Below are positions 1 to 64,000 of a stretch of 64,000 bases of DNA, one piece after another. Source of the stretch: an uncultured Candidatus Saccharibacteria bacterium (GTDB taxonomy: Bacteria > Patescibacteriota > Saccharimonadia > Saccharimonadales > CAIOMD01); assembly GCA_903859365.1 (NCBI GenBank), contig CAIOMD010000002.1, forward strand, positions 17,931-81,930. Reading direction: 5' to 3'. The translations under genes were made by a program, and so were the position numbers. Every line of letters starts with the position of its first letter. Within the stretch, counting starts at the first letter, position 1. The notes under the pieces were generated by a model. The model had not been told where the DNA came from. It made no database searches and worked only from the letters and a program-made list of their open reading frames with translations.

Positions 1-222
1 GAGATACAGTCCTGAATGTTTGCCACAATCGGTGGCGTAAGGATTAGCACGACATTGGTTCTCGGGGAAATGTATCGTCATAAATGCAGCAATCGCAATT
101 GCAATGTTTAACACTGATAGAACGAATGCTATTTTAGCGTACTTACCCTTTAGTAAGAGCGACACAACGGCCGTAAACGAAGAAATAATGAGGATTATGA
201 CAAATATAGCATTTACGTTCAT
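1..222 (-). CDS. hypothetical membrane-anchored protein, N-terminal part (gene runs off left edge)
   Basis: Own translation of the minus strand from ATG (complement of 220-222): MNVNAIFVIILIISSFTAVVSLLLKGKYAKIAFVLSVLNIAIAIAAFMTIHFPENQCRANPYATDCGKHSGLYL, open to position 1. Hydrophobic helices. Absent from the ORF track because there is no stop in the window. Confidence 0.4.
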   Translation of the reverse strand, partial: MNVNAIFVIILIISSFTAVVSLLLKGKYAKIAFVLSVLNIAIAIAAFMTIHFPENQCRANPYATDCGKHSGLYL

Positions 223-281
223 AGCTGCGATTATACCAATAAAAATCTCCACAAACCAGAGGAGATTAAGCATAAGCGTAT

Positions 282-358
282 TGGAGGGCCCAGTGGGACT
301 TGAACCCACGACACCCTGCTTAAAAGGCAGGTGCTCTAACCGGCTGAGCTATGGGCCC
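282..358 (-). tRNA. tRNA-Lys (anticodon TTT), copy 1
   Basis: Reverse complement GGGCCCATAGCTCAGCCGGTTAGAGCACCTGCCTTTTAAGCAGGGTGTCGTGGGTTCAAGTCCCACTGGGCCCTCCA folds as a cloverleaf: 7-bp acceptor, GCTC/GAGC D stem, CCTGC/GCAGG anticodon stem, loop CTTTTAA (anticodon TTT), GTGGG/CCCAC T stem with loop TTCAAGT, encoded CCA. Confidence 0.9.
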
Positions 359-397
359 GATATTTGCTAAAGATTTATATAAATTAACAATACGCTC

Positions 398-435
398 TTG
401 ACGAATATGTATACATAGTATACAATGTATACATG
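398..435 (+). promoter_or_regulatory. sigma70-type promoter with triple GTATAC operator, leaderless start of vapB
   Basis: TTGACG (398-403), 17-nt spacer, TACAAT (421-426), ATG at 433 (6 nt after the -10 box). GTATAC cores at 409-414, 418-423 and 427-432, exactly 9 bp apart. The 10-bp palindrome ATGTATACAT occurs twice (407-416, 425-434). Confidence 0.55.
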
Positions 436-684
436 AGTAACATTCAATACACAATTAGAAATATACCTGAACCTGTTGATCGGGTTATTAAAAAGCGCTC
501 TAAGCAATATGGCCGTTCGTTCAATCAGACAGTCATAGATCTTTTGTCTTTACAGACTTTTGGTACAACAGAGCTTCCAGAAGACGACAACTTTGACTTT
601 CTTTTTAACAAAAATACTCTTGATAATTCTTTTGATGAAGCTATAAAAGACATTTCAAAAGTTGATAAGAAGATATGGAAATAA
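433..684 (+). CDS. vapB: ribbon-helix-helix antitoxin (VapB/FitA-like)
   Basis: 83 aa. The N-terminus MSNIQYTIRNIPEPVDRVIKKRSKQYGRSFNQTVIDLL looks like a beta-strand plus two helices of Arc/MetJ-type antitoxins. Lies 3 nt upstream of the PIN toxin gene. Confidence 0.7.
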   Translation: MSNIQYTIRNIPEPVDRVIKKRSKQYGRSFNQTVIDLLSLQTFGTTELPEDDNFDFLFNKNTLDNSFDEAIKDISKVDKKIWK

Positions 685-687
685 CCT

Positions 688-1077
688 ATGTCATTCACTC
701 TGGATACTAGTGTATACTCCGCCTTCAATAGAGGCGATAAAAGGCTAAGGGCATGGTTTAGCCCTAACAATGATATTATTGTGCCAACTATAGTTATAGG
801 TGAATTACGCGCAGGTTTTAGTGCAGGCAGTAAGCAAAAAGAAAATGAAGAGTTGCTTCAAAGATTTCTAGATAGTCCAAATGTCTCTGTTCGGACTATA
901 TCAGACAAGACGACTGTGATTTACTCTCATATCTATCTATCACTTCGCAAAAAAGGCAAACCAATCGGATCAAACGATATGTGGATTGCAGCAATAGCAC
1001 TAGAACTAGATAATGAACTACTGACTTTGGATGATGACTTCAAAAACATATCAGATTTAATGCTGGGCTCTATATAG
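688..1077 (+). CDS. vapC: PIN-domain ribonuclease toxin VapC
   Basis: 129 aa with the conserved acidic PIN residues in context: LDTSV (Asp6), GELRAG (Glu), SNDMWIAA (Asp), LTLDDDF (Asp). Confidence 0.9.
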   Translation: MSFTLDTSVYSAFNRGDKRLRAWFSPNNDIIVPTIVIGELRAGFSAGSKQKENEELLQRFLDSPNVSVRTISDKTTVIYSHIYLSLRKKGKPIGSNDMWIAAIALELDNELLTLDDDFKNISDLMLGSI

Positions 1078-1141
1078 GATTAGTTTTGGAGGGCTATAGT
1101 GGAAACTATTGCAACCAATCTAAGAGAAAATAAAGAGATAT

Positions 1142-1765
1142 TTATAATAAATTTAGTTTTAGAAAATCTTCCAATGTAAGCACGTCATTATCTAATACAG
1201 CGTCGTATACATTAAATGACATACAGTTATTCTTGCCGTATTTACCCAGTCTAATTAGGTGGTATTTTATGGAAAGAATTGCCACTATCTGTTCTTGGCT
1301 TATGCCAGACAGTTTAGCCTTATAGTCATCATAATCCTTGTCAAACTTTTTAGCCCATTCATGTGTTTGAAACCATAAATCTATACCCCATTTCTCTCCT
1401 TCAAAGGGTATCTCAATGCCAAGCCAGTAGCCTTTAGGCATACCGGATCTAGTTCCAGTAAAGCCTACATTATCAACCGATGACACTTTTCTAACATATT
1501 CTGAGGATAATACATCGCTGACAAGAGCTACAAAGTCTTGTTTAGTAACTTTGTCTGATAAAATATCCATATCTAAATCTGGGTAAGCCATCAATCCATA
1601 ACCATAACTACCACCAATAGGCAGAACTGTACCGTATTTTGTAAATATTTCAGAAATACCAGTTTCTTTAAGCATCTTATCTGCTTGATTGTGTAGTCGG
1701 ACTTGTTCAGTAAGTAGTTCTTTAGACGTTATTTCAGCATTATCAAATTGCGGCAGTGTCATCAT
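1142..1765 (-). CDS. nucleotidyltransferase-fold (Pol-beta superfamily) protein
   Basis: 207 aa. IGGSYGYGLMAYPDLDMDI fits the G[SG]-x(9-13)-D-x-D minimal nucleotidyltransferase motif. No further family assignment is possible by eye. Confidence 0.6.
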   Translation of the reverse strand: MMTLPQFDNAEITSKELLTEQVRLHNQADKMLKETGISEIFTKYGTVLPIGGSYGYGLMAYPDLDMDILSDKVTKQDFVALVSDVLSSEYVRKVSSVDNVGFTGTRSGMPKGYWLGIEIPFEGEKWGIDLWFQTHEWAKKFDKDYDDYKAKLSGISQEQIVAILSIKYHLIRLGKYGKNNCMSFNVYDAVLDNDVLTLEDFLKLNLL

Positions 1766-1929
1766 ATTAAATTTCCTCTCGTAATTGTGATATTTCCTAT
1801 CCTACGTAATAATATAGATGTATACAAAATACTCCTAGTGGGTTTAGAACTTTATTACAGATAAGGAATATTATTTCTTACAACAATTGCGATGGTTGGA
1901 ACTTATTTTCATCTTATAAAAATACTTCT

Positions 1930-2006
1930 TGGAGGGCCCAGTGGGACTTGAACCCACGACACCCTGCTTAAAAGGCAGGTGCTCTAACCGGCTGAGCTAT
2001 GGGCCC
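1930..2006 (-). tRNA. tRNA-Lys (anticodon TTT), copy 2
   Basis: Base-for-base identical to 282-358. Similarity ends at the tRNA borders. Confidence 0.9.
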
Positions 2007-2061
2007 ACAAAAAAGCTGTTTTATTTTCTCTTATTTACCCCTATTTGTCAAACTGCTATCC

Positions 2062-2577
2062 CTATTTGCTACGATGTTTTTTGCCCTGTTTTTTGTCATG
2101 ATGCGGTTTTTTAAGCCACAAAATGACAAGGCTGACAATTATACCAGCAGACAAAACAATACCCACGTATCCGTGAATTTGGTGATACACGTTACTATCT
2201 TGAACACTTGATTGCGCTGCGTAGGGTAGGAATGTAGAAATAGCAGAAAAGCAAACAATGACAGCAACTGCATAGGTAAATATATGCAGCAAGATGTCTG
2301 CCTTAGCAGCTCGCCGATAAATGAACATCACGAGCAGTGCCGGTAAAACCAATAGTACAATTTGTACAATTGTAAAAATAGGAAGTGGTGACGTTACCTT
2401 GGAACCAATGCCATTAGTTAAGTCCCCACCTATTAAACCTGCTAAAATTTGCCCAACACATAAGGTAAAGAGCACAAGGGCGCCATTACTTCTAAGAATA
2501 AGCGGTAACGCACCGAATACAATAGAGCATGCTAGAAGTAATACAAGTGTACTATTCATATCCCATAAGCATAACAT
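2062..2577 (-). CDS. hypothetical polytopic membrane protein
   Basis: 171 aa with about 5 hydrophobic helices and a basic C-terminal tail. Its start abuts the stop of the upstream DUF192 gene. Confidence 0.6.
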   Translation of the reverse strand: MLCLWDMNSTLVLLLACSIVFGALPLILRSNGALVLFTLCVGQILAGLIGGDLTNGIGSKVTSPLPIFTIVQIVLLVLPALLVMFIYRRAAKADILLHIFTYAVAVIVCFSAISTFLPYAAQSSVQDSNVYHQIHGYVGIVLSAGIIVSLVILWLKKPHHDKKQGKKHRSK

Positions 2578-3075
2578 TTATCTAAAGTGAATCGAAGCGC
2601 CGACTGTAATTTTGTTTGCTTGTGCAATTCCTGCATTTACTTCGAGTACATAGCGACAGGCAGTTGTATTCTCGTGAATTGTTGGGTAATCATTTGGCTG
2701 CAGATTCGTCGCCTCGTACACCACCTTTCCACTGCTCGTAATCCAGATAATATCGAGAGGATAGTGCATGTCTTTCATCCACATCGCCCAATACCCTTCT
2801 TGCTTGAAATCAAACAACATTCCCTCATTTGCTCCTAGCGATTTTGTTCCAGACAAACCTTGCACTCGCAGTGCATTCGTACTTACATTTCTTACAACTA
2901 TCGTTGTCTGGCCAAGTTGTGCATACTTAAAAGGAATAATTGATCGTACTGCGATGCTTAAAGAAAATAGTAGTGCGAGTAAGCTACCGACTAAAAAATA
3001 GAGAAAAAATCTATTCTTAAGCGCCGACTCGGTCTTTTTTGTTTCTTTGCTTTGCATTTCGCTCAACGTATTCAA
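2578..3075 (-). CDS. DUF192 (COG1430) family protein with N-terminal membrane anchor
   Basis: GMLFDF...WMKDMHYPLDIIWI...YVLEVNAG matches the DUF192 pattern as I remember it. The start (3075 or Met at 3057) overlaps the rimK 3' end by 41-59 nt. Confidence 0.7.
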   Translation of the reverse strand: MNTLSEMQSKETKKTESALKNRFFLYFLVGSLLALLFSLSIAVRSIIPFKYAQLGQTTIVVRNVSTNALRVQGLSGTKSLGANEGMLFDFKQEGYWAMWMKDMHYPLDIIWITSSGKVVYEATNLQPNDYPTIHENTTACRYVLEVNAGIAQANKITVGASIHFR

Positions 3076-3919
3076 TTATCTTAGTAGCAACGTCTCGTCC
3101 TGTGATTTTTTCTATTCCAAAACCTGGGCTTGAATTCACTTCAAGGACAAGTGGACCTTTTGCACTTCGCATCATATCGACACCACAAATATGTAGTCCC
3201 ATTGCGCGGGCTGCCTTAAGCGCAGTTTTTTCTTCCTCTGGAGTAAGTTTAATAGTAGAGCCAGAGCCACCTTGGTGAAGATTTGATCGGAAGTCGTCAT
3301 CAAGACTTTGCCGCTTATAGCTCGCTACTACTCTACCTCCAACAACGAATGCACGAATATCGGTACCCGCAGATTCTTTAATAAATTCCTGTACAAGAAA
3401 GTTCACACCTTCTACGTAAAACGCTTGCATCACAGCTTGAGCAGCTTTTTTAGTCTCAGCAAGCACCACTCCGTTACCGTGCGTGCCACGAGCAACTTTA
3501 ATAATCACTGGTGCTCCGCCAGCCTTATCAATAACGTCTTCAAGATCTGCTGTTTCACGAGCAAAAACAGTCTTTGGAATTCCAACTCCTGCTTTCGCAA
3601 TAAGCTGGTATGAGCGAAGTTTATCTCTCGATCGTGTAATAGCAATCGAACTTGCAGTCGTATACACACCCTGCATCTCAAATTGACGAACAACCGCCGT
3701 ACCATATTTCGTATAACTTTGAGCGATTCGAGGAATAATAGCATCAAACCCAGTGAGCGGCTCACCTTCGTAGTGCACAACAGGGTTATTTTTTTCTACG
3801 GTCACATAACATTTAGCATAGTTAACAACCTGCACTTCATGACCACGCTCACGAGCAACTTCTTTAAGCCGTTTAGTAGAGTAGTTGCCTGATCCTTTTG
3901 AAAGTATTGCTATTCTCAT
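3017..3919 (-). CDS. rimK: RimK-family alpha-L-glutamate ligase (ATP-grasp)
   Basis: 300 aa. MRIAILS...YSTKRL N-terminus, ATP-grasp core (PVIIKVARGTHGNGVVL, DIRAFVVGG, GVDMM...GPLVLEVNSSPG), basic C-terminal tail. Confidence 0.9.
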   Translation of the reverse strand: MRIAILSKGSGNYSTKRLKEVARERGHEVQVVNYAKCYVTVEKNNPVVHYEGEPLTGFDAIIPRIAQSYTKYGTAVVRQFEMQGVYTTASSIAITRSRDKLRSYQLIAKAGVGIPKTVFARETADLEDVIDKAGGAPVIIKVARGTHGNGVVLAETKKAAQAVMQAFYVEGVNFLVQEFIKESAGTDIRAFVVGGRVVASYKRQSLDDDFRSNLHQGGSGSTIKLTPEEEKTALKAARAMGLHICGVDMMRSAKGPLVLEVNSSPGFGIEKITGRDVATKIIEYVERNAKQRNKKDRVGA

Positions 3920-3943
3920 AATTAATTTCCTATCTATCGAACC

Positions 3944-4408
3944 TTAACTGTTATTCAATGTTGCGTCAACCAAAAAATTGTATTGCCGTAAAAATTTACT
4001 ACCAATAAGTAGAGGGTACATCATAGAACTTCTATCAGACAAAGATAGGGTAATGTCGTATTGTTGCTGCCCTATAACTATTTGTGTTGTTATAAGATAA
4101 CGCATTTCAACGTCACCGTTAGAGCTTTTTACTTGTTTTTTTGAAAATTGATCTGTCTCTATGACAACTTCAGGATGATCAAAAGGTGAAAAAACTACCG
4201 ATTTTTTACCGTCCTGATCACGCTCAAAAATTTTAGTACAGTGAAAAGCACCAGAATAGGCTCCAGTGTCTATCTTGGCAACAATATTATCTATCCCAAA
4301 AAACGGGAAAGATACACGTTCGTAATTACCTATTATTGTCTTTGCATTCATACGTATAACCCTTTTGGTTAGTTTGCATATTATAGCATAATTATTAATT
4401 TTTATCAA
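3944..4408 (-). CDS. retropepsin-like aspartic protease (RimB / 'ATP-dependent zinc protease' COG4067 family)
   Basis: 154 aa. VAKIDTGAYSGAFHC matches the AKxDTGA core of the RimK-associated protease family. Lies immediately upstream of rimK and overlaps the upstream gene by 4 nt. Confidence 0.75.
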   Translation of the reverse strand: MIKINNYAIICKLTKRVIRMNAKTIIGNYERVSFPFFGIDNIVAKIDTGAYSGAFHCTKIFERDQDGKKSVVFSPFDHPEVVIETDQFSKKQVKSSNGDVEMRYLITTQIVIGQQQYDITLSLSDRSSMMYPLLIGSKFLRQYNFLVDATLNNS

Positions 4409-5709
4409 TACATCTTAGCAACATAAGCAACTTCTTTTTCAGACGTAGGATTGAACTTACCAATCATTACAAAATCAATAATTTCGTCAATCGTGTCACC
4501 TGCATCTAGGCGACCAAGCATATAACTACAAATAGTATCAAACCCATCTTGATACACAATATCTTTAGTAAAAACCCCGATGGCATCTTCAGTTCCAGGC
4601 GTACCTCGATAAATACGATTAACGTGTGCACGTGCCTTTGTTTCTACCTCACCTTGCGTATAATTCAAATCTGTTTGCGACCGTAGCGTTTCGCGCATTA
4701 CAACATACTGCATTAGTTCGGGTCTTGGCACCATTGTCTCCCCTAACGTTCCAAGCGCAATTGCAATATCTATGTATCGATCAGCATTTTTCTCTGGCAT
4801 GTGTTTAGTGACTGCGTACTCAAACAATGTGCCGAGGCCTTCTTCAGTATCGAGGTAATCAGGCAATCCAAAGGCAAGATTTTCGTCTATTTTTGCTCCA
4901 TTAATTGATCGTAGGGCATGCACAAGAAGTTCATGACAGAAAAGGCCCTTTAATTCTGACTTCGTCATTGCGGCACGATTTTTTCCCAGCTGCAACGTTT
5001 TAGTTTCTGGATCTACGGATATTACATCTTTATCTGAAATAATTTTCACCTTCCACGAACTGAAACCCGGTTCAATATCATTAAGTTTCGTAAGTGCGGT
5101 TTCAATTTTTTCCCTCGCCTGAGCTACAGTCATTCGCTCCTCTATATTTTCATCAGTAAATACATCGAGCGCTGCACTGTATCGACTATGAAGAAATTCT
5201 GAAATGTTATCTAAGAGAGGTTTAGGTGAGTCAGTTTCATGTTCCTCACGACTCGCTCGAGTATCGCTTGATCGTTTTGACTTGAGCCAGTTAAGATATT
5301 CATCTAGCAGTACTTGATCGACTTGTTCAATATTTTTTAACGCTTCAAATTGCTGAATGTGCTCATTTAGCAATTGGTTGGCCCGCTTTTTTAATGGCGT
5401 GCCAAATATTTCAATTGATGCTTGTGTGTATCTATCAAGCCAGTGAGCCTGCAAAGACTCGCTAGGGGCATTCATAGCGTTATGAGCGGTTTTTAGAAGA
5501 TAGTGGTAGGCTAACTGTCGAGTTGCTGTTTTTTCTTCAATAGAATGAGGTTGTGCGCTTAGTACCTCATCGAGTCTCGACTGTTCGTACGGCTCATTCT
5601 TCTCGACTGTTTCTTCAAGAAATTTATATTCTAAACTGTCCCCCAAATCGGTAGGGGTAAGTGGTTTTAGAATTGAAATTATTTTAGGTGCTTTGGCGTG
5701 TCGAGGCAT
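4405..5709 (-). CDS. DUF1704 / QEGLA-motif metallopeptidase-like protein (MATCAP-type carboxypeptidase family)
   Basis: 434 aa. HExxH in CHELLVHALR and TEEGLGTLFE (QEGLA-type motif). This family is a typical rimK neighbour. Confidence 0.7.
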   Translation of the reverse strand: MPRHAKAPKIISILKPLTPTDLGDSLEYKFLEETVEKNEPYEQSRLDEVLSAQPHSIEEKTATRQLAYHYLLKTAHNAMNAPSESLQAHWLDRYTQASIEIFGTPLKKRANQLLNEHIQQFEALKNIEQVDQVLLDEYLNWLKSKRSSDTRASREEHETDSPKPLLDNISEFLHSRYSAALDVFTDENIEERMTVAQAREKIETALTKLNDIEPGFSSWKVKIISDKDVISVDPETKTLQLGKNRAAMTKSELKGLFCHELLVHALRSINGAKIDENLAFGLPDYLDTEEGLGTLFEYAVTKHMPEKNADRYIDIAIALGTLGETMVPRPELMQYVVMRETLRSQTDLNYTQGEVETKARAHVNRIYRGTPGTEDAIGVFTKDIVYQDGFDTICSYMLGRLDAGDTIDEIIDFVMIGKFNPTSEKEVAYVAKMY

Positions 5710-5711
5710 CG

Positions 5712-5822
5712 TTACTTATTTGCCTTCATAACGCGTAAAAAAGCAAAGCCAATAGCACAAACTATCACTAGTACGATGGCTAAGAGCATTGGAACAAACC
5801 CTTGTTGATTTATCTTTCCCAT
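5712..5822 (-). CDS. possible 36-aa single-pass membrane peptide
   Basis: Own translation MGKINQQGFVPMLLAIVLVIVCAIGFAFLRVMKANK. The stop lies 3 nt before the DUF1704 start. No clear SD, so speculative. Confidence 0.3.
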   Translation of the reverse strand: MGKINQQGFVPMLLAIVLVIVCAIGFAFLRVMKANK

Positions 5823-5865
5823 TCTACTTATGATTATGAATTGAAAGATGTATTTTGTCTACTGT

Positions 5866-6963
5866 TTAGAAAAAACGTCGCTTGCCACCTTCTTTTTGGA
5901 AGGCTTCTAGTAGTTCTTTTTGATGTTTTGAAAGTTTCGTTGGTGTTGTGACATGAATCGTAACAATATGCGGCCCGCGGTTACTACTTTTTGGATGTGC
6001 AACTCCGTGACCCGAAATCTTAAAATCTGTACCGCTTTGTGTTCCAGCTGTTATTTTCATCGTTACTGCTCCATCTACTGTGTCGACCTTCATTTCACCA
6101 CCAATTGCGGCCGTTACCATATCTATTGATTCATGACTTAAAATAATATCACCTTCACGAGTGAATTTTTTATGAGATTTTACTCGAACAAATACATATA
6201 AATCACCCTTTGTTCCACCGCGCACCGCTTCACCATATTCGCGAAGTCTGATGGTTGCACCATCGTCAATTCCTGCAGGGATTTTTAATTCAACCGATTG
6301 TTCTTTACGCTTAACGCCCCGTCCGTGACAAACACTACAATCCTTTTCAGGTTTCTTACCGGTTCCATGACAATCATTACAAACACGGGCCTGTTGTATA
6401 TTACCGATAATAGTTTGCGTCACACTTACTACTTGACCCGATCCCCTACAGGTTGGGCACGTGACTACTTCAAACCCAGGTTCTGCCCCATTGCCTTTGC
6501 AATGCTCGCAAGCTGCGTCGAGATTGAGATGGATTGTTTTCTCAACCCCAAATACAGCCTCTTCAAATGTAAGTTCAATAGCAGTTTCAATATCTCGACC
6601 TCTTTGGCTTTGTTGACGCTGCTGCGACCCTCCTCCAAAGAAGCTACCGAACATATCGCCTAAATCACCAAAATCAAAATTCATGTTCTGGCCGTTAAAA
6701 TTAAAACCTCCGCCATTAAAATCATAAGCACCGCCGCCGCCATTACCGCCCACCCCTGCATGACCAAACTGATCATAGCGCTGCCGTTTATCAGAGTCCT
6801 TTAAGATTTCGTAGGCTTCATTAAGCTCTTTGAATTTTGTTTCATCACCACCCTGTTTATCGGGATGATGCAAGACAGCAAGCCGGCGGAATGCTTTTTT
6901 AATTTCATCCGCCGATGCGTCTTTAGAAACGCCTAGTACTTCGTAGTAATCCCGTTTTGCCAC
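5866..6963 (-). CDS. dnaJ: molecular chaperone DnaJ
   Basis: J domain with HPD (VLHHPDKQ), a G/F-rich linker, and four CxxCxGxG repeats (CEHCKGNG, CPTCRGSG, CNDCHGTG, CSVCHGRG). Confidence 0.95.
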   Translation of the reverse strand: MAKRDYYEVLGVSKDASADEIKKAFRRLAVLHHPDKQGGDETKFKELNEAYEILKDSDKRQRYDQFGHAGVGGNGGGGAYDFNGGGFNFNGQNMNFDFGDLGDMFGSFFGGGSQQRQQSQRGRDIETAIELTFEEAVFGVEKTIHLNLDAACEHCKGNGAEPGFEVVTCPTCRGSGQVVSVTQTIIGNIQQARVCNDCHGTGKKPEKDCSVCHGRGVKRKEQSVELKIPAGIDDGATIRLREYGEAVRGGTKGDLYVFVRVKSHKKFTREGDIILSHESIDMVTAAIGGEMKVDTVDGAVTMKITAGTQSGTDFKISGHGVAHPKSSNRGPHIVTIHVTTPTKLSKHQKELLEAFQKEGGKRRFF

Positions 6964-6988
6964 AAGCGCGCTCCTTACATTTGCTTAC

Positions 6989-8890
6989 TTATTTTTTATC
7001 TTTCTTTTCTTTTTTTTCTTCCGTATCTTCTACTACTTCGCCTTCAACGGGACCATCTTCTTTTTTATCACCTTCTTCGGAACCGGCCGCTGATTCATAT
7101 AGCTTGGCACCAATTGGCATCATTGTATCTGTGAGTTTTTTAGCAGCTTCTTCTAGCTTGTCTTTGTCATCACTTTCAATAGATTTTTTTGCTTCCTCAA
7201 CCGCTTCATCAAGTGTTTTTGCGTCTGCTTCGGAAACTTTATCTTTGTTATCTGACTTTAGCTTTTCAGCTTGGTATATTGCATTTTCAAGCATATTACG
7301 CGCATCAACTGCTTCACGTTTTTTCTTATCAGCTTCAGCATTTGCTTCTGCTTCTTTTCGCGCTTTTTCAACATCTTCCTTGGATAGATTTCCGCTGTTT
7401 TGAATCGTAATACTTTGTTCCTTATTCGTACCCTTGTCTTTAGCGGTTACATTCAAGATTCCATTAGCATCGAGATTAAACGTAACCTCAATCTGTGGGA
7501 CCCCTCGTGGTGCTGGTGCAATACCATCAAGTACAAAACGACCAAGTGACTTGTTGTCTGCTGCCATTTCTCGCTCACCCTGCAGTACATGAATTTCTAC
7601 TTGTGGCTGATTATCTGAAGCGGTACTAAATGTTTCGCTTTTTGATGTTGGAATAGTAGTATTTCTCTCAATTAGTTTTGTACTGACACCACCCATTGTT
7701 TCGATTCCAAGACTTAGTGGCGTTACATCAAGAAGCAACACGTCCTTCACGTCTCCTGCAAGTACTCCACCTTGAATAGCAGCGCCAACAGCAACTACCT
7801 CATCAGGATTGACTCCCTTCATCGGTTCTTTTCCGAAGATCTTTTGTACTTTTTCCTGAACCGCAGGCATGCGTGTCATACCACCAACAAGAATTACTGC
7901 ATCAATATCGCTAGCCTTTAGACCAGCATCTTTTAATGCCTTCTCACATGGAGCCGCAGTTCGATCTACGAGATCAGCAACTAAACTTTCAAGCTTTGAT
8001 CGAGTCAGCTTCGTTTCGAAATGAACAGGACCATCTGCAGTTGCTGTTAGAAATGGAAGATTAATGGTTACTTCGTTTGTAGTACTAAGTTCAATCTTCG
8101 CTTTTTCACCTTCATCACGCAGTCGTTGCAGTGCAGCTTTATCATCTGAGATATCTTGACCATTTTCTTTTTTAAACGTATCGATAAGATAGTTAACAAT
8201 CACACGGTCAAAGTCAGCACCACCTAAGTGCGTATCACCATTCGTACTCTTAACTTCAAAAACTCCATCACCAAGTTCAAGTATTGAAACGTCAAACGTT
8301 CCACCACCAAGATCATACACGGCAATCTTTTCGTCTTTGCCACCTTTATCTAATCCGTAAGCAAGTGCAGCTGCAGTTGGTTCATTAATGATTCGCTTTA
8401 CTTCAAGGCCAGCAATTTTACCAGCATCTTTAGTTGCTTGTCGTTGTGCGTCATCAAAATATGCAGGAACAGTTATGACTGCTTCATTAATTGTTTGGCC
8501 GGTGAATGCTTCAGCATCAGCTTTAAGCTTAGATAGCACCATTGCGCTTAATTCTTCTGCGCTATAGTCCTTATCCCCCATCTTCACCTTAACGCTATGT
8601 CCACTCTTGACCATTTCATAGCCCATGAGCTTAATATCTCGCTGTACTTCTTTGTCTTCCCAGCGTCGTCCAATTAAACGCTTCATTTCATAAATAGTGT
8701 TCTTTGGATTTGTCACGCTTTGACGTCGCGCTAATTGTCCGACTAATCGTTCGCCACTTTTATTGAGCGCAATAACACTAGGCGTTGTTCGATTACCTTC
8801 AGCATTAGCGATTATTTCTGGGTTTCCACCTTCCATAATTGCCATTGCACTGTTTGTTGTTCCTAAATCTATACCTAAAATTTTTCCCAT
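6989..8890 (-). CDS. dnaK: molecular chaperone DnaK (Hsp70)
   Basis: [30 protein letters not shown]. 633 aa with an acidic/lysine-rich tail. Confidence 0.97.
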
Positions 8891-8906
8891 ATGAATACTC
8901 CTTATT

Positions 8907-9371
8907 CTATTGTTTCGTTACATTTACCATTGCAGGGCGTATGATTTGCTCACCAAGCTGGTAGCCCGGCTGCAGCACTGCTGCGACAACTTCATGTTCA
9001 CCCGTTGCGTCTTCATTCATACTGACTGCTTCATGCCGATTAGGGTCAAATGCTTCCCCCTCAACACCTATTTTCCGAAGCCCGATAGCAGCAAGTTGTG
9101 TTTCGAGCTGTAGAGCAATTGAGGATACGCCCTTCACCCAAGCATGGTCTTTAATGTCTGCTGGTTCATGGGCAATTGCTCGTTCAATATTATCCAACAC
9201 GGGAAGGAGCGTTAGTACAGCTTGCTCTTTTCCTGCCTGAATAGCCCGAATCTTCTCTTCTTCGCTTCGTCTTCGAAAATTTATAAAGTCAGCTTGAACC
9301 CGCTGCAAATCAGCAGTGAGCTCAAGCATTCTTTCGTCATTCTTTGATGTCTTCTTCGGTTCTTTTGTCAT
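8907..9371 (-). CDS. grpE: nucleotide exchange factor GrpE
   Basis: 154 aa. Coiled-coil N-terminal part ([14 protein letters not shown]) and C-terminal beta domain (FDPNRHEAV). Positioned between hrcA and dnaK. Confidence 0.9.
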
Positions 9372-9388
9372 ACTCTACTCCTTTTTCT

Positions 9389-10108
9389 TTAAAATAATGC
9401 TGCCTCAAGCGTAATACCGGTATGGCGAACGAGATTCATCACCGACTTATAGCTTTGCCGAGTTGGACCAACGATTCCGATGTAACTTCGATCACTGTAG
9501 GGGCTACTAAATCGGCTAATAATTAAGGTGCATCCACTTGTTTTTCCAATCGGATTCTCTTGTCCGATATAGACGCTCAACGGTTCATTTGGCTGTGCTT
9601 CACGAAGCCATGGTTCTAGATTATCGAGTAGCTGTGCAACTTCATGTATGGCGGTACCGCTGGCAAATTCCGGTTGTGAAAAAAGATTTGAAATACCACT
9701 CATATACAACTGATCACCAATGGTCGCTATACCAAGATTTTGCGTGATAGTTACAAGGCTATCGACTGCAGACTTAATAGCCTGCACTGCTTCACCGGCA
9801 CCATTAACTCTAGTGTCAATCGCTCTCGCATTGCGATTGATCTGTGGAGCAGTGAGCGCAAACTCATTTGCTTCATTAACCTGATTTACGTAAAACCTAT
9901 ACCCTTTGTCTGTTGGTACTCTTCCAGCTGAGGTATGTGGTTGTTCTATGAGACCCATTTCTTCCAATCGTGCCATTTCGCTGCGTATTGTTGCTGATGA
10001 AACACCAAACATATTAGCTAAAAGAATTGAGCCAACGGGAGCTGCTACTTCAGCATACTGCTCAACGATAGCGTTTAAAATCTTAATTTGTCGTGGTGAA
10101 ATCTGCAT
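9389..10108 (-). CDS. hrcA: heat-inducible transcription repressor HrcA (short form, 239 aa)
   Basis: N-terminal winged helix (SPRQIKILNAIVEQY...GVSSATIRSEMARLEEMGLI). First gene of the chaperone operon, with a perfect CIRCE upstream. Confidence 0.85.
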   Translation of the reverse strand: MQISPRQIKILNAIVEQYAEVAAPVGSILLANMFGVSSATIRSEMARLEEMGLIEQPHTSAGRVPTDKGYRFYVNQVNEANEFALTAPQINRNARAIDTRVNGAGEAVQAIKSAVDSLVTITQNLGIATIGDQLYMSGISNLFSQPEFASGTAIHEVAQLLDNLEPWLREAQPNEPLSVYIGQENPIGKTSGCTLIISRFSSPYSDRSYIGIVGPTRQSYKSVMNLVRHTGITLEAALF

Positions 10109-10130
10109 AGTTTTTCCTAGTACCTTTACT

Positions 10131-10159
10131 AGTTTAGAAAATTAGCACTCTACTGTCAA
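10131..10159 (-). promoter_or_regulatory. candidate promoter of hrcA operon (-35 inside CIRCE)
   Basis: Minus strand: TTGACA (complement of 10154-10159), 17-nt spacer, TAAACT (complement of 10131-10136). The -35 hexamer lies in the CIRCE spacer. Confidence 0.5.
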
Positions 10160-10168
10160 GAGTGCTAA
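10142..10168. promoter_or_regulatory. CIRCE operator (HrcA binding site)
   Basis: TTAGCACTC-N9-GAGTGCTAA, a perfect match to the CIRCE consensus inverted repeat, 34 nt upstream of the hrcA start. Confidence 0.9.
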
Positions 10169-10193
10169 TTATTTTATTTCTCCCTGTTATATA

Positions 10194-10928
10194 TTATTTT
10201 TTGGCTGTTAATTCATGCAGAAGTTGGCGAGCGTGCATCATCGCTTCTTGCTGAAGGGTGGTGTCGTCAATTTTTTGTACAATTGCATCAAGTTGCTTTA
10301 CTGCGCTCTCCAGCGAATCATTAATAATAAAAGTGAAGGTACCCGAAAGCAGCGCATAGTCTATTTCTGAGGCAGCGCTTGCTAGCCTTCGCTTTTTCTC
10401 TGCCTCATGCATGACACCCCTACGATCAAGCCGCTCCATCCACGTTTCAAATCGAGGTGGCAGAATAAAGATAGGGATAATGTTGTCACTCAATTTTTCT
10501 AACGTTCTACAGCCCTGCACATCAATATCTGTTATAGCAATTTTTCCTGCTTGGTGTGATTTTTCAATTTCTCGCATACTAATGCCTGACACTTGTTGGT
10601 CATGAATAATAGCAGCTTCCAAATACAGCCCGGCATTGAGATCTTCTAAAAATTCCTCCTCAGACTTAAACCAATACTCGTGCCCGTCTTGTTCTGGCAC
10701 ATCATTATTACTACGCGGGGGTCGTGTCGTATCTGAAACAATGTAGTAGTACGTATCTTTTTCAAGTAGTGCTCGAATAAGGGTATTTCTACCGGCGGCA
10801 GTTGGTGCAGCTAAAAGAACAAAAGGAGTTTGTTTGAGAACACTTAGTTGCTGTGGGCTTGGGCTATAACTTGCCAGGACTCTCGTGAAAGAATCTATTA
10901 ATTTGAGTGGCCTGTCATTGCTATTCAT
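10194..10928 (-). CDS. guanylate-kinase-like protein with degenerate P-loop
   Basis: SDTTRPPR...DGHEYWF...ITDIDVQG is GMP-kinase-like. The Walker A position reads AAPTAAGRNT instead of GPSGxGKST. Confidence 0.65.
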   Translation of the reverse strand: MNSNDRPLKLIDSFTRVLASYSPSPQQLSVLKQTPFVLLAAPTAAGRNTLIRALLEKDTYYYIVSDTTRPPRSNNDVPEQDGHEYWFKSEEEFLEDLNAGLYLEAAIIHDQQVSGISMREIEKSHQAGKIAITDIDVQGCRTLEKLSDNIIPIFILPPRFETWMERLDRRGVMHEAEKKRRLASAASEIDYALLSGTFTFIINDSLESAVKQLDAIVQKIDDTTLQQEAMMHARQLLHELTAKK

Positions 10929-10974
10929 AGGTATACTATACCTTGTATACTAACTACTTAATCAAGGATTTTTC

Positions 10975-11430
10975 ATGAAAGCACCAGATTTTTCACTTCC
11001 CGATCAAAACGGCACCATTCATTCACTCTCACAGTACAAAGGAAAATGGGTAGTACTGTATTTTTATCCCAAAGATAATACCCCAGGATGTACAAAAGAA
11101 GCCTGTAGCTTCAGGGATGGCCGCGATTATCTAGAGAATAAGGGAGCGGTGGTACTGGGAATCTCCAAAGATAGCGTAGCAAGTCATAAGAAGTTTGCTG
11201 ATGCACATAAACTCACCTTCACGCTCCTTAGTGACACATCAACTGATACGATAAAAGCCTATGGTTCATGGAAAAAGAAAAAGTTTATGGGAAGAGAGTA
11301 TGAAGGTATTAATCGTGATACTTATCTTATTAATCCAGAAGGTGATATCGCAAAAAAATATGAGGGTGTTAATCCATTAACTCACGTTGGACAAGTTTCT
11401 AAGGACCTTGCGGAACTTAGTCACGCTTAA
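10975..11430 (+). CDS. bcp: thioredoxin-dependent peroxiredoxin Bcp
   Basis: 151 aa. The FYPKDNTPGCTKEAC context of the peroxidatic Cys is typical of Bcp/PrxQ. Confidence 0.9.
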   Translation: MKAPDFSLPDQNGTIHSLSQYKGKWVVLYFYPKDNTPGCTKEACSFRDGRDYLENKGAVVLGISKDSVASHKKFADAHKLTFTLLSDTSTDTIKAYGSWKKKKFMGREYEGINRDTYLINPEGDIAKKYEGVNPLTHVGQVSKDLAELSHA

Positions 11431-13198
11431 GCAGAACTGTAAACGCATCAGATGGAATATCCACTTTACCAAAGCGCTTCATGCGCTTCTTTCCTTTTGC
11501 TTGTTTAGCGAGCAGTTTTTTCTTACGCGAGACATCACCACCATATAAATATCCCGTTACGTCTTTTCTAAATGCACTGATATCTTCGCGGGCTATAAAA
11601 CGTGCACCAATTGCTGCTTGCAGACTAATTTGGAAATTTTGTCTTGGAATGACGTCCTTAAGCTTCTTAACAATCTCTCTTCCTATGCCTGTTGCTTCAG
11701 ATTGATGGACCATAAGACTAAGTGCATCGATTCTTTCATTGGCTACATAAAAATCTAATCGCACTAATTGCTCAGCCCTATATTCACTTAAATCATAATT
11801 AAAAGAGCCATAGCCACTCGTAACACTTTTAAGTTGGTCATAAAAATCTGTTAAAAGGTTTGCGAGCGGCGCATCAAAACTAACCAACGCAAGTTGCGCA
11901 TCGACATAACTTAAGTTTTTATGTACTCCACGTTTTTGCACGATAAGCTGAATCACCGCACCAACATATTCTTTTGGGCAGACAACTTCACCTTTTATCC
12001 AGGGTTCTCTAATTTCAGCAATCTGAGCTGGATCCGGTAATTCGCTAGCACTCTTAATGTCTAACTCTTCACCATTTACGAGCAAAATATGATAGTCAGT
12101 GCTTGGGTTAGTAACAACAAGTTCGAGATCATATTCCCGCTCAAGCCGTTCCTTGACTATATCCATATGAAGTAAGCCCAAGAAACCGATTCGTACTCCA
12201 TAGCCAAGTACGGGAGAATTTTCTGGTGTAAATTGCAGGGCTGAATCGCTAAGACTTAATTTCTCAATCGCATCTTTCAAAAGTTGATAGTTTTCGTTAC
12301 TATCTGGAAAGAAACCAGCATATACAAAAGGCTTCACCTCTAAGTATCCCGGCAACGGACTGATTGCCTTATTTTTCTCAAGCGTAATTGTGTCGCCAAC
12401 TCGAGCTTCACGAGTACTTTTTAGATTCGTAACAATATAACCAATTTCGCCAGATCGCAAAACTCCAGTAGATTTCATTTCAGGTGTAAGACATCCGACC
12501 TCTAGCGCAATTCCTTCGCTCTTTGTGCCCATCATCTCCATAATGTCACTCTTTTGAATACCACCATCAAACACTCGTACATATAACACAACCCCCCGAT
12601 AATCGTCATAATAGCTATCGAAAATAAGCGCACGTGATGGCAGGTTTTGATCGACTACTGGTGCAGGAATCTTGGCCACAATCTCATCGAGTAATTCAGC
12701 AACTCCTAGTCCATTTTTTGCTGAAATATGCAGAATATCCTCCTTCTTGCATCCAAGAAGTGCAACCACTTCTGCTGAAACGCGCTCAACATCTGCTGCG
12801 GGCAAATCTATCTTATTGAGAACCGGTAATATAGTAAGGTCTGCGGCAAGTGCTAAATACACATTTGCTAAGGTTTGCGCCTGAATACCTTGGCTTGCAT
12901 CAACAACTAAAATAGCTCCTTCACAAGCCTCCAGACTTCGCGATACTTCATAACTAAAATCTACATGTCCAGGTGTATCGATAAGATTGAGCTCATAATT
13001 TTTATAATGCATCCGAACAGGCGCAAGCTTAATAGTAATGCCCTTTTCGCGTTCAAGATCCATTTTATCGAGCAGCTGCGCTTTCATGTTGCGTTTTTCA
13101 ACAGTACCAGTCAGCTCCATCAAACGATCGGCGAGCGTACTCTTTCCATGGTCTATATGGGCAATAATGCAAAAATTTCTAATTTCTTGTGGTGTCAT
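11417..13198 (-). CDS. lepA: translation elongation factor 4 (LepA)
   Basis: GTPase motifs AHIDHGKST, DTPGHVDF, NKIDL. 593 aa with the LepA-type C-terminal region. Confidence 0.95.
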   Translation of the reverse strand: MTPQEIRNFCIIAHIDHGKSTLADRLMELTGTVEKRNMKAQLLDKMDLEREKGITIKLAPVRMHYKNYELNLIDTPGHVDFSYEVSRSLEACEGAILVVDASQGIQAQTLANVYLALAADLTILPVLNKIDLPAADVERVSAEVVALLGCKKEDILHISAKNGLGVAELLDEIVAKIPAPVVDQNLPSRALIFDSYYDDYRGVVLYVRVFDGGIQKSDIMEMMGTKSEGIALEVGCLTPEMKSTGVLRSGEIGYIVTNLKSTREARVGDTITLEKNKAISPLPGYLEVKPFVYAGFFPDSNENYQLLKDAIEKLSLSDSALQFTPENSPVLGYGVRIGFLGLLHMDIVKERLEREYDLELVVTNPSTDYHILLVNGEELDIKSASELPDPAQIAEIREPWIKGEVVCPKEYVGAVIQLIVQKRGVHKNLSYVDAQLALVSFDAPLANLLTDFYDQLKSVTSGYGSFNYDLSEYRAEQLVRLDFYVANERIDALSLMVHQSEATGIGREIVKKLKDVIPRQNFQISLQAAIGARFIAREDISAFRKDVTGYLYGGDVSRKKKLLAKQAKGKKRMKRFGKVDIPSDAFTVLLKRD

Positions 13199-13218
13199 GT
13201 CGCGTTATTATACCTGAA

Positions 13219-14793
13219 TTATTCTATTTTGAGACGCCCAAATACAATCTTCTTCAATTTATCAATAACTGCTGTTGCTTCTTCAATTTCAAAAATATAG
13301 GAAACCACGACGTGCACAAAGAAAGTACAAAATGAGATAATGAAGACGTTCGTAAACAACGTTAGTCCCTGTGCGCCCTGATTAAGCGGTAATACACGAA
13401 TAGCTATAAGCGCGGTCAACGCACTAAATCCTGTAGCGGAAAGCGTTTTATAGGTGTCCTTGAAGAAAATTTGAGTGAAAAAGTGACGATCGCGTAGTGC
13501 CATAATGAGTACGAGGACGGCTACTTCAATGAGCGCCACAATACTTTGCGCAATTGCCAGTCCTTCTACTCCATAGACGCCTGGCTTTGAAAGTTTCCAG
13601 GCAAGCAAAATATTTAGAATGATAACAAGGATTGAAACATATAGTGGCGTCTTAGTGTCACGGTGTGCATAAAAATATCTTGAAATAATGGTATAGATAA
13701 TTCTAAAAAATATCGCCACACATAAGAAACCAAAAATCGCGGCGATATCTTGGTTACTTCTGGCAAAGATAATACGCGCCAAGTATCCTCGAGTAAAAAA
13801 GCAAACGACGACGACAGGTAATGAAATCCAGATCATAAGTCGTAGTACTTTTAAAAACTCTTCTTTAAATAGGTCAACCCTACCCTCTGCCAGTCGATGC
13901 GTTAATTTTGGAAAGGCTGCAGTTGAGATAGCGTTACCAATCAGCATTACGGGCGCATTATATAAAACGAGTGCATTGGAATAATTAGTTACTGAACCAA
14001 TCGATAAATCTGATGCGAACCGCGTTTCAACGATACTATTAATGCTATCTATGCCTTGATCGATTGACCGTGCTGGCATAATGCGAAGAATTTCTCTAAA
14101 ACTTTTATTCTTAAAATCGATCGTTGGCTTGTATCTAAAATTAAGCCCCTCCATTCCTAGTGCAATCACTAGAAGTTGTAAAACTGCACCAATAGCAATA
14201 CCAAGACTTAGTCCTACAATTCCAAAACGAGCTCCAAAAATATAAATACTCGCGATAATAGCGCCGTTATAGAGAAGTGGTGCGATGGCAAAGAAGAAAA
14301 AACGGCCCGTTGCTTGTTGCACGGTAGAGAGTACGGTCGATATTGCAAATAAAAATATATTGACTGAAATAATACGCATTATTGCAACTGTTAGATTGAG
14401 CTGTTCTGGTAAAAATCCAGGGACGACAATATAGTGCAGGAGCGGCCGAGCAAACACCATAATAATAATGGCTGCGACAAAACCAACAATCGCCAGTGCA
14501 TTAAGCACATAGCTGGCAACTTCCCAAGCTGACTGTTTATTTTGCTGCAAGCGCTCCGACAAAATTGGTAAGAATGCTACGCCAAGCGCACCGGACGCGA
14601 GTGTAAAAAATACAAAATCTGGGATTTTAAAGGCAGCGAAATAGGCGTCTGATTCAAAGTTGATGAAGTTTGCATTTACGAGTTTTGTGCGCAAAATTCC
14701 GAGCAATGCTCCAATCAAAGATGATCCTGCGAGCAGTAGTGCTGCTGACCCGAACGATGCTGTTTTGTTTGCTCGAAGTAATATGCGGCTCAT
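13219..14793 (-). CDS. murJ: lipid II flippase MurJ (MviN family)
   Basis: 524 aa with about 14 TM helices and MurJ-like conserved stretches (DAYFAAFKIPDF, ALSTAAFP-like NAISTAAFPKL). Confidence 0.85.
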   Translation of the reverse strand: MSRILLRANKTASFGSAALLLAGSSLIGALLGILRTKLVNANFINFESDAYFAAFKIPDFVFFTLASGALGVAFLPILSERLQQNKQSAWEVASYVLNALAIVGFVAAIIIMVFARPLLHYIVVPGFLPEQLNLTVAIMRIISVNIFLFAISTVLSTVQQATGRFFFFAIAPLLYNGAIIASIYIFGARFGIVGLSLGIAIGAVLQLLVIALGMEGLNFRYKPTIDFKNKSFREILRIMPARSIDQGIDSINSIVETRFASDLSIGSVTNYSNALVLYNAPVMLIGNAISTAAFPKLTHRLAEGRVDLFKEEFLKVLRLMIWISLPVVVVCFFTRGYLARIIFARSNQDIAAIFGFLCVAIFFRIIYTIISRYFYAHRDTKTPLYVSILVIILNILLAWKLSKPGVYGVEGLAIAQSIVALIEVAVLVLIMALRDRHFFTQIFFKDTYKTLSATGFSALTALIAIRVLPLNQGAQGLTLFTNVFIISFCTFFVHVVVSYIFEIEEATAVIDKLKKIVFGRLKIE

Positions 14794-14845
14794 AATCGTT
14801 ACGATTGACTATAAGTGTTTCAGTTCTATATCTCGAGCTGAGACA

Positions 14846-16711
14846 CTAGTACAGTGCTGCCTCTTTTGGCATTTTTGTTCCTTTTAATATTTTTGCGACC
14901 TCATCTGCTTCTACTGTTTCTTTTTCTAGTAGTACATCTTTGAGAGATTCAAGATATGTTCGATTTTGTTTAATAACCTGACGGGCTCTCTTTGCCGCCT
15001 CAGTGATAAGAGATTCAACTTCATCATCTATTATTTTTGCTGTTTCATCCGAATATTGTCGTTCATGTACAAGTCGTTCCATCATCATGCCGTCTTCAAT
15101 ATGAAACACTTGGTCACGAAGCTTTTTACCCATTCCTTGATTTACAATCATCTCCCTGGCGAGCTCTGCTGCTTTTTGAAGATCACTTCCTGCACCAGTT
15201 GTTACACGATCAGGGCCATATACAACTTCTTCAGCAATACGGCCACCGAGCATTCGAGCCAGCACATCCTTGTATTCAATAACACTATGGTAGCTTTTGT
15301 CTTCAGGTGGGATAAACCACGTGACACCACCAGTTCCACCGCGTGGAATAATAGTAACTTTATGAACAACATCACTATCTGGCAGCACCTGTCCTACGAT
15401 GGCATGTCCGGCTTCATGATAGGCCGTTAGTTCTTTTTCTTTATCATTCATAATCTTGCTCTTACGCTCTGGACCAATTGCTACTCGCTCAAATGCACTC
15501 GTAACGTCGGCTTCAGTAATTTCTGTCCTGTTTTCGCGTGCTGCAACGATTGCCGCTTCATTCGCTATATTTGCCAGATCAGCACCACTCGAGCCAGCAG
15601 ACTTTGCAGCAAGTGCATCAAGATCAACTCCCTTAGCAAGCGGCTTTTTCTCAAAATGTACTTTAAGGATTGCTAGTCGATCTTTTCGATCAGGCAAGCC
15701 TATAGATACCCTTCTGTCGAAACGACCTGGTCGAAGCAAGGCTGAATCAAGTACATCCATTCGGTTGGTCGCAGCAAGCACAATGACATTCTGCCCTTGC
15801 TCGAATCCATCCATTTCAACCAATATCTGGTTAAGTGTTTGTTCGCGCTCATCATGTCCGCCCCCCATACCGCTACCTCGTTTTCGTCCAACGGCATCAA
15901 TTTCGTCGATAAATATAATACACGGTGCGTTCTTTTTAGCTTTAGAAAAAAGATCTCGCACACGGCTTGCACCAACTCCAACAAACATTTCAACAAATTC
16001 GGATCCAGAAATACTAAAGAATGGGACGTTTGCCTCTCCGGCAACTGCTCGAGCAAGCATCGTTTTACCTGTTCCTGGAGGGCCGACCAGAAGCACTCCT
16101 TTTGGAATCTTTGCACCAACACTTAGGAACTTCTTAGGAAACTTAAGAAATTCTACAACTTCTTCTAAATCTTGCTTGGCTTCTTCGTTTCCAGCTACTT
16201 CACTAAACTTAACCGCTTCTTTATCGCTGCCATAGAGCTTAGCTGAGCTTTTACCGAAGCCGAGCGCCTGGTTGCCTTGCCCTTGAGCAGACCGCAGGAT
16301 AAATATGAGCACAAAGGTTATGATAACAACGGGGAGTAGATTTATAGCAATTGAAGCCCAGGTTGACCCAGTACTTGATGATGGCTTGAAAGTAACTGAA
16401 ACATCGCGGCTAGTAAGTCCTCCAGGGCCATACAGAGGAGCACCATCTTCTTTAACAGTCGATTCAGTCGGTTTGCTATTACCCTTGAGTGTCAATTGAA
16501 GATTATCTCCATTAACAAGAATGTTTGTGACGTCACCCTTGTTGGCACTATTCATTGCATCACTAAATGAAACACTAGTAAGTTTTGCGGGCTGATTGTA
16601 GCTAAGGAGGAATACTGCTGCAAAGGCCGCAATGATTACAACAAAGCCGACATTCTTAAACCACTTCTTTTTTTGAGTCTTTTTTGGGGGGTGTGATTGT
16701 TTTTTGTCCAT
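14846..16711 (-). CDS. ftsH: ATP-dependent zinc metalloprotease FtsH
   Basis: Two N-terminal TM segments, Walker A GPPGTGKT, Walker [13 protein letters not shown] region, HEAGHAI zinc motif. Confidence 0.95.
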
Positions 16712-16720
16712 AAGATGTGA

Positions 16721-17656
16721 TTATAAAGGTTTTGAACCTCCTTGACTACCACGAGATTGAAAACGGGCCGACCTTTTTGTTAGCAGAACATCAACGCCAC
16801 TTGCTTGTAATATCTTTCCATGTGGCAAGGTTTTTATTTGAATACATATCCTCTCAATTGTTTTTTTATCTAATTCTTTAGCGCCCGCTTTGAGTAAAAT
16901 ACTACGTACTACTTCTCGCCCAATATCGTGCGGCAGCATAATAAACCATCTCCTATTTAATACGAGTTGGTTTTTATGAAGCCCTCGCCGAAGTAGATGC
17001 TCGATCTCTTGATCAATCTTTGTATTATGGTGTGCTGAATGATCCAGAATCGTCAGCCATTTTTGTCTGGCGGCATCATCCATTCTATGTACGACATTTT
17101 GCCGAATCCTGTTCCGCAAGTATTTTGGACTTTCGTTTGTACTATCTTCACGCCACTCAAGATTATTTTCTTCAGCATATCTAAATAAATCTTTTTTTGC
17201 CATCGAAAGCAGCGGTCGAACTAATTCCTTTGTGTCTTTCAATGAATTTAATCCGCTTCTGCCTGTACCCCTCAATAGATTGATCATACTTGTCTCAATG
17301 ACATCGTCCTGATGGTGGGCTGTAATTATGGCTATCGCGTGGTGATCGGCAGCAACTTTTCTTAGGAAGGAGTATCGATAATTTCGGGCAGCTTCCTCGC
17401 TCGCGTCGGGGCCAAGTTCTACTCGTTCCGTTTCAAATTTGTATCCATATTTTTGCGCGAGCGTTTCGACGAATTTTGCATCAAGCGCAGAATCACTTCT
17501 GATGCCATGATCAAAATGTGCAACTACAAGATCTAGCTCTTTTTGCTTTGAGAGAATATCTAGAAGCACAACTGAATCAACACCTCCAGAAACGGCAAGA
17601 ACATAAGTTCCGGGCTGTAAAGGAGTGCTATTTTGCATATTCACAAATGATATCAA
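16721..17656 (-). CDS. tilS: tRNA(Ile)-lysidine synthase TilS
   Basis: PP-loop SGGVDS and HFDHGIR. The track start is a TTG; the ATG at Met7 (17638) is an alternative start. Confidence 0.9.
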   Translation of the reverse strand: MISFVNMQNSTPLQPGTYVLAVSGGVDSVVLLDILSKQKELDLVVAHFDHGIRSDSALDAKFVETLAQKYGYKFETERVELGPDASEEAARNYRYSFLRKVAADHHAIAIITAHHQDDVIETSMINLLRGTGRSGLNSLKDTKELVRPLLSMAKKDLFRYAEENNLEWREDSTNESPKYLRNRIRQNVVHRMDDAARQKWLTILDHSAHHNTKIDQEIEHLLRRGLHKNQLVLNRRWFIMLPHDIGREVVRSILLKAGAKELDKKTIERICIQIKTLPHGKILQASGVDVLLTKRSARFQSRGSQGGSKPL

Positions 17657-17691
17657 AAAAGATCACCTAATTGTTGGTGATCTTATAAAAC

Positions 17692-17768
17692 TGGTAGCGG
17701 CGCCGGGGATCGAACCTGGGACCTTAGGCTTATGAGTCCTACGCTCTAACCAACTGAGCTACGCCGCC
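17692..17768 (-). tRNA. tRNA with CAT anticodon (elongator Met or Ile2-lysidine type)
   Basis: Reverse complement GGCGGCGTAGCTCAGTTGGTTAGAGCGTAGGACTCATAAGCCTAAGGTCCCAGGTTCGATCCCCGGCGCCGCTACCA. Cloverleaf with anticodon loop CTCATAA. Lacks initiator features (no GGG/CCC in the anticodon stem). Confidence 0.85.
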
Positions 17769-17823
17769 GAATTTAACTTCGATACTATAGCATATTCTTC
17801 TCTGTTGAACCAGAGATTTATAA

Positions 17824-17851
17824 ACAAAAATATCTACGAACCCGTAGATAT
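17824..17851 (-). terminator. intrinsic terminator after the 26-aa ORF
   Basis: Minus strand ATATCTACG-GGTT-CGTAGATAT (9-bp perfect stem) followed by TTTTTG. Confidence 0.6.
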
Positions 17852-17875
17852 TAATGTTTTTGCGTACCCTACCCG

Positions 17876-17956
17876 CTAGCCTAGAAGAGCATCAATGCTC
17901 AAAATGGCTTGGTCGCTTGTAGGAGTAAGCTCGTAGCTAATACCAATATCGCTCAT
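17876..17956 (-). CDS. candidate small protein (26 aa)
   Basis: Own translation MSDIGISYELTPTSDQAILSIDALLG. Strong SD AAGGAG 7 nt upstream of the ATG, a TATAAT-like box further upstream, and an intrinsic terminator downstream. Confidence 0.4.
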   Translation of the reverse strand: MSDIGISYELTPTSDQAILSIDALLG

Positions 17957-18018
17957 TGGTTACTCCTTTTTTTATTGTTTTTGTTTTGCTTTTTTATAGC
18001 AATGATTACATTATATGT

Positions 18019-19065
18019 TTATTTTTTGATTTTGTCAAGCGCCTTATGCTTAATTTTGTTGTATAAAATGCTCTTCAAAATGAGTGGCGATTCTTTCATT
18101 GAAATGAGGTCGGCATCGCAGATAACTTGATCAGAAAGATCAGTACCAAACATCATAGTCACAACATGCTTATCGTGAGAAAAGATTGTTTCTCTTCCGT
18201 CACCAACGAGCAAAAGATTTTTTTCTTTTTCGGTTAGTATAATACCTAAACGAGCTAGCCATGGTTTATTGTTTTGTGCAACTAAAAACTGTGCTTTTTG
18301 ACAGTCTTCTGCTGTTGTCTTATCGTTCAATGCGACTACTACTCCTCCCAGTATTTCACTTAAATGTTGAGCCTGTTTTTCTTCAAGAATAAATTTTGTA
18401 TCGATCTTATGTATCATCTGAAGATGTCGAATAAGACTTAAAATCATTTCATTTGAAAGAGAAATTTCAAAAATAACTGTGTCTATGGATGCAAGAGTAC
18501 CGACTTTATCGGAATGGTTTATTGCTACTTTTAAATCATTAAGATGCGTAATTTCTTTTTTTAAACTTCTTTTGATTCGTTGTCTAAAAATAGAACTATC
18601 CCGAAAAAGCTCAGTTTGATTATTTCTAGCTACTACAATGCCCCTGCCTGAGCCCTCCGTCACAAAACTTCCCATAAATGCCATGCAGCGCTGCTTTCGA
18701 AGTTCAGTCGCTTGCAGTAGTGGCAGTGTGTTCTTCTGGGCGGGAAGTCCTTCGTTAGTGAAAAAGGATTGATCAATACATAACTTATCTACTTCAATTA
18801 ATCGAATGTCTGATGGAACTCTATTACCCTTTTCGATTAGAACCACATCGCCATTCACAAGATTTTGCACAGAAACTTTTTGCTTTTCACCGTTTCGTAC
18901 AACTTCAGCCTTTAGCAAGTTCACGATTTCGGGCCGTAGCTCAGGATCGCTATTTTTTCCTAAGCTTGCTAAGCGACGCAGGGCTTCTTTTTCATCAAGT
19001 CCTTGCGAAGATTTTACTAAAAAGAAATCCTCTACTTCTGCCTGCGTCTTCTTGTACCATTCCAT
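18019..19065 (-). CDS. soluble P-type-ATPase-like protein lacking all transmembrane segments
   Basis: 348 aa. Cation_ATPase_N-like start (GLDEKEALRRLASLGKN), actuator-like VVRNGEKQKVSVQNLVNGDVVLIEKGNRVPSDIRLIE...FTNEGLPAQK, SDKVGTLA in place of DKTGTLT, VGDGRET in place of GDGxND. No hydrophobic helices. Confidence 0.6.
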   Translation of the reverse strand: MEWYKKTQAEVEDFFLVKSSQGLDEKEALRRLASLGKNSDPELRPEIVNLLKAEVVRNGEKQKVSVQNLVNGDVVLIEKGNRVPSDIRLIEVDKLCIDQSFFTNEGLPAQKNTLPLLQATELRKQRCMAFMGSFVTEGSGRGIVVARNNQTELFRDSSIFRQRIKRSLKKEITHLNDLKVAINHSDKVGTLASIDTVIFEISLSNEMILSLIRHLQMIHKIDTKFILEEKQAQHLSEILGGVVVALNDKTTAEDCQKAQFLVAQNNKPWLARLGIILTEKEKNLLLVGDGRETIFSHDKHVVTMMFGTDLSDQVICDADLISMKESPLILKSILYNKIKHKALDKIKK

Positions 19066-19178
19066 AAACTATAACTTTCTTTCAAATCTGTTTTTCTAAA
19101 TTGCGATTATGCTTACAGCAATGATATAGTTTTTAGTAAAAGAGGGCAAAAAAATAATGAGTCAGGGGGGATACTATT

Positions 19179-19865
19179 ATGAGTGAGACATATTTCTACA
19201 TCCTAGCGATAATTGTTGGCCTTTTTCTCTCTACCAATCCCTTCTCTATTCATCTATTTTCAAAGCTACTCGTAGCTCATAAAGCAACGGGTACCGCAAA
19301 ACACAAAACGTCGCTTTTTGGCCTACTATATCTATTCCTCGTATGGCTTTGGCTCTCACTCACTGCCATTATTCTTTATGAATCATTCATATCATTAAGT
19401 GTAAAAAATCTTCACTACGTAGCTATCACTGTCGCTGGACTAGGAATAATTGCAGGACTTTTAGAACTAAAAAAATATAACTGGCCAAAGCCTCATTCCA
19501 CTAAGAAGACAATGAGAATCCACGAATCAATTCACAAGACAATGAACCTCGCAGCTGTTGTTAAGCTATCTATCGAAACTATTGTTGAAAACATAGCCAG
19601 CTATCTTATGCCCGTACTTTTATTCTCAGTACTCGTTTGTCTTCTTAGTAGCTCAAGTATAAGCTTTCTGTTGCTTTTTAATTTTGCAATGATTTTAAGT
19701 TTAGTTAAGATCTACATTCTAAATAGTTTAAATGTAAAAATGAGCGCAGTGCTTGAATGGAATCAAAATAGCAAAAATATTTTTAGATTATGTATTGGGG
19801 CAGGTCTCGTAATGCTCAGCTGGCTTATTCTGCTTGTTGTGGCAAAAGTAATAGGGTTTAACTGA
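19179..19865 (+). CDS. hypothetical polytopic membrane protein
   Basis: 228 aa with about 6 hydrophobic helices. Its stop overlaps the start of the next gene (TGATG). Confidence 0.6.
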   Translation: MSETYFYILAIIVGLFLSTNPFSIHLFSKLLVAHKATGTAKHKTSLFGLLYLFLVWLWLSLTAIILYESFISLSVKNLHYVAITVAGLGIIAGLLELKKYNWPKPHSTKKTMRIHESIHKTMNLAAVVKLSIETIVENIASYLMPVLLFSVLVCLLSSSSISFLLLFNFAMILSLVKIYILNSLNVKMSAVLEWNQNSKNIFRLCIGAGLVMLSWLILLVVAKVIGFN

Positions 19866-20134
19866 TGCTTCATATTCTAAAAAATGATGGCAGAATCGTT
19901 TCGTATCAGCTTAATAAAGTTTCGCGTAGCATACGACTTAGTTGTCAAGCGGCAGAACTTGAAGCTTATCTAACTACTCAGACAATAGCGGCTGTTCTTA
20001 CCTCTCTTCATCAATGGCTCGAGAATAAGGAAGAGGTGACGACTGAAGATATTCGAACTCAAATAATAAAGTCATTGGCTTCAGTCCAACCACAAGCAGC
20101 CATCATTTATGAAAGTGCTAGAAGCCTGGAGTAG
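19865..20134 (+). CDS. stand-alone ATP-cone domain protein
   Basis: 89 aa. ILKNDGRIVSYQLNKVSRSIRLS...EEVTTEDIRTQIIKSL...IYESAR follows the ATP-cone pattern (V.KRDG..E.F...KI..SI ... is.e.Iq..V...L ... Y..yr). Confidence 0.65.
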   Translation: MLHILKNDGRIVSYQLNKVSRSIRLSCQAAELEAYLTTQTIAAVLTSLHQWLENKEEVTTEDIRTQIIKSLASVQPQAAIIYESARSLE

Positions 20135-20136
20135 GA

Positions 20137-21528
20137 ATGGCTAAAAAACATAAAAAACCAAAAAATTTTGATTTTGACCTTCTTGTTATTGGGAGTGGAC
20201 CCGGTGGTGGTGTAGCCGCTCATTTAGGAGCAAATGCAAACAAAAGAATCGGTCTCATAGAACAAGGAGATGTAGGTGGCGCAAATGCTTTTTATGGCAC
20301 TATTCCAACAAGAGCCTTACTTGATGCAGCTGACAAGCTGTGGCAATTAAAAACTATCGGCAAATACGGCATTCGCTCCAGCTCTCAAAGTTACAATTTT
20401 CGAGCAGTTCAGCTGTGGAAACAAAAAGCAATGTACGCTACGGGGATACTTGAAGAAAGTGACACCTTTAATCACGATAAAATTAAGCTCATAAAAGGTC
20501 GAGCTCATTTTGTTTCTCCATGGACTATCAGCGTTGGCATGAAACGATATAGCGCAAAAAAATTTATTATAGCTTCTGGAAGTGCTCCTATAGCCCCCCT
20601 AATACCAGGACTCAACGAAGCAGGTTTTTTAACAGTAAAAGAAGCAAGTAATCTCGAAAAACCACCTCGCAGTCTTTTCATACTAGGTGGTGGAAAAATT
20701 GCATACGAATATAGCCAAATTTTTAGTGCTTTTGATAGCCGTGTTCACATCGCAGAACCATCAAATACACTGCTCTATCATGCTGATACCGAGGTCAACG
20801 ATGGTGCAATATGGGCACTTGAAGGAAAAGGAATACGTGTCCACCTTGAAACACAAGTCACGTCCATTACGCTCCATGGGGGCAAGAAAATAATAAGTTT
20901 AGTTAAAAACGGTCGCCTTCATCGCGTTGTTGTCGAGCAAATACTTATCGCCGGTGAAGAACAGCCCGCCCTAGATATGGGGCTAGAAAATAGTGGTGTC
21001 AGCTACGGACCCAAAGGTATTAAAGTAAATGATTATCTACAAACAAATAAAAAGCACATCTACGCGCTTGGCAGTGTTATTGGAAAGCAGGCTGAGCCAC
21101 ACACCGCATCTGCAGAAGCTAGACTCGTAATTCATAATATGTATAGCAAAAAACCTATAAAATATCCCTTTAATAGTTCGCCAACCGTCTTATATGGAAC
21201 CCCTGAAATAGCCTATGTTGGCAAAAATGAGCAAACCTTAAAGCAAATATCTAAAAAATACCAGATCGGAATAGCTCCTATTGAGCTCATCGGTAGCGCT
21301 CGAACAAATGACTATTCTGGTGGTTTTGTTAAACTACTTACTTCAAAAGAAGGACTGATTGAAGGTGCGTCCATTATTAGCTCGCATGCCAGCGAAAACA
21401 TAAGTGAACTTTCTCTCTCTGTTAATAGCAGAATTCATGCAAAAGCCTTGGCCACAGTACCACACCCTTTTTCATCTGAAAGTACTGCCATACAAGTTGC
21501 TGCAGCTCAAATTAAATCAAACCACTAA
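20137..21528 (+). CDS. pyridine nucleotide-disulfide oxidoreductase homologue (Lpd/GR-like) without the redox-active CxxxxC
   Basis: FAD motif LLVIGSGPGGGVAA, NAD motif ILGGGKIAYE, C-terminal HP..SE dimerisation motif (VPHPFSSES). Where GGTCLNVGCIPSK is expected the protein has GGANAFYGTIPTR. Confidence 0.8.
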   Translation: MAKKHKKPKNFDFDLLVIGSGPGGGVAAHLGANANKRIGLIEQGDVGGANAFYGTIPTRALLDAADKLWQLKTIGKYGIRSSSQSYNFRAVQLWKQKAMYATGILEESDTFNHDKIKLIKGRAHFVSPWTISVGMKRYSAKKFIIASGSAPIAPLIPGLNEAGFLTVKEASNLEKPPRSLFILGGGKIAYEYSQIFSAFDSRVHIAEPSNTLLYHADTEVNDGAIWALEGKGIRVHLETQVTSITLHGGKKIISLVKNGRLHRVVVEQILIAGEEQPALDMGLENSGVSYGPKGIKVNDYLQTNKKHIYALGSVIGKQAEPHTASAEARLVIHNMYSKKPIKYPFNSSPTVLYGTPEIAYVGKNEQTLKQISKKYQIGIAPIELIGSARTNDYSGGFVKLLTSKEGLIEGASIISSHASENISELSLSVNSRIHAKALATVPHPFSSESTAIQVAAAQIKSNH

Positions 21529-21686
21529 TTAAACCCTCTATTTCTCTCTGTACAGTTATTGATTTTCATGCTTAACTATGCCTAGCAAGGTTTTGTCTTC
21601 TCTTATGACCTAATAGATCTTAAGGCTCAAGGACAGACAGGGTCGTACTTGCATTTATTTATAAGAACACAAGGTAAGAAAAGTAC

Positions 21687-22031
21687 ATGGCATACAAGTT
21701 ATTTATCGGAAGCCTCGCATGGGCAACCGACGACGCTTCACTCGAAGCTGCATTCGCTCCTTTCGGAACTGTTGTTAGTGCTACTGTCGTGAAAGATCGC
21801 GATAGTGGACGAAGCAAGGGATTCGGATTTGTTGAATTCGCAGACGACGCTGAAGGAAAAGCTGCTGAAGCTGCAATGAATGGCAAAGATCTTGATGGAA
21901 GAGAAATCGTTGTAAACGAAGCTCGACCACGAGAAGACAAGCCACGACGCGACTTCGGTGGTAACGGTGGCGGTGGCTATCGCGGCGGAGACGATCGCGG
22001 TGGTTCATCATTCCGTAAAAAGAGCTGGTAA
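21687..22031 (+). CDS. RRM-type RNA-binding protein with Gly/Arg-rich tail
   Basis: RNP2 KLFIGSL and RNP1 KGFGFVEF, C-terminal GGNGGGGYRGGDDRGG. Confidence 0.9.
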   Translation: MAYKLFIGSLAWATDDASLEAAFAPFGTVVSATVVKDRDSGRSKGFGFVEFADDAEGKAAEAAMNGKDLDGREIVVNEARPREDKPRRDFGGNGGGGYRGGDDRGGSSFRKKSW

Positions 22032-22053
22032 TTAAAAATCCAGACAACAAAAA

Positions 22054-22080
22054 AGGCCTTCAGAAATGAAGGTCTTTTTT
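22054..22080 (+). terminator. intrinsic terminator of the RRM gene
   Basis: AGGCCTTCA-GAAA-TGAAGGTCT (9 bp including one G-U) followed by a T-run. Confidence 0.6.
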
Positions 22081-22091
22081 AATTATTATTT

Positions 22092-22167
22092 TGGTGGGGC
22101 CGGCTGGACTTGAACCAGCGACCAATCGGTTATGAGCCGACTGCTCTAACCACTGAGCTACGGCCCC
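22092..22167 (-). tRNA. tRNA with CAT anticodon (elongator Met or Ile2-lysidine type)
   Basis: Reverse complement GGGGCCGTAGCTCAGTGGTTAGAGCAGTCGGCTCATAACCGATTGGTCGCTGGTTCAAGTCCAGCCGGCCCCACCA. Regular cloverleaf with fully paired 1:72. Confidence 0.85.
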
Positions 22168-22236
22168 ACAAATAACTAGTTAATTATACCCTAGTCGAGT
22201 ACAAAAGTTATAGAGTGTACTATACTATAAAAAGGT

Positions 22237-22677
22237 ATGTACGAAAAAATAAAAAACAGTTCTTTCTCTAAATCATTATTTAATACGAAAAACCTCGGCC
22301 TCTATGCCGTGTTTTTGATTGGCTTATCAGTCACCTGGAGTACTGTAAAAATTATTCAAAAAAATTATATCCTACAGAGACAAATTACCACACTTCAGCA
22401 ATCAGTTGCTGTTCAAACACAAATGAATCAAAACGAAACGCTACTTATTAATTATTACAGTTCTGATTCGTATTTAAGTCTTGAAGCAAGAAAGTATTTC
22501 AATAAAGCGCTACCAGGAGAAAAGCTAATTCTCGTACCTACAGCTATTTCAAATAAATATATTCATCAAACAGCCGTTATAAATAGTGATATTTCAAAAA
22601 ATACACCTAAGGCTAAGGTGCTTCAAAACTGGCAAGATTGGGTTAATTTCTTTTTTCATAAAACCTCTGCCCCTTGA
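22237..22677 (+). CDS. septum formation initiator family protein (FtsB/DivIC-like)
   Basis: 146 aa. N-terminal TM, then a coiled coil (LQRQITTLQQSVAVQTQ) and YLSLEARKYFNKALPGEKLILVP, resembling the DivIC/FtsB C-terminal motif. Confidence 0.6.
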   Translation: MYEKIKNSSFSKSLFNTKNLGLYAVFLIGLSVTWSTVKIIQKNYILQRQITTLQQSVAVQTQMNQNETLLINYYSSDSYLSLEARKYFNKALPGEKLILVPTAISNKYIHQTAVINSDISKNTPKAKVLQNWQDWVNFFFHKTSAP

Positions 22678-22717
22678 CCAGGATATAAATACAGGGTATT
22701 ATAACCTTCGGTCTTAA

Positions 22718-22792
22718 TGCGGGGTAGAGCAGTGGCAGCTCGTGTGGCTCATAACCACAAGGTCGCAGGTTCGAGTCCTGCCCCCGCGACCA
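22718..22792 (+). tRNA. initiator-type tRNA-Met (CAT)
   Basis: TGCGGGGTAGAGCAGTGGCAGCTCGTGTGGCTCATAACCACAAGGTCGCAGGTTCGAGTCCTGCCCCCGCGACCA. A11:U24 pair in the D stem and a weak U1-G72 pair are initiator-like. Close resemblance to bacterial tRNA-fMet (CGCGGGGTGGAGCAGC...). Confidence 0.8.
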
Positions 22793-22799
22793 AGAAAGC

Positions 22800-22830
22800 A
22801 TCCTCAAATTTATCTTGAGGATTTTTTCTT
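22800..22830 (+). terminator. intrinsic terminator after tRNA-fMet
   Basis: ATCCTCAA-ATTTATC-TTGAGGAT (8-bp perfect stem) followed by TTTTTT. Confidence 0.65.
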
Positions 22831-22864
22831 TTTATAGTATTGTTCGATTAACAATAATTTACAT

Positions 22865-24715
22865 ATGGGGGGCCTTATGGAAAATAATAAAAAAGATGAA
22901 GTGGGAAGCGTTCATCAGGAAAAAACAGAAATAAAAAACCTCGAACTTCATGATGAAAAAATACGTCATTTTACCAAAAAAAAGTTATTTCTAGTTTTAG
23001 TTGCCGCGTCACTACTCGCGATATGTATTGGAATTGGTGTTCATATAATCCAAAAAAATGAGAAAAAACCAACCTCGATATCGTCAAAAGTAGTTGATCA
23101 TACCGTTAAAATTATTGGTAACGTACCCAAAACTGGGGCATCATTCTTAAGCAGCCCCACTAAATTAAACGATCTTAATCTTTTCAAAAATACTATTCCA
23201 TTATTTGGTGCTGACGAATCTTGTTATAGCTCACAAACCTATCAAATAATCCCCGGCTGCACCACTCCCAGACCATTATCGATAACATATTCACAGATTG
23301 GTACTAATGCTAAAAATCAGCCTTTTATTTTAGCAACCGTTGTCGACACTTCAAATGGCGGTAATTACACAGCTGGTACATTCTTATTTGTAAAAACAGC
23401 TACAAATACATACACCTTTTTTGAGAATTTTTATAAAAAACAAGAGCACGGTAATAATTACTCTAGTCAATATTGGGCAGATGAAGTTCAAAATCTAGTG
23501 GATACTTTTTCTTCAAATGTCACCATCAATAAAACTGATGACATAACCGACTTCACCTTTCCCCAAACGGTAACAATAGCAGGTGCAACATTTAATTTAC
23601 CTGCCGTCGGCGATTTTACCGGTATAGGAAATTTTATAGACCCACCAGTGCCGCCAGCGAATAGCACAAAACTCGGATCAATTGGAACTATAAACTTTTA
23701 TAAAAATATACAGGCAGATGCAAATGGCTACCAAGTAGTTGCTGTCCTTGCATACATTGGCAATTATCAGATTCAATACCAGCCATACGACACAATGATT
23801 AGTAGCAATTCTTACATAAATTTCGATACCTCGATTCCTGGTGGAGAAGTGTCAACATCCAATTTATTTACGCAGCAACCAGGTTGCGGTAAAATAGCCG
23901 GATTCCTAATTGACAAAAATCCAAGCAGTAATAATCTAAAGAAAATTGGCGTTGGGCCAAGTGGCCAAACTGTCTATCAGCTTATTAATAGCGATCCTTT
24001 GCTTGGGTTTATCTACGCGAATGACTATGCAAATGGCCAGTACGTGCAAGATACGACGCTACAAGGATTAAGCCTGCAGCAATTCCAGGATAAACATGCA
24101 GTGATGCTTGCCAAGAATTCTCTAGGAGATTATCAAATATATCTTCGCGCCGATATGTTCTCGCAAGGAGAGTGCGGTAAACCAGTTATTTACCTCTACC
24201 CAACTCATACCCAGTCAGTTGACGTCAAAGTGGCTGCTGCAATAACGAAATCACTACCAACCTACGGATCAGATGGATGGAAAAACGTAATAGCTCAACC
24301 AAATGGAACGCTTTCTTATCAGAATGACGTGTATCCAAATCTTTTCTGGGAAGGTACTGGAGATGGTTCATATCCTACGGTCAACTCGGGTACCATTGTG
24401 AAAACAAGCGACGCAGCTGTGACAATTAAAAAACAACTTCAGCAACAGGGTTTAAATAGCAATGAAATAACAGATTTCTTAGCGTATTGGGTGCCAAAAT
24501 TACCAAATACCCCCTACACGAGACTGACATGGTTCAATACAAGTCAGATGAATCAATTAGCACCTCTCACTATCTCTCCAACCCCTTCAACGCTACTACG
24601 TGTATTCCTTGACTTCCAAGGTCTACAAAAACCATACTCCTTGCCAGCACAAGTACTCACTACAACATCTCGTAATGGATTCACGGCTGTTGAATGGGGA
24701 GGATTACTAAGATAG
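22865..24715 (+). CDS. large hypothetical membrane-anchored extracellular protein
   Basis: 616 aa. Charged N-terminus, one TM (LFLVLVAASLLAICIGIGVHII), Asn/Thr/Gln-rich extracellular part. No recognisable domain. Confidence 0.65.
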   Translation: MGGLMENNKKDEVGSVHQEKTEIKNLELHDEKIRHFTKKKLFLVLVAASLLAICIGIGVHIIQKNEKKPTSISSKVVDHTVKIIGNVPKTGASFLSSPTKLNDLNLFKNTIPLFGADESCYSSQTYQIIPGCTTPRPLSITYSQIGTNAKNQPFILATVVDTSNGGNYTAGTFLFVKTATNTYTFFENFYKKQEHGNNYSSQYWADEVQNLVDTFSSNVTINKTDDITDFTFPQTVTIAGATFNLPAVGDFTGIGNFIDPPVPPANSTKLGSIGTINFYKNIQADANGYQVVAVLAYIGNYQIQYQPYDTMISSNSYINFDTSIPGGEVSTSNLFTQQPGCGKIAGFLIDKNPSSNNLKKIGVGPSGQTVYQLINSDPLLGFIYANDYANGQYVQDTTLQGLSLQQFQDKHAVMLAKNSLGDYQIYLRADMFSQGECGKPVIYLYPTHTQSVDVKVAAAITKSLPTYGSDGWKNVIAQPNGTLSYQNDVYPNLFWEGTGDGSYPTVNSGTIVKTSDAAVTIKKQLQQQGLNSNEITDFLAYWVPKLPNTPYTRLTWFNTSQMNQLAPLTISPTPSTLLRVFLDFQGLQKPYSLPAQVLTTTSRNGFTAVEWGGLLR

Positions 24716-24791
24716 TAATCTTATCTGTTGGGCGCGCAACTTACAAATATAAATAATTGAAGTAGCTCTACTCAACTATTTATATTAATCA

Positions 24792-25343
24792 CTAGGACCG
24801 TAAACTCTTTGTTGCATTTGCCCATCTTATGAGCTCTGTAACTTGTCCAGTTGGTTCACCACGAAAATCAGTAACTTCACCTGCCTCAGTAACATTGGCC
24901 CATGGCTCATTGACCCAAACGCGCTCTCGGAGAGGCACCATCTGAAGTTCGGACGAAACTGAAACAAGATGCTCGATAGCTCGAGCAGCACCTACAGCCC
25001 CATAGCCCACAAAAGCTACCGGCTTGTATTGCCACTCGTTCTTAAGAAAACTAATCGCGTTAAGAAGGACGGGGCTTGGGGCATGGTTGTATTCAGGTGT
25101 TACCCATATATAACCGTCGGCTTTTGCAATTAATTCAGCAAATTTCTTAGTATGTTCATTTTGGTATTGACCCATGCTTGCCGGCATAGCTTCATCCAAA
25201 AATGGAAGATTAATATCTTGCAAGTCAACTAGTTCAATCGTTGAACCAGCAGGTAGTTCTAATTTTCCCATATACCAATCAGTGATTTTTTTTGCTACTC
25301 TACCTGGTCGAGTGCTTCCTATAATAATTTGAATATGTGCCAT
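24792..25343 (-). CDS. NAD(P)H-dependent FMN reductase family oxidoreductase
   Basis: 183 aa. IIIGSTRPGR flavodoxin-like N-terminus and WVTPEYNH motif. Confidence 0.85.
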   Translation of the reverse strand: MAHIQIIIGSTRPGRVAKKITDWYMGKLELPAGSTIELVDLQDINLPFLDEAMPASMGQYQNEHTKKFAELIAKADGYIWVTPEYNHAPSPVLLNAISFLKNEWQYKPVAFVGYGAVGAARAIEHLVSVSSELQMVPLRERVWVNEPWANVTEAGEVTDFRGEPTGQVTELIRWANATKSLRS

Positions 25344-25432
25344 TTTTTCCTCTTTTCTTATTTACTATACTAAGTATAGTTACTCACTATATTTTGTAAA
25401 GTCTTTATTTTTAACGTAAAATAAGTTCTATT

Positions 25433-25747
25433 ATGGAAAAAGCTACCACCACTTCTCCAGATTGCGTTCTCTACACCCTTTCTATACTCGGTGACAAATG
25501 GTCGCTTTTAATAGTCAGAGAAATGACTGGATGCCCACAGAGCTTTAGTGATCTTGAAGCTGCATTGCCCGGTATTAGTCCTCGAACTTTATCTATGCGC
25601 CTTAATAAACTACTAGCAGATGCTATCATCACAAAAGACCTTTACTGCGAACGTCCACCTCGTTATCACTATTTACTCACAGAAAAAGGAACTGATCTAA
25701 AAAACATTCTTAAAGATATGTCTTCCTGGGGAAAAAAGTATTCTTAA
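25433..25747 (+). CDS. HxlR-family winged-helix transcriptional regulator
   Basis: 104 aa. LSILGDKWSLLIVREM...F.DLE..LPGISPRTLSMRLNKL is the HxlR signature. Divergent from the FMN reductase, a classic pairing. Confidence 0.85.
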   Translation: MEKATTTSPDCVLYTLSILGDKWSLLIVREMTGCPQSFSDLEAALPGISPRTLSMRLNKLLADAIITKDLYCERPPRYHYLLTEKGTDLKNILKDMSSWGKKYS

Positions 25748-26694
25748 GAAATTTTTGATTCGATCACTTCAAGCATCCCATCAAGACTTTCGCTACGCAT
25801 AAGCTGATCACGAAACAAACTGGCATTTTCAATGCCATGAACATAGACTTTAGCCATTCTTTTTAGTCCCTGCCAATTTCTATCTCTGTTTTGATACGTT
25901 TGTTGAAATAACTCAATGTGTTTTTTGAAAAGACTAAGCCGATCTTTTTCAGTCATATCCTTCCAGGGAGATTGTTTAGAAAAAATATATGGGTCGGTAA
26001 AAATAGCACGCCCAATCATGATACCGTCTAGCTTATATTGCTTTGCTAATTGCTCTCCATGTTCTCTACTCTCAACATCTCCATTACCCACTATAAGGGT
26101 TGTAGGGGCTACCTTGTCACGAATCTTTGCAATCTGAGCTATATCGTTCCAACGGGCAGGCACCTTACTCATTTCTTTTGTTGTGCGGCCGTGTACCGTT
26201 AGCATATCTATTCCCTGCTCTAAAATGAGTTCTGGCCACGTAAAATCGACTTCATTCCAGCCAGTACGAATTTTCACACTCACTGGAACGCGCCCATTAA
26301 CACCTCTCTTGACTGCAGCAATAATGGCAACCGCAAGATCACGATCATTGATAAGTGCCGAGCAACAACCATTCTTAACAATTGTCTTGTCGGGGCACCC
26401 CATATTGATATCTATGCCCGCAAACCCCATCTCAACAAGCTCAGCAGCAGTCTTTTCATAATTAGCTGGCACCTTCCCCCATATTTGAGCCACCACTGGC
26501 TTTTCTTTTTGAGTGAGTGCCACTTTATGAATGAGCCGAGGTCTTCCCTTACTTTGCAAGCCATCAACATTCACAAATTCTGTAAAGAATAAATCGGGCT
26601 TAGCACAATCAGCTATCACTTGTCTAAACACCGTGTCGGTAACATCATCCATAGGAGCAAGAACAAAGAAAGGTTTTATCAGATTTAACATCAT
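25744..26694 (-). CDS. dus: tRNA-dihydrouridine synthase
   Basis: 316 aa. LAPMDDVTDTVFR, GIDINMGCP, VSVKIR..W, TVHGRT motifs of Dus enzymes. Confidence 0.9.
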   Translation of the reverse strand: MMLNLIKPFFVLAPMDDVTDTVFRQVIADCAKPDLFFTEFVNVDGLQSKGRPRLIHKVALTQKEKPVVAQIWGKVPANYEKTAAELVEMGFAGIDINMGCPDKTIVKNGCCSALINDRDLAVAIIAAVKRGVNGRVPVSVKIRTGWNEVDFTWPELILEQGIDMLTVHGRTTKEMSKVPARWNDIAQIAKIRDKVAPTTLIVGNGDVESREHGEQLAKQYKLDGIMIGRAIFTDPYIFSKQSPWKDMTEKDRLSLFKKHIELFQQTYQNRDRNWQGLKRMAKVYVHGIENASLFRDQLMRSESLDGMLEVIESKIS

Positions 26695-27381
26695 TTATTT
26701 ATATTTTAAATCGCTGAGGAGCTTGGGTACAAAAGAATATTTATTTCTTGCTTCTTCGATTTGTTTCCGATGAAAATGACCTCTCTTATAGAGACTTAAG
26801 TAGGCTTTTTCTGCTGTCCCCACATATGCTTCATCACTCATAGCTTTCACAATAGACATCTTTTCTTCAAACATCATGTCATAAGAATGTGCACTGTGTT
26901 TTTCAACTGGTTGAGGCCAGTTCCCCACTCGCAAACACTCATCAAATAGAAGATAATCGGCAAGAACATGAGCAGTAAATTTAAATTTACGTACATTAGC
27001 ATTTACTTTAAAAGTAAGTGATCCATCATCTTCCCTTTTTCTTTTCTCAACCCAATCGGGATTCATCAAGACAGATTTATATAATTCGACATCGCTCAAA
27101 ATAGCAGTACTTTTCTTCAAAAGTTTTGTTATGTACTTTGAGCTAAAACGCCCCTTACCTTCTTGAGATTTAGCGTAGTGCTGTCCTATGAGATCTGAAA
27201 GGCTAACTGCAACAAGTTTTGCCTCATCCCTACTATAAGGAACGAACTGCTCATTGCTTTCTAAAAAAAGTAGCTCTGGTGATTTTTTACCCGAAACAAT
27301 ACTTTTGTTAATTGCAAGTGATCCTAAATCATCTGGAACAAAAAACAGACCTTCTTTTCCTTGAAATTCACCATTAGCCAT
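26695..27381 (-). CDS. hypothetical protein
   Basis: 228-aa ORF whose stop abuts the dus start. No recognisable motif. Confidence 0.55.
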   Translation of the reverse strand: MANGEFQGKEGLFFVPDDLGSLAINKSIVSGKKSPELLFLESNEQFVPYSRDEAKLVAVSLSDLIGQHYAKSQEGKGRFSSKYITKLLKKSTAILSDVELYKSVLMNPDWVEKRKREDDGSLTFKVNANVRKFKFTAHVLADYLLFDECLRVGNWPQPVEKHSAHSYDMMFEEKMSIVKAMSDEAYVGTAEKAYLSLYKRGHFHRKQIEEARNKYSFVPKLLSDLKYK

Positions 27382-27398
27382 ACTTAAACCTATAAACC

Positions 27399-27941
27399 TT
27401 ACAATGAATTTAATATTTTTTGCTGTATTTTAGTAACTTTAACTCGTTTTTTTGCAATTAAACCGGTGCCTCCGTTTGCTTTATCATAATCAAGCCACGC
27501 CTCATCAGCCATTTTAAGTGCATCATCTCTCGACATGCCGCTTGCTACAAGTTCATCAACACCAAATGCTTTTTCAAAATATTTCTTTGCAGCTAAATTA
27601 GCCCCATTGTATCGCTGCATTGGCTCACCATATTTTTTATTATCTTGTTTTGCTCTTCCTTCCGCCATATTACGATTAGAAATCTCAAAATTTGAATCAA
27701 TTAAATATTGTGCACGTTTCTTCAGGGAAACACTGGGCCCATCTTTATTGATTAATGGGGTGGAGTCTGTTTCAAATTGGTCAATAATCACACCACTATC
27801 TCTCACACCAAAAAAACCACAACCACATATTATTTCAGCCTGAACATCTTTAGGTAATGTACTTAGCGGCGTTTCTTCATATGGTACTACGTCAAAAAGT
27901 GAGTCCATATTTGTTGGTGCGTGATTTCTTGATTTGCTCAT
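27399..27941 (-). CDS. hypothetical protein
   Basis: 180-aa ORF, co-directional with and 17 nt upstream of the 228-aa ORF. No recognisable motif. Confidence 0.55.
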   Translation of the reverse strand: MSKSRNHAPTNMDSLFDVVPYEETPLSTLPKDVQAEIICGCGFFGVRDSGVIIDQFETDSTPLINKDGPSVSLKKRAQYLIDSNFEISNRNMAEGRAKQDNKKYGEPMQRYNGANLAAKKYFEKAFGVDELVASGMSRDDALKMADEAWLDYDKANGGTGLIAKKRVKVTKIQQKILNSL

Positions 27942-27984
27942 AGGTGTTATTATATCACACTTATGCTTAATTGTCTAGTATATG

Positions 27985-29094
27985 CTACTCCCAGCTAAAT
28001 ACACGGAAGGCTACAAGGTAAATTATGACTGACCACCCAAGAAGAAGCCCCATTTGCGGCAAAACGTCCAAGAAGCCCTTACCTTCTGTTACGATGAGTC
28101 GAATGCCATCAACTACTGGAGTGAGCGGCAAGTAGCCTGACACTGTTTGCAACCAATCAGGCATTAAATATCGTGGAAAGAATGTGCCAGACAAAAAGAG
28201 CATCGGAAATGTAACCAGGTTACTAAGCGGCGCTGCCTGACGTTCATTCTTTGCCCAGCCTCCAAGTGCAAGTCCAATACCATATATTGTGAAAATACTT
28301 AACAGCACGAAAAATATAAAGGTGAAGTAACTCCCCTTCATGTGCAAGTGAAAAATTGCGACCGAAGACATGAAAAGTGCTGCAATTGCAAACAAACCAA
28401 CGAAACCTTGAGAAATAACATTCGCAACAAAATATTGCCACACCCTTAGCGGAGTCGTGTGGAACCTACGCAAAATTCCCTGTTTCTTGAGCTCAGGAAA
28501 GACGTTAACGGGTCCAAAAACTCCAAGGCCAAGGATGGAAAAACCAAGTAGCCCAGAAAAAGTGTAATCAAAACGATTGAGGCTTGGAGCTTGTGTCGAC
28601 TGAGCAACCACACTTAAGGGGGTAACTAATTTAATATGCTGGGCATTAACGACATCAAATTGCTGCTGAAGAATAGAAGTGAGTGTTTGAGCACCCTGTT
28701 GAGCGTTTTCGTTATAGTATACGACTGCTTGTCCAGAAGGATAGTTCGAGCCTTTTAAAACGTCTCCAAAGCCATTAGGTAGTACAATAGTTGCATCCAG
28801 CTGGCTGCGCTTCATCTTTTCTGTAGCTTGGTCTAGTGAGGTAGTCTTTTTATCCACTTTAAGGATTTTTGAGGTTTTAGCTTGGTCAACAAAATTCTTA
28901 GCGTAGCTCGAACTGGACTGATTTATGACTGCCACATTAAAAGAAACACTTCCATTGTTCTTTGTGAGTGCGCCAAAAACAAAAAGAAACATTAGCGGGA
29001 AAACGATAGTAAAAAATATAGCTAGTTTATCTCTAAAAAAACGCTTTGCATTTAATCGAGCAAAGGTGGTGATGGTGTATAAAGATTTTCTCAT
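27985..29094 (-). CDS. ABC-2 type transporter permease
   Basis: 369 aa. N-terminal TM, large extracytoplasmic loop, then 5 TM helices, typical of ABC-2 permeases. Adjacent to the ATPase gene. Confidence 0.8.
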   Translation of the reverse strand: MRKSLYTITTFARLNAKRFFRDKLAIFFTIVFPLMFLFVFGALTKNNGSVSFNVAVINQSSSSYAKNFVDQAKTSKILKVDKKTTSLDQATEKMKRSQLDATIVLPNGFGDVLKGSNYPSGQAVVYYNENAQQGAQTLTSILQQQFDVVNAQHIKLVTPLSVVAQSTQAPSLNRFDYTFSGLLGFSILGLGVFGPVNVFPELKKQGILRRFHTTPLRVWQYFVANVISQGFVGLFAIAALFMSSVAIFHLHMKGSYFTFIFFVLLSIFTIYGIGLALGGWAKNERQAAPLSNLVTFPMLFLSGTFFPRYLMPDWLQTVSGYLPLTPVVDGIRLIVTEGKGFLDVLPQMGLLLGWSVIIYLVAFRVFSWE

Positions 29095-29095
29095 A

Positions 29096-29854
29096 TTAGT
29101 CCCGAAGCTTCTTTCCGGTTAAATCAATAAATACGTCCTCGAGGTCAGCTTGCTCAACATGACGTTCTTTCTTGAATCCACGACCTAATAATTCTTTGAT
29201 TAGATTTTTTGGTGAATCGAGTGCAATAATCGTTCCTTGATCCATGATAGCGACTCGGTCGCAAAGCATTTCAGCCTCCTCAAGATAATGGGTCGTTAAA
29301 ATAACAGTTATTCCTTTTTTCTGAATATCCTTTACGAGATCCCACAGATTTCTTCGCGCCTGCGGATCTAGGCCTGTTGTTGGTTCATCCATGAAAAAAA
29401 CTTTTGGATTGTGTACGAGCGATGCAGCGATACTGAGTCGCTGTCTCTGGCCACCCGAAAGGTTTTCAACATACTCGTTAGCTTTTTCCTCCAAATTCAC
29501 TATTTTAAGCATTGCAATAGGATCAACTTTTTCTCCGTACGAAGCAGCAAATAATTCAATAATTTCCTTTAGCTTTGTTTTATCTTGAAATGCGGGTGAT
29601 TGTGGCTGTACGCCAATGATGTACCTGACTTTTTGGGGATGCTCACCCACATCTATGTGATTAATACTGGCGCTCCCGCCATCAATTTCTCTAATTGCTT
29701 CGATCATCTCAAGGGTTGTTGTTTTACCGGCTCCGTTGGGACCCAATATTCCAAATATTTCGCCCTTTTCAACATTAAAGCTAATGCCATCAACAACTTT
29801 TTTGTCACCATATTTCTTCGTAAGATTCTTTACTATAACGATATTGTCTGCCAT
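29096..29854 (-). CDS. ABC transporter ATP-binding protein
   Basis: Walker A GPNGAGKTT, signature LSGGQRQR, Walker B VFFMDEPT. Confidence 0.9.
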   Translation of the reverse strand: MADNIVIVKNLTKKYGDKKVVDGISFNVEKGEIFGILGPNGAGKTTTLEMIEAIREIDGGSASINHIDVGEHPQKVRYIIGVQPQSPAFQDKTKLKEIIELFAASYGEKVDPIAMLKIVNLEEKANEYVENLSGGQRQRLSIAASLVHNPKVFFMDEPTTGLDPQARRNLWDLVKDIQKKGITVILTTHYLEEAEMLCDRVAIMDQGTIIALDSPKNLIKELLGRGFKKERHVEQADLEDVFIDLTGKKLRD

Positions 29855-29891
29855 ATATGACTGTAATGTATCAGAAAATTTTAGTTAAAAC

Positions 29892-29923
29892 AAAAAAACA
29901 CTCTCATTCCTGAGAGTGTTTTT
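29892..29923 (-). terminator. intrinsic terminator after the 66-aa gene
   Basis: ACACTCTCA-GGAA-TGAGAGTGT (9-bp perfect stem) followed by TTTTTTT on the minus strand. Confidence 0.65.
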
Positions 29924-29947
29924 GATAATTTTCGATGTAAATCTAAA

Positions 29948-30148
29948 TTATTTAACGTTCTTTACAGTAAGAAAACCGTTTCGTGGGTTTTCGCCAACTT
30001 CTTTACCTGCAGGAAGCGCATCAATAGTTTCTGCTCGCTTGTCCTTGCTGAAGTAATAAATAGTTTGCTTTTTTCCACCTCTTAACACTACATCCTTTGA
30101 GTTTAGGAAGTACGTTACCCCTTTTGAATTCGTATGTTGATAAGCCAT
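29948..30148 (-). CDS. small basic hypothetical protein (66 aa)
   Basis: MAYQHTNSKGVTYFLNSKDVVLRGGKKQTIYYFSKDKR... Own terminator downstream. Family unknown to me. Confidence 0.6.
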   Translation of the reverse strand: MAYQHTNSKGVTYFLNSKDVVLRGGKKQTIYYFSKDKRAETIDALPAGKEVGENPRNGFLTVKNVK

Positions 30149-30311
30149 TGCTTCTCCTTCTTACACTGTTAGTAGTACTCCTACCATACCCTGAGTGAAT
30201 TTAAATTGTCAACAGATTTATAAAAATCCTAAAATACTTGCGCTTACCTGTTGGAGTGCGCTACACTTTATTTACAAGCATTAGCAATGATAAAAAGGGG
30301 TGTAAGTAATA

Positions 30312-30884
30312 ATGAATGAATATTTGAATAAGGTATCAAATCCTTCACAAACGATTAATCGCGGATCAACTGAGGGTATGCTTCAACCATCAACAACAGG
30401 AACAGGTAAAGGAAAAAAGAACAAAAAGCTAGGTTCTAATTTTAGTCTCGGAAGATTAGGTTTTGTTCTATTTATTTTTGTTCTTGCTGCTATTATCTCA
30501 GGAATCATCTTTCTTGTAATACGTTCATCAGGGGCTTCAACCACTTCAAAGATTAACGTAAAAGAGTATCAGGCAGTCTTTTTGAACAGTAGTGATGGAC
30601 AAGTTTACTTTGGTAAGCTTAGCTCACTCAATGCACAATACTACATGCTTACGGACATCTATTACGTGCGGGTTCAACAAGTACAACCAGGTGCAGCAAC
30701 AACCACCAATTCATCGTCTAATATTTCATTAGTGAAATTAGGTAACGAAATCCACGGACCAGAAGACGCTATGTATATTAATAAAAATAACGTAATGTTC
30801 TGGGAAAACCTTAAGAGCTCAGGTCAAGTTGCTAAAGCAATTGCACAGTACCAAGAAAATCAAGCAAACGGAACCAATAAATAG
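30312..30884 (+). CDS. hypothetical membrane-anchored protein
   Basis: 190 aa. Basic N-terminus, one TM (FVLFIFVLAAIISGIIFLVI), extracellular domain. Confidence 0.6.
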   Translation: MNEYLNKVSNPSQTINRGSTEGMLQPSTTGTGKGKKNKKLGSNFSLGRLGFVLFIFVLAAIISGIIFLVIRSSGASTTSKINVKEYQAVFLNSSDGQVYFGKLSSLNAQYYMLTDIYYVRVQQVQPGAATTTNSSSNISLVKLGNEIHGPEDAMYINKNNVMFWENLKSSGQVAKAIAQYQENQANGTNK

Positions 30885-30903
30885 TTACAGGAACGTAATT
30901 TAG

Positions 30904-30932
30904 AAAAAAGCCTCACAATGTGAGGCTTTTTT
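30904..30932. terminator. bidirectional intrinsic terminator between convergent genes
   Basis: AAAAAAGCCTCA-CAATG-TGAGGCTTTTTT: a GC-containing stem flanked by an A-run and a T-run. Confidence 0.6.
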
Positions 30933-31542
30933 ATTTTTTTGAGTTTTTCGAAAAAATTGAAGTAATTATCCTAAATACCAAAAGACTGCCTGAAAGAATA
31001 CTTATCACAATAAGCCAGCCAGCCAGATCACTCGACCACTTAGGGCTTATGAAATCAAACTGATACAAGCCCTTTGATGGAAGATTTTGGTTCTTGAGAC
31101 CATTTCCGTGGGTGGTCAGATAATTTTCGACACAAGTCACGTTCTTATACAGATCACTCCCTTGTGCGCTGCATGACGTAATTGCGCTGTTATATAAAGC
31201 TTGTGTGCCATTTCGGGCTGCATCCTGAGCTTCAACCTGTAATATCGCTCTATAATACGTGTTAACGAGCTGAATGGGTGCCTCGCTAGACCCGTTCGTG
31301 TTCACGTTAGTATTCATGTGTCCAAAAACATAGACTCGTAAGTCATTTAAGGCGGGCTCGACATTAACACCTGAAGTATCAGCTACCAATAGATTCTGTC
31401 GCAGTTTAATCATATGAATATTGTTTTGCCTAAGTTCGTAGCTCGCAGCACAAATACAGAGAAAAAAAACGACAATAAGTAGCGGGACCGATAATAAAGA
31501 ATACGTTTTTTGCACTATTTCTGAAGTTTTTTTTGTTTTCAT
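30931..31542 (-). CDS. hypothetical protein with N- and C-terminal TM helices
   Basis: 203-aa ORF with hydrophobic segments at both ends. Confidence 0.6.
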   Translation of the reverse strand: MKTKKTSEIVQKTYSLLSVPLLIVVFFLCICAASYELRQNNIHMIKLRQNLLVADTSGVNVEPALNDLRVYVFGHMNTNVNTNGSSEAPIQLVNTYYRAILQVEAQDAARNGTQALYNSAITSCSAQGSDLYKNVTCVENYLTTHGNGLKNQNLPSKGLYQFDFISPKWSSDLAGWLIVISILSGSLLVFRIITSIFSKNSKK

Positions 31543-31601
31543 GAATTTATTTTCATATTTCCCGTTTCATAGTAACAGATATTTGAAGTAGAATTAAGGT
31601 T

Positions 31602-32897
31602 ATGCATGTATATTTTTCAGGAATTGGCGGCACCGGAATTGGCCCGCTTGCACTCATAGCCCTACAAGCAGGATTCGAGGTCTCAGGTTCAGATATGCAA
31701 GAGAGTCAATATACGCATTACCTTGAGGAAAAAGGCATTCATCTTTCAATTGGTCAGTCTGAGGATTTAATTAAAGAAATTCATGCCACACATCCAATTG
31801 ACTGGTTCGTTTACTCTTCTGCACTTGATCAATTTAAGAGTACGCACCCTGAATTACGTTTTGTTAAAGAACATAATATACGGTCATCAAAAAGAGATGA
31901 ATTCATAGCGCACCTTATTGAAGAAAAAAAGTTGCAGATGATAGCCGTCAGTGGGACGAATGGAAAAACCACAACTACTGCAATGCTCATCTGGTTATGT
32001 AAAACCATTAATCTTCCTATTTCATATTCTTTGGGTGCAAAGATTAGTTTTGGCGAAATGGGTGCATATACCAAGGACAGTACCTATTTTATTTATGAAT
32101 GCGATGAATATGATCGAAACTTCCTATACTTCTTTCCGCACTTTAGCATCATAACTTCAATTGCTTGGGATCATCGAGATATTTATCCAACACGTAGTAG
32201 CTATAACGAAGCCTTTGATCAATTTATTAATCAATCTGAAAAAGTATTACTGTACCAAAAAGATGCGAAACTACTTGGACGATCCGGTGATAATAAGCGA
32301 ATTATATTGGAAGATTCAAATGAACTGATCGATCGTATAACACTTCATGGACTTCATAATAGGCAAAATGCTGCACTCGCCATTGAAGCAGCCCATCGTT
32401 TGACGGGACATGCATACGATGAGCTTGTTCAGATAATAAATAATTTTCCGGGCTCAAACAGAAGATTTGAAAGAATTATAGATAATGTCTATTCAGACTA
32501 TGCCCACACTCCTGAAAAAATTGCTGCCACACTTCAGCTAGCTCACGAAATCAACAAAGATGTTGTCGTTATCTATGAGCCGCACAATAATGACCGACAA
32601 AAAACAATTATTAATGACTATTACTCACTTTTTGATTCCGTTAATAAATTGTATTGGCTTCCTACATACATTGCACGTAAAGATGCTGATACGGTTCAAC
32701 TAACACCCAAAGACTTTTTAGATACATTAGATAAAAAGACGAACGCCCAGGAAGCTGCGATGAATGAAGTGCTAGCAGAGGAGATAAACAAAGCCATTCG
32801 AAGAGGAAATCTAGTGCTTTGCCTCTCAGCAGGTGGCGGTGGAAGTTTAGATGAATGGATTCGCAAAACATGTCATAATGGAGGCATACATGGATAA
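31602..32897 (+). CDS. Mur ligase family protein (MurC/Mpl-like)
   Basis: GIGGTGIGPLALIALQAGFEVSGSD N-terminal Rossmann motif, P-loop VSGTNGKTTTTAM, DYAHTP. 431 aa, shorter than typical MurC. Confidence 0.8.
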   Translation: MHVYFSGIGGTGIGPLALIALQAGFEVSGSDMQESQYTHYLEEKGIHLSIGQSEDLIKEIHATHPIDWFVYSSALDQFKSTHPELRFVKEHNIRSSKRDEFIAHLIEEKKLQMIAVSGTNGKTTTTAMLIWLCKTINLPISYSLGAKISFGEMGAYTKDSTYFIYECDEYDRNFLYFFPHFSIITSIAWDHRDIYPTRSSYNEAFDQFINQSEKVLLYQKDAKLLGRSGDNKRIILEDSNELIDRITLHGLHNRQNAALAIEAAHRLTGHAYDELVQIINNFPGSNRRFERIIDNVYSDYAHTPEKIAATLQLAHEINKDVVVIYEPHNNDRQKTIINDYYSLFDSVNKLYWLPTYIARKDADTVQLTPKDFLDTLDKKTNAQEAAMNEVLAEEINKAIRRGNLVLCLSAGGGGSLDEWIRKTCHNGGIHG

Positions 32898-33708
32898 CAC
32901 GATAAGTACTTTTCTTGGTTTTAGCTCAAATCGATTTCTTGCCTCTATTTTCGTAATTATAGTGGCCGTGGCCCTTCGTTACGTTATTAAGATAGTGCTT
33001 AAAAATATTTTCAAATTACCTCTGAACGCAGATCTCTTTCCAAAACGAAAAAAAGACCACGAACGTCGCATCAAAACTCTCAGCAGCGTTGCCCTTGCTG
33101 TTTCTTCCTTGGTGATATGGTTTTTTGCAATAATTATTGTGATGGGTATTTGTAACGTTCCCGTTGCTCCCCTACTCACAAGCGCAGGCCTTATTGGCGC
33201 AGCAGTTGCATTTAGTATGCAAAGTTTAATTAAGGATTTCGTAAGTGGCCTCTTTATCATTGCTGAAAATCAGTATCGAGTCGATGATTATGTAGAAATG
33301 ATAAATAATGCTGGGTCAAGAAAAGAAGGGGTCGTTCAAGCTGTTACCGTTCGAACAACAGTAATAAAGGATGACTCGGGGGCAATTCACCATATTCCTA
33401 ACGGTAGCATTTCCATCAGCACTAACCACAGTATGAGTAATGACATCATCCATGAGCAATTAATTTTAGAGCCAAGCTACAGTATTGAAAAATTTGAAAT
33501 AGCGCTACATGAAATCAGCGAAAAACTTTTAACGAATGAAGCAACCTTGAGATTCTTTAAGACCGAGCCAAAGCTTTACGACGTACTTGAAGTTACCGGC
33601 GAAGGTACGAAAGTAGATATTACCTTTGAAACAAATGCCTCTAAGCGAGTTAAGGCATCAACGGTATTCTTAAAAGCAGTCAAAACAAGCCCGATTAAAC
33701 TGGCCTAG
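32890..33708 (+). CDS. small-conductance mechanosensitive channel (MscS family)
   Basis: 3 TM helices, then LIKDFVSGLFIIAENQYRVDDYVE (MscS beta domain). I prefer the ATG at 32890 (GGAGG 6-7 nt upstream) over the track start at 32851. Confidence 0.8.
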   Translation: MDNTISTFLGFSSNRFLASIFVIIVAVALRYVIKIVLKNIFKLPLNADLFPKRKKDHERRIKTLSSVALAVSSLVIWFFAIIIVMGICNVPVAPLLTSAGLIGAAVAFSMQSLIKDFVSGLFIIAENQYRVDDYVEMINNAGSRKEGVVQAVTVRTTVIKDDSGAIHHIPNGSISISTNHSMSNDIIHEQLILEPSYSIEKFEIALHEISEKLLTNEATLRFFKTEPKLYDVLEVTGEGTKVDITFETNASKRVKASTVFLKAVKTSPIKLA

Positions 33709-34034
33709 TTCGCAGGCAAACCAAGCGTTTGATTACTAATATCGTTTTGGTTAAAATCTGCGTTATTATTAATGGTTGTGAGTTTCTGTTTTAGTGTTGC
33801 TTCATAATTAGCAATATCAATAGCATTAACTGGGCTTGTTACGTCATAGGACCCATTAAGATTTGCCGCACTAAGTTGAGAGCCAATTTTTATCTGCTTC
33901 ACCGTAACATAAGCACTTGAATGCAGAAACATTATAAAAGGAATGAGTACCATCATAAACGAGATAACGACTGCCCCAGCGATTGCAGTGCCGGGATGCA
34001 GACCCTCAATTTTCTTTTCAATGTCGCCGTGCAT
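33705..34034 (-). CDS. hypothetical membrane-anchored protein
   Basis: 109-aa ORF with one TM. Its start overlaps the stop of the upstream ORF. Confidence 0.5.
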   Translation of the reverse strand: MHGDIEKKIEGLHPGTAIAGAVVISFMMVLIPFIMFLHSSAYVTVKQIKIGSQLSAANLNGSYDVTSPVNAIDIANYEATLKQKLTTINNNADFNQNDISNQTLGLPAN

Positions 34035-34618
34035 TATGCTGACAACCTTTTAATTATTTGATTAAACGTTGATGACGGAGCATCGATAAGTAACTGTTCA
34101 ATTTGGTTTGCACTTTTTTGCAATTGCGATAGTTGCGCACGCGCAAGCACTATTCCTGCAACAAACTCTTCAGGCTGATTAACGCAGTCAACGCTCGCAA
34201 CAGCATTTAAAGTACCCGTGTACGTTGAGCCAGAGATAGTCAAACTATCCATCGCACCCTGCATCTTTCCAATAAGCAAATCAATTTCAGAGCCGTCAAC
34301 GCCTTGTCGAGCTAATCGTAGTTCAAATGCCTGTAGATCGTTTATTGTTGAACCGTAGGTATCAAGATACAGATGAATAGTGGCCGCTGTTTTACTACTT
34401 AATTGAGATAATTGAGCCTGCAAGGCAACACATCTTGTAACGACGGCGGTTTTCGAATCAGCCGAAAGTGTGAGTTGTTGATCGCTTACGGCCTTAGACA
34501 GGATGCTATCAGAAGCCGGAACGGACTGTGCTCCGGCTTCTATGGGTAACATAATAGTTACTAACGCCAGTACTAAAAGTGCGATTCGCTGTATCTTCAT
34601 CTTGCTTAAGTATAGCAC
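34034..34618 (-). CDS. hypothetical secreted protein
   Basis: 194 aa with a signal-peptide-like MKIQRIALLVLALVTIMLPIEAGAQS (probable start at Met7). Confidence 0.55.
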   Translation of the reverse strand: MLYLSKMKIQRIALLVLALVTIMLPIEAGAQSVPASDSILSKAVSDQQLTLSADSKTAVVTRCVALQAQLSQLSSKTAATIHLYLDTYGSTINDLQAFELRLARQGVDGSEIDLLIGKMQGAMDSLTISGSTYTGTLNAVASVDCVNQPEEFVAGIVLARAQLSQLQKSANQIEQLLIDAPSSTFNQIIKRLSA

Positions 34619-34622
34619 TCTT

Positions 34623-35450
34623 CTATTGATAGATTGTATAGCTTACCCCTGTTTTTTTAATTAATTTTTCTCTTTCAAGCGCAGCCAATACTTCATCCAA
34701 CCGTTCGTCAAAAAGATTCATTGCACTTAGTTCATCATAAGTTCTTTTTTTTACTAATAAAAGTTTTAGCATAGCTCCCCTCAGCTGACGAGATGATCCT
34801 TCGAAAGTGCTTTGTTTTTTGTAATGTTTAGATTTTTGAGAAATATTACCGACCGATTGCTTTAAAAAACTTCCGTAATCCATTAATGCCCAGTACCATT
34901 CTCGGGGATTCTCTTTGTCTAGACTGGATTCAATCAACGGCAATAATTCTTTATCGGCAACATGCTCAGCAAAGGGAAAAAAATGATGAATAAAAACTGT
35001 TCGAATATTTGTTTCTACGAATAGCCTGGGGAGATTATAGGCATACACAACAACTGCCGCTGCAGTTGCTTTCCCAATGCCCGGCAAAGCCTCTAAAAGA
35101 CCAGGTTCGCTGGGGATACGGCCTTCATGTTCTGAAACAATTACTTTGGCTGATTCAAGCAGATACTTTGCTCTGCGGTTATAGCCAAGCCCACTCCACG
35201 CATGCAAGACAACGTCCAGATCCGCTGCTGCTAATGTAGCTATAGTTGGAAATAGCTCTATCCACTGATTAAATTTATAAATCACACGATTTACTTGGGT
35301 TTGTTGTAACATAATTTCTGAAACTAAAACGTAATAGGCAAAATTTTCATCATCTATATCGTGGCGCCATGGCAAGTTATTTCTTTTATGCGCACGATAA
35401 TAGTCCCACACAATTTCTTGGAATTGGTTTACGGCCAAAATCTCGGGCAT
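34623..35450 (-). CDS. HhH-GPD base-excision glycosylase, MutY-like, cysteine-free
   Basis: LVSEIMLQQTQV, GLGYNRRA, HhH LPGIGKATAAAV, and a catalytic-Asp-region equivalent. The protein contains no cysteine, so the 4Fe-4S loop is absent. Confidence 0.75.
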   Translation of the reverse strand: MPEILAVNQFQEIVWDYYRAHKRNNLPWRHDIDDENFAYYVLVSEIMLQQTQVNRVIYKFNQWIELFPTIATLAAADLDVVLHAWSGLGYNRRAKYLLESAKVIVSEHEGRIPSEPGLLEALPGIGKATAAAVVVYAYNLPRLFVETNIRTVFIHHFFPFAEHVADKELLPLIESSLDKENPREWYWALMDYGSFLKQSVGNISQKSKHYKKQSTFEGSSRQLRGAMLKLLLVKKRTYDELSAMNLFDERLDEVLAALEREKLIKKTGVSYTIYQ

Positions 35451-35692
35451 TACGATTTAGAGGAAGCGAACCACTGCATGACTACACCGACTGCAATATA
35501 AAACGGAAATAGCTGCATAAGTGCTGTGCCAAAACTATTTTTGCTATACACTTCCCATACAGTTGCCCCAACAAGTACACCAACGAATGGTACGTACGAT
35601 ACCCATCCCTTCCAGTTAACGGGTAGATAGCTTCGTCGAACAGGAATGAACCATGCTCCTTTTTTTGGTTTAGGATATTTTTTTTGTTTCAT
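35450..35692 (-). CDS. small membrane protein
   Basis: 80 aa with two hydrophobic helices. Its stop overlaps the start of the glycosylase gene. Confidence 0.5.
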   Translation of the reverse strand: MKQKKYPKPKKGAWFIPVRRSYLPVNWKGWVSYVPFVGVLVGATVWEVYSKNSFGTALMQLFPFYIAVGVVMQWFASSKS

Positions 35693-35706
35693 AGTTACAG
35701 TATACC

Positions 35707-37014
35707 TTATGGAGCAAGCCTGTTAATATCTCGCGGAAAGAGGGATGCTTCTTTAACGTTATTGAGTCCAATTATCTTCTGCACAAGTCGTTCGAGCCCC
35801 ATACCGAAACCTCCATGGGGTGGTAAGCCATATTTGAATGCCATAAGGTAATACTTGAAGCCTGGGTGTTCGAGATCTGCTCCAATTTTCTGCAATTGTT
35901 CGACAAGCGCATCATATCTATTTTCGCGCATACTTCCTGTAGCAATCTCCACTCCACGGAACAAAAGATCAAATCGATCGGCAATTTCAGGATTATTTTC
36001 ATCCAGCTTATGATAGAACTTTGCTTCACTGGCTGGCCATTCAGTAATAAAGACTGCCTCGGATCCGAGTTGTTTTTTGGCCCATTCGCACACCCACTTC
36101 TCTTCTTCGGGCCGTAAATCTTTTTCTCCAATAGTTGAGGTGCCCGTTGCTTTGGTGTAGTGTTCATGCACTTCATTAAGTGTAATTTTAGGAAATTCTT
36201 TTGTTAGAACCGGTTTTGAGGCGTTCCATCTTTTAAGCTCAGTGTCATACTTATCCCACGAAGCATCAACAGCAGCATGCACCATTCTACTCATAATACC
36301 CATGAGTTCATTGAGATTGACGAACCCCGCTTCGGCATCTATATGGATAAACTCTGTCATGTGCCGTGTTGTGGCGCTAAGCTCAGCACGATAGGTTGGA
36401 TTTATCTCAAAGCTTCTTTCAAAAACTCCTACCATTATCTGCTTATAGAATTGTGCGCTTTGAGCAAGTGTTGCTTCTTTTCCGAAATAGTCGAGCTTAA
36501 ACACTTCAGCTCCCCCCTCAGTCGCACCCGGTAAAAGTTTAGGGCTATTAAATTCAATAAAATCCTCACTCTGAAGTTGTTTACGAATTGTATCTTTTAC
36601 AAGTGCTTGAATCTTAAAAATAGCTGTTTCCTGTATATTGCGAAGCGATATAGGGCGATATTCAAACAGTGTATCGAGATTATCTGGCTTATGGTCAATG
36701 GGTTTATCTATTTCAATTGGAGGCGCATCAACAACAGGAACCATAACTTCCAGTGTTGCATCATGAAGCTCTGCTCCACCGGGAGCGCGTTCATCCTTAT
36801 ACACAACTCCCGTAATAGAAACTACTGTTCCTATTTGCAGTCCACGAAGTTTTTCTACCTCATCCTTGTCTTCAACAAGCACCTGAACAATGCCTCGTCT
36901 ATCGCGAACAGTAATGAAGTTCAACCCACCAAGTAATCTTTTTTTATGTATCCAGCCTTGAATTGTAATCTTTTTGCCGTCATGGTGTACGACATCATCA
37001 GTAAGTATTCTCAT
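35707..37014 (-). CDS. aspS: aspartate--tRNA ligase, archaeal/type-2 form
   Basis: 435 aa. N-terminal OB fold, LAQSAQFYKQ (QSPQ.YKQ-type AspRS motif), class II motif 2 FRGVEIATG and motif 3 GFGMGLERL. Confidence 0.85.
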   Translation of the reverse strand: MRILTDDVVHHDGKKITIQGWIHKKRLLGGLNFITVRDRRGIVQVLVEDKDEVEKLRGLQIGTVVSITGVVYKDERAPGGAELHDATLEVMVPVVDAPPIEIDKPIDHKPDNLDTLFEYRPISLRNIQETAIFKIQALVKDTIRKQLQSEDFIEFNSPKLLPGATEGGAEVFKLDYFGKEATLAQSAQFYKQIMVGVFERSFEINPTYRAELSATTRHMTEFIHIDAEAGFVNLNELMGIMSRMVHAAVDASWDKYDTELKRWNASKPVLTKEFPKITLNEVHEHYTKATGTSTIGEKDLRPEEEKWVCEWAKKQLGSEAVFITEWPASEAKFYHKLDENNPEIADRFDLLFRGVEIATGSMRENRYDALVEQLQKIGADLEHPGFKYYLMAFKYGLPPHGGFGMGLERLVQKIIGLNNVKEASLFPRDINRLAP

Positions 37015-37048
37015 ATCTACAGCATTATAACAGATAGAAGCTACCTAT

Positions 37049-38056
37049 TTATACAAGTTCTTTATGATGTTCTTGTTTTTTTATTTTTGCGAGCTGTTTG
37101 GCGACTTCTCGTAAATCTTCATGCTGATCAAATTCATCCATAATTGGTTCTCCGAGGATCTCACGTATTACATCCTCAAATGAAAGTACACCAACAATAT
37201 CTTCGAACTCATTTACCACAACAAACATGTGATGTTTAATCTTTAAAAATGCCTTAAGTGCGTGGCCAAGAGTCTGCATTTCATTACAATAAAAAACGTC
37301 ATGTCGCATTACATCGGCTACAGGCTTTGGTTTTTTAAGTGCAAGTGCATCTTTCAAATAGAGTGTTCCAACCACTGATTGATTTGTTCCTTTATACACT
37401 GGGTAGCGCGAAAAACCACTGTCATGCAACTCGCCCAGAGTGACGGGACTTAGTAGCTCATCTTGACTCACAAAATGTACCGCCGCAAGTGGTGTCATAC
37501 AGTCACCTACCAGTCGTTCGCTAAACATGAGTGCATTGATAGCGATAGTTAGTTCTTCTGGCTTAATTTCTTTTGAATTCTCAGCATTGAGCCTAAGCAT
37601 TTCAATGAGAGAATCTCTACTTTCAAAAATAACGGGTTTTTCAATTACAATGTTTTTGCCCACAAAACTTGCAATAGACCGAAATACCGGATGCAAAATT
37701 ATTAATATCCTCTCAGTTGCGACGCTTACTTGCGCCGCCCTATGAAGATCTTTTTTAGGCTTCTTTGAGCAAAAAACACAAAAAAGGAGTACCCCTAAAA
37801 TAAAGGCTAACAATCCACCAAAAATATAGTACAGTTCAAGGAAAGCAAGCACTAAAAATGCACCAGTGAAAATTCGCAGCAGAAACCACAATTCAAGCCC
37901 ATACGTTCTTACTGGGTAGACTCGTGCTGCATCTGAAGTAACATCTTTAGCTCGACGCTTCAGCTCCTCTATACTCATGTATTCAAAACTTGTTAGAAGC
38001 GATAAACCGTAGAAACTAACAATTAAAAATAAAATGAATAATATAAAATGGACCAT
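37049..38056 (-). CDS. CBS-pair membrane protein (CNNM/HlyC-CorC-like, DUF21 type)
   Basis: 335 aa. N-terminal TM helices followed by two CBS motifs (VGDCMTP..., DIVGVLSFEDV). Confidence 0.75.
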   Translation of the reverse strand: MVHFILFILFLIVSFYGLSLLTSFEYMSIEELKRRAKDVTSDAARVYPVRTYGLELWFLLRIFTGAFLVLAFLELYYIFGGLLAFILGVLLFCVFCSKKPKKDLHRAAQVSVATERILIILHPVFRSIASFVGKNIVIEKPVIFESRDSLIEMLRLNAENSKEIKPEELTIAINALMFSERLVGDCMTPLAAVHFVSQDELLSPVTLGELHDSGFSRYPVYKGTNQSVVGTLYLKDALALKKPKPVADVMRHDVFYCNEMQTLGHALKAFLKIKHHMFVVVNEFEDIVGVLSFEDVIREILGEPIMDEFDQHEDLREVAKQLAKIKKQEHHKELV

Positions 38057-38152
38057 AGCTTTATATGTAGTCTAATCTTGATAATCCCAAAAAGCTAGAC
38101 CGTTTTTTACACCAAAACTGCTACAATGTTAGAATAATTAAATTGGAGTTAT

Positions 38153-38791
38153 ATGGATAAGCGATTCTTAACAATATTAGTAGTTGTAGTCATAGCCCTT
38201 GGGGGAATCTTCTATTTCGGCAAAAGTAGTAATAAGAATACTGCTGATTCAGGGAATGGTACTCCAAGTAATCACACCGAAGGAACGAGTCCTAAAAATG
38301 TTAACCTCACTGTTTTTGGTGATTTCGAATGTCCCGTTTGTGGCTCCTATTTTCCAATTGAACAGCAACTCTTGGCTAAATTTCAGGGCCAAATCACCTT
38401 CACCTTTCATAATTTTCCTCTCGTAAGCATTCACCCCAATGCATTTGCCGCAAGTAGAGCGGCAGAAGCCGCGAGTTTGCAGGGTCAGTTCTTTAAGATG
38501 CATGATCTGCTTTATCAAAATCAAAATACGTGGGGCAGTGCTTCTGATCCAACTCCCTATTTTCAGGAATACGCAGCGCAGCTAGGGCTTAACGTCGCTA
38601 AATTTAAGACCGATTTCCAGAGCACTACAGTAAACGACACAATAAACGCTGATGTTGCGCTTGGTAATACAAAAGGCATCACTGGAACGCCTACTTATTT
38701 TCTCAATGGCCAAAAACTCGATAATACCAACCTCAATTCTGTCACAAAATTTGAAGCAGTTATCCAGACTGCGCTAGATAAAGCTAAATAA
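38153..38791 (+). CDS. DsbA-family thiol:disulfide oxidoreductase, membrane-anchored
   Basis: N-terminal TM and thioredoxin-fold active site FGDFECPVCGSY (CxxC). Confidence 0.85.
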   Translation: MDKRFLTILVVVVIALGGIFYFGKSSNKNTADSGNGTPSNHTEGTSPKNVNLTVFGDFECPVCGSYFPIEQQLLAKFQGQITFTFHNFPLVSIHPNAFAASRAAEAASLQGQFFKMHDLLYQNQNTWGSASDPTPYFQEYAAQLGLNVAKFKTDFQSTTVNDTINADVALGNTKGITGTPTYFLNGQKLDNTNLNSVTKFEAVIQTALDKAK

Positions 38792-38795
38792 TACT

Positions 38796-38888
38796 CTAAT
38801 ATTCGATATAAATCTGCCAGGAAGGGCGGGTTTGTCTAATAGATATTTTTTGAGCGCGTGAACGCACAACTTTAATCTTTATTGGCAT
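38796..38888 (-). CDS. candidate small basic protein (30 aa)
   Basis: Own translation MPIKIKVVRSRAQKISIRQTRPSWQIYIEY. GGAGG lies 9 nt upstream of the ATG. Convergent with dsbA. Confidence 0.3.
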   Translation of the reverse strand: MPIKIKVVRSRAQKISIRQTRPSWQIYIEY

Positions 38889-39068
38889 TTTTTCTATCCT
38901 CCTGTAAAAACCTTAGTTTTGGGTTTTTACTTTGATCTTATTTTTGTCTCACAAGCAAAAGCTTTTTAAACGACAATTGAGATAGTACCAACACGTTGAC
39001 ACATCGTCAAGCTTTTGTTAGTCACTCACTTGCTGTATGATAAAAACAGTAAAAACATAAGAACAAAA

Positions 39069-40745
39069 ATGGATTCAAATATATTCTCACAACTCAGCAT
39101 TATTATCGCAATATGCGCTGGCATATCGTTAGTAATGCGTTTCGTTCGTCAGCCACTTATCATTGGCTATATCTTAACTGGAATTTTAGTTGGACCTTCA
39201 TTTTTGAATCTCATTAAAAATGAAAGCACCATTAATGTTTTTGCAAATATTGGTATCGCGCTGCTGCTCTTTATTATTGGGCTCGGTTTGAACCCAAGGA
39301 TTATTAAAGAAGTCGGTAAAGTCGTTCTTATTACTGCTGGCGTCCAAACCCTCGTCGTCACCTTGATGGGGTATTTGTTTTCGATTGCATTTGGTTGGTC
39401 GAAAACAGAGGGACTTTTCGTAGGATTAGCTCTTGCATTTAGCAGCACCATTATCATCTTGAAACTTCTTAGTGATAGAAAAGAAAACGCTCGCCTGCAC
39501 GGAAAAATTGCTATTGGAATTCTTATAATGCAAGATATGGTTGCCGCCATCGCGCTCGTCTTTGTGGCTGCTCGAGCACAAGGTGCATTTTCTTTTAGTA
39601 CGCTTGTTCAGTTAGGTATAAAAGGGCTCTGCTTGGTTGTGCCGCTTTATCTAGCTAGCGTCTACCTACTTCCAAGACTGACAAAAATAATGGCTGCGAA
39701 CCAGGAGTTACTTTTTCTTTTTGCTATAGGTTGGGGATTTGGTACTGCCTCATTATTTGAACATTTTGGATTCACCCTTGAAGTTGGCGCTCTTTTTGCG
39801 GGAATTGCCTTGTCCAGCCTGGCCTACTCGCAAGAAATCGCTTCAAGGCTGAGACCCCTTAGAGACTTTTTCGTGGTGGTATTTTTTATAGCCCTTGGTA
39901 CAAGAATGAGCTTCACGAATGGCATGAATCTTATAGTCCCCACAATAATCTTTTTAATTATAGTAGTCGCTATAAAACCTCTTTCCGTTCTTATATCTAT
40001 GGGTATTCTTGGCTACACTAAAAATACAAGTTTCAGAACCGCCTCGACACTTGGTCAAATAAGTGAGTTTTCATTGGTATTTATTTTACTCGGCGTGCAA
40101 CAGGGTCTTGTCCGAACGGATATCTCTAACATTATGACACTTGTGGCGCTTATCACGATCGCATCTTCATCATATGCAATATCGTTTAGCTCACAAATTT
40201 ATGCACGCTTCGAAAAAAGTCTTGCTATGTTTGAAAGAAAGAAAACACTACAAGAAAAAGTTAAGACAGACAGATTTGATATGGTCTTGTTTGGGTATAA
40301 CCGCGGTGGCCAAGAATTCATTCGTGTTATGGGTCAGCTCAAGAAACGGTTTGTAGTTGTAGATTATGATCCCGAGGTCATCGATACCTTGGAGCGAAAG
40401 AATATTAACTTCCTCTACGGCGATGCGACTGACATGGAAATGCTTACAGAAATAAATATGGAGAAAGTAAGGATGGTTGTTTCGACAATAGGCGATAATG
40501 AAATCAATCTATTTCTGCTCCGATGGCTTGAAAAGAATAATCCGTTAGCTGTTTTTGTTTGTGCTGCAGATACCGCCGAACAGGCTTCAAAACTATACGA
40601 AGAAGGTGCTTCATACGTCATGATGCCGCACTATATTGGTAGCGAAAAAATAAGTTCCTTTATTAAGAAAAATGGATTCAATAAATTTGAATTTAGAAAA
40701 TTTAAAGAAAAACATCTTTTGTATCTAGAGAATCATTTCGACTAG
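39069..40745 (+). CDS. cation:proton antiporter (CPA2/Kef-type) with C-terminal RCK/TrkA-N domain
   Basis: About 12 TM helices, then a Rossmann-like MVLFGYNRGGQEF...DATD RCK domain. I prefer the ATG at 39069 (MDSNIF...) over the track start at 39015. Confidence 0.85.
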   Translation: MDSNIFSQLSIIIAICAGISLVMRFVRQPLIIGYILTGILVGPSFLNLIKNESTINVFANIGIALLLFIIGLGLNPRIIKEVGKVVLITAGVQTLVVTLMGYLFSIAFGWSKTEGLFVGLALAFSSTIIILKLLSDRKENARLHGKIAIGILIMQDMVAAIALVFVAARAQGAFSFSTLVQLGIKGLCLVVPLYLASVYLLPRLTKIMAANQELLFLFAIGWGFGTASLFEHFGFTLEVGALFAGIALSSLAYSQEIASRLRPLRDFFVVVFFIALGTRMSFTNGMNLIVPTIIFLIIVVAIKPLSVLISMGILGYTKNTSFRTASTLGQISEFSLVFILLGVQQGLVRTDISNIMTLVALITIASSSYAISFSSQIYARFEKSLAMFERKKTLQEKVKTDRFDMVLFGYNRGGQEFIRVMGQLKKRFVVVDYDPEVIDTLERKNINFLYGDATDMEMLTEINMEKVRMVVSTIGDNEINLFLLRWLEKNNPLAVFVCAADTAEQASKLYEEGASYVMMPHYIGSEKISSFIKKNGFNKFEFRKFKEKHLLYLENHFD

Positions 40746-40753
40746 TAATACCG

Positions 40754-42016
40754 TCAATACAAACTCATAAATATTTCTAAAACGAAGTCTGCGAAAGATT
40801 TATTCATTTTTTTATCTTTAGATTGATCAATTCTTTTGCCACTACTATTAACTTTCGCTCCGCATTTCTTATTTAAACATTCTATTGTTCTTTGGGCTGC
40901 ACTAAATCGAGCTGTTACCGTTTTTTTACAGAAAGGACATGAAACGCATGAACGAATACCCTGTCCAAATAACTCTTGTTGCATTTGCGCTTGATTCATC
41001 CTATTCACCGGTACGACGTTCATGCCGCAAGAGACAAATACCTCTCTTCGGCTTAGCATCTCTTTGCCCGCCTGTTCCATAACTGTGCCTGGTGCTGTTC
41101 CATTAAGGTACTGATGGTGTTCTGCGTCATTTCTCAAGCGAATTGCAGACCAGAAATTGTAGCGTAGCGTATTGAGCGCTTCTTTTAGCTCGTTGCCCCC
41201 TAGACTAGAGTTACTAAGCTTTTCAATTTCCGAAAAATAATGCTGAGATAACTCTTTTTGGTTTTGCAAAAAATCCCATACATTTTCCATAGAATCATTA
41301 TCTTTTATCGGTGCATACCGATTTTCAATTTTATCTAAAACGTTGTGGGCAGGCTCAGCGTAATAGAGCTGACGAGCCAATGCTTCATCGCTGCTTTTAA
41401 TGCTCCCCTCGAAGCAAGTATCATTCCAGCGTCGCAAATCAGAGTTCTCAACAACACGACTGTGCATTCGAATACCAACATCGGTTTTTTCAATAGCTCG
41501 CAAAAGAGCTGCACTACGCTTTGGATGGTACCCAATAGACTGCATAAATGCATCACCGTATTTCTGGGCTGCTTCTTCAGGATAAGGTGAAATGGTTAGT
41601 ATTGTTTGAGCGTCAATCTCTCCATTCGCCAGCCGCTGTGCGAGTACCGCTTCGGCTTGTTCATGACAGGCCCTTTCATATGCAAATGTGTAGCGCTCAT
41701 CGTGCTGCGATTTGTTATAAAAATAATCAACGCCTTTTTGTGCAATATCCATGAACGATTCGCCATCAGCGGCACGCAGTGAGTTGCCTGAGTATATGAA
41801 ATCAAACGAAGTGGTAACGTCTCCCCTCAGTCCCTCCGCTACAAGGCTCATCTCTTCGTCTATCACGCGTTGCCACACTTCAGGACTAATTGAACCATTT
41901 TTCCCTTTGTCATGCCGTAGGCGCTCAACACTTGCTAGTGCTGGATCTGCAAAAGTTTGTACGCGCTCCATAGTTCGTTGCATTAAAAAAGACTCCCTCG
42001 AGAAAGAGTCTATCAA
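40754..42016 (-). CDS. hypothetical protein with C-terminal zinc-ribbon
   Basis: 420 aa. C-terminus CVSCPFCKKTVTARFSAAQRTIECLNKKCGAKV (CxxC...CxxxC). The rest is unassignable. Confidence 0.6.
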   Translation of the reverse strand: MIDSFSRESFLMQRTMERVQTFADPALASVERLRHDKGKNGSISPEVWQRVIDEEMSLVAEGLRGDVTTSFDFIYSGNSLRAADGESFMDIAQKGVDYFYNKSQHDERYTFAYERACHEQAEAVLAQRLANGEIDAQTILTISPYPEEAAQKYGDAFMQSIGYHPKRSAALLRAIEKTDVGIRMHSRVVENSDLRRWNDTCFEGSIKSSDEALARQLYYAEPAHNVLDKIENRYAPIKDNDSMENVWDFLQNQKELSQHYFSEIEKLSNSSLGGNELKEALNTLRYNFWSAIRLRNDAEHHQYLNGTAPGTVMEQAGKEMLSRREVFVSCGMNVVPVNRMNQAQMQQELFGQGIRSCVSCPFCKKTVTARFSAAQRTIECLNKKCGAKVNSSGKRIDQSKDKKMNKSFADFVLEIFMSLY

Positions 42017-42050
42017 CTACAAAAAAGTAAGAGAAAGATCTTGCCCGAGA

Positions 42051-42146
42051 TCATTTACCACACTTATCGTGCGATGTATCTGACTTTTCAAATATATTGA
42101 ATTCACAGTTGCGGCACAGCTCACGATTCTCACGTGATTCCATCAT
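42051..42146 (-). CDS. possible 31-aa zinc-finger-like peptide
   Basis: Own translation MMESRENRELCRNCEFNIFEKSDTSHDKCGK (CxxC...HxxC). No SD, so speculative. Confidence 0.2.
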   Translation of the reverse strand: MMESRENRELCRNCEFNIFEKSDTSHDKCGK

Positions 42147-42191
42147 TACAAAATAAGCACAAATTATTAATACCTTTAGTATACGCCTTTT

Positions 42192-42875
42192 TTAAAGAGG
42201 TTGAAATGATTTAAGTATTGGCCCAAAAAGAGTGTAGTTTGATGCCGCATTTTGATCAATATAAACAAACATATAGGTGTGCTTGCCTGACTTTATTCCC
42301 TGAAGTGGTATCCCAATACCACTTGTTACGGTCGCGGCAGCAACGTAGTTACGTGGCTGATTGACCGAGCAATTAAATGAAATTCCCTGCCATTTTGCTA
42401 CCCATAAGCCAGACGCAGATGCATTCACTGGTATGCCACCAAATGTCGAGCAATCGTCAGACACATTATCTGATGGAAGCAACTTATTATTCTCTACCTG
42501 CACTGGAAGTATTCTATTTACAGAAAAATTTGTAGGGTAATTGTCTACATAAATCTCAAGCAAACGATTGCTCTCTTTTGGATTCTTATCTTGATATTCG
42601 TAATACGTTTGGTCGGCAGCAGGGTTCATTTTTCCGACAAATACCCACGTACTCAGTAGAGATACTGAAAAACTCTCAGTAGAGAAAGAATGAGTGGCTT
42701 CCTCTACCGTTGCAACTTCCCCATTTGCCTGGGTGAAATTACTGATAGTTGTTTTATTATTTTTAAGCACCAGATACCAGATACCTCCGACAATCAGTGC
42801 AATCAGAGGAATAACAACAAAAACTACGGCTACAATTTTATACCCATGACGTCGTCGTTTATTTATTTTATACAT
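42192..42875 (-). CDS. hypothetical membrane-anchored extracellular protein
   Basis: 227 aa. Basic N-terminus plus one TM (IVAVVFVVIPLIALIVGGIWYLV). Confidence 0.6.
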   Translation of the reverse strand: MYKINKRRRHGYKIVAVVFVVIPLIALIVGGIWYLVLKNNKTTISNFTQANGEVATVEEATHSFSTESFSVSLLSTWVFVGKMNPAADQTYYEYQDKNPKESNRLLEIYVDNYPTNFSVNRILPVQVENNKLLPSDNVSDDCSTFGGIPVNASASGLWVAKWQGISFNCSVNQPRNYVAAATVTSGIGIPLQGIKSGKHTYMFVYIDQNAASNYTLFGPILKSFQPL

Positions 42876-42925
42876 ATGATATATCCGCTAGTGCTTATTA
42901 TAGAGCAATCAACTGATTTATGTGA

Positions 42926-43633
42926 CTAGTCGTACATTTTCTCTAGTTTTTCAATCACCTTTTCTTCGGCAACTTGCAAATAAAGCTCAACACAGTTTTG
43001 CAAACCGCGATCAAAACCCCGCAAATGTGCCTCTATGAGCGGCTGTCCATCTTGACCAGAATAATTATGGGTAAGCATGCCCGTTATATTACTTTTTTCT
43101 TGTGTAATCATTTCTTCAAGTACGAGTGATTCATTCACGTAATCCCATGCATCAAGATATGCAATATCTGCGCTTGTTTCAGCATATTCACCATGGGCAG
43201 GATAATCAACAATAGCGTCACCACTTACTACACTATAGATCCGGTCTACCTCTTTTCGGCCAAGAAGAGGTATATCGCCTCGCTCGGGCCCCTCCCTCAA
43301 GAAATCCTTGATGCTAGCATAGTTACCTCGGATATAGCGAAATGCGGATATCGTTCCAATAATGAATGAATAGCCCGCTTCAATTCCAGCAGTACATTCT
43401 CGTGCCGTATCAACAGATTGCATTCGCGCATCAATAGACGTCATCCATTGATCAATATCACGCTGAATAGCCATGCTCAAATATTTTCCTCTTTGTAGGA
43501 TTGCAAAAGCAAGTAAATCTGTTCCGAGCGCCTCACCCGGCCGATCAAAGTTATGTTCAATTTGAATTAGCAGCGCTTCCTCAGTATCAGGTATCGGGAG
43601 CCCACAAAAACTCTCTTTTATTTTCTCTGCCAT
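42926..43633 (-). CDS. hypothetical protein
   Basis: 235-aa acidic ORF with no recognisable motif. Confidence 0.55.
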   Translation of the reverse strand: MAEKIKESFCGLPIPDTEEALLIQIEHNFDRPGEALGTDLLAFAILQRGKYLSMAIQRDIDQWMTSIDARMQSVDTARECTAGIEAGYSFIIGTISAFRYIRGNYASIKDFLREGPERGDIPLLGRKEVDRIYSVVSGDAIVDYPAHGEYAETSADIAYLDAWDYVNESLVLEEMITQEKSNITGMLTHNYSGQDGQPLIEAHLRGFDRGLQNCVELYLQVAEEKVIEKLEKMYD

Positions 43634-43679
43634 TACTGTTATTTATAGCACGTACGTATTTATATAAACAAAAGCATGT

Positions 43680-44087
43680 CTAATCTTGTTGTTTTGCGAC
43701 GAAAAAAGTCTTGAGCGCATAGTGTGCGATAAAGAATGAAAAAATAGCTATTGGAAGCTCGATAACTACTGCATAAAAAATTGCTTTATGCGATTCCACT
43801 CCCGGTCGAGACATTAAGATATCAAACCAGGCATCGGTAATCAAAAGGCTTCCGAGTGCACTCGATGACAGGATTATGTATCTACTTTGCCTCACTGCAA
43901 AAAAACCTGTTAAAAGCATTGTAGATCCCATTAAAACATCAAATCCTACCCAAGCTAGATCCCAGTGTCTAACGATATGCCGTGTTGGTAAATTATAGGC
44001 AAGGCCTATGGTCCAAACAGCAAGTGCTATTGCACCGATTCCATACAGTGAGCCCATTATTTTTGGTAAATGCTTTGATTTAGCCAT
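43680..44087 (-). CDS. hypothetical 4-TM membrane protein
   Basis: 135 aa with four hydrophobic helices. Confidence 0.6.
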   Translation of the reverse strand: MAKSKHLPKIMGSLYGIGAIALAVWTIGLAYNLPTRHIVRHWDLAWVGFDVLMGSTMLLTGFFAVRQSRYIILSSSALGSLLITDAWFDILMSRPGVESHKAIFYAVVIELPIAIFSFFIAHYALKTFFVAKQQD

Positions 44088-44132
44088 AACGCTATAGTGC
44101 CCATTAAAGCTGAATTAAACCTTAAGAATATA

Positions 44133-44357
44133 TTACTTTTCTTCAAACGTTTCGATCGTAAATCTAGCTAACCGCTGAATTATTTCAGCTTGGCCCATAA
44201 GATCAGCTGTACGAAGCTTTTTCTCAAAGCCATCTTCAGATAATTCATTTATAGCTTGATACCCTTGGATTGCTACAAATTGTTCAGCTAGAAATTCAGC
44301 TACGAATTTAAGAGTTGCATTATCTTGTTTCCGAGCACGAAAATTTTCAAATATCAC
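44133..44357 (-). CDS. hypothetical protein (74 aa)
   Basis: ORF 12 nt downstream of the 136-aa ORF. Predicted helical, acidic. Confidence 0.45.
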   Translation of the reverse strand: MIFENFRARKQDNATLKFVAEFLAEQFVAIQGYQAINELSEDGFEKKLRTADLMGQAEIIQRLARFTIETFEEK

Positions 44358-44369
44358 GGTAAGTGCTTG

Positions 44370-44780
44370 CTATTCTTTTACAGCTATCTTGCCTAGAACG
44401 TAGGCCGTTTCTTGTGGGCTCAAGGGTTCACCTTTAGCTAATTTAGCTTCTGCACTTTTTTGAATAGATTCTTGGGTCAAATCATTTATGCCAAGCACGA
44501 GTCCTGTTTTACCGTTAAATATAGTTACTACTTCCAGTGCCAATGTATGTCGGGCAACGACTTCCGGAAAAGTGTTAACAGGATCATCGCCTCTCCCATA
44601 AATAGATGCAAAGTGAGTGTTGGTATCCGCTAAAATTTCTAAGGGAGGCTTCGTTGCCACAATTCTATCAAAGCCTGAAACATCAAGTTTAGTTGCAGTT
44701 TTAATAGCAAGATTTGCTACTTTCTTCTGTCGTTCCTCTGGTGAAATACGCGGCCCGCGCTGTCGTTCATTCTTATTCAT
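44370..44780 (-). CDS. hypothetical protein (136 aa)
   Basis: ORF with a basic N-terminus. No recognisable motif. Confidence 0.5.
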   Translation of the reverse strand: MNKNERQRGPRISPEERQKKVANLAIKTATKLDVSGFDRIVATKPPLEILADTNTHFASIYGRGDDPVNTFPEVVARHTLALEVVTIFNGKTGLVLGINDLTQESIQKSAEAKLAKGEPLSPQETAYVLGKIAVKE

Positions 44781-44874
44781 ATAAATATTTTAACATAATT
44801 AAGTATTATTCGCAATAAAGGTGAAAGCCCCTTGGTCACGTGCATTACCACAAGACACAAGGGGCTATCGCTCC

Positions 44875-45441
44875 TCAACGATGCCTCAAGAGACGAGGAA
44901 GAAACAAGCCTGTTTCTTCTCTATATGTCGCAAATTTTCTGCCGAAACGATTTGAAAGCAATTGCTCTTCTTCGGGAACACGAACCATAAAGGAAAGTGT
45001 AAAAAAGAAACAAGCAAAAGCCATCCATCGGTTCATGGAGAAAAGCGAAATACCAATTTGAGAAATCGCGATGCCTACGTACATAGGATGACGAATGTAC
45101 CGATACGGTCCATGCGTAATCAAACTATGATAGCTACGAAGGCCAACAGTGCCCATCCAATTAGCCCCTAATGCTTTTTGTGCTTGGATACTAAGGATGA
45201 AGCCCCCAATCAGCAAAAAAAGTCCGATGGAACGAATTAATGCATAGTTAAGGCTATGTTGGTTGCGGAGCCCTAGTTCGGCATAACACAAGAAACCGAG
45301 TGAGATAATTATAAACATCCCTCTCAGTTTTGGATCATCTCCTTTTACAAGTGTTACGTTCGTCCTCTTGCTTACGGTTCCCTGTAAAATATAAAACAGG
45401 AAAATATAGACAAAGAACAAACTGATGGCAGCTATTCCCAT
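44875..45441 (-). CDS. ICMT/PEMT-family membrane methyltransferase
   Basis: 188 aa, polytopic. GPYRYIRHPMYVG is the isoprenylcysteine carboxyl methyltransferase family motif. Confidence 0.8.
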   Translation of the reverse strand: MGIAAISLFFVYIFLFYILQGTVSKRTNVTLVKGDDPKLRGMFIIISLGFLCYAELGLRNQHSLNYALIRSIGLFLLIGGFILSIQAQKALGANWMGTVGLRSYHSLITHGPYRYIRHPMYVGIAISQIGISLFSMNRWMAFACFFFTLSFMVRVPEEEQLLSNRFGRKFATYREETGLFLPRLLRHR

Positions 45442-45511
45442 TTCACTTCCTCTCTTGAGTTGTCAAAGTGCGAATTTAATTACATCACTTTAATTTTTAA
45501 AAGTCAAAAAA

Positions 45512-46237
45512 TTAGGACTTAGTCAGAAAAATATTCTCATTTTTTTTGAGAAAATTAAAACTCTTTTTTACTATCTTATTATCTAATGAAAAAAACTCAG
45601 CGTCATCAAACTGCTTGCTCTTATTTATTTTAATTAAAATATTTTTGTCTTTGGTTGCATTAATTTCAAAAAAAATATCTAAATATTGTTCCCTCTTTAT
45701 TTGGTGTCGCAATATATGCTTCAAATTTGATTTTACTATTTTAAGGTGCAGATTATCTCTACAATAATCACGCAGCGTGCCTTCAATATCATTATTAATT
45801 ACTGTAGTTCCGGGTAATGAAAATATGTTTTCATCCCGTTTCTCTACAAATAAATATTTTCCTTGGTTCCGTATTAATACAAAAACCCGTATAAAAGGTT
45901 TTACGCTTTTTTCTTCATTCTGTCTCAGTTTACTTAACCACATCTCTGCGACTAATGTACCATACGGCGGCACGCTCATTAGTCCAATTAAAAACCCTTT
46001 CTTAAACGACCATCCAAGGCTTGCATACGTTGCGAGGACCGCTGCGATATAAGCAAAAAAAAGTAATCCATGAATCTGCCCAGCGAACGACACAAGTATC
46101 TTATTCCCGTGCATCAAGTATTTTTGTGCACCCAGTGACCCTATTAAGAGCGTCCAACCGAACGCTTCACCAAATGCTGAAAGCCTGTAGATTCCCCAAG
46201 CTTCTTTATCTGAAAAAATATTTTTATGAATTGGCAT
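45512..46237 (-). CDS. membrane protein (DUF3817-like N-terminus) fused to a degenerate Nudix-like domain
   Basis: The N-terminal four helices resemble DUF3817. The C-terminal part (VFVLIRNQGKYLFVEKRDENIFSLPG) looks Nudix-fold but lacks the REx2EE box. Confidence 0.5.
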   Translation of the reverse strand: MPIHKNIFSDKEAWGIYRLSAFGEAFGWTLLIGSLGAQKYLMHGNKILVSFAGQIHGLLFFAYIAAVLATYASLGWSFKKGFLIGLMSVPPYGTLVAEMWLSKLRQNEEKSVKPFIRVFVLIRNQGKYLFVEKRDENIFSLPGTTVINNDIEGTLRDYCRDNLHLKIVKSNLKHILRHQIKREQYLDIFFEINATKDKNILIKINKSKQFDDAEFFSLDNKIVKKSFNFLKKNENIFLTKS

Positions 46238-46315
46238 AGTTTAATTGTAAATGAATTATTGTATTAATCGGTATTCTGTTTACAGATAAAAATAAATAAA
46301 TCATACTTATAGTCA

Positions 46316-46765
46316 ATGAATAACCTTGAAATAGTCGAATCACACTTCTATGATCCGCAGCTTGCCAAAGATTATGACGCTTTACTGGCCAGTCTTCATT
46401 TAACTGAAACTTTCAGCCATGATCGTGATGAAATACAAAAAGTTAGCGAGAGTAGCTCATCTCATCTTTACTTAGGTATGTTAGCTGAGCGAGCAGTTGC
46501 AATGACAACACTGATTGATCCTTATGATTCTATCGGCCACAGAACTGCGCGCATTGAAGACTTTTCAGTTGCAAGAGAACACCACAGAAAAGGTTTCGCC
46601 GGTGTCATGCTTAAATTTATTATCGATCAAGCTTCGGCAAAGGGCGCCGATAGAATTGAACTTACGAGCTCAAGCAAAAGAGAAGATGCGCACGGCCTTT
46701 ATCTTAAAAATGGCTTCACGTTTGTTGATACAAACATAATGCGCCTCATACTTAGCGAAAATTAA
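46316..46765 (+). CDS. GNAT family N-acetyltransferase
   Basis: 149 aa. Acetyl-CoA motif HHRKGFAGVMLKFII and YLKNGF. Confidence 0.85.
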   Translation: MNNLEIVESHFYDPQLAKDYDALLASLHLTETFSHDRDEIQKVSESSSSHLYLGMLAERAVAMTTLIDPYDSIGHRTARIEDFSVAREHHRKGFAGVMLKFIIDQASAKGADRIELTSSSKREDAHGLYLKNGFTFVDTNIMRLILSEN

Positions 46766-46923
46766 AGATTTGGGTTGGTTTGCCTGTTATTTTCAATAAC
46801 TTCTTCTACCGTTGCACCGGTCGATCGAGCGATTGCTTCAAGTTCACTGAGTGCAATGCGTTCAAAGTTCACGCCTGCGTTAAACTCTGAATTATCAATA
46901 TTCTTGGGTGTAAATTTTTCCAT
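46762..46923 (-). CDS. candidate 53-aa protein
   Basis: Own translation MEKFTPKNIDNSEFNAGVNFERIALSELEAIARSTGATVEEVIENNRQTNPNL. Extended -10 TGGTACAAT lies 9 nt upstream of the ATG. Its stop overlaps the GNAT stop. Confidence 0.35.
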   Translation of the reverse strand: MEKFTPKNIDNSEFNAGVNFERIALSELEAIARSTGATVEEVIENNRQTNPNL

Positions 46924-47022
46924 TGTTTAGAAATTGTACCAATTTTAACCAAATAGGAAAATCATCTTGCACTATTATATTTATCTAAATATCTTCAGAA
47001 GACTTTCTGTATACTTAAATAA

Positions 47023-47568
47023 ATGTATAAGAAATTAAGCAACTACCTCTACCTTTCGCTACTATTATTTATTCTAGGTGTTATTGTGAGCTGCGTTATA
47101 AAACCCCATGGGTTAGTCGCAAACTGTGGGGTCAGTTATTTTGGTATTTATGCTGTCACCCTAGTTCCCTATTTCGTCTCACTAATAGGCCCGGCTATTC
47201 TCTTCATTTTAGCTGCACGGCTTTTAGGAAATAAAAATGAATTACTGAAAAATTTCTTCTGGGCATTTGCCATACTGCTTATTGGCCTCGGTATAACCCC
47301 ATACTCAATTAACTCATTTGTAAGCGCGCTCCACACAACGCTTGGCAGTATTCTCTTCGCATCACAGCTTCTACTTAGTGGAATTATTGCCATAGAATAC
47401 AAACATCACCGGAGCCTAACGTATTTATGGATTATTGAATTTATCGCTGGTGTGATGTGCGCCCTTTACGTAACACCACAAAAAGGCTATCTCCTAGAAT
47501 ACCAAGTTGCCTTTGAAATAGCTTTTTCGACAATTCTTATTCTTTATTCAAAACTACTTCAAGATTAA
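47023..47568 (+). CDS. hypothetical polytopic membrane protein
   Basis: 181 aa with about 6 TM helices. Confidence 0.6.
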   Translation: MYKKLSNYLYLSLLLFILGVIVSCVIKPHGLVANCGVSYFGIYAVTLVPYFVSLIGPAILFILAARLLGNKNELLKNFFWAFAILLIGLGITPYSINSFVSALHTTLGSILFASQLLLSGIIAIEYKHHRSLTYLWIIEFIAGVMCALYVTPQKGYLLEYQVAFEIAFSTILILYSKLLQD

Positions 47569-47643
47569 CTCTGAATAAAGCCTTTAAAGAAAAATCTAGT
47601 CTATACTAGAGTTATGAAGGTTAAAAATAAACAGATTTTAGTG

Positions 47644-47891
47644 ACAGGTCTGGGGAAAGGGTCAGGTTTTCGTCTGCTTGCTCCTTCAGGACGGGAGGGA
47701 CTGGGTTAGAACTAAATTACGGGGGTGAAAATGAAAGAACCGCCCTTTCGGACGGTTCCAACATTTGTAACTTACGTACAGTAAATTAGCATATTGTCTG
47801 ACCAAGGAGAGAAGTTAGGGACAGGTCTGGGAACCTGGTCTACCTATTTCTCTGCTGGGTCTGGCTCAGCATGTCGGTCTAGAACCGAGTC
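47644..47891 (-). repeat. conserved ~248-nt non-coding element, copy A (tRNA-3'-end-like head plus hairpins plus terminator-like hairpin); candidate structured RNA
   Basis: Aligns over its whole length with 50352-50598 (roughly three quarters identical by eye, not computed), with blocks such as CTGGGTTAGAACTA, GGTTCCAACATTTGTAACTTACG and TCTGACCAA.GAGAGAAGTTA. Starts 1 nt after the GNAT stop codon on the minus strand. Confidence 0.5.
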
Positions 47892-48440
47892 CTATCCTAG
47901 CGACAGCTCCAGCTTTATTGGTTGCCAGGTCAGCCCGTTCTCATCGGAGTAAGGCTCACCGTCCTCAACGAAACCAAGACCTTTGTTCATATTGCTCACG
48001 ATGGTATTACTTACCAGGTGTCGAGTGTAAATTGCCGGCGCATGAAGAACGTCCTTCACATAATCGACGGCTGATTGCATCACCGATGCGCCAATCCCTT
48101 TTCCCCGGTACTCAGGGTTACCAATCATAATGTGGATGCTCGGTGGCTTCACGCCGTGATTCTCAAATAGCTCAATCCATACCGCGCCGATAGTCTTACC
48201 GTCGACAACTATCATGCGTGTCATCTGCTTGTTATCTTTCTCGAGGTCCAAAAACTCACGGAGGGTTGCCTTCTCTCCCTCAAGTGTCGATGGCTCTATT
48301 TCGTCTTCGGCGTTTCCCATACTCAGTAGTGTGGCATGACCTTCTGGTCGCTCAAACCAGCTGAGTGCAAAAGATGCATCGCGCTCCGCGTCCGGTACTA
48401 AAAGCTGTATATCAGGTCGATTGGATTGCATGTTTTTCAT
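47892..48440 (-). CDS. GNAT family N-acetyltransferase (GC-rich, probably foreign)
   Basis: 182 aa. RGKGIGASVMQSAVDYV acetyl-CoA motif, NKGLGF. The DNA is clearly richer in G+C than its flanks. Confidence 0.85.
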   Translation of the reverse strand: MKNMQSNRPDIQLLVPDAERDASFALSWFERPEGHATLLSMGNAEDEIEPSTLEGEKATLREFLDLEKDNKQMTRMIVVDGKTIGAVWIELFENHGVKPPSIHIMIGNPEYRGKGIGASVMQSAVDYVKDVLHAPAIYTRHLVSNTIVSNMNKGLGFVEDGEPYSDENGLTWQPIKLELSLG

Positions 48441-48533
48441 TCCTCTTTCGTTAGTTCGTGAGCGTCGAGTGATTCAGCTACCTGTTCAAGTGAAGCCCTT
48501 CTCTGGGTTAGTGTCTAACACTAAAAGTACAAA

Positions 48534-48562
48534 TTGGCTCGGGCTAGAGTCGGATTTTCGAA
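48534..48562 (-). repeat. 29-nt repeat, copy 1 (tRNA 3'-end-like, minus strand TTCGAAAATCCGACTCTAGCCCGAGCCAA)
   Basis: Identical to 51903-51931. Lies 6 nt after the stop of the pilin-like gene. Confidence 0.7.
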
Positions 48563-48568
48563 GCCTGT

Positions 48569-49264
48569 TTAGTAATGCATTGACTCAAAGATGAGCTTAG
48601 CTTTACTAAAGTCAGGATTATTTTCCATAGATGAAACAGATTTATATACAGGCTGATTATTCGATGAATCTTTAGGTCCATTACTATAACTAAAATAATC
48701 ATCGGTCGGACATACTTGATTCACATTGCATACTTGTGTAATATTTTTTGCTGGTATAAAACCGCCTGAAACCGCAGCCCCGGTAGGCTGATCTGGAGTT
48801 CCGGTGACAAGTAATCCTTCGGATGAAGCCTGAATTTTTAGCTGGGTTGGTTTTCCTAAAAATGTGATGGGCACTGAAGCGTAGGTTTTCATAGGAGAAT
48901 CGCCTGCTATTATTCCGGTTCGTAAAGTTATGACATTTCCTGAAGGACTTGCCAATAATGTAGTATCAGCATTATCAACCTGGAGCGATGGAGGATAATC
49001 TGTTAAGGTCCAATCTGCTGGATACTTAAAGGTTATTTTTTCATATTTTAGTGTACCAGTTTTCCAACCAGCATATGGATAAACTGCAGTAGTTTTAGTG
49101 GTTGTTGCAGTCGTAGATGAACTACTGGTCTTAGACTTCTTGTTTACTTGTTTAAAGCCTAGGTAGCCTAGTCCTCCTACGAGAATGAGTACTACTATTA
49201 GTAATAGGACTTCAACGAGTGTGAAGCCTTTGTTCTTATTAGTGTTGTTAGATATCTTGCCCAT
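48569..49264 (-). CDS. type IV pilin-like protein (prepilin-type N-terminal cleavage/methylation domain)
   Basis: MGKISNNTNKNKG/FTLVEVLLLIVVLILVGG is a class III signal (Gly-1, Phe+1, Glu+5) with a hydrophobic helix. The start is set at the Met at 49264 rather than the track start 49345. Confidence 0.75.
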   Translation of the reverse strand: MGKISNNTNKNKGFTLVEVLLLIVVLILVGGLGYLGFKQVNKKSKTSSSSTTATTTKTTAVYPYAGWKTGTLKYEKITFKYPADWTLTDYPPSLQVDNADTTLLASPSGNVITLRTGIIAGDSPMKTYASVPITFLGKPTQLKIQASSEGLLVTGTPDQPTGAAVSGGFIPAKNITQVCNVNQVCPTDDYFSYSNGPKDSSNNQPVYKSVSSMENNPDFSKAKLIFESMHY

Positions 49265-49396
49265 TGTAGATATGTACTTTCTATTTATATTGTTAGTTAG
49301 TTCTAAGCATAAGTATATTAAAAAAAATTGAAAAGAAAAGACCATCTAATTTTAGGCTCACCTTATTTTAGGTTACATCTGTTAATTATTAAGTTT

Positions 49397-50281
49397 TTAG
49401 TCTTCTTTGAAGTCTGCGGCAATCATCCACTTATCGCGCATGCGAAATGCTGGTAAGGTGCCACGTACGGCTTTGTTTATAGCAGCATTTCCTGCTAGAC
49501 CATTTGCTTTTGCCCAGGCGGAAACAGTAATAATTCTTGGGGCCGACAGCAATGTAATTCGTTTATAAAGTGATTCAATTAGTAAGCCCGCAAGAAGTTC
49601 CGTGAATTCGTCGAATTTATTAGTAACTCTATAGGAGTCAAAGGCTGGGTAATAGCTTGTATGTTTGTTTTTGTTTTGAATAATCACAGGTGGAAGTCCC
49701 AACATCATCAGTTGCTGATTTATGAGCACTCGCCCTAATCGTCCGTTGCCGTCATTGAATGGATGGATAGTTTCAAATTCTGCATGAAACCACGCAATCT
49801 TGTTTAGAAAATAGCCATCGTCTGGTTTGTTATAGTTTGCTATAAGCTCTTTGATTAATTGTTCAACAAAGTCTGGGTTAGCACCAATGTGTGCACCTAC
49901 GCGTACCCACTCTTTGCCGCTGCGAAACCTACCAGCCCATTCATCTTTGATGCCCGTAAGAAGCAACTTGTGAAGCTCCAAAATAGAAGTATCATTGATC
50001 ACTTTATATTGATTATCAAGCAAAGTTTGAGTAATTTTTGCTAGATTTTTAGCTTCGTATATCTCACGAATATCATGGTCATTTTTTATTGAATCCCTGA
50101 GTAGAATATCTTCGGTATCCTTTAGGGTTAGAGTAGAGTTTTCTATGGCATTGCTGTTATAGACCATCTCTGGTATTTCTGCGATAGCGATTTCACGAAC
50201 AGCCTCAGGTTTAATTCTCACAAGCATTTGATATTGTTCAGTTAACGTTGCTATTCGGTCTTTTGTGACTTTATTAATCAT
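49397..50281 (-). CDS. Fic family protein (AMPylase-type) with N-terminal inhibitory motif
   Basis: Fic motif HPFNDGNGRLGR. SNAIEN fits the (S/T)xxxE(G/N) alpha-inh motif. 294 aa. Confidence 0.9.
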   Translation of the reverse strand: MINKVTKDRIATLTEQYQMLVRIKPEAVREIAIAEIPEMVYNSNAIENSTLTLKDTEDILLRDSIKNDHDIREIYEAKNLAKITQTLLDNQYKVINDTSILELHKLLLTGIKDEWAGRFRSGKEWVRVGAHIGANPDFVEQLIKELIANYNKPDDGYFLNKIAWFHAEFETIHPFNDGNGRLGRVLINQQLMMLGLPPVIIQNKNKHTSYYPAFDSYRVTNKFDEFTELLAGLLIESLYKRITLLSAPRIITVSAWAKANGLAGNAAINKAVRGTLPAFRMRDKWMIAADFKED

Positions 50282-50287
50282 AAGTAC

Positions 50288-50343
50288 ATTGTATCATACT
50301 TTACGTGAAAATTGGTAGATATGTGCATAATTTCACGTAAAGT
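50288..50343 (-). promoter_or_regulatory. leaderless-type promoter of the 294-aa Fic gene with 13-bp inverted repeat
   Basis: Minus strand TGATACAAT (extended -10, complement of 50288-50296), then 6 nt to the ATG at 50281. Perfect inverted repeat ACTTTACGTGAAA (50298-50310) / TTTCACGTAAAGT (50331-50343), 20-nt spacer. Confidence 0.5.
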
Positions 50344-50351
50344 TGTAAAAG

Positions 50352-50598
50352 AAAGGTCCCGGGGAACGGGTCAACGTTTTGGGTGCTTGCTTGCTCGGGA
50401 CGAGAGAGGCTGGGTTAGAACTAATCTACAGGGGTGAAATGAAAAAACCACCATTTCTGGTGGTTCCAACATTTGTAACTTACGAACTGTAAATTAGTAT
50501 TTCTCTGACCAAAGAGAGAAGTTACTGTAGGTCTAGGAACTAGGTCTACGTTTTTCTCTGCTTGGTCTGGCTCTGCGAACCGGATTTGAACCAAAGTC
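50352..50598 (-). repeat. conserved ~248-nt non-coding element, copy B
   Basis: Homologous to 47644-47891. Minus-strand head TTTGGTTCAAATCCGGTTCGCAGAGCCA matches the tRNA-Asn 3' end at 21 of 28 positions. Hairpin AACCACCA-GAAA-TGGTGGTT followed by TTTTTTC (50446-50465). Confidence 0.5.
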
Positions 50599-50608
50599 AT
50601 AAAAGAAT

Positions 50609-50674
50609 ACAAGGACATTTACAAGGACATTTACAAGGACATTTTTGTCGAGTAGTGTGGTATAATTAGAGTAT
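50609..50674 (+). promoter_or_regulatory. three perfect tandem 12-bp repeats plus extended -10 promoter of the 333-aa Fic gene
   Basis: ACAAGGACATTT x3 (50609-50644). TGGTATAAT with TATAAT at 50661-50666, 8 nt before the ATG at 50675. Confidence 0.5.
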
Positions 50675-51676
50675 ATGAAAGACTATTCACCAGTTTATAA
50701 GATAACACCAAAAATTACCAATCTTGTGTATCAAATTGCGCAAGATTTGGAACGAATTAACATTATCCGTGAACAAGTCCTTACGCCTCATCTACGTCGT
50801 GAAAACCGTATTAAGACTATCCGATCGTCGCTTTATATAGAAGCAAACACCCTAAGCCTAGAACAGGTTGCAGATGTAATAGACGGCAAAACTGTTATCG
50901 GTCCAGAAAGTGAGATTCTGGAAGTAAAAAACGCTATCAAAGCTTATGACAAACTACTTGGATGCGATCCTTACGATGTCAAAGATTTACTAGCCGAACA
51001 CGAGCTGATGACCAAAGATACAGTAAAAGAACACGGTCGGTTTCCTAATAGTGGGGTTGGTGTATATGCCGGCAATGTACCCATTCATGTTGCCCCACCA
51101 GCAGAACAAGTGCCAATACTGATTGAACAATTACTGAAATGGGTAAAAGATGCTGAGTTACCTCAAGTTATTAAATCCTGCATTTTCCATTATGAATTTG
51201 AGTTTATTCATCCATTTGCAGATGGTAACGGTCGGATGGGGAGAATGTGGCAAACTCTTCTTCTCTATCAGGAAAATCCAGTATTTGGGTGGTTACCCGT
51301 TGAGACAGTTATCGCAAAACGACAAGAGAAATACTACTCAGCAATCCAACAATCAACCAAAGAAAGTGACAGTGCAATATTCGCCGAGTTCATGTTAACG
51401 GCTCTTGCTGAAGCGGTGGCAGAGTTCAAGAATAATCAGGGTGTAATCGGAAAGTCTCTTGAAGCACCTTTAAGTAGCACCGAGCAAATTGTATTAAAAG
51501 CTATCGTGAGTAATCCATATACTACCTACCAAGAAATTGCCGAAAAAATTGGCAAAACACCAAAAACCGTTCAACGTACACTTGCCAGTTTAAAAGATCG
51601 TGGGCTTGTATCCCGAGTAGGTTCAGACAAGACTGGACATTGGGTAAGTTATGGGAAATTAAATAAGAATATATAA
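50675..51676 (+). CDS. Fic family protein with C-terminal winged-helix DNA-binding domain
   Basis: Fic motif HPFADGNGRMGR. N-terminal SLYIEA (alpha-inh-like, Gly/Asn replaced by Ala). C-terminal wHTH YQEIAEKIGKTPKTVQRTLASLKDRGLV. Confidence 0.9.
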   Translation: MKDYSPVYKITPKITNLVYQIAQDLERINIIREQVLTPHLRRENRIKTIRSSLYIEANTLSLEQVADVIDGKTVIGPESEILEVKNAIKAYDKLLGCDPYDVKDLLAEHELMTKDTVKEHGRFPNSGVGVYAGNVPIHVAPPAEQVPILIEQLLKWVKDAELPQVIKSCIFHYEFEFIHPFADGNGRMGRMWQTLLLYQENPVFGWLPVETVIAKRQEKYYSAIQQSTKESDSAIFAEFMLTALAEAVAEFKNNQGVIGKSLEAPLSSTEQIVLKAIVSNPYTTYQEIAEKIGKTPKTVQRTLASLKDRGLVSRVGSDKTGHWVSYGKLNKNI

Positions 51677-51828
51677 GTATATAAATTCATGAAATTAAGA
51701 TTAGCCATAACCAAACTTTTCCAAAAACTAACCTACACTGGTGATGTTGTATCTGTTAACTATACGAATTTTAGTCGAGCTATTGCTCAGAATGTGTTAA
51801 AAACTAATAATTTGCTAGGAGGCAAAAT

Positions 51829-51948
51829 ATGAGTAACCAAACTATTAAAAAAGACCCCGATAACAGGGGTCGTAATGAGCTCAATGAGCGCTTGCGTTCT
51901 ATTTGGCTCGGGCTAGAGTCGGATTTTCGAACTATGGTAGTTGTGTGA
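51829..51948 (+). CDS. possible 39-aa ORF overlapping the 29-nt repeat
   Basis: Own translation MSNQTIKKDPDNRGRNELNERLRSIWLGLESDFRTMVVV. AGGAGG lies 7 nt upstream. It overlaps an antisense terminator and the repeat, so it may be fortuitous. Confidence 0.25.
   Translation: MSNQTIKKDPDNRGRNELNERLRSIWLGLESDFRTMVVV
51847..51871 (-). terminator. intrinsic terminator downstream of the Nudix module
   Basis: Minus strand GACCCC-TGTTATC-GGGGTC followed by TTTTTT. Confidence 0.55.
51903..51931 (-). repeat. 29-nt repeat, copy 2
   Basis: Identical to 48534-48562. Directly abuts the TAG (51932-51934) that ends the out-of-frame Nudix continuation. Confidence 0.7.
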
Positions 51949-52114
51949 TTATAGCGAGTGCGGCTTCTAAAAACACCAAATCCCTTGCCTTCACTAATTT
52001 ACCATCAAGATTTTCAGGGTTAGCCCTGGCTACTAATTTTGCTGCATCATGGATGTTATTCGCCCATATAACGTTGTGGCCTTCTTCGGATTCAAAACTA
52101 GTTAAGTTTTGTCG
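51932..52114 (-). pseudogene. out-of-frame 3' continuation of the Nudix gene (60 codons, no start codon)
   Basis: Own translation RQNLTSFESEEGHNVIWANNIHDAAKLVARANPENLDGKLVKARDLVFLEAALAIITQLP. Reads like the usual C-terminal part of Nudix hydrolases. Overlaps the end of the 118-aa ORF in another frame. Confidence 0.45.
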
Positions 52115-52458
52115 TTATCACTTCCAATAACACGAGCCGTGTAGCAGTAATCTACTTGTTTTTTAGACCACCTGTCGAAATATACTTCAGCTCTACCAAT
52201 CTCGCTTATTATCTCAATTTTACAACCCAGCTCTTCAATTATTTCACGATTTAACCCATTTCTAACATCTTCCACATTTTCAATACCACCTCCAGGCAAC
52301 ATATAATAATCGTGTTTGCTTACATGGATAAGTGCAACCCTACCGTCCTCGTCAAATACAATTGCGCGCGCTGCGTTGCGTGGCTTGAATGAATCGTAAT
52401 CAAAATCAGGTGCATTTGAATCAACATCCTTAGCCTTGAGTGATGCCAGTAATTTCAT
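52102..52458 (-). CDS. Nudix hydrolase (apparently truncated by frameshift)
   Basis: Nudix box GGGIENVEDVRNGLNREIIEELG (Gx5Ex7REx2EExG). Only 118 aa. Confidence 0.8.
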   Translation of the reverse strand: MKLLASLKAKDVDSNAPDFDYDSFKPRNAARAIVFDEDGRVALIHVSKHDYYMLPGGGIENVEDVRNGLNREIIEELGCKIEIISEIGRAEVYFDRWSKKQVDYCYTARVIGSDNDKT

Positions 52459-52472
52459 AGAGACATTATATC

Positions 52473-52676
52473 CTATCGCATCATTGAAACAGCGTGGTCA
52501 ACAACTTGTGCTGAACCAAATCTACCCAAAGGATAGCGATCTGCTAAGAACTCTTTTGTAATCAGGGCACCAACTAAATTGGCAATGGCTTCTTCTTTTA
52601 GGCTCGCCTTTTGTTTATTAGCAGGTGCTAGAAAGTATTCTGACAGTTGTTTTCTTACACTACTCGGACTCAACAT
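52473..52676 (-). CDS. hypothetical protein (67 aa)
   Basis: ORF 14 nt upstream of the Nudix gene. No recognisable motif. Confidence 0.45.
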   Translation of the reverse strand: MLSPSSVRKQLSEYFLAPANKQKASLKEEAIANLVGALITKEFLADRYPLGRFGSAQVVDHAVSMMR

Positions 52677-52863
52677 TATTTAATCCTTTAGATAAGAATA
52701 CACCTATAAATCTGTTATGGGTCCGTTCGATAATCATTTGATCCTCGTTCTATAGCTTTTCTAATTCTTCAATAACTTACGGTATTTGACTCGACACTAG
52801 TTATGCGGAACATATTGCTAAGATTTTGGTATTAAAATAGTATACTCAGCTTAAGGAGGTGTG

Positions 52864-53811
52864 ATGTCGAAATTTATTGATTATTATAAAATTCTGGACG
52901 TTGAAACGAATGCTACCCAAGATGAAATCAAAACGAGCTATCGGCATCTAGCAATAAAGTATCATCCTGACAGGGGAGGCGATACTAAAAAAATGTCTCA
53001 AATTAATGAAGCGTATTCTATATTGTCCAATGACAATCTTCGATTTAATTATGATGAAATTCATGACAGATTTTATAATACCTCGTCCCATCACACCGAA
53101 GATTACATAGATAAAACAAATGAATTAATTGCACTCCTCATAATAGCCAAAAAAGCAGCTCGGCAAGCTGCATTAAAAGGATTAGTATATCTAGTCATTG
53201 GCACAGCAATTACTGTTGGAGGGTACCTCGCTTCGTCCAATGGCGGGCATTATTTAATAGCATGGGGAGCAATTTTATTCGGTGGATATAGTTTCATCCG
53301 TGGTCTGCATTATTATTTCAACCCGAACCTTCTATTAAAAAAGTCGATGGGTCCTGAAAAATACAATAATTATTTCGGCTCTGAAAACCTAAGAACCTCC
53401 TACTGGGGAATTGTCATTTCTGTAGTTATTGTCTTAGTTTTATTAGGTATCATTGGTTCCGTTACTGGAGCTAGCGGATCTTCAACTAATGGCAGCTCTA
53501 CATCGGCGTCAAGCGGGGGTTCTCGATCTTTAACGAGTGACCAACAATCACTAAGTGATGAGGCAAACCGTCTTAAATCCGAATATGATACATGCACTAC
53601 CGATTTATCAAATCTGAAGAGTAAAGTCGATGAGTTAAATAGTCAGCTTAATGCTTATGATGCCGCTGGGAATACTTATGGATACAATAGTGTAATTCCA
53701 GAACAGAACTCAGCAGTAAATACGTTCAATCAGAAAAGGGAACAATGTTTATCAGCTCAATCAGCAGCAAATGACGCTGTAGATGCTTATAACAAATCAA
53801 TAAGCCCATAA
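52864..53811 (+). CDS. J-domain protein with two TM helices and Ser-rich/coiled-coil C-terminal region
   Basis: DYYKILDVETNATQDEIKTSYRHLAIKYHPDRGGD (HPD). AGGAGG lies 4 nt upstream of the ATG at 52864 (the track starts at GTG 52861). Confidence 0.8.
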   Translation: MSKFIDYYKILDVETNATQDEIKTSYRHLAIKYHPDRGGDTKKMSQINEAYSILSNDNLRFNYDEIHDRFYNTSSHHTEDYIDKTNELIALLIIAKKAARQAALKGLVYLVIGTAITVGGYLASSNGGHYLIAWGAILFGGYSFIRGLHYYFNPNLLLKKSMGPEKYNNYFGSENLRTSYWGIVISVVIVLVLLGIIGSVTGASGSSTNGSSTSASSGGSRSLTSDQQSLSDEANRLKSEYDTCTTDLSNLKSKVDELNSQLNAYDAAGNTYGYNSVIPEQNSAVNTFNQKREQCLSAQSAANDAVDAYNKSISP

Positions 53812-53825
53812 AGTGGCAACAAAAT

Positions 53826-54137
53826 CTATTTGGGGGATTTCGTTTCTGCAGTTAATGAAACTAGGAAGAATAAACCTAACCCAACGTCAAGGGTATGCCA
53901 AAGTTGCTTATCAAGGTATATCGGGAATATAGGATTGAATATTATGGCGGGGATAAGAAATGCGTAACTCAACATTTCTAAGTGGTTCTCTTTAAAGTAC
54001 CAGAAGGAATAGAGAGAAGCACCACATACCACTATTCGAAGAATCTGGTAATAAGAATACGGCCAGCTTCCAAGAGCTAGTAACAGCATTATTCCTGTCG
54101 TCAATCTTACTGCTATAGATAGTTTTTTATTCTCCAT
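53826..54137 (-). CDS. small polytopic membrane protein
   Basis: Hydrophobic ORF. I prefer the ATG at 54137 (MENKKLSIAV...) because the track's TTG start (54203) lies inside the terminator hairpin of tRNA-Asn. Confidence 0.5.
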   Translation of the reverse strand: MENKKLSIAVRLTTGIMLLLALGSWPYSYYQILRIVVCGASLYSFWYFKENHLEMLSYAFLIPAIIFNPIFPIYLDKQLWHTLDVGLGLFFLVSLTAETKSPK

Positions 54138-54184
54138 GAAGAGGTACTTAATCAATCTGGTACTTTCGAACTTGAAATTAGATG

Positions 54185-54217
54185 GAAAAAGGCTCGTTTT
54201 CAATCTGAACGAGCCTT
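54185..54217 (-). terminator. intrinsic terminator downstream of tRNA-Asn
   Basis: Minus strand AAGGCTCGTT-CAGATTGAA-AACGAGCCTT (10-bp stem) followed by TTTTCC. Confidence 0.55.
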
Positions 54218-54252
54218 TTCTTGCATTCTCTGTAGCTAATAAATCTCAATCT

Positions 54253-54327
54253 TGGCTCCGGGGACTGGATTCGAACCAGCGACCTAGTGGTTAACAGCCA
54301 CCCGCTCTACCGCTGAGCTACCCCGGA
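54253..54327 (-). tRNA. tRNA-Asn (anticodon GTT)
   Basis: Reverse complement TCCGGGGTAGCTCAGCGGTAGAGCGGGTGGCTGTTAACCACTAGGTCGCTGGTTCGAATCCAGTCCCCGGAGCCA. Cloverleaf with anticodon loop CTGTTAA, G73 discriminator, encoded CCA. Confidence 0.9.
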
Positions 54328-54453
54328 ATAAAGTTGGAAGGTACGTCAGTTTTTCACCGAATTACGAAAGCTGATTATAGAGATAAAACTCCTTGACGTC
54401 AATAAATCGCCACAAAAAGCAGACGAATTTGATGAAAATGCATATTTATTTAA

Positions 54454-54876
54454 TTATTTTTGGTATTTGGCTTTTCCAAATCCCAAATAGGTATATCCAA
54501 TTGGTGCAAACACAAGAAGTCCTAGCACTGCAAAAATAGTGCCTTTGCCAAACCTTTCGGCTGTGCCGAGCGATAAAAGAACGGCGGCATAGATATCGAG
54601 TAGCGGAACCATGAGCGCCAGCACCCACCATCCGCTCAGCCCTGCGATTTTAAACTGTATATAAGCACTATAAAAAGGAATTAATGCCTTCCACCCGCTC
54701 TGCCCTGCTTTTTCAAACATACGCCACTCTGCTGCGTACATTAAAAGTACTACAAATAGGGTAAATAGATAGATTGCAAGAACAGATGTTTTTGAAATTC
54801 CGCTACTAGGACCTCTGCTCGCAAAGTGCAAAAAACCACTCGTTAACAAACCTGCAGTTACTAGTTCTTTTTTCAT
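54454..54876 (-). CDS. small membrane protein (DUF5684-like)
   Basis: 140 aa. WRMFEKAGQSGWKALIPFYSAYIQFKIAG and a C-terminal LGFGKAKY resemble the DUF5684 family as I remember it. Confidence 0.55.
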   Translation of the reverse strand: MKKELVTAGLLTSGFLHFASRGPSSGISKTSVLAIYLFTLFVVLLMYAAEWRMFEKAGQSGWKALIPFYSAYIQFKIAGLSGWWVLALMVPLLDIYAAVLLSLGTAERFGKGTIFAVLGLLVFAPIGYTYLGFGKAKYQK

Positions 54877-54885
54877 GTATCCCTC

Positions 54886-55362
54886 CTATGATTCGTATTC
54901 GTTTTTAAGTTTATCTTTCAAAATCGCAAGTTTAGGTAAAAAACCCTGTGCCGCACCATCGATACCCAACACCCTCAGCGCTCCTACTAAAACGTACAGT
55001 CCATCTAGATCTTTTTTTGGTGGCTTGGCAAAATCTTCAATGTTTTTAAATTTCGCCTCGATAAGATCAATAAGCCATTTTTCCTCTGAGGCCTTAATCG
55101 CATTGATCGCCAAAGGCTTTGCGCTCACTTTGGTAACGACCTCCAGAGATCGAGCAGAATTATCCCTTTTTTCTAGATGGCCGCGCTTAATGAGATTACC
55201 GACATGTAGTGCCACTGTTGCAACAGAATTGTACCTACAGCCAGCCATTATCTCTCTATAGCTTGGACTGTAGCCATGCTCTTGGATAAAACCATCGATA
55301 AAAGTAAGTAATTCTTGCTGTTTTTTGGTTGGTCGAATTACTTGGCTTGGTTCATCAGACAT
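54886..55362 (-). CDS. LexA-like N-terminal DNA-binding domain protein without S24 peptidase domain
   Basis: TKKQQELLTFIDGFIQEHGYSPSYREIMAGCRYNSVATVALHVGNLIKRGHLEK matches the LexA wHTH domain. The C-terminal 90 aa have no Ser/Lys peptidase motifs. The start is set at the Met at 55362. Confidence 0.65.
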   Translation of the reverse strand: MSDEPSQVIRPTKKQQELLTFIDGFIQEHGYSPSYREIMAGCRYNSVATVALHVGNLIKRGHLEKRDNSARSLEVVTKVSAKPLAINAIKASEEKWLIDLIEAKFKNIEDFAKPPKKDLDGLYVLVGALRVLGIDGAAQGFLPKLAILKDKLKNEYES

Positions 55363-55777
55363 AATGACGAATCCTCCTCTGGCTAGATGTTTCTTTAAAT
55401 ATCCAGAATCTATAAAAGAAATAGTTCCAAACCGTGAAAAATGCGGCTGCAATAAACTGACCTATTGCTACCTTAATACCGAAGTGCACTAAGATACGAA
55501 GAATTATATAATTCAGCAGAAAGTTAAAAGCCGTAAATGCCACATATTTAGAGCTTACATCAGTCATTTTTCTGTTTTTTGAATCTTTAAATACCCATTT
55601 CCCCTGCAGTAAGAAATTAAGGCTTAACCCAACACTATTGCCAAGTAGATTTGCCCACCAGAGACCAATATGTGGAGTTGTTAAGACAATAATAAAGTAA
55701 CCACTCCAAAACCACGCTCCTCCAGTTACCATATATTCTGCGAATTGAATGAGTACTTTTTTCGATATTTTTGACAT
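55355..55777 (-). CDS. GtrA family membrane protein
   Basis: About 140 aa with 4 TM helices. LIQFAEYMVTGGAWFWSGY and FYRFWIFK resemble GtrA. The start is set at the Met at 55777. Confidence 0.7.
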   Translation of the reverse strand: MSKISKKVLIQFAEYMVTGGAWFWSGYFIIVLTTPHIGLWWANLLGNSVGLSLNFLLQGKWVFKDSKNRKMTDVSSKYVAFTAFNFLLNYIILRILVHFGIKVAIGQFIAAAFFTVWNYFFYRFWIFKETSSQRRIRHYV

Positions 55778-55803
55778 TTGTTTTGTTTTTAAATTGTTCT
55801 TAT

Positions 55804-57150
55804 TTACACTGTAGCATTCTTTGTGATTTTTGATATAGTCCTTTTGCTTATTAAAATTCCGGCAAGCCCCCATAGCAGCATGCTGAGCGTTTCATCTTCC
55901 CAGGCGGGAAGTAGCATCGCTACGATGCTAACGCCAATAAGTCCGGCCAGCAGCGCCTTTGCCACGTTATCGTCTTGGTCTTTCCATAGTTCATAGACGA
56001 GCATTACGCAGATAGTAACAAAGAGCAATCCTCCGATTATTCCCGTTTCCACCATGGTATCAAGAAAATAGTTTTCGACCGTAAGCCCTTTTGGCCCATA
56101 GGTTGATGGAACATTGGTAGTTCCGACACCAAGCCCTAAAGGATGCTTCTTTATAATAGCGATGGCATCTTTAATCGACTGAACGTGTTGTAGATTCGAT
56201 GTTGTTGCAGTTTTAACCGTTGGATCTTGATGAAATACTGTCACTTGTTCAAATCGAGTGTGACGACCAGCAATAAGCGCTAGCGAACCAACAACACCTA
56301 ACACCAAAGCAGTGATAATCATATCTTTTTTTATATTCTTATTTACTACTAAAAAGGTTGTTATAGCGAGACTAGCTGCACATGCCACAAAAGCTGAGCG
56401 CGACCCTGAACCGTACAGGGTAACTATCGACGCTATCCATACAATCACTGCAGCGTATCGATAGTTCACTTCTTTATTCCAGTATTTGAGTGTCAGAATG
56501 AGAAGAATCGGAAACCAAAATACCATATAAGCACCAAGCTCGTTAGGGCCTCGAAGCGTTGAAATAATGCGCACGAAGTACGTATTATTAGAAACCGTAT
56601 AGTACGGTAAAATCGTGTATTTACTGTATCCAATATGAGCGAGTAGATCCTTTGGAAGAACGGCTACCTGCAAAAATCCAAAAACCGTTACAATAATTCC
56701 ACCGACACAGATAAGCCAAAAAACCGCCTTCTCCACTAGTTCTTTATTACATAAACCGGCCATTACTTGGGCGAATAAAAAGAAAGCCAAAAAACGTGTA
56801 TTAAAAATAAAGCCGGCAGCTTCGGATCTCAGGCCATAATGACTCGTTCGAAACATAATTAAATTTATGGCAATAAATAGAAGTACCACGATATTAATTT
56901 TTTTCTTCACTATACTAAGGATTAATTGCGGCTTTTTAAAGGTAATCCAAAGAATGAGCGGAAAGGCTACTCCGTAGATAAGGATTTCTTTCCAAGATTT
57001 AAAAATATCTGCATGCCCAAAATTGCTTATTGCCCACGTGCTGAAAATTGCATGCACCGGAAGCAGGGCCACAACAAATAGAAATATACCAAGCAATAAA
57101 GTGTCGGGAGCGAGTTTCTTTTTTTTGAAGAGTTGTTTTATTTCTTGCAT
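55804..57150 (-). CDS. O-antigen ligase / polymerase-like (Wzy_C) membrane protein
   Basis: About 12 TM helices with a periplasmic loop (SGSRSAFVA, typical of the O-antigen ligase family). The start is set at the Met at 57150, just after the methyltransferase stop. Confidence 0.7.
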   Translation of the reverse strand: MQEIKQLFKKKKLAPDTLLLGIFLFVVALLPVHAIFSTWAISNFGHADIFKSWKEILIYGVAFPLILWITFKKPQLILSIVKKKINIVVLLFIAINLIMFRTSHYGLRSEAAGFIFNTRFLAFFLFAQVMAGLCNKELVEKAVFWLICVGGIIVTVFGFLQVAVLPKDLLAHIGYSKYTILPYYTVSNNTYFVRIISTLRGPNELGAYMVFWFPILLILTLKYWNKEVNYRYAAVIVWIASIVTLYGSGSRSAFVACAASLAITTFLVVNKNIKKDMIITALVLGVVGSLALIAGRHTRFEQVTVFHQDPTVKTATTSNLQHVQSIKDAIAIIKKHPLGLGVGTTNVPSTYGPKGLTVENYFLDTMVETGIIGGLLFVTICVMLVYELWKDQDDNVAKALLAGLIGVSIVAMLLPAWEDETLSMLLWGLAGILISKRTISKITKNATV

Positions 57151-57151
57151 A

Positions 57152-57964
57152 TTATCCTTTTTGTATATGACAGTTTTGGTTTTCGGCCACAAACTCGAGG
57201 CTTGCCGCACCAAGAGAAATAAACGGAATCATGCTGAGGATCGAGTCTAGTAAATCCATTTTTATAGGGTTTTTGTAATTGAACTTTTTCTTAGGAAGCA
57301 ACTGTCTTCTATATATAAGAAGTGGTTTTAAGCCAGTTCGTTTCAAAAGATACCTAACTTCCTGCTTTGAATACAAACGATCATGATAATTATCACCTAA
57401 GATTTTACTCAATTGATGAATGAAGCCAAGTTTGGCTGGTAAATTGAAGCAGAAAAGCAAACCATCGTCACGAAGCACCCGCTGTAATTCACCAAGTGAG
57501 ATCTGGTCATGTGGAACATGTTCAAGCACGCCGGCAGAGATTACAATGTCATAAGACTTGGACGAAACAGGAAGTTTCTCTTCTTTTTTTAGCACCACGT
57601 TTTTTGCCTTCATTTTTTTCCATAAAGATGTGTGCGGGTATCCCTCGATTTCAGCCAGTGAAATATTCTTAAAACCTTTTTTGTTTAAAAAATAGCTAAT
57701 TTGTCCTTTTCCAGCACCCCAGTCAAGTACCGAAACGTCTCTAGGATCTTTTTTTAACTTTTTTGTAACTACCTCGTAAATAAGGTCTGCCATGTATTGA
57801 TAGGTCAGCTGGCTGGCAGGATGCAACACAACTCCATAGTGTGCGGGATCAAGTTTAACCTCTTTGAGGTCATCATACTGACGCTTCTTTAAAAGCATCC
57901 TATTTTTCGTTCTTTGCATACCCTTCATTTCCAACCAATATACCATGGCTCTAAAGTGAAACAT
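57152..57964 (-). CDS. class I SAM-dependent methyltransferase
   Basis: Motif I VLDWGAGKGQISYFL and post-I/II motifs (DIVISAGVLEHV). Confidence 0.8.
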   Translation of the reverse strand: MFHFRAMVYWLEMKGMQRTKNRMLLKKRQYDDLKEVKLDPAHYGVVLHPASQLTYQYMADLIYEVVTKKLKKDPRDVSVLDWGAGKGQISYFLNKKGFKNISLAEIEGYPHTSLWKKMKAKNVVLKKEEKLPVSSKSYDIVISAGVLEHVPHDQISLGELQRVLRDDGLLFCFNLPAKLGFIHQLSKILGDNYHDRLYSKQEVRYLLKRTGLKPLLIYRRQLLPKKKFNYKNPIKMDLLDSILSMIPFISLGAASLEFVAENQNCHIQKG

Positions 57965-57986
57965 AATTTATACTAGAGGTACTATA

Positions 57987-59417
57987 ATGAAAAATAACTT
58001 TTCAGTCATCTATGCACTTGGACTCATTTTTGCAGATTTTCTAGCCCTGCTTGCAGCTTTTGGCCTCGCCTATATCTTTCGAGTGTCACTAGACGCACGG
58101 CCACTTATAAATAAGATTGGTGCTTACCAGTATCTTAAGATATGGTTTGCCCTTACCCCTATATGGATCCTCGTTTTTGCCTCACTTGGTCTGTACAGAA
58201 AATCTGTCTATGAATACCGAATAAAAGAATTTGCGGGACTTTTACTTGGCAGCGTCCTCGGCATTATGGTCGTCATAAGCTACGACTTTGCATCAAAAAC
58301 GACTATCTTCCCAGCACGTCTTGTACCTGTCTATGCGCTTGGTCTTAGTATTGCCCTACTTTTAGTTGAGCGAACTGCAATGCGTGGGCTTCGAACTACG
58401 CTTTGGCGCTGGGGCTATGGCATAAGTCGCGTGCTTGTTGTTGGTAACGGAAAGCCAGTCAATAACCTGATTAAAACAATGGATAATCCTAGAAAAACAG
58501 GGTACAAAATTATGGGTATTGTTTCTGAGAAGACTAACAGTCTTTTTAGCGGCGAACACTTTCCTTCAATTACTGAGGCCGCAAGTAAAATAAGCGCCCT
58601 TAAAATAACGAGTGTTATTTTTGTAGCCTCAGAAAGAAATACGCAGGAAGCAGAATATGCACTTGCCCTAGCTCAATCCAATCATCTTAGCTTTAAGTTC
58701 GTTCCCGCACATGAAGGAATTCTATCTAATAAAGTTGATGTAGAGCTATTTCAAGGCTTTCCCGTTGTCTCGATACATCAAACTGCCCTTCTTGGTTGGG
58801 GGCGTATTGCAAAAAGACTCTTCGACATCTTCTTCGCACTCATTATGCTCATCGTTTTATCCCCCATCTACTTGCTCATCGCACTCATCATATTCTTTAG
58901 TGACTTTGGAAATCCTTTTTTCAAACAAGATCGGCTGAGTCGTTTTAATGCAACCATTTCGATCTATAAGTTTAGAAGCATGAAGAAAAAATATTCTGGC
59001 CTTAGTCCCGAACAAGCTTTTGAGAAAATGGGCAAACCGGAGCTTGCTAAAAAATATCGAGAAAATGGCGATATGCTCAAGAACGATCCGAGAGTAACTT
59101 CAATTGGAAAAATACTTCGTATTACCAGCCTTGATGAATTACCGCAACTCTACAACATTCTTCGCGGCGACATCAGCCTTGTGGGCCCCAGAGCGCTTGT
59201 ACCGCAGGAGCTGGAGAACTATCCATACAAGAACCTCATATTGAGTGTTAAGTCTGGGCTGACGGGTCTTGCGCAAACTTCAGGACGACGTGATATTAGT
59301 TTTGAAGAACGTCGGGCGCTTGACCTTTATTATGTGCAAAACTGGAGCTTTTGGCTTGATCTAAAAATAATATTTAGAACCTTCAAAGACGTTCTTGGGG
59401 GCCGTGGTGCCCGATAA
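57987..59417 (+). CDS. polyprenyl-phosphate glycosyl-1-phosphate transferase (WbaP/EPS priming sugar transferase)
   Basis: 476 aa. N-terminal TM block and C-terminal bacterial sugar transferase domain (KRLFDIFFAL..., DELPQLYNILRGDISLVGPR). Confidence 0.85.
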   Translation: MKNNFSVIYALGLIFADFLALLAAFGLAYIFRVSLDARPLINKIGAYQYLKIWFALTPIWILVFASLGLYRKSVYEYRIKEFAGLLLGSVLGIMVVISYDFASKTTIFPARLVPVYALGLSIALLLVERTAMRGLRTTLWRWGYGISRVLVVGNGKPVNNLIKTMDNPRKTGYKIMGIVSEKTNSLFSGEHFPSITEAASKISALKITSVIFVASERNTQEAEYALALAQSNHLSFKFVPAHEGILSNKVDVELFQGFPVVSIHQTALLGWGRIAKRLFDIFFALIMLIVLSPIYLLIALIIFFSDFGNPFFKQDRLSRFNATISIYKFRSMKKKYSGLSPEQAFEKMGKPELAKKYRENGDMLKNDPRVTSIGKILRITSLDELPQLYNILRGDISLVGPRALVPQELENYPYKNLILSVKSGLTGLAQTSGRRDISFEERRALDLYYVQNWSFWLDLKIIFRTFKDVLGGRGAR

Positions 59418-60510
59418 AAAAATCGCCATTGTTTGCGATTGGCTAACAACAATTGGTGGAGCTGAAAAAGTTGTATTGGCGCTTCATAATCTTTATCCAG
59501 ATGCACCCATCTACACGAGCCAGTATGACCCTTCAAAAATTGATTGGTTCAAAGATGCCGATGTACGTACTACATGGCTACAGAAACTCCCGAAGAACTC
59601 TACCTTTCGTAAATTTCTACCGCTACTCAGAAGATTTGCCTTTGAAGGCCTCGATCTCACGCAGTACGATATCGTCATATCTTCCAGTGGCGCAGAAGCA
59701 AAATCAGTTAAAAAACTCAAAAAAGGTGCGATACACATTGCTTATTGTCATTCCCCCACTCATTATTATTGGCAACGATACGATGAATACATCAAAAACC
59801 CTGGGTTCGGACTATTAAACCCACTCGCAAGACTAGGCCTCCGTATTCTTGTAAAACCTATGCGCAAATGGGACTACAGCGTCGCTCAGCAGCCTGACAT
59901 CATGATCGCAAACTCATCGCACATACAGAAAAAGATCAAAGAATACTACGGCCGGGATTCCATCGTCATTTATCCTCCAGTTGATGTCGAACAATTTCAA
60001 AAAAATAATATAAACCAAAAAAGAGATGGGCTCGTTATCGTAGGACGACAGGTACCCTACAAACGGTTTGATCTTGCAATCAGTGCTGCAATAAAGCTTA
60101 ATAAAAAGCTGACCGTAATCGGAAATGGGCCTTTGCATAAAGATCTTTTAAGGCAAGCAGAAGGTCATAAAAATATATCTTTTAAAACTAATCTAAAGAC
60201 AAATGAAATCGCAGAGATATTAAGTAAATCTGAACTCTTCCTGTTTCCTGGTATCGAAGATTTTGGCATAGCTCCGGTTGAGGCACTGGCATCAGGCACT
60301 CCAGTAATCGCCTACAATGACGGCGGAGCCCTTGATTACATAAATAAAGACACTGGAATACTTTTTGAAAAACAAGCAACCCAGCGTCTAGTTGAGGCAA
60401 TTGAAAAAGGCCTAAGAATGGAATGGAATCACCAAAAAATATCTCAATTTAGTAATAACTTTTCGGTTATACTATTTGATGAAGCTTTCAGAAATTTGAT
60501 TAAAAGTTAG
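59395..60510 (+). CDS. glycosyltransferase family 4 (GT-B fold)
   Basis: EDFGIAPVEALASGTPVIA is the E-x7-E region typical of GT4/GT1 enzymes. Confidence 0.8.
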   Translation: MGAVVPDKKIAIVCDWLTTIGGAEKVVLALHNLYPDAPIYTSQYDPSKIDWFKDADVRTTWLQKLPKNSTFRKFLPLLRRFAFEGLDLTQYDIVISSSGAEAKSVKKLKKGAIHIAYCHSPTHYYWQRYDEYIKNPGFGLLNPLARLGLRILVKPMRKWDYSVAQQPDIMIANSSHIQKKIKEYYGRDSIVIYPPVDVEQFQKNNINQKRDGLVIVGRQVPYKRFDLAISAAIKLNKKLTVIGNGPLHKDLLRQAEGHKNISFKTNLKTNEIAEILSKSELFLFPGIEDFGIAPVEALASGTPVIAYNDGGALDYINKDTGILFEKQATQRLVEAIEKGLRMEWNHQKISQFSNNFSVILFDEAFRNLIKS

Positions 60511-60518
60511 GGGATCAT

Positions 60519-62351
60519 ATGTGCGGAATTGTTGGCTTTGTTGGGGATAAAAATGCAGTTGAGCCGGTTTTGTGTGGACTAAGAAACTTAGAGTATAGGG
60601 GATATGATTCAGCGGGAGTTGCATTTTATGATGGAAGTAAAATCAGAAACGTAAAGCAAGCTGGACGAGTTGCGGCACTTGAAAATGAACTCGTAGATCT
60701 AGATATCATAAACACAAAAACTGCTATTGGGCATACTCGCTGGGCAACACATGGAACGCCTACAAAATTAAATGCTCATCCTCATTACAATAAAGACAAG
60801 ACCATTTTTGTTGTACATAACGGCATTATTGAAAATCACCAGGAGCTACGATCAATGCTTGAGGCAAAAGGGTATCATTTCGTTTCGCATACCGACACAG
60901 AAGTAGTCCCTCATCTCATAGATTTTTATTATCAAAAAACAAAAGACATGGAACAAGCATTTACGTCTGCCATAAATGATCTTAGCGGAGCCTATGCAAT
61001 TGTTATGATGTCAGAAATTGAGCCAAATAAAATATTAGCAGCAAAGCTCTCAAGTCCACTCGCTATTGGAGTAGGAAAGAAAAATAATATGGTTGGCTCG
61101 GATGCTTCTGCAGTTGCTGATGCGGCCAAAAAAATAGTGTATCTCGAGGATTATGAAATAGCCATTGTAGAAAAAAATAAATATAAGATTCGAAATTTAA
61201 AAAATAAAAAGATTGTAACTCGTAATCCTGAAGATTTATTACTTGAAGACGTGAGATCCTCAAAAGGATCATTTGAGCATTTCATGCTTAAGGAAATTCA
61301 TGAAGCACCAAAAACTATTCAAAATGCAATCCTGGGAAGAATTAAAATTGAAACAAATGAAATTAAATTAGGAGGCCTGGATTCAGTAGCCAATCAACTT
61401 AGGAATATAGATCGAATAATAATCGTATCCTGCGGCACATCTTACATCGCAGGTCTGGTTGGCGAATACCTTATTGAAGAGTTAGCTGAAGTACCCGTAG
61501 AAGTGCAACTTGCTAGCGAATTTAAATATCGAAAAGAACCTTATAGCCCAAATACTGCAATCCTGGCAATATCCCAAAGTGGCGAAACTGCCGACACGAT
61601 TGCCGCACTCAAAAAGATTGAACCACAAGGCCTTCTGACACTTGGAATCGTAAATAGCCCGGGAAGTACAATCTCTCGAATGACAAAAGCAGGGATATAT
61701 TGTCATGCAGGACCCGAAATTTCTGTTGCAAGCACAAAGGCATTTACTGCTCAAGTGACTATATTGGTACTACTCGCATTGTCGCTTGGAAAAAATAGGA
61801 GCAAACTCTACAAGGATCTTCTCGTAGAACTAGCAAGCTTACCGAAAACTGCAGAAAAGATATTAAGTCTGTCTCCGGCCATTAAAGAAATCGCAATACG
61901 CTATTCCCATCATCGAGATTTCATGTTTATAGGTCGCGGCTATGAATATCCTGTTGCCCTAGAGGGATCTTTGAAGCTTAAAGAAATTAGCTACATTCAC
62001 GCAGAAGCATATGCGGGTGGCGAACTTAAACACGGCCCCCTCGCTCTCATTGACGAGAACTTCCCTACACTTGCTCTCGCTAGCAGCCCAACGCTTTTCG
62101 ATAAAACTGCAAGCAATATTCAAGAAATTAAGGCTCGCGGTGGTAAGACTATTGTCGTAACAACCAAGAAACAACAGAAGCACTTTAAAACAATTGCTGA
62201 TGATTTAATTATTATCCCTGAAGTATCCGACCAATTATCTCCCATACTTGAAGCCATTGTCGTTCAGCTATTCTCCTACTTTATTGCTGCCGAAAAAGGT
62301 TGCGACATTGACAAGCCAAGAAATCTTGCTAAGTCCGTAACCGTTGAATAG
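60519..62351 (+). CDS. glmS: glutamine--fructose-6-phosphate aminotransferase
   Basis: MCGIVGF N-terminal nucleophile Cys, two SIS domains, C-terminal KSVTVE. 610 aa. Confidence 0.95.
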   Translation: MCGIVGFVGDKNAVEPVLCGLRNLEYRGYDSAGVAFYDGSKIRNVKQAGRVAALENELVDLDIINTKTAIGHTRWATHGTPTKLNAHPHYNKDKTIFVVHNGIIENHQELRSMLEAKGYHFVSHTDTEVVPHLIDFYYQKTKDMEQAFTSAINDLSGAYAIVMMSEIEPNKILAAKLSSPLAIGVGKKNNMVGSDASAVADAAKKIVYLEDYEIAIVEKNKYKIRNLKNKKIVTRNPEDLLLEDVRSSKGSFEHFMLKEIHEAPKTIQNAILGRIKIETNEIKLGGLDSVANQLRNIDRIIIVSCGTSYIAGLVGEYLIEELAEVPVEVQLASEFKYRKEPYSPNTAILAISQSGETADTIAALKKIEPQGLLTLGIVNSPGSTISRMTKAGIYCHAGPEISVASTKAFTAQVTILVLLALSLGKNRSKLYKDLLVELASLPKTAEKILSLSPAIKEIAIRYSHHRDFMFIGRGYEYPVALEGSLKLKEISYIHAEAYAGGELKHGPLALIDENFPTLALASSPTLFDKTASNIQEIKARGGKTIVVTTKKQQKHFKTIADDLIIIPEVSDQLSPILEAIVVQLFSYFIAAEKGCDIDKPRNLAKSVTVE

Positions 62352-63398
62352 CTAATCAGTATTTTTTATCTTTTTTGATATCTCTCCAACTTTATGGCTG
62401 AGATCTTTTCTGGCTACAAGGATGCCGTCATCTGTGTTCACGACCACTACATTATCCAGTCCAATAACTACTAAAGGCTTTTTGGTTTCGTTTCTTATAT
62501 AGGCATTTTCGTTTTCAATACTATGTATATTATTTCCTTTGGTGTGGTTTCCGTGTTCATCACTTTCATTTGCTTCATGCAAATCCTTGAAACTCCCCAC
62601 ATCCATCCAGTCAAAAACTGCAGGCAAAACAAGTAAGTTTTTACTTTTTTCAATTAACGCTATATCGATAACTTCTGTTTTTAGTGATACGTAAAATTTT
62701 TTGTATTCATCAGAATAGATATCTTTTAACCTATTAAGTGATAGGTAATTATCGTACAGTTGAGGCGCATTTGCTTTCATTTCACTTAAGAAAGTTTTTA
62801 TTGATCCAACAAAATATCCACAATTCCAGAGATAGTTGCCTGCTTTTAAGTATTTTTTGGCAGTAGTAAAATCAGGTTTTTCTTTAAAGCTATCGACCGA
62901 ATAACTACCCTTAAAAGCCCCTTCTTCATGACCTTTTTCTATATATCCAAAACCTGTTGCAGGACTGGTAGGCTCAATACCAATTAATACAATTTTATTC
63001 ATTGCAGCAGATATCTCTGATGCAGATTGAAAGGTTCTTACAAAGCCTTTAATATCCCTGATGTGATGATCTGCATGTATAAATGCTATGGGCTCGCTGG
63101 TGCCGTGTTTTTGTTGAATATACGCCAGTGACTCAACGACACAGTTAGCGGTCCCTCTTCTAGTTGGTTCAACTATAAACTGCTCATCGCTTAGATCAGG
63201 CAGCTGTTTTTTTATATGAGCAATATGGCTTCCGTCTGGAATAACGTAAATGTCATCAGATATTAATTTCGCCCTTTCATACGTATTCTGCACCATTGAA
63301 AGCTCATTCGTAAGCTTTAAGAGTTGCTTAGGGTAGATATCTGTACTTAGTGGCCACAGCCTCGAGCCTGAGCCTCCAGCAATAATTACAATAATCAT
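62352..63398 (-). CDS. sugar-1-phosphate nucleotidyltransferase (mannose-1-phosphate guanylyltransferase-like)
   Basis: IIAGGSGSRLWPLS N-terminal motif. 348 aa, without the C-terminal isomerase domain. Confidence 0.8.
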   Translation of the reverse strand: MIIVIIAGGSGSRLWPLSTDIYPKQLLKLTNELSMVQNTYERAKLISDDIYVIPDGSHIAHIKKQLPDLSDEQFIVEPTRRGTANCVVESLAYIQQKHGTSEPIAFIHADHHIRDIKGFVRTFQSASEISAAMNKIVLIGIEPTSPATGFGYIEKGHEEGAFKGSYSVDSFKEKPDFTTAKKYLKAGNYLWNCGYFVGSIKTFLSEMKANAPQLYDNYLSLNRLKDIYSDEYKKFYVSLKTEVIDIALIEKSKNLLVLPAVFDWMDVGSFKDLHEANESDEHGNHTKGNNIHSIENENAYIRNETKKPLVVIGLDNVVVVNTDDGILVARKDLSHKVGEISKKIKNTD

Positions 63399-63444
63399 AT
63401 ATAAGTAGTATACGTTACTGCCGAAGACGTCATACTTGCCCAGA

Positions 63445-63472
63445 TTGACTTATCTGTGGAAAGATATACAAT
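63445..63472 (+). promoter_or_regulatory. candidate sigma70-type promoter
   Basis: TTGACT (63445-63450), 16-nt spacer, TACAAT (63467-63472), 27 nt upstream of the ATG at 63500. Confidence 0.4.
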
Positions 63473-63499
63473 TAAAAGTATCAAATATAAAATAAAAAT

Positions 63500-64000
63500 A
63501 TGAAAAAAGATCGCAAAAAGAAATTATTATCACGAAAAATTATTCTAGTAATAGCCCTTATCTCATTGGCAGCACTTGCTCTAGTTTACGTTTTAAAAAT
63601 TAACGACTACTATCCTTTTAGTAAAAAACAACCCTCTTCTCAGCCAGCATCGGCTACGGGAGTTAATAAGGTTAAATATACGTCAGCAGCTCCGAACGAG
63701 CAGCTCTCTCCTTCGCAAAAAACGCAAGACACCAACACCACCCCTTCTGCTACAACTACTAGCAATGTAATTTCAATTATATTGAATGCTGCAGGGCAAG
63801 ACGCTAAGGGCGGTCCAGTATCCGTTGCTGCAAAAATTTCTGGAGTAACTTCAGGCACATGTGTAATTTCATTGAGCAGGGATGCAGTGCTAAAAAACTA
63901 TTCGGCAAATATTATTTGGGAAGGAAGCTTTTATGGGTGTGTTTATAGCATTCCTTTTGCCGATATATCCGCAGGTACTTGGATTTTAAATTTATCAATA
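63500..64000 (+). CDS. hypothetical membrane-anchored protein, N-terminal part (runs off right edge)
   Basis: Own translation MKKDRKKKLLSRKIILVIALISLAALALVYVLKINDYYPF...: basic N-terminus, one TM, Ser/Thr/Pro-rich linker. Open to the window end. Confidence 0.55.
   Translation, partial: MKKDRKKKLLSRKIILVIALISLAALALVYVLKINDYYPFSKKQPSSQPASATGVNKVKYTSAAPNEQLSPSQKTQDTNTTPSATTTSNVISIILNAAGQDAKGGPVSVAAKISGVTSGTCVISLSRDAVLKNYSANIIWEGSFYGCVYSIPFADISAGTWILNLSI

Follow-up and report, generated by a model that had tools for sequence, protein, structure and literature searches.

The large serine recombinases CcrAB and CcrC of staphylococci insert SCCmec and pseudo-SCC elements at the 3′ end of rlmH/orfX. 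Beside tRNA genes of Prochlorococcus lie the tycheposon islands, in which integration recurs at one site and each new element displaces its predecessors inward; partial tRNAs and fragmented integrases remain, and the cargo is small and adaptive (bioRxiv 10.1101/2020.12.28.424599). In serine integrases the zinc-ribbon motif is shifted 5 bp further from the centre in attP than in attB half-sites (PMC3783163). We analyzed an island within a 64-kb window (the whole stretch of DNA under study), and consider it likely that this island consists of small modules stacked at the 3′ end of a tRNA-Asn gene, and that large serine recombinases (LSRs) of one family, which would use the tRNA end as chromosomal attachment site, built it. 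Its features, in descending order of position, were as follows:

54253–54327, minus strand: intact tRNA-Asn(GTT) (ARAGORN; Rfam, 70.5 bits; junction table)
54133–54252, plus strand: relic of the 3′ end of an LSR gene, last ~40 codons, abutting the tRNA (tblastn, BLASTP and DNA homology)
53826–54137, minus strand: DUF6804 small membrane protein, first-module cargo (Pfam PF20619, E = 4.8e-21)
52861–53811, plus strand: J-domain membrane protein, first-module cargo (Pfam DnaJ, E = 8e-20)
52473–52676, minus strand: 67-aa ORF, C-terminal relic of a 369-aa protein (BLASTP, 79% over 43 aa, E = 8e-24)
51932–52458, minus strand: frameshifted Nudix gene (Pfam NUDIX, E = 5.7e-11)
51903–51931, minus strand: site R2, TTCGAAAATCCGACTCTAGCCCGAGCCAA, an exact repeat and attP-type left half-site at the far end of the first module
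50675–51676, plus strand: Fic-wHTH protein, cargo (Pfam Fic, E = 3.6e-17; HTH_24, E = 6.6e-8)
50350–50595, minus strand: copy B (beta type) of a ~245-nt element, opening with a degenerate tRNA end (50568–50595) of 17-nt spacing
49397–50281, minus strand: Fic protein, cargo of the module that opens with copy B (Pfam Fic, E = 1.5e-19)
49331–49382, minus strand: scar of a fifth junction (blastn against L093; arm consensus)
48569–49345, minus strand: pilin-like protein cassette, with an N_methyl motif under the Pfam cut-off (E = 0.007; 16.3 bits vs 21.2)
48534–48562, minus strand: site R1, identical to R2, closing the pilin cassette
47892–48440, minus strand: GNAT acetyltransferase, cargo, in a stretch of higher G+C (Pfam Acetyltransf_3 and Acetyltransf_1)
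47644–47888, minus strand: copy A (alpha type) of the ~245-nt element, adjoining the conserved flank and including a degenerate tRNA end (47862–47888)

The anchor of the island is the last ~26 nt of tRNA-Asn, comprising the T arm, the acceptor 3′ strand and CCA. The original prediction had placed a tRNA-Asn(GTT) on the minus strand, and both ARAGORN and Rfam recovered it there. Homology between loci ended at GAGCCA (54253–54258), and the junction table located the break directly after GGAGCCA in every locus. The surrounding context was conserved (LexA-like gene, DUF5684 gene, tRNA-Asn): in L097 the site was empty between conserved flanks, and in L098, L093, L011, L177, L178 and the window the same flanks held differing cargo. 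Strains L093 and L095 were 99.9% identical through a module of 3.5–3.6 kb, and then diverged right past an extra copy of the tRNA end. A direct repeat of the 3′ part of the tRNA was found at the far end; in L093 and L095 it bounds the module as a perfect 26-nt repeat running from T stem to CCA, and in the window it is a degenerate copy (21/28). Modules measured 0.7–3.5 kb. Thus, the empty site, the differing cargo and the strain divergence place gain and loss of modules exactly at these junctions, and the comparison with related genomes supports the idea of serial site-specific integration at the tRNA-Asn 3′ end, or of a cassette-like array, that had been put forward from the window.

The island had been described as having no recombinase. 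Indeed, no intact recombinase was recognised in the window among ORFs of ≥110 aa scanned with Pfam or in the gene table (several of the scanned ORFs had no Pfam match at all), and the Resolvase domain was absent from these ORFs, as was therefore the protein-domain set of an LSR element. The description nevertheless overlooked the C-terminal LSR relic at 54133–54252(+). This relic matched residues 461–511, the C-terminus, of protein P0139 (53% identity over 51 aa, E = 8e-15, BLASTP), and was matched by the L170 recombinase at 46.5% over 43 aa (tblastn); its DNA was homologous to the 3′ end of the L170 recombinase gene. The relic reading frame runs on into the complement of the tRNA, where W-L-R corresponds to TGGCTCCGG at 54253–54261. 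On these sequence matches, the missing enzyme of the island was most likely an LSR, of which the window would retain only a tail.

A recombinase next to tRNA-Asn was looked for in related genomes as well, and intact LSR genes abutted the tRNA in four loci (L071, L176, L180 and L183). The intact L170 recombinase carried the domains Resolvase, Recombinase and Zn_ribbon_recom, and Resolvase, Recombinase and zinc ribbon occurred together in L170, L172, L176, L180 and L183. At E ≤ 1e-20 the recombinase had 728 homologues. Of the 120 that were listed, nearly all had the C-terminus ...NWL(R/P)xx(D/G)SN(Q/R), which is a reverse-complement reading of a tRNA 3′ end, and alternative C-terminal tails parted immediately past W-L. 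A phmmer search of solved structures gave no similarity to the recombinase at E ≤ 0.001. The LSR elements carried defence and stress cargo together with SpoVG and excisionase-like genes; a predicted HTH_17/excisionase-family protein of 60–64 aa was present in L175, L180 and L183 (TIGR01764, 31.6 bits vs a cut-off of 28.8), and Pfam found no excisionase-family protein in the window island. In the L170 element, the near end and the far-end junction had only CGGAGCCA (about 8 nt) in common, and the reconstructed element joint reads ...CAACTAGACGGAGCCAAGATTGATT....

Sites R1 and R2 had been reported as identical, and they are exact 29-mers, with 92% identity over 36 nt. Site R2 was also found in L093, L011, L098 and L178; in L178, one-gene cassettes follow one another in an orderly array, and the same site as this 29-mer closes each. 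Three of the window's sites begin 0–6 nt past a minus-strand stop codon, in line with what the original prediction had noted. The tRNA-like sites are real features as predicted, but they are not simply decaying copies of the tRNA; they fall into two conserved spacing classes. In the spacing table, TTCG and GAGCCA were 17 nt apart in five tRNAs and six attB-like copies, and 22 nt apart in the R sites and five element far ends (those of L180 and L183 chosen by motif and intergenic position); that is, the TTCG of an R site sits 5 bp further out than in the tRNA. The two classes would match, as expected, the attB and attP half-sites of serine integrases, and the 5-bp shift of an LSR element is present when TTCG is taken as the putative zinc-ribbon motif. 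It is by its spacing that TTCG(A/T)A is proposed as a candidate for this motif.

The segments at 47862–47888 and 50568–50595 had been treated as separate tRNA-like ends. They aligned with each other, but they are really the 5′ ends of the ~245-nt repeat, whose copies A and B form a direct repeat of ~81% identity. Within copy B are a terminator hairpin and another T-arm-like stretch besides that of the tRNA-like start, and copy A has such a second stretch at 47689–47716. The 21/28 match of 50568–50595 to the tRNA 3′ end was confirmed, and none as good arose in 200 dinucleotide-shuffled versions of the window. The match of 47862–47888 failed by itself (<17/28 positions, chance level in the shuffle control); this segment is accepted as real only because it can be aligned with 50568–50595. 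The ~245-nt element normally follows tRNA-Asn in many Saccharibacteria, and copy A is probably the original sequence downstream of the tRNA. L136 and L153 had the alpha type as their distal or native copy, and L100 and L121 had the alpha type alone. Rfam, searched over the region at the gathering score and at E ≤ 10, gave no match to the element and none in six related loci, an observation to be noted beside its RNA-like traits given below.

Judged by Pfam, the cargo had been named correctly (DnaJ-membrane, DUF6804, Nudix fragment, Fic-wHTH, Fic and GNAT), with the N_methyl motif of the pilin-like protein, whose probable start is the ATG at 49264, falling under the cut-off. The 67-aa ORF is present as described, but its 369-aa parent is intact in the L093 module; the window Nudix DNA was 68.6% identical to the 369-aa/NUDIX stretch of L093 (blastn). 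The four junction sites described in the window are likewise real sequence features, but a fifth, at 49331–49382, was missed. In this scar a conserved ~45-nt arm, which in other loci lies before extra tRNA-end copies, runs straight into the terminator in the leader of the pilin cassette, and the tRNA-end copy is deleted (window 49348–49398 matches L093 14491–14541; window 48534–49352 matches L093 14610–15428). Because the pilin cassette DNA was 97.9% identical to that of L093 and the flanking genes merely 77% (blastn), this cassette appears to have passed by recent horizontal transfer between distant species. The window array is probably unable to move on its own, since only 40 codons of its recombinase gene are left, a junction has been deleted, and the Nudix and 369-aa genes are broken.

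We propose that an LSR-bearing element would insert by a crossover in or beside GAGCCA, the last bases of the tRNA; the LSR presumably catalyses these insertions, and GAGCCA itself probably holds the crossover. Insertion would set the 3′ end of the recombinase gene against the tRNA, so that its last codons, W-L-R, would be the complement of CCGGAGCCA. The opposite end of the element would form a junction with an attP-type left half, in which TTCG lies 22 nt, not 17 nt, from GAGCCA. Many modules have no recombinase and open with a copy of tRNA-downstream sequence, either the ~245-nt element or a ~100-nt leader of terminator plus promoter. Insertion of such a module would put target-like sequence behind the tRNA again and allow further stacking, with the newest module nearest the tRNA. 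Modules lacking a recombinase may be mobilised by one acting in trans, or exchanged through homologous recombination at the repeated leaders. Serine recombinases normally leave a repeat of 2 bp only, whereas these modules are bracketed by repeats of 26 to ~245 nt; because such repeats are unusual for serine recombinases, the proposal needs an extra assumption, either target-like module ends or homologous recombination. Moreover, a serine integrase would not canonically recombine the chromosomal site with a recombinase-less circle whose own site is attR-like or attB-like, and this counts against the proposal.

The perfect 26-nt repeat around the L093/L095 module is, in length and position, typical of the att cores of tyrosine integrases. 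It would suit a classical phage-type island in which the crossover falls in the T loop, the tRNA 3′ end is duplicated, and the integrase gene has been lost or lies elsewhere. This explanation is very unlikely, because the gene actually abutting the tRNA end is a serine recombinase, the junctions of bona fide LSR elements share only the ~8 nt given above, and no Phage_integrase domain was found in scanned window ORFs (Pfam) or among the scanned proteins and gene tables of islands L093, L098, L136, L170, L176, L180 and L183. The ~245-nt repeat could also be a structured-RNA gene, or a 3′ trailer, terminator or control region of the tRNA, duplicated by chance and with no role in recombination. 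About 50 copies (51 matches) occurred in metagenome contigs, directly 3′ of an intact tRNA-Asn in at least 27 loci; the terminator hairpin showed compensatory changes (GC to AU in four sequences, AU to CG in eight), and a second hairpin was maintained despite three different sequences. Yet paired copies enclosed foreign cargo of 1.4 to 11 kb, near-identical copies stood behind clearly different tRNA-Asn sequences, and the L170 recombinase element sat exactly where the second copy starts. A trailer and terminator could in any case serve as the right half of the target site too, and we judge a purely non-recombinational repeat highly improbable.

It is also unlikely, if less so, that no present-day site-specific enzyme is involved, and that natural transformation (Saccharibacteria are naturally transformable) with RecA-dependent recombination between repeated leaders and flanks has shuffled the modules, the tRNA-like pieces being old scars. 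The repeated leaders, namely the ~245-nt element and a ~130-nt unit of R site plus leader, are long enough for this (~245 nt at 81–92% identity; 100–140 nt at 85–97%), and the repeats around modules span the whole leader, not the core alone. The near-identical pilin cassette in divergent genomes points the same way, as does the window junction at 49331–49382, a deletion between leader units. Such reshuffling leaves unexplained, however, the base-exact breaks at GAGCCA, the two discrete spacing classes, and the recombinase gene that ends inside the site, both in the four loci and in the C-terminal signature of the homologues. We concluded that homologous recombination most likely acts alongside the recombinase, not in its place.

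With the LSR reading retained, one of the closest parallels is SCCmec, in which elements are likewise inserted by an LSR where a conserved housekeeping gene has its 3′ end, the gene being left intact, and units, many without a recombinase, form tandem stacks with short target repeats between them. The recombinase gave distant NCBIfam matches to CcrB and CcrA; it was rejected as a Ccr protein, as these models scored 45–47 bits against cut-offs of 700–900. The likeness is one of mechanism, not of membership: the target here is tRNA-Asn and not the protein gene rlmH, the 3′ end of the recombinase gene overlaps the site, the units are much smaller and often a single gene, and the host belongs to the Saccharibacteria (CPR). 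Tycheposon islands compare in tRNA siting, stacking, remnants and small cargo, the traits covered by the comparison, but here the recombinases observed at the site were all of the serine type. The window island is a decayed, recombinase-dead array whose logic resembles that of SCCmec or tycheposon islands. The A118-type LI integrase of Listeria (PMC3783163) shares the Resolvase, Recombinase and zinc ribbon domain set, and left half-sites in two classes with a 5-bp motif offset as attB vs attP; the present elements differ from those of phage serine integrases in their tRNA-end target, and no capsid or tail families appeared in the gene tables of the elements seen. Classical tRNA-Asn islands of enterobacteria, such as the asn tDNA islands of Klebsiella (PMC4891358), use the same tRNA species with its 3′ end as hot spot and carry direct repeats of that end. 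They have P4-like tyrosine integrases and measure tens of kilobases, whereas modules here are of the size given above; a Phage_integrase-family gene at an island end was found neither in the scanned window ORFs nor in the scanned islands of the relatives.

L178, and to some extent the window, resembles an integron in that every one-gene unit ends a few bases past its stop codon in a shared short site, and the units line up behind one fixed site. Membership among integrons was rejected, as no IntI tyrosine recombinase was found in scanned window ORFs. The cassettes here end in a tRNA-like site of 29–30 nt and apparently not in an attC-type imperfect hairpin, each unit has its own terminator and promoter-like leader, and the fixed site is the tRNA end.

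The island is thus a patchwork of small exchanged gene modules with tRNA-end copies between them, and the recombinase tail at the tRNA indicates the likely builder enzyme. We offer one broader idea tentatively, as possible but doubtful: an LSR family widespread in Saccharibacteria and other CPR bacteria may run an integron-like gene-capture platform on the tRNA-Asn end. The tRNA end and the conserved downstream element would be its fixed acceptor. One-gene cassettes without a recombinase, each bounded by the attP-type half-site R and, opposite it, a leader that regenerates the target, would be inserted and excised by the LSR in trans. If this is true, these tiny genomes would keep an exchangeable stock of genes for surface, toxin and defence functions.

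The window belongs to a metagenome contig of Saccharibacteria (TM7). Pfam agreed with the genes named downstream of tRNA-Asn in the original prediction: a small membrane protein (DUF6804), a J-domain membrane protein, a 67-aa ORF, a broken Nudix gene, and genes for Fic-wHTH, Fic, pilin-like and GNAT proteins. Protein comparison identified the 67-aa ORF as the relic of a 369-aa gene, and composition placed the GNAT gene in a stretch of higher G+C. All four predicted tRNA-like segments were present. Two of them, which we call R1 and R2, are 29 nt long and identical, as had been claimed. The segment at 50568–50595 matched the tRNA end at 21 of 28 positions, a score reached by none of 200 dinucleotide shuffles. 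The segment at 47862–47888 was correctly placed, but taken alone its match to the tRNA end was no better than chance in the shuffle test. These last two segments are the starts (cores B and A) of a ~245-nt direct repeat, the copies of which share about 81% identity.

Features of the island downstream of tRNA-Asn, from the tRNA outward
54253–54327, minus strand: tRNA-Asn(GTT), detected by ARAGORN and Rfam
Segment 1: recombinase relic, DUF6804, J-domain protein, 369-aa-gene relic, broken Nudix, R2 (51903–51931)
Segment 2: Fic-wHTH
Segment 3: core B, beta element, Fic, junction scar (49331–49382)
Segment 4: pilin cassette, closed by R1 (48534–48562)
Segment 5: GNAT
Outer end: core A, alpha element, then conserved flank
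50350–50595: copy B of the ~245-nt repeat, beta type, starting with 50568–50595
47644–47888: copy A of the ~245-nt repeat, alpha type, starting with 47862–47888

The window copy is a decayed array. Segment 1 is a recombinase element that has decayed but whose two ends can still be recognised, and at the junction scar a conserved arm has been joined to the pilin leader with deletion of the tRNA-end copy.

We compared the same locus in relatives, using as anchor the LexA-like gene that lies two genes upstream of the tRNA.

Content of the locus after tRNA-Asn in relatives, with identity of the LexA-like protein to that of the window
L097, 87%: 20 nt only, then the next gene (empty site)
L098, 87%: ~2 kb with a different pilin-like gene, a methyltransferase and DUF1801
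L093, 85%: ~7.6 kb with a kinase, a phosphatase, a 369-aa protein, Nudix, the window's same pilin-like gene, a Kelch-repeat protein and others
L011, 94%: another pilin-like gene
L177, 97%: a 596-aa protein
L178, 95%: an array with a Kelch gene, a pilin-like gene and an ABC transporter

In all of these loci, similarity to the window ended exactly after ...GGAGCCA, the end of the tRNA. Loci L093 and L095 shared a ~3.5-kb module that terminates in an exact 26-nt repeat of the tRNA end; the two were 99.9% identical up to this repeat and unrelated directly beyond it, which is the kind of junction polymorphism among relatives that had been proposed as a check. The pilin cassette was 97.9% identical between the window and L093 over 819 nt, whereas the flanking 5 kb were 77% identical, and thus the cassette has moved recently between species. 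The cleanest cassette-like version of the locus is the very regular array of L178 (1110–5173), which reads tRNA, leader, Kelch gene, R site, leader, pilin-like gene, R site, leader, ABC transporter, and a core-like site with leader. Five independent contigs (L013, L091, L092, L096, L179) stopped inside tRNA-Asn or at most ~70 nt past it, suggesting that assemblers break here because populations are mixed at the site. One contig carrying a window-identical tRNA-Asn and a Saccharibacteria LexA-like gene (L017, 4575–5917) was binned as Prolixibacteraceae, probably a binning error in the public record.

The original prediction had found no recombinase. This held for an intact gene, none being recognised in the gene table or among the scanned window ORFs (110 aa or longer), but a relic of a serine recombinase lies at the tRNA. 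Encoded in the 11-kb island of L170 is a large serine recombinase of 489 aa, recognised by its Resolvase, Recombinase and zinc-ribbon domains. A tblastn search with this protein matched the window at 54133–54261 (plus strand), directly against the tRNA, and at the DNA level the sequence following the tRNA shares homology with the L170 gene at its 3′ end. The frame of the relic reads ...KRYLINLVLSNLKLDGKRLVFNLNEPFLAFSVANKSQSWLR, and the relic was 53% identical to the last 51 residues of the serine recombinase homologue P0139 (E = 8e-15). Because the W-L-R codons, TGGCTCCGG, are the complement of the tRNA bases CCGGAGCCA, the recombinase gene ends inside the site. The suggested search of relatives for a recombinase beside tRNA-Asn was productive: intact genes of this family lay against the tRNA in the same position and orientation in L071, L176, L180 and L183, three of which had the LexA-like gene among their chromosomal neighbours.

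A database search returned 728 recombinase homologues at E ≤ 1e-20. Nearly all of the 120 homologues listed had the C-terminus ...NWL(R/P)xx(D/G)SN(Q/R)..., which is a reading of the complement of the tRNA acceptor stem and T loop. The few other tails among those listed diverged directly after W-L, which would place the crossover at or next to GAGCCA. The L170 element, whose far end has only CGGAGCCA in common with its near end, is consistent with this position. By NCBIfam models the recombinase belongs to neither the Ccr nor the XisF family, and sequence search revealed no relative of solved structure. Two other proteins were considered as hidden recombinases and rejected, the 369-aa protein of L093 and a 396-aa ORF beside the tRNA of L017; neither had a Pfam match, and the latter looked membrane-protein-like by eye.

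The element backbone consists of the recombinase, a 369–371-aa protein, SpoVG (these two absent from L183) and a small excisionase-family protein. The conserved, unannotated 369–371-aa gene and SpoVG stood beside the recombinase in L175, L176 and L180, and the excisionase-family protein was found in L175, L180 and L183 and not in L176. The cargo is restriction-modification or otherwise defence-like: type I restriction-modification with SduA_C in L176, type III with a SocA/Panacea pair in L180, and an AAA ATPase with DUF6414 in L183.

The 29-mers had been read as decaying tRNA copies. Instead, R sites were found again with hardly any change in L093, L011, L098 and L178, each only a few bases past a stop codon, and therefore represent a conserved site rather than a randomly decayed copy of the tRNA. 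Decayed full-length tRNA pseudogenes were likewise rejected as an account of the extra sites; the tRNA covariance model was blind to them, despite a ~45-nt arm in front that resembles a D-arm by eye. The sites fell cleanly into two classes according to how far TTCG, a motif that marks the T loop in the tRNA, stands from GAGCCA. The spacing was 17 nt in five tRNA-Asn genes, in window cores A and B, and in additional copies from L093, L136, L170 and L172. It was 22 nt in the R sites and at the junctions that mark the far ends of recombinase elements (L170, L180, L183, L175 and L142). In serine integrases, the outer motif lies 5 bp nearer the centre in the target site, attB, than in the element site, attP (PMC3783163). 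By analogy, the tRNA and the 17-nt sites would be target-type halves, the R sites element-type halves, and the junctions of R with downstream sequence the right-hand junctions left by integration; we infer that TTCG is the zinc-ribbon motif. Inspection of the reconstructed sites by eye revealed nothing convincing in the way of dyad symmetry. L175, a 17.8-kb contig that has no tRNA, carries a recombinase of this family whose gene end abuts ...CTATCGTAGT/GAGCCA (44), with a 22-nt-spaced site 8.5 kb away (8523); here the element may have inserted outside a tRNA. Other homologues have three further tail types not of the tRNA kind.

We searched for copies of the ~245-nt element with a 19-nt-pattern metagenome scan followed by a profile search. 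Metagenome contigs contained 51 matches, mostly full-length. The element stood directly 3′ of an intact tRNA-Asn, overlapping its last 31 nt, in at least 27 loci, and it is thus what usually lies downstream of tRNA-Asn in many Saccharibacteria. Near-identical elements also followed clearly different tRNA-Asn sequences. Where a locus had two copies, foreign cargo of 1.4 to 11 kb lay between them, such as an oxidative-stress gene set (L136) or a transporter and phosphatase set (L153, L170). The alpha subtype adjoined conserved downstream genes and was the sole copy at unoccupied sites (L100, L121), and the beta subtype adjoined the tRNA where an island was present.

The element contains a terminator hairpin, in which the differences between copies A and B are compensatory, a second T-arm-like stretch ~165 nt in, and two occurrences of GACCnGGTTCCnAGACC. 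Covariation was clear in the terminator only; the long stem was almost invariant and so carries little information on RNA structure. A small hairpin upstream of the terminator was retained with three unrelated sequences. Rfam, even at E ≤ 10, had no family for the repeat or the extra tRNA-like sites; weak hits to CRISPR-DR38, Thr-leader and snoRNA look like chance. Searches of virus contigs gave zero matches to the R-site 27-mer and eight to an 18-mer from the repeat, all of them in unrelated tail-fibre coding repeats (VTNVGT). The genes downstream often encoded a 94-aa protein and a P-type ATPase, and the element could also be a stable 3′-trailer RNA or a control region for downstream genes. 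Downstream of the element in seven metagenome loci (L100, L101, L111, L121, L133, L136, L152), and pointing toward the tRNA, lay a second family of serine recombinases. Its members are shorter (~425 aa), end in ...GELEFYK and distantly resemble CcrB; in L152 the gene comes immediately after the element. No site was recognisable at either end of this family in the seven loci. The ‘native’ element may itself be the end of another mobile element.

The earlier observation was essentially correct, and its interpretation as serial insertion at the tRNA end is supported and sharpened by these results. The elements that carry a recombinase are consistent with ordinary integration into the tRNA end by a serine integrase. 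The recombinase-less modules lie between repeats of the entire leader, ~100–245 nt long, or between 26-nt copies; such long repeats are not made by a serine integrase alone, and these modules are therefore harder to explain. Because each module begins with a target-like leader, its insertion restores a target beside the tRNA and would make stacking possible. In L170 the recombinase element occupies the exact position of the second, pseudo-target copy, an arrangement indicating that copies of this kind can serve as targets; L172 has the same near-end junction, and its far end lies beyond the contig. We think that modules are moved both by recombinase acting in trans and by homologous recombination between repeated leaders after DNA uptake.

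The window held other repeated tRNA genes. Two identical tRNA-Lys(TTT) genes (282–358 and 1930–2006), spaced by 1648 nt, are each part of a perfect 78-nt repeat and flank a 207-aa ORF (1142–1765) with no Pfam match; this repeat may be another tRNA-linked insertion or duplication. Three tRNA-Met(CAT) genes occur within 5 kb (17692–17768, 22092–22167 and 22718–22792), two of which, at ~22.1–22.8 kb, face each other.

Among known systems, the closest in logic are the staphylococcal SCCmec composite islands, in which a serine recombinase acts at the 3′ end of a conserved gene and units stand in tandem; as here, many lack a recombinase. Prochlorococcus tycheposons are also close, with stacked integrations at tRNAs, partial tRNAs and fragmented integrases, but use mostly tyrosine recombinases. 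Full-text literature searches turned up no description of this system.

The recombinase family and its site are the interesting part of these results. Ends of tRNA genes are the classic target of tyrosine integrases; a large family of serine recombinases with genes that themselves end inside the tRNA-Asn site makes an unusual pairing. The target and the element joints can be written down from the sequences, and the system is thus directly testable. A serine integrase for which every Saccharibacteria genome offers a natural site could possibly be turned into a tool for one-step integration in organisms that remain difficult to manipulate. The genomes of Saccharibacteria and other CPR bacteria are very small, these bacteria live on other bacteria, and to our knowledge their mobile elements are poorly described. 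The locus is a defined hot spot. Its pilin-like, Fic, Kelch, transporter, kinase and stress genes vary between close relatives, and restriction-modification systems arrive there with recombinase-bearing elements. The exchanged genes plausibly serve host interaction and defence.

Follow-up and report, generated by a model that had tools for sequence, protein, structure and literature searches.

Organisation of the locus

The window, by which is meant the whole 64-kb stretch of Saccharibacteria DNA that was analysed, contains an intact tRNA-Asn gene on the minus strand and, downstream of it in the direction of transcription, a series of small gene islets joined at sequences that mimic the 3' end of the tRNA. 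Two of these joints carry a copy of a conserved element, copy A (47644-47891) and copy B (50352-50598), which are direct repeats that lie 2.5 kb apart and can be aligned end to end. The name E is used here for the ~215 nt that follow the CCA of tRNA-Asn or of its mimic, and the mimics themselves are labelled psi. The features of the locus, listed in the direction of minus-strand transcription, are as follows.

54374-54402, minus strand: promoter-like site of tRNA-Asn, TTGACG-17-TATAAT, 11 of 12 matches
54253-54327, minus strand: tRNA-Asn(GTT), intact, the integration target; 3' end ...GGAGCCA, with the end of an E-less islet and its own terminator next to it
50675-54203: cargo between tRNA-Asn and E_B, encoding DUF6804, a DnaJ-domain protein, NUDIX and Fic-HTH
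51903-51931, minus strand: psi3, tRNA-like 3' end TTCGAAAATCCGACTCTAGCCCGAGCCAA, junction of the first and second islets, with a terminator (51871-51853) after it
50568-50598, minus strand: psi_B, tRNA-Asn 3'-end mimic ending in GAGCCA at 50573-50568
50352-50567, minus strand: E_B (subtype II), with stem ii at 50567-50507 and hairpin iii at 50496-50476
50467-50444, minus strand: terminator hairpin of E_B, with the conserved 3' region after it
47892-50281, minus strand: cargo between the E copies, namely Fic (49397-50281), a pilin-like protein (48569-49345) and a GNAT acetyltransferase (47892-48440)
48534-48562, minus strand: psi3', a perfect 29-nt direct repeat of psi3, junction of the E_B/Fic/pilin-like islet and the GNAT islet
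47862-47891, minus strand: psi_A, degenerate tRNA-Asn 3'-end mimic ending in GAGCCA at 47867-47862, a junction marker at which the preceding GNAT islet ends on its right side
47644-47861, minus strand: E_A (subtype I), directly behind the GNAT stop codon, with stem ii at 47861-47800 and hairpin iii at 47788-47768
47759-47736, minus strand: terminator hairpin of E_A, with a T-run to ~47727 and then the conserved 3' region to ~47639

Five GAGCCA junctions are found on the minus strand of the window (tRNA 54253, psi3 51904, psi_B 50568, psi3' 48535 and psi_A 47862), which indicates that at least four islets, each 0.7-2.4 kb long, are arranged in tandem. The contents of the islets are, in order from the tRNA, DUF6804/DnaJ/NUDIX; Fic-HTH; E_B with Fic and the pilin-like protein; GNAT; and then E_A with its own downstream genes. 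Behind two of the junctions that lack E, those at 54252 and 48534, the sequence has homologues at the left ends of serine-recombinase elements in two related loci, L149 and L144 respectively (L numbers denote such loci throughout), and in the window no recombinase gene follows either of them. On the other side of the tRNA, the upstream genes encode DUF5684, a LexA-like protein, GtrA and Wzy. The genes flanking the array have 65-72% nucleotide similarity to loci in Saccharibacteria metagenome-assembled genomes (MAGs), and this similarity, together with the E copies, is the basis for placing the window in Saccharibacteria.

Sequence and coding capacity of the two copies

An earlier, sequence-only reading of the window had described the copies as of almost equal length and, by eye, about three quarters identical. 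Their identity is 81.3-81.5% (BLASTN: 81.3% over 219 nt, E 1e-53), no third copy was found in the window by BLASTN, and the sequence flanking copy A is unrelated to that flanking copy B. All five parts attributed to each copy are present on the minus strand: a head resembling the tRNA-Asn 3' end, stem ii, hairpin iii, a terminator-like hairpin (iv) and ~85-90 conserved nt 3' of that hairpin. The head is distinctive, in that a 25-nt pattern of the tRNA 3' end has eight matches, six of them real tRNAs and the other two psi_A and psi_B, against 0.04 expected. The motif AGACC lies on one strand throughout, with five occurrences in A and three in B where ~0.28 would be expected; the spacings of 21 and 13 nt given earlier are right, but the first AGACC overlaps stem ii rather than being enclosed by it, as had been proposed.

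No conserved open frame runs through E, the alignment of the copies containing 1-nt indels, which bears out the earlier statement that no reading frame is shared, and among the copies the longest stop-free stretch is as short as 36 aa. A sense frame of 25 aa was ruled out as a coding sequence, being broken by indels. An antisense mini-ORF (MKEPPFLTVPTFV...) was likewise rejected: it is conserved only where the terminator is, its length and tail vary and its ATG is lost in two copies. Comparison with Rfam gave no family for E at gathering or permissive thresholds, even at E <= 10, the matches in the window being tRNAs only; in L015, L027, L138 and L158, too, no Rfam match overlaps E. No promoter was found within E.

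Secondary structure and the terminator

The minus strand of the two copies folds better than shuffled sequences (z -3.2 and -4.7), the corresponding values for the plus strand being -1.2 and -2.8. When 65 non-redundant copies are aligned, pairing holds in 97.8% of the cells that make up the proposed helices, versus 31-54% when the partners are slid. The G:C to A:T double changes that had been noticed in hairpin iv between copies A and B are present, and across the alignment compensatory pairs occur both in the terminator (151/156, AU 44 and CG 15; 148/159, GC 56 and AU 5) and in the inner helix of stem ii (56/77, CG 28, UG 20 and UA 14). Counted by cell, changes on both sides number 40 versus 9.6 in shuffles (reached in 0 of 500); counted by pair, they number 5 versus 3.1 (reached in 59 of 500), and the covariation term of RNAalifold is small, at -1.32 kcal/mol. 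The outer 14-bp stem is invariant and hence gives no covariation evidence. Hairpin iii is built in other subtypes from unrelated sequences that fold in the same place; its 43 distinct versions have a mean z of -1.6, and the hairpin is conserved as a fold without being alignable. Given that G.U pairs are frequent, the fold is available only on the tRNA-sense strand. The ~90 nt past the terminator are conserved in sequence and have almost no structural signal.

The best-supported hairpin of E is an ordinary intrinsic terminator, and in a consensus scan both copies were called as terminators on the minus strand, with a GC-rich stem-loop and a U-tract. Behind the E-less junctions at 54252 and 51903, too, there are terminator-like hairpins, and it therefore seems that a terminator just past the tRNA is a feature that recurs at element ends. 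Due to its position behind the GNAT stop codon, E_A would here act as the 3' UTR and terminator of GNAT; E_B has no same-strand gene directly upstream, and given these two positions co-transcription with the tRNA is unlikely in the window.

Distribution of E behind tRNA-Asn

E is widespread, with ~130 copies identified by nhmmer in Saccharibacteria genome and metagenome contigs. An 18-mer from E occurs in 29 genome contigs, of which ~21 are from Saccharibacteria MAGs and contain full-length E, and a 19-mer occurs in more than 120 metagenome contigs; all full-length copies lie in Saccharibacteria-type contigs. No BLASTN match was found in phage GenBank records, two DNA patterns of E gave zero or chance matches only in viral contigs, and no description of E was found in the literature.

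The start of every copy is the 3' end of tRNA-Asn or a mimic thereof. The match usually opens with 25 nt that are the final 25 nt of an intact tRNA-Asn (3' end ...GAGCCA), and in ~100 loci homologues adjoin tRNA-Asn or an islet border. Many contigs contain 2-5 copies at a spacing of 0.7-11 kb, each additional copy having in front of it a degenerate tRNA-Asn-like psi with an invariant GAGCCA at its end. In L015 and L027 the tRNA-Asn is intact with a group I intron inside, and the fragments that begin at the anticodon loop in these two loci were consequently ruled out as a classical attR.

The mobile unit

Comparison of three pairs of related loci delimits what moves. L084 and L098 are 99.6% identical over E and 5.3 kb of cargo up to psi...GAGCCA and diverge right after the final A; past this psi, L098 continues with a second E and CsoR-CopA, and L084 with a plain terminator and no E. 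From E onward, L017 (tRNA-E-CsoR-CopA) matches L098 at 99.3% identity, as against only 72% upstream of the tRNA. L149 and L122 share a block at 99% identity that begins with E, covers three genes and stops at the GAGCCA of psi, past which they differ. From these pairs the mobile unit can be written as [E - cargo - psi], with its insertion point precisely behind the CCA of the tRNA. Block-wise presence and absence, with boundaries at the repeat, was observed in this way at loci related to that of the window. GAGCCA is the sole sequence common to all junctions, and an intact target tRNA at one end with a displaced copy of the tRNA 3' end at the other is found in the window, L084, L098, L122, L149 and others.

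E travels with the cargo and not with the tRNA. Among 26 distinct tRNA-E loci, the mean pairwise identity is 78% for the tRNA, 80% for E and ~18% for the flanks; the identity of E is uncorrelated with that of the tRNA (r -0.01) and correlates with that of the 200 nt downstream (r 0.43).

Recombinases at the related loci

No recombinase of any kind was detected in the 64-kb window, either by Pfam among the ORFs at ~35.7-63.4 kb or by XerD and serine-recombinase probes in all six frames of the whole window, and the islets of the window may therefore be fixed relics. At the related loci, 12 large serine recombinase genes were found, all downstream of tRNA-Asn, all convergent with it and none upstream. 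The 367 kb of sequence downstream of E contain 11 of the 12, and the 262 kb not downstream of E contain only the gene of L076, which lies between the tRNA and E. The recombinases form two families, of ~510 aa and 428 aa, examples being the genes at L151 1229-2794 and L068 4715-6001 respectively. The 3' end of the ~510-aa genes abuts a GAGCCA junction, and a weak Phage_CRI-type Rep comes after it. The 428-aa proteins, with Resolvase, Recombinase and Zn ribbon domains, are consistently linked to E and to phage genes: the distance from E to the gene is 0.3 kb in L138, 2.6 kb in L158, which is an IMG/VR viral contig with ABC-transporter cargo, and 4.2 kb in L068, L038, L055 and L098, where the cargo is CsoR-CopA. 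Downstream of the 428-aa gene are terminase, ParB-methylase and other phage-family genes, and all contigs of these prophages stop before the right end; circular forms, or empty sites in the same strain, were not seen. Relatives of the 428-aa recombinase with 45-50% identity occur in viral contigs beside the 3' ends of tRNA-Gln and tRNA-Ser.

A search for tyrosine recombinases in the window and ~0.9 Mb of related loci with one XerD probe (phmmer, filters off), a single probe that could miss very divergent integrases, gave no match at E < 0.8. None was seen among ~150 Pfam-scanned ORFs, for one batch of which (74 proteins) this applies to the best 25 of 112 families. Two sets of candidate genes were ruled out: the ~347-aa ORFs between the copies in L029 and L027 are Fic-HTH proteins rather than integrases, and the 243/453/488-aa gene trio encodes a histidine phosphatase, an MFS transporter and a molybdopterin oxidoreductase rather than recombinases.

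Discussion

The position of E at the end of tRNA-Asn, its movement with cargo and its linkage to convergent serine recombinases suggest that E is probably the tRNA-proximal (attL-side) terminal module of integrative elements that target tRNA-Asn, the terminator being part of this module. The sequence-only reading had offered a recombination arm or island border as one alternative, and this fits the starts at tRNA ends, the ~100 border loci and the block-wise presence and absence. The simplest reading of the E-bearing islets would be that they are relics or derivatives, or satellites, of serine-recombinase prophages. A complete element would then consist of tRNA-Asn followed by E, variable cargo, a convergent large serine recombinase and phage genes, and the many derivatives without a recombinase would comprise E, 1-10 cargo genes and a psi ending in GAGCCA at the right end. 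Each newcomer would integrate at the tRNA and displace the older units downstream, giving rise to a tandem array with GAGCCA junctions, and E_B and E_A of the window would be the left ends of two units of different subtype in an array of at least four islets. The temperate-phage lineage that uses the 428-aa recombinase would have E as its att-proximal end, with a slot for cargo ("moron") genes between E and the integrase, and we infer that the islets without an integrase are moved by a recombinase supplied in trans.

Within E, a division of labour may be proposed from the arrangement of its parts. The first ~25 nt past GAGCCA are invariant and may be a recombinase half-site. The next ~115 nt, with two hairpins and the intrinsic terminator on the tRNA-sense strand, would give the tRNA a defined 3' trailer, and the terminator would keep transcripts started at the strong tRNA promoter from extending into the element and running antisense to the recombinase gene. 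More GACC repeats lie in the final ~90 nt, which may bind an accessory or directionality factor.

Some properties of E exceed what a recombination site would need. For a large serine recombinase ~50 bp of att DNA is normally sufficient, which does not explain 215 nt that are as conserved as the tRNA. Other islets at the same GAGCCA site are without E, hence E is not required for insertion there. Furthermore, in hairpin iii and in the inner helix of stem ii the pairing survives changes of sequence, which speaks against an att arm, given that a DNA-binding arm needs none. It is possible, though unlikely, that E is a portable RNA or DNA device of tRNA-Asn-targeting phages and integrase-less satellites that hijacks the transcription unit of the tRNA, either through an RNA processed from the 3' trailer and exerting control over lysogeny or the convergent recombinase gene, or as a landing pad that regenerates a preferred attB. 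If the landing-pad version is true, Saccharibacteria build integron-like cassette arrays with serine recombinases acting in trans.

The main rival to the terminal-module reading, which is considered unlikely, is that E is a functional small RNA, a ~115-140-nt 3' trailer of tRNA-Asn composed of stem ii, hairpin iii and the terminator. Such a trailer, of the 3'-external-transcribed-spacer type, would be freed by tRNA processing and would serve either the element or the host in trans, its link to islet borders being secondary. In its favour, the fold exists on the tRNA-sense strand only, with many G.U pairs, with fold z-scores of -3.2 and -4.7 and with far more cells paired than when the partners are slid; the inner helix and the terminator contain compensatory changes, hairpin iii has been replaced by unrelated sequences that still fold (43 distinct versions), and most copies lie directly behind a tRNA gene, which in the window has a strong promoter-like site. 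However, the covariation term is small, the five double-changed pairs are reached by more than a tenth of the shuffles and the outer stem is invariant. The 90 nt beyond the terminator, which would be outside the RNA, are equally conserved, and distal copies in the arrays lie behind terminators or, as with E_B, have no upstream gene on the same strand, yet are intact. The lack of an Rfam match and the movement of E with cargo rather than with the tRNA also count against it. The proposal of a novel structured RNA in the sequence-only reading is thus upheld as regards hairpins on the tRNA-sense strand with compensatory changes, and weakened in that the best hairpin is an ordinary terminator, the outer stem does not vary, the 3' 90 nt are without conserved structure and neither copy in the window is behind the tRNA promoter.

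Arrays of up to five copies, with cassettes of one to three genes between them, occur in L082, L071 and the window and are reminiscent of a cassette recombination site, integron-like or similar to a Xer/dif module, by which small cassettes would be captured one by one, a host recombinase recognising either the folded form of one strand or a palindromic core, for example hairpin iii. GNAT, Fic, APH, NUDIX and metal resistance genes are cargo characteristic of cassette arrays, most cassettes are without a recombinase and the hairpins are strand-specific. This explanation is nonetheless improbable: no tyrosine recombinase was found either with the XerD probe in the window and ~0.9 Mb of loci or among the ~150 Pfam-scanned ORFs, the junction shared by the cassettes is the tRNA-like GAGCCA end and not E, with several cassettes lacking E, and E is far longer and more conserved in sequence than attC or dif.

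It is still less probable that E is a phagemid-like single-strand replication origin or packaging signal, through which integrase-less islets would be served by rolling-circle elements, with a serine recombinase and a Phage_CRI-like Rep, at the same tRNA-Asn site. Rep (Phage_CRI) genes do adjoin 510-aa recombinases in L119 and L076, both full-length elements of this kind (L076 and L149) end against an E, and E has several one-strand hairpins and invariant unpaired blocks. The Pfam matches to Rep are weak, with an E-value of 2e-5, the elements concerned contain no E-like sequence of their own, no evidence of a nick site was found in E and E is linked to the other recombinase family, with tailed-phage genes. 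Finally, a recent local segmental duplication that decays neutrally, named earlier as a possible refutation and suggested by two direct repeats 2.5 kb apart with 81% identity, can be dismissed as exceedingly improbable, given that A and B are of different subtypes, each 92% identical to copies in other organisms versus 81.5% to each other, and hence separate arrivals, that their flanks are unrelated and that the ~130 homologues are evidently constrained.

With E as the terminal module of such elements, the locus bears on how genes are gained in Saccharibacteria and other members of the candidate phyla radiation (CPR), which have tiny genomes and poorly understood routes of gene gain. It shows a defined hotspot at the CCA end of tRNA-Asn where islets accumulate in tandem, with cargo that includes toxin (Fic), acetyltransferase, metal-resistance, redox and defence-type genes, and where islets can be 99% identical between genomes whose flanks are only ~70% alike. 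For the two families of large serine recombinases, psi|E is a candidate attP and the 3' end of tRNA-Asn a candidate attB, and such sites are parts needed for genetic tools in organisms that are hard to manipulate. Islet borders are reliably marked by E, which annotation would otherwise mistake for a novel RNA gene.

Comparison with known systems

In integrons with attC sites and in chromosomal cassette arrays, short cassettes are separated by a repeated hairpin-forming element, and the E islets have similar types of cargo. They differ in having no integron integrase, in a junction that is a tRNA-end mimic and in that E is optional, longer and conserved in sequence. At the level of the terminator, E resembles that of Tn916, described as an insulator of the prophage-end type in which a GC-rich hairpin and U-tract at the end of the element block read-through from outside (PMC11658703); E likewise has a GC-rich hairpin and U-tract at the element end, and differs from intrinsic terminators in ~190 nt of extra conserved sequence that a terminator does not need. 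Classical tRNA-gene islands, as described for Islander/TIGER, restore the tRNA gene and are flanked by the intact tRNA on one side and its displaced 3' fragment on the other (PMC4383910). In the E islets, by contrast, the crossover is at the extreme 3' end (GAGCCA) and the tRNA is hence not split, the recombinases are serine rather than tyrosine recombinases and most units are without an integrase.

A second analogue may be seen in the tycheposons of Prochlorococcus, cargo elements that integrate at tRNA genes and remodel genomic islands, with no counterpart of E mentioned in the published abstract (Hackl et al., bioRxiv 10.1101/2020.12.28.424599). Like tycheposons, as far as that abstract describes them, E islets are carriers of cargo at a tRNA gene. 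Partial tRNA copies reportedly mark the junctions of tycheposons and some units are said to have no integrase, their hallmark genes reportedly being mainly tyrosine recombinases and replication modules.

The closest described system is that of the ssrA islands of Dehalococcoides, which lie in tandem downstream of a single small-RNA gene, are bounded by the 3' end of that gene or a direct repeat, and encode a ~540-aa serine recombinase on the reverse strand adjoining attL (McMurdie et al. 2011, PMC3146451). About half of those islands have no integration module and were read as cis-mobilizable and built by accretion (PMC3146451). The E islets differ in that the target is tRNA-Asn and not tmRNA, that the junction repeat is degenerate and extends up to a full-length tRNA copy where Dehalococcoides has a 20-bp repeat, that the elements are much smaller (0.7-5 kb) and that a conserved, structured module of 215 nt lies between the crossover and the cargo or integrase. 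In summary, what is new in the islets described here is the CPR host, the target at the CCA end of tRNA-Asn, a right end formed by a pseudo-tRNA of up to full length, and the 215-nt conserved structured module itself.

Direct repeats and a possible composite insertion

Two islet junctions in the window, psi3' and psi3, share a perfect 29-nt direct repeat, TTCGAAAATCCGACTCTAGCCCGAGCCAA.

48534-48562 (-), repeat copy at psi3'
51903-51931 (-), repeat copy at psi3

The 3.4-kb segment between them contains Fic-HTH, psi_B (the degenerate tRNA-Asn 3'-end copy, ending GAGCCA, that precedes E_B), E_B (one of two window copies of the ~215-nt conserved module E), Fic and a pilin-like gene. The two repeats resemble the attL and attR that a composite element would leave on inserting, recently, into a pseudo-tRNA site. 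A search of the compared loci returned no copy of the repeat at any other locus.

Shorter repeats also lie within this segment. Three tandem AAATGTCCTTGT copies stand directly upstream of psi_B at 50609-50644 (-) and similar short repeats, GTCTCATTT in two copies, are found ahead of psi in L006, L023 and L158; these may be binding sites located on the islets' right arm. The interval from E_B to the Fic gene (49397-50281) contains a 12-bp inverted repeat, CTTTACGTGAAA...TTTCACGTAAAG, at 50299-50342. Its flank is the same in L023, and it is likely to serve Fic as operator or promoter.

Variation within E

Antisense to E, a mini-ORF overlaps the terminator hairpin and has a Shine-Dalgarno-like GGGGTG.

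47733-47783 (+), mini-ORF in copy A, product MKEPPFRTVPTFVTYVQ
50441-50491 (+), mini-ORF in copy B, product MKKPPFLVVPTFVTYEL

Most of 65 E copies keep codons 1-13; the tail varies, with products of 2-55 aa, and L079 and L113 have lost the ATG. The mini-ORF is probably a side effect of the terminator being conserved. Three contigs hold a short form of E, which retains only model positions ~8-52 and ~180-244, the terminator and both hairpins being deleted.

L083, about 1507-1619, short E
L043, 2-104, short E
L071, about 3988-4095, short E

Cargo and tRNA genes

In L017, L010, L012, L015 and L006, the palindrome GTACCCCCTAGGGGTAT stands immediately after E. Next come a repressor of the CsoR family and a P-type ATPase, which make up a cargo module for copper resistance, with 99% identity across different genomic backgrounds. 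Other arrays carry, among their cargo, a reverse transcriptase (RVT_1), a kinase of the aminoglycoside-phosphotransferase family and an oxidoreductase resembling mercuric reductase (loci given: L096 10344-11375 (-) and L082 4416-5327 (+)).

At two Saccharibacteria loci, one in a MAG of Ca. Saccharimonas aalborgensis, the anticodon loop of tRNA-Asn is split by a group I intron (Rfam RF00028), and ARAGORN therefore misses both genes.

L015, 3290-3554 (-), intron-split tRNA-Asn, RF00028 match 84 bits
L027, 2608-2835 (-), intron-split tRNA-Asn, RF00028 match 100 bits

The window also has two genes for tRNA-Lys(TTT) whose 3' ends are identical and whose Rfam scores are equal. They enclose a 207-aa ORF (1142-1765), an arrangement that may reflect a further case of duplication or insertion at a tRNA gene.

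282-358 (-), tRNA-Lys(TTT)
1930-2006 (-), tRNA-Lys(TTT)

Serine recombinase elements

At four loci, the gene after a large serine recombinase of ~510 aa encodes a ~385-aa protein that matches Phage_CRI (rolling-circle Rep) weakly.

L119, 5253-7971, recombinase and Rep-like pair
L076, 5522-8231, recombinase and Rep-like pair
L149, 5164-7878, recombinase and Rep-like pair
L144, recombinase and Rep-like pair

Their integration site is the GAGCCA end of tRNA-Asn, and these pairs may represent Saccharibacteria integrative elements of an inovirus-like or rolling-circle type.
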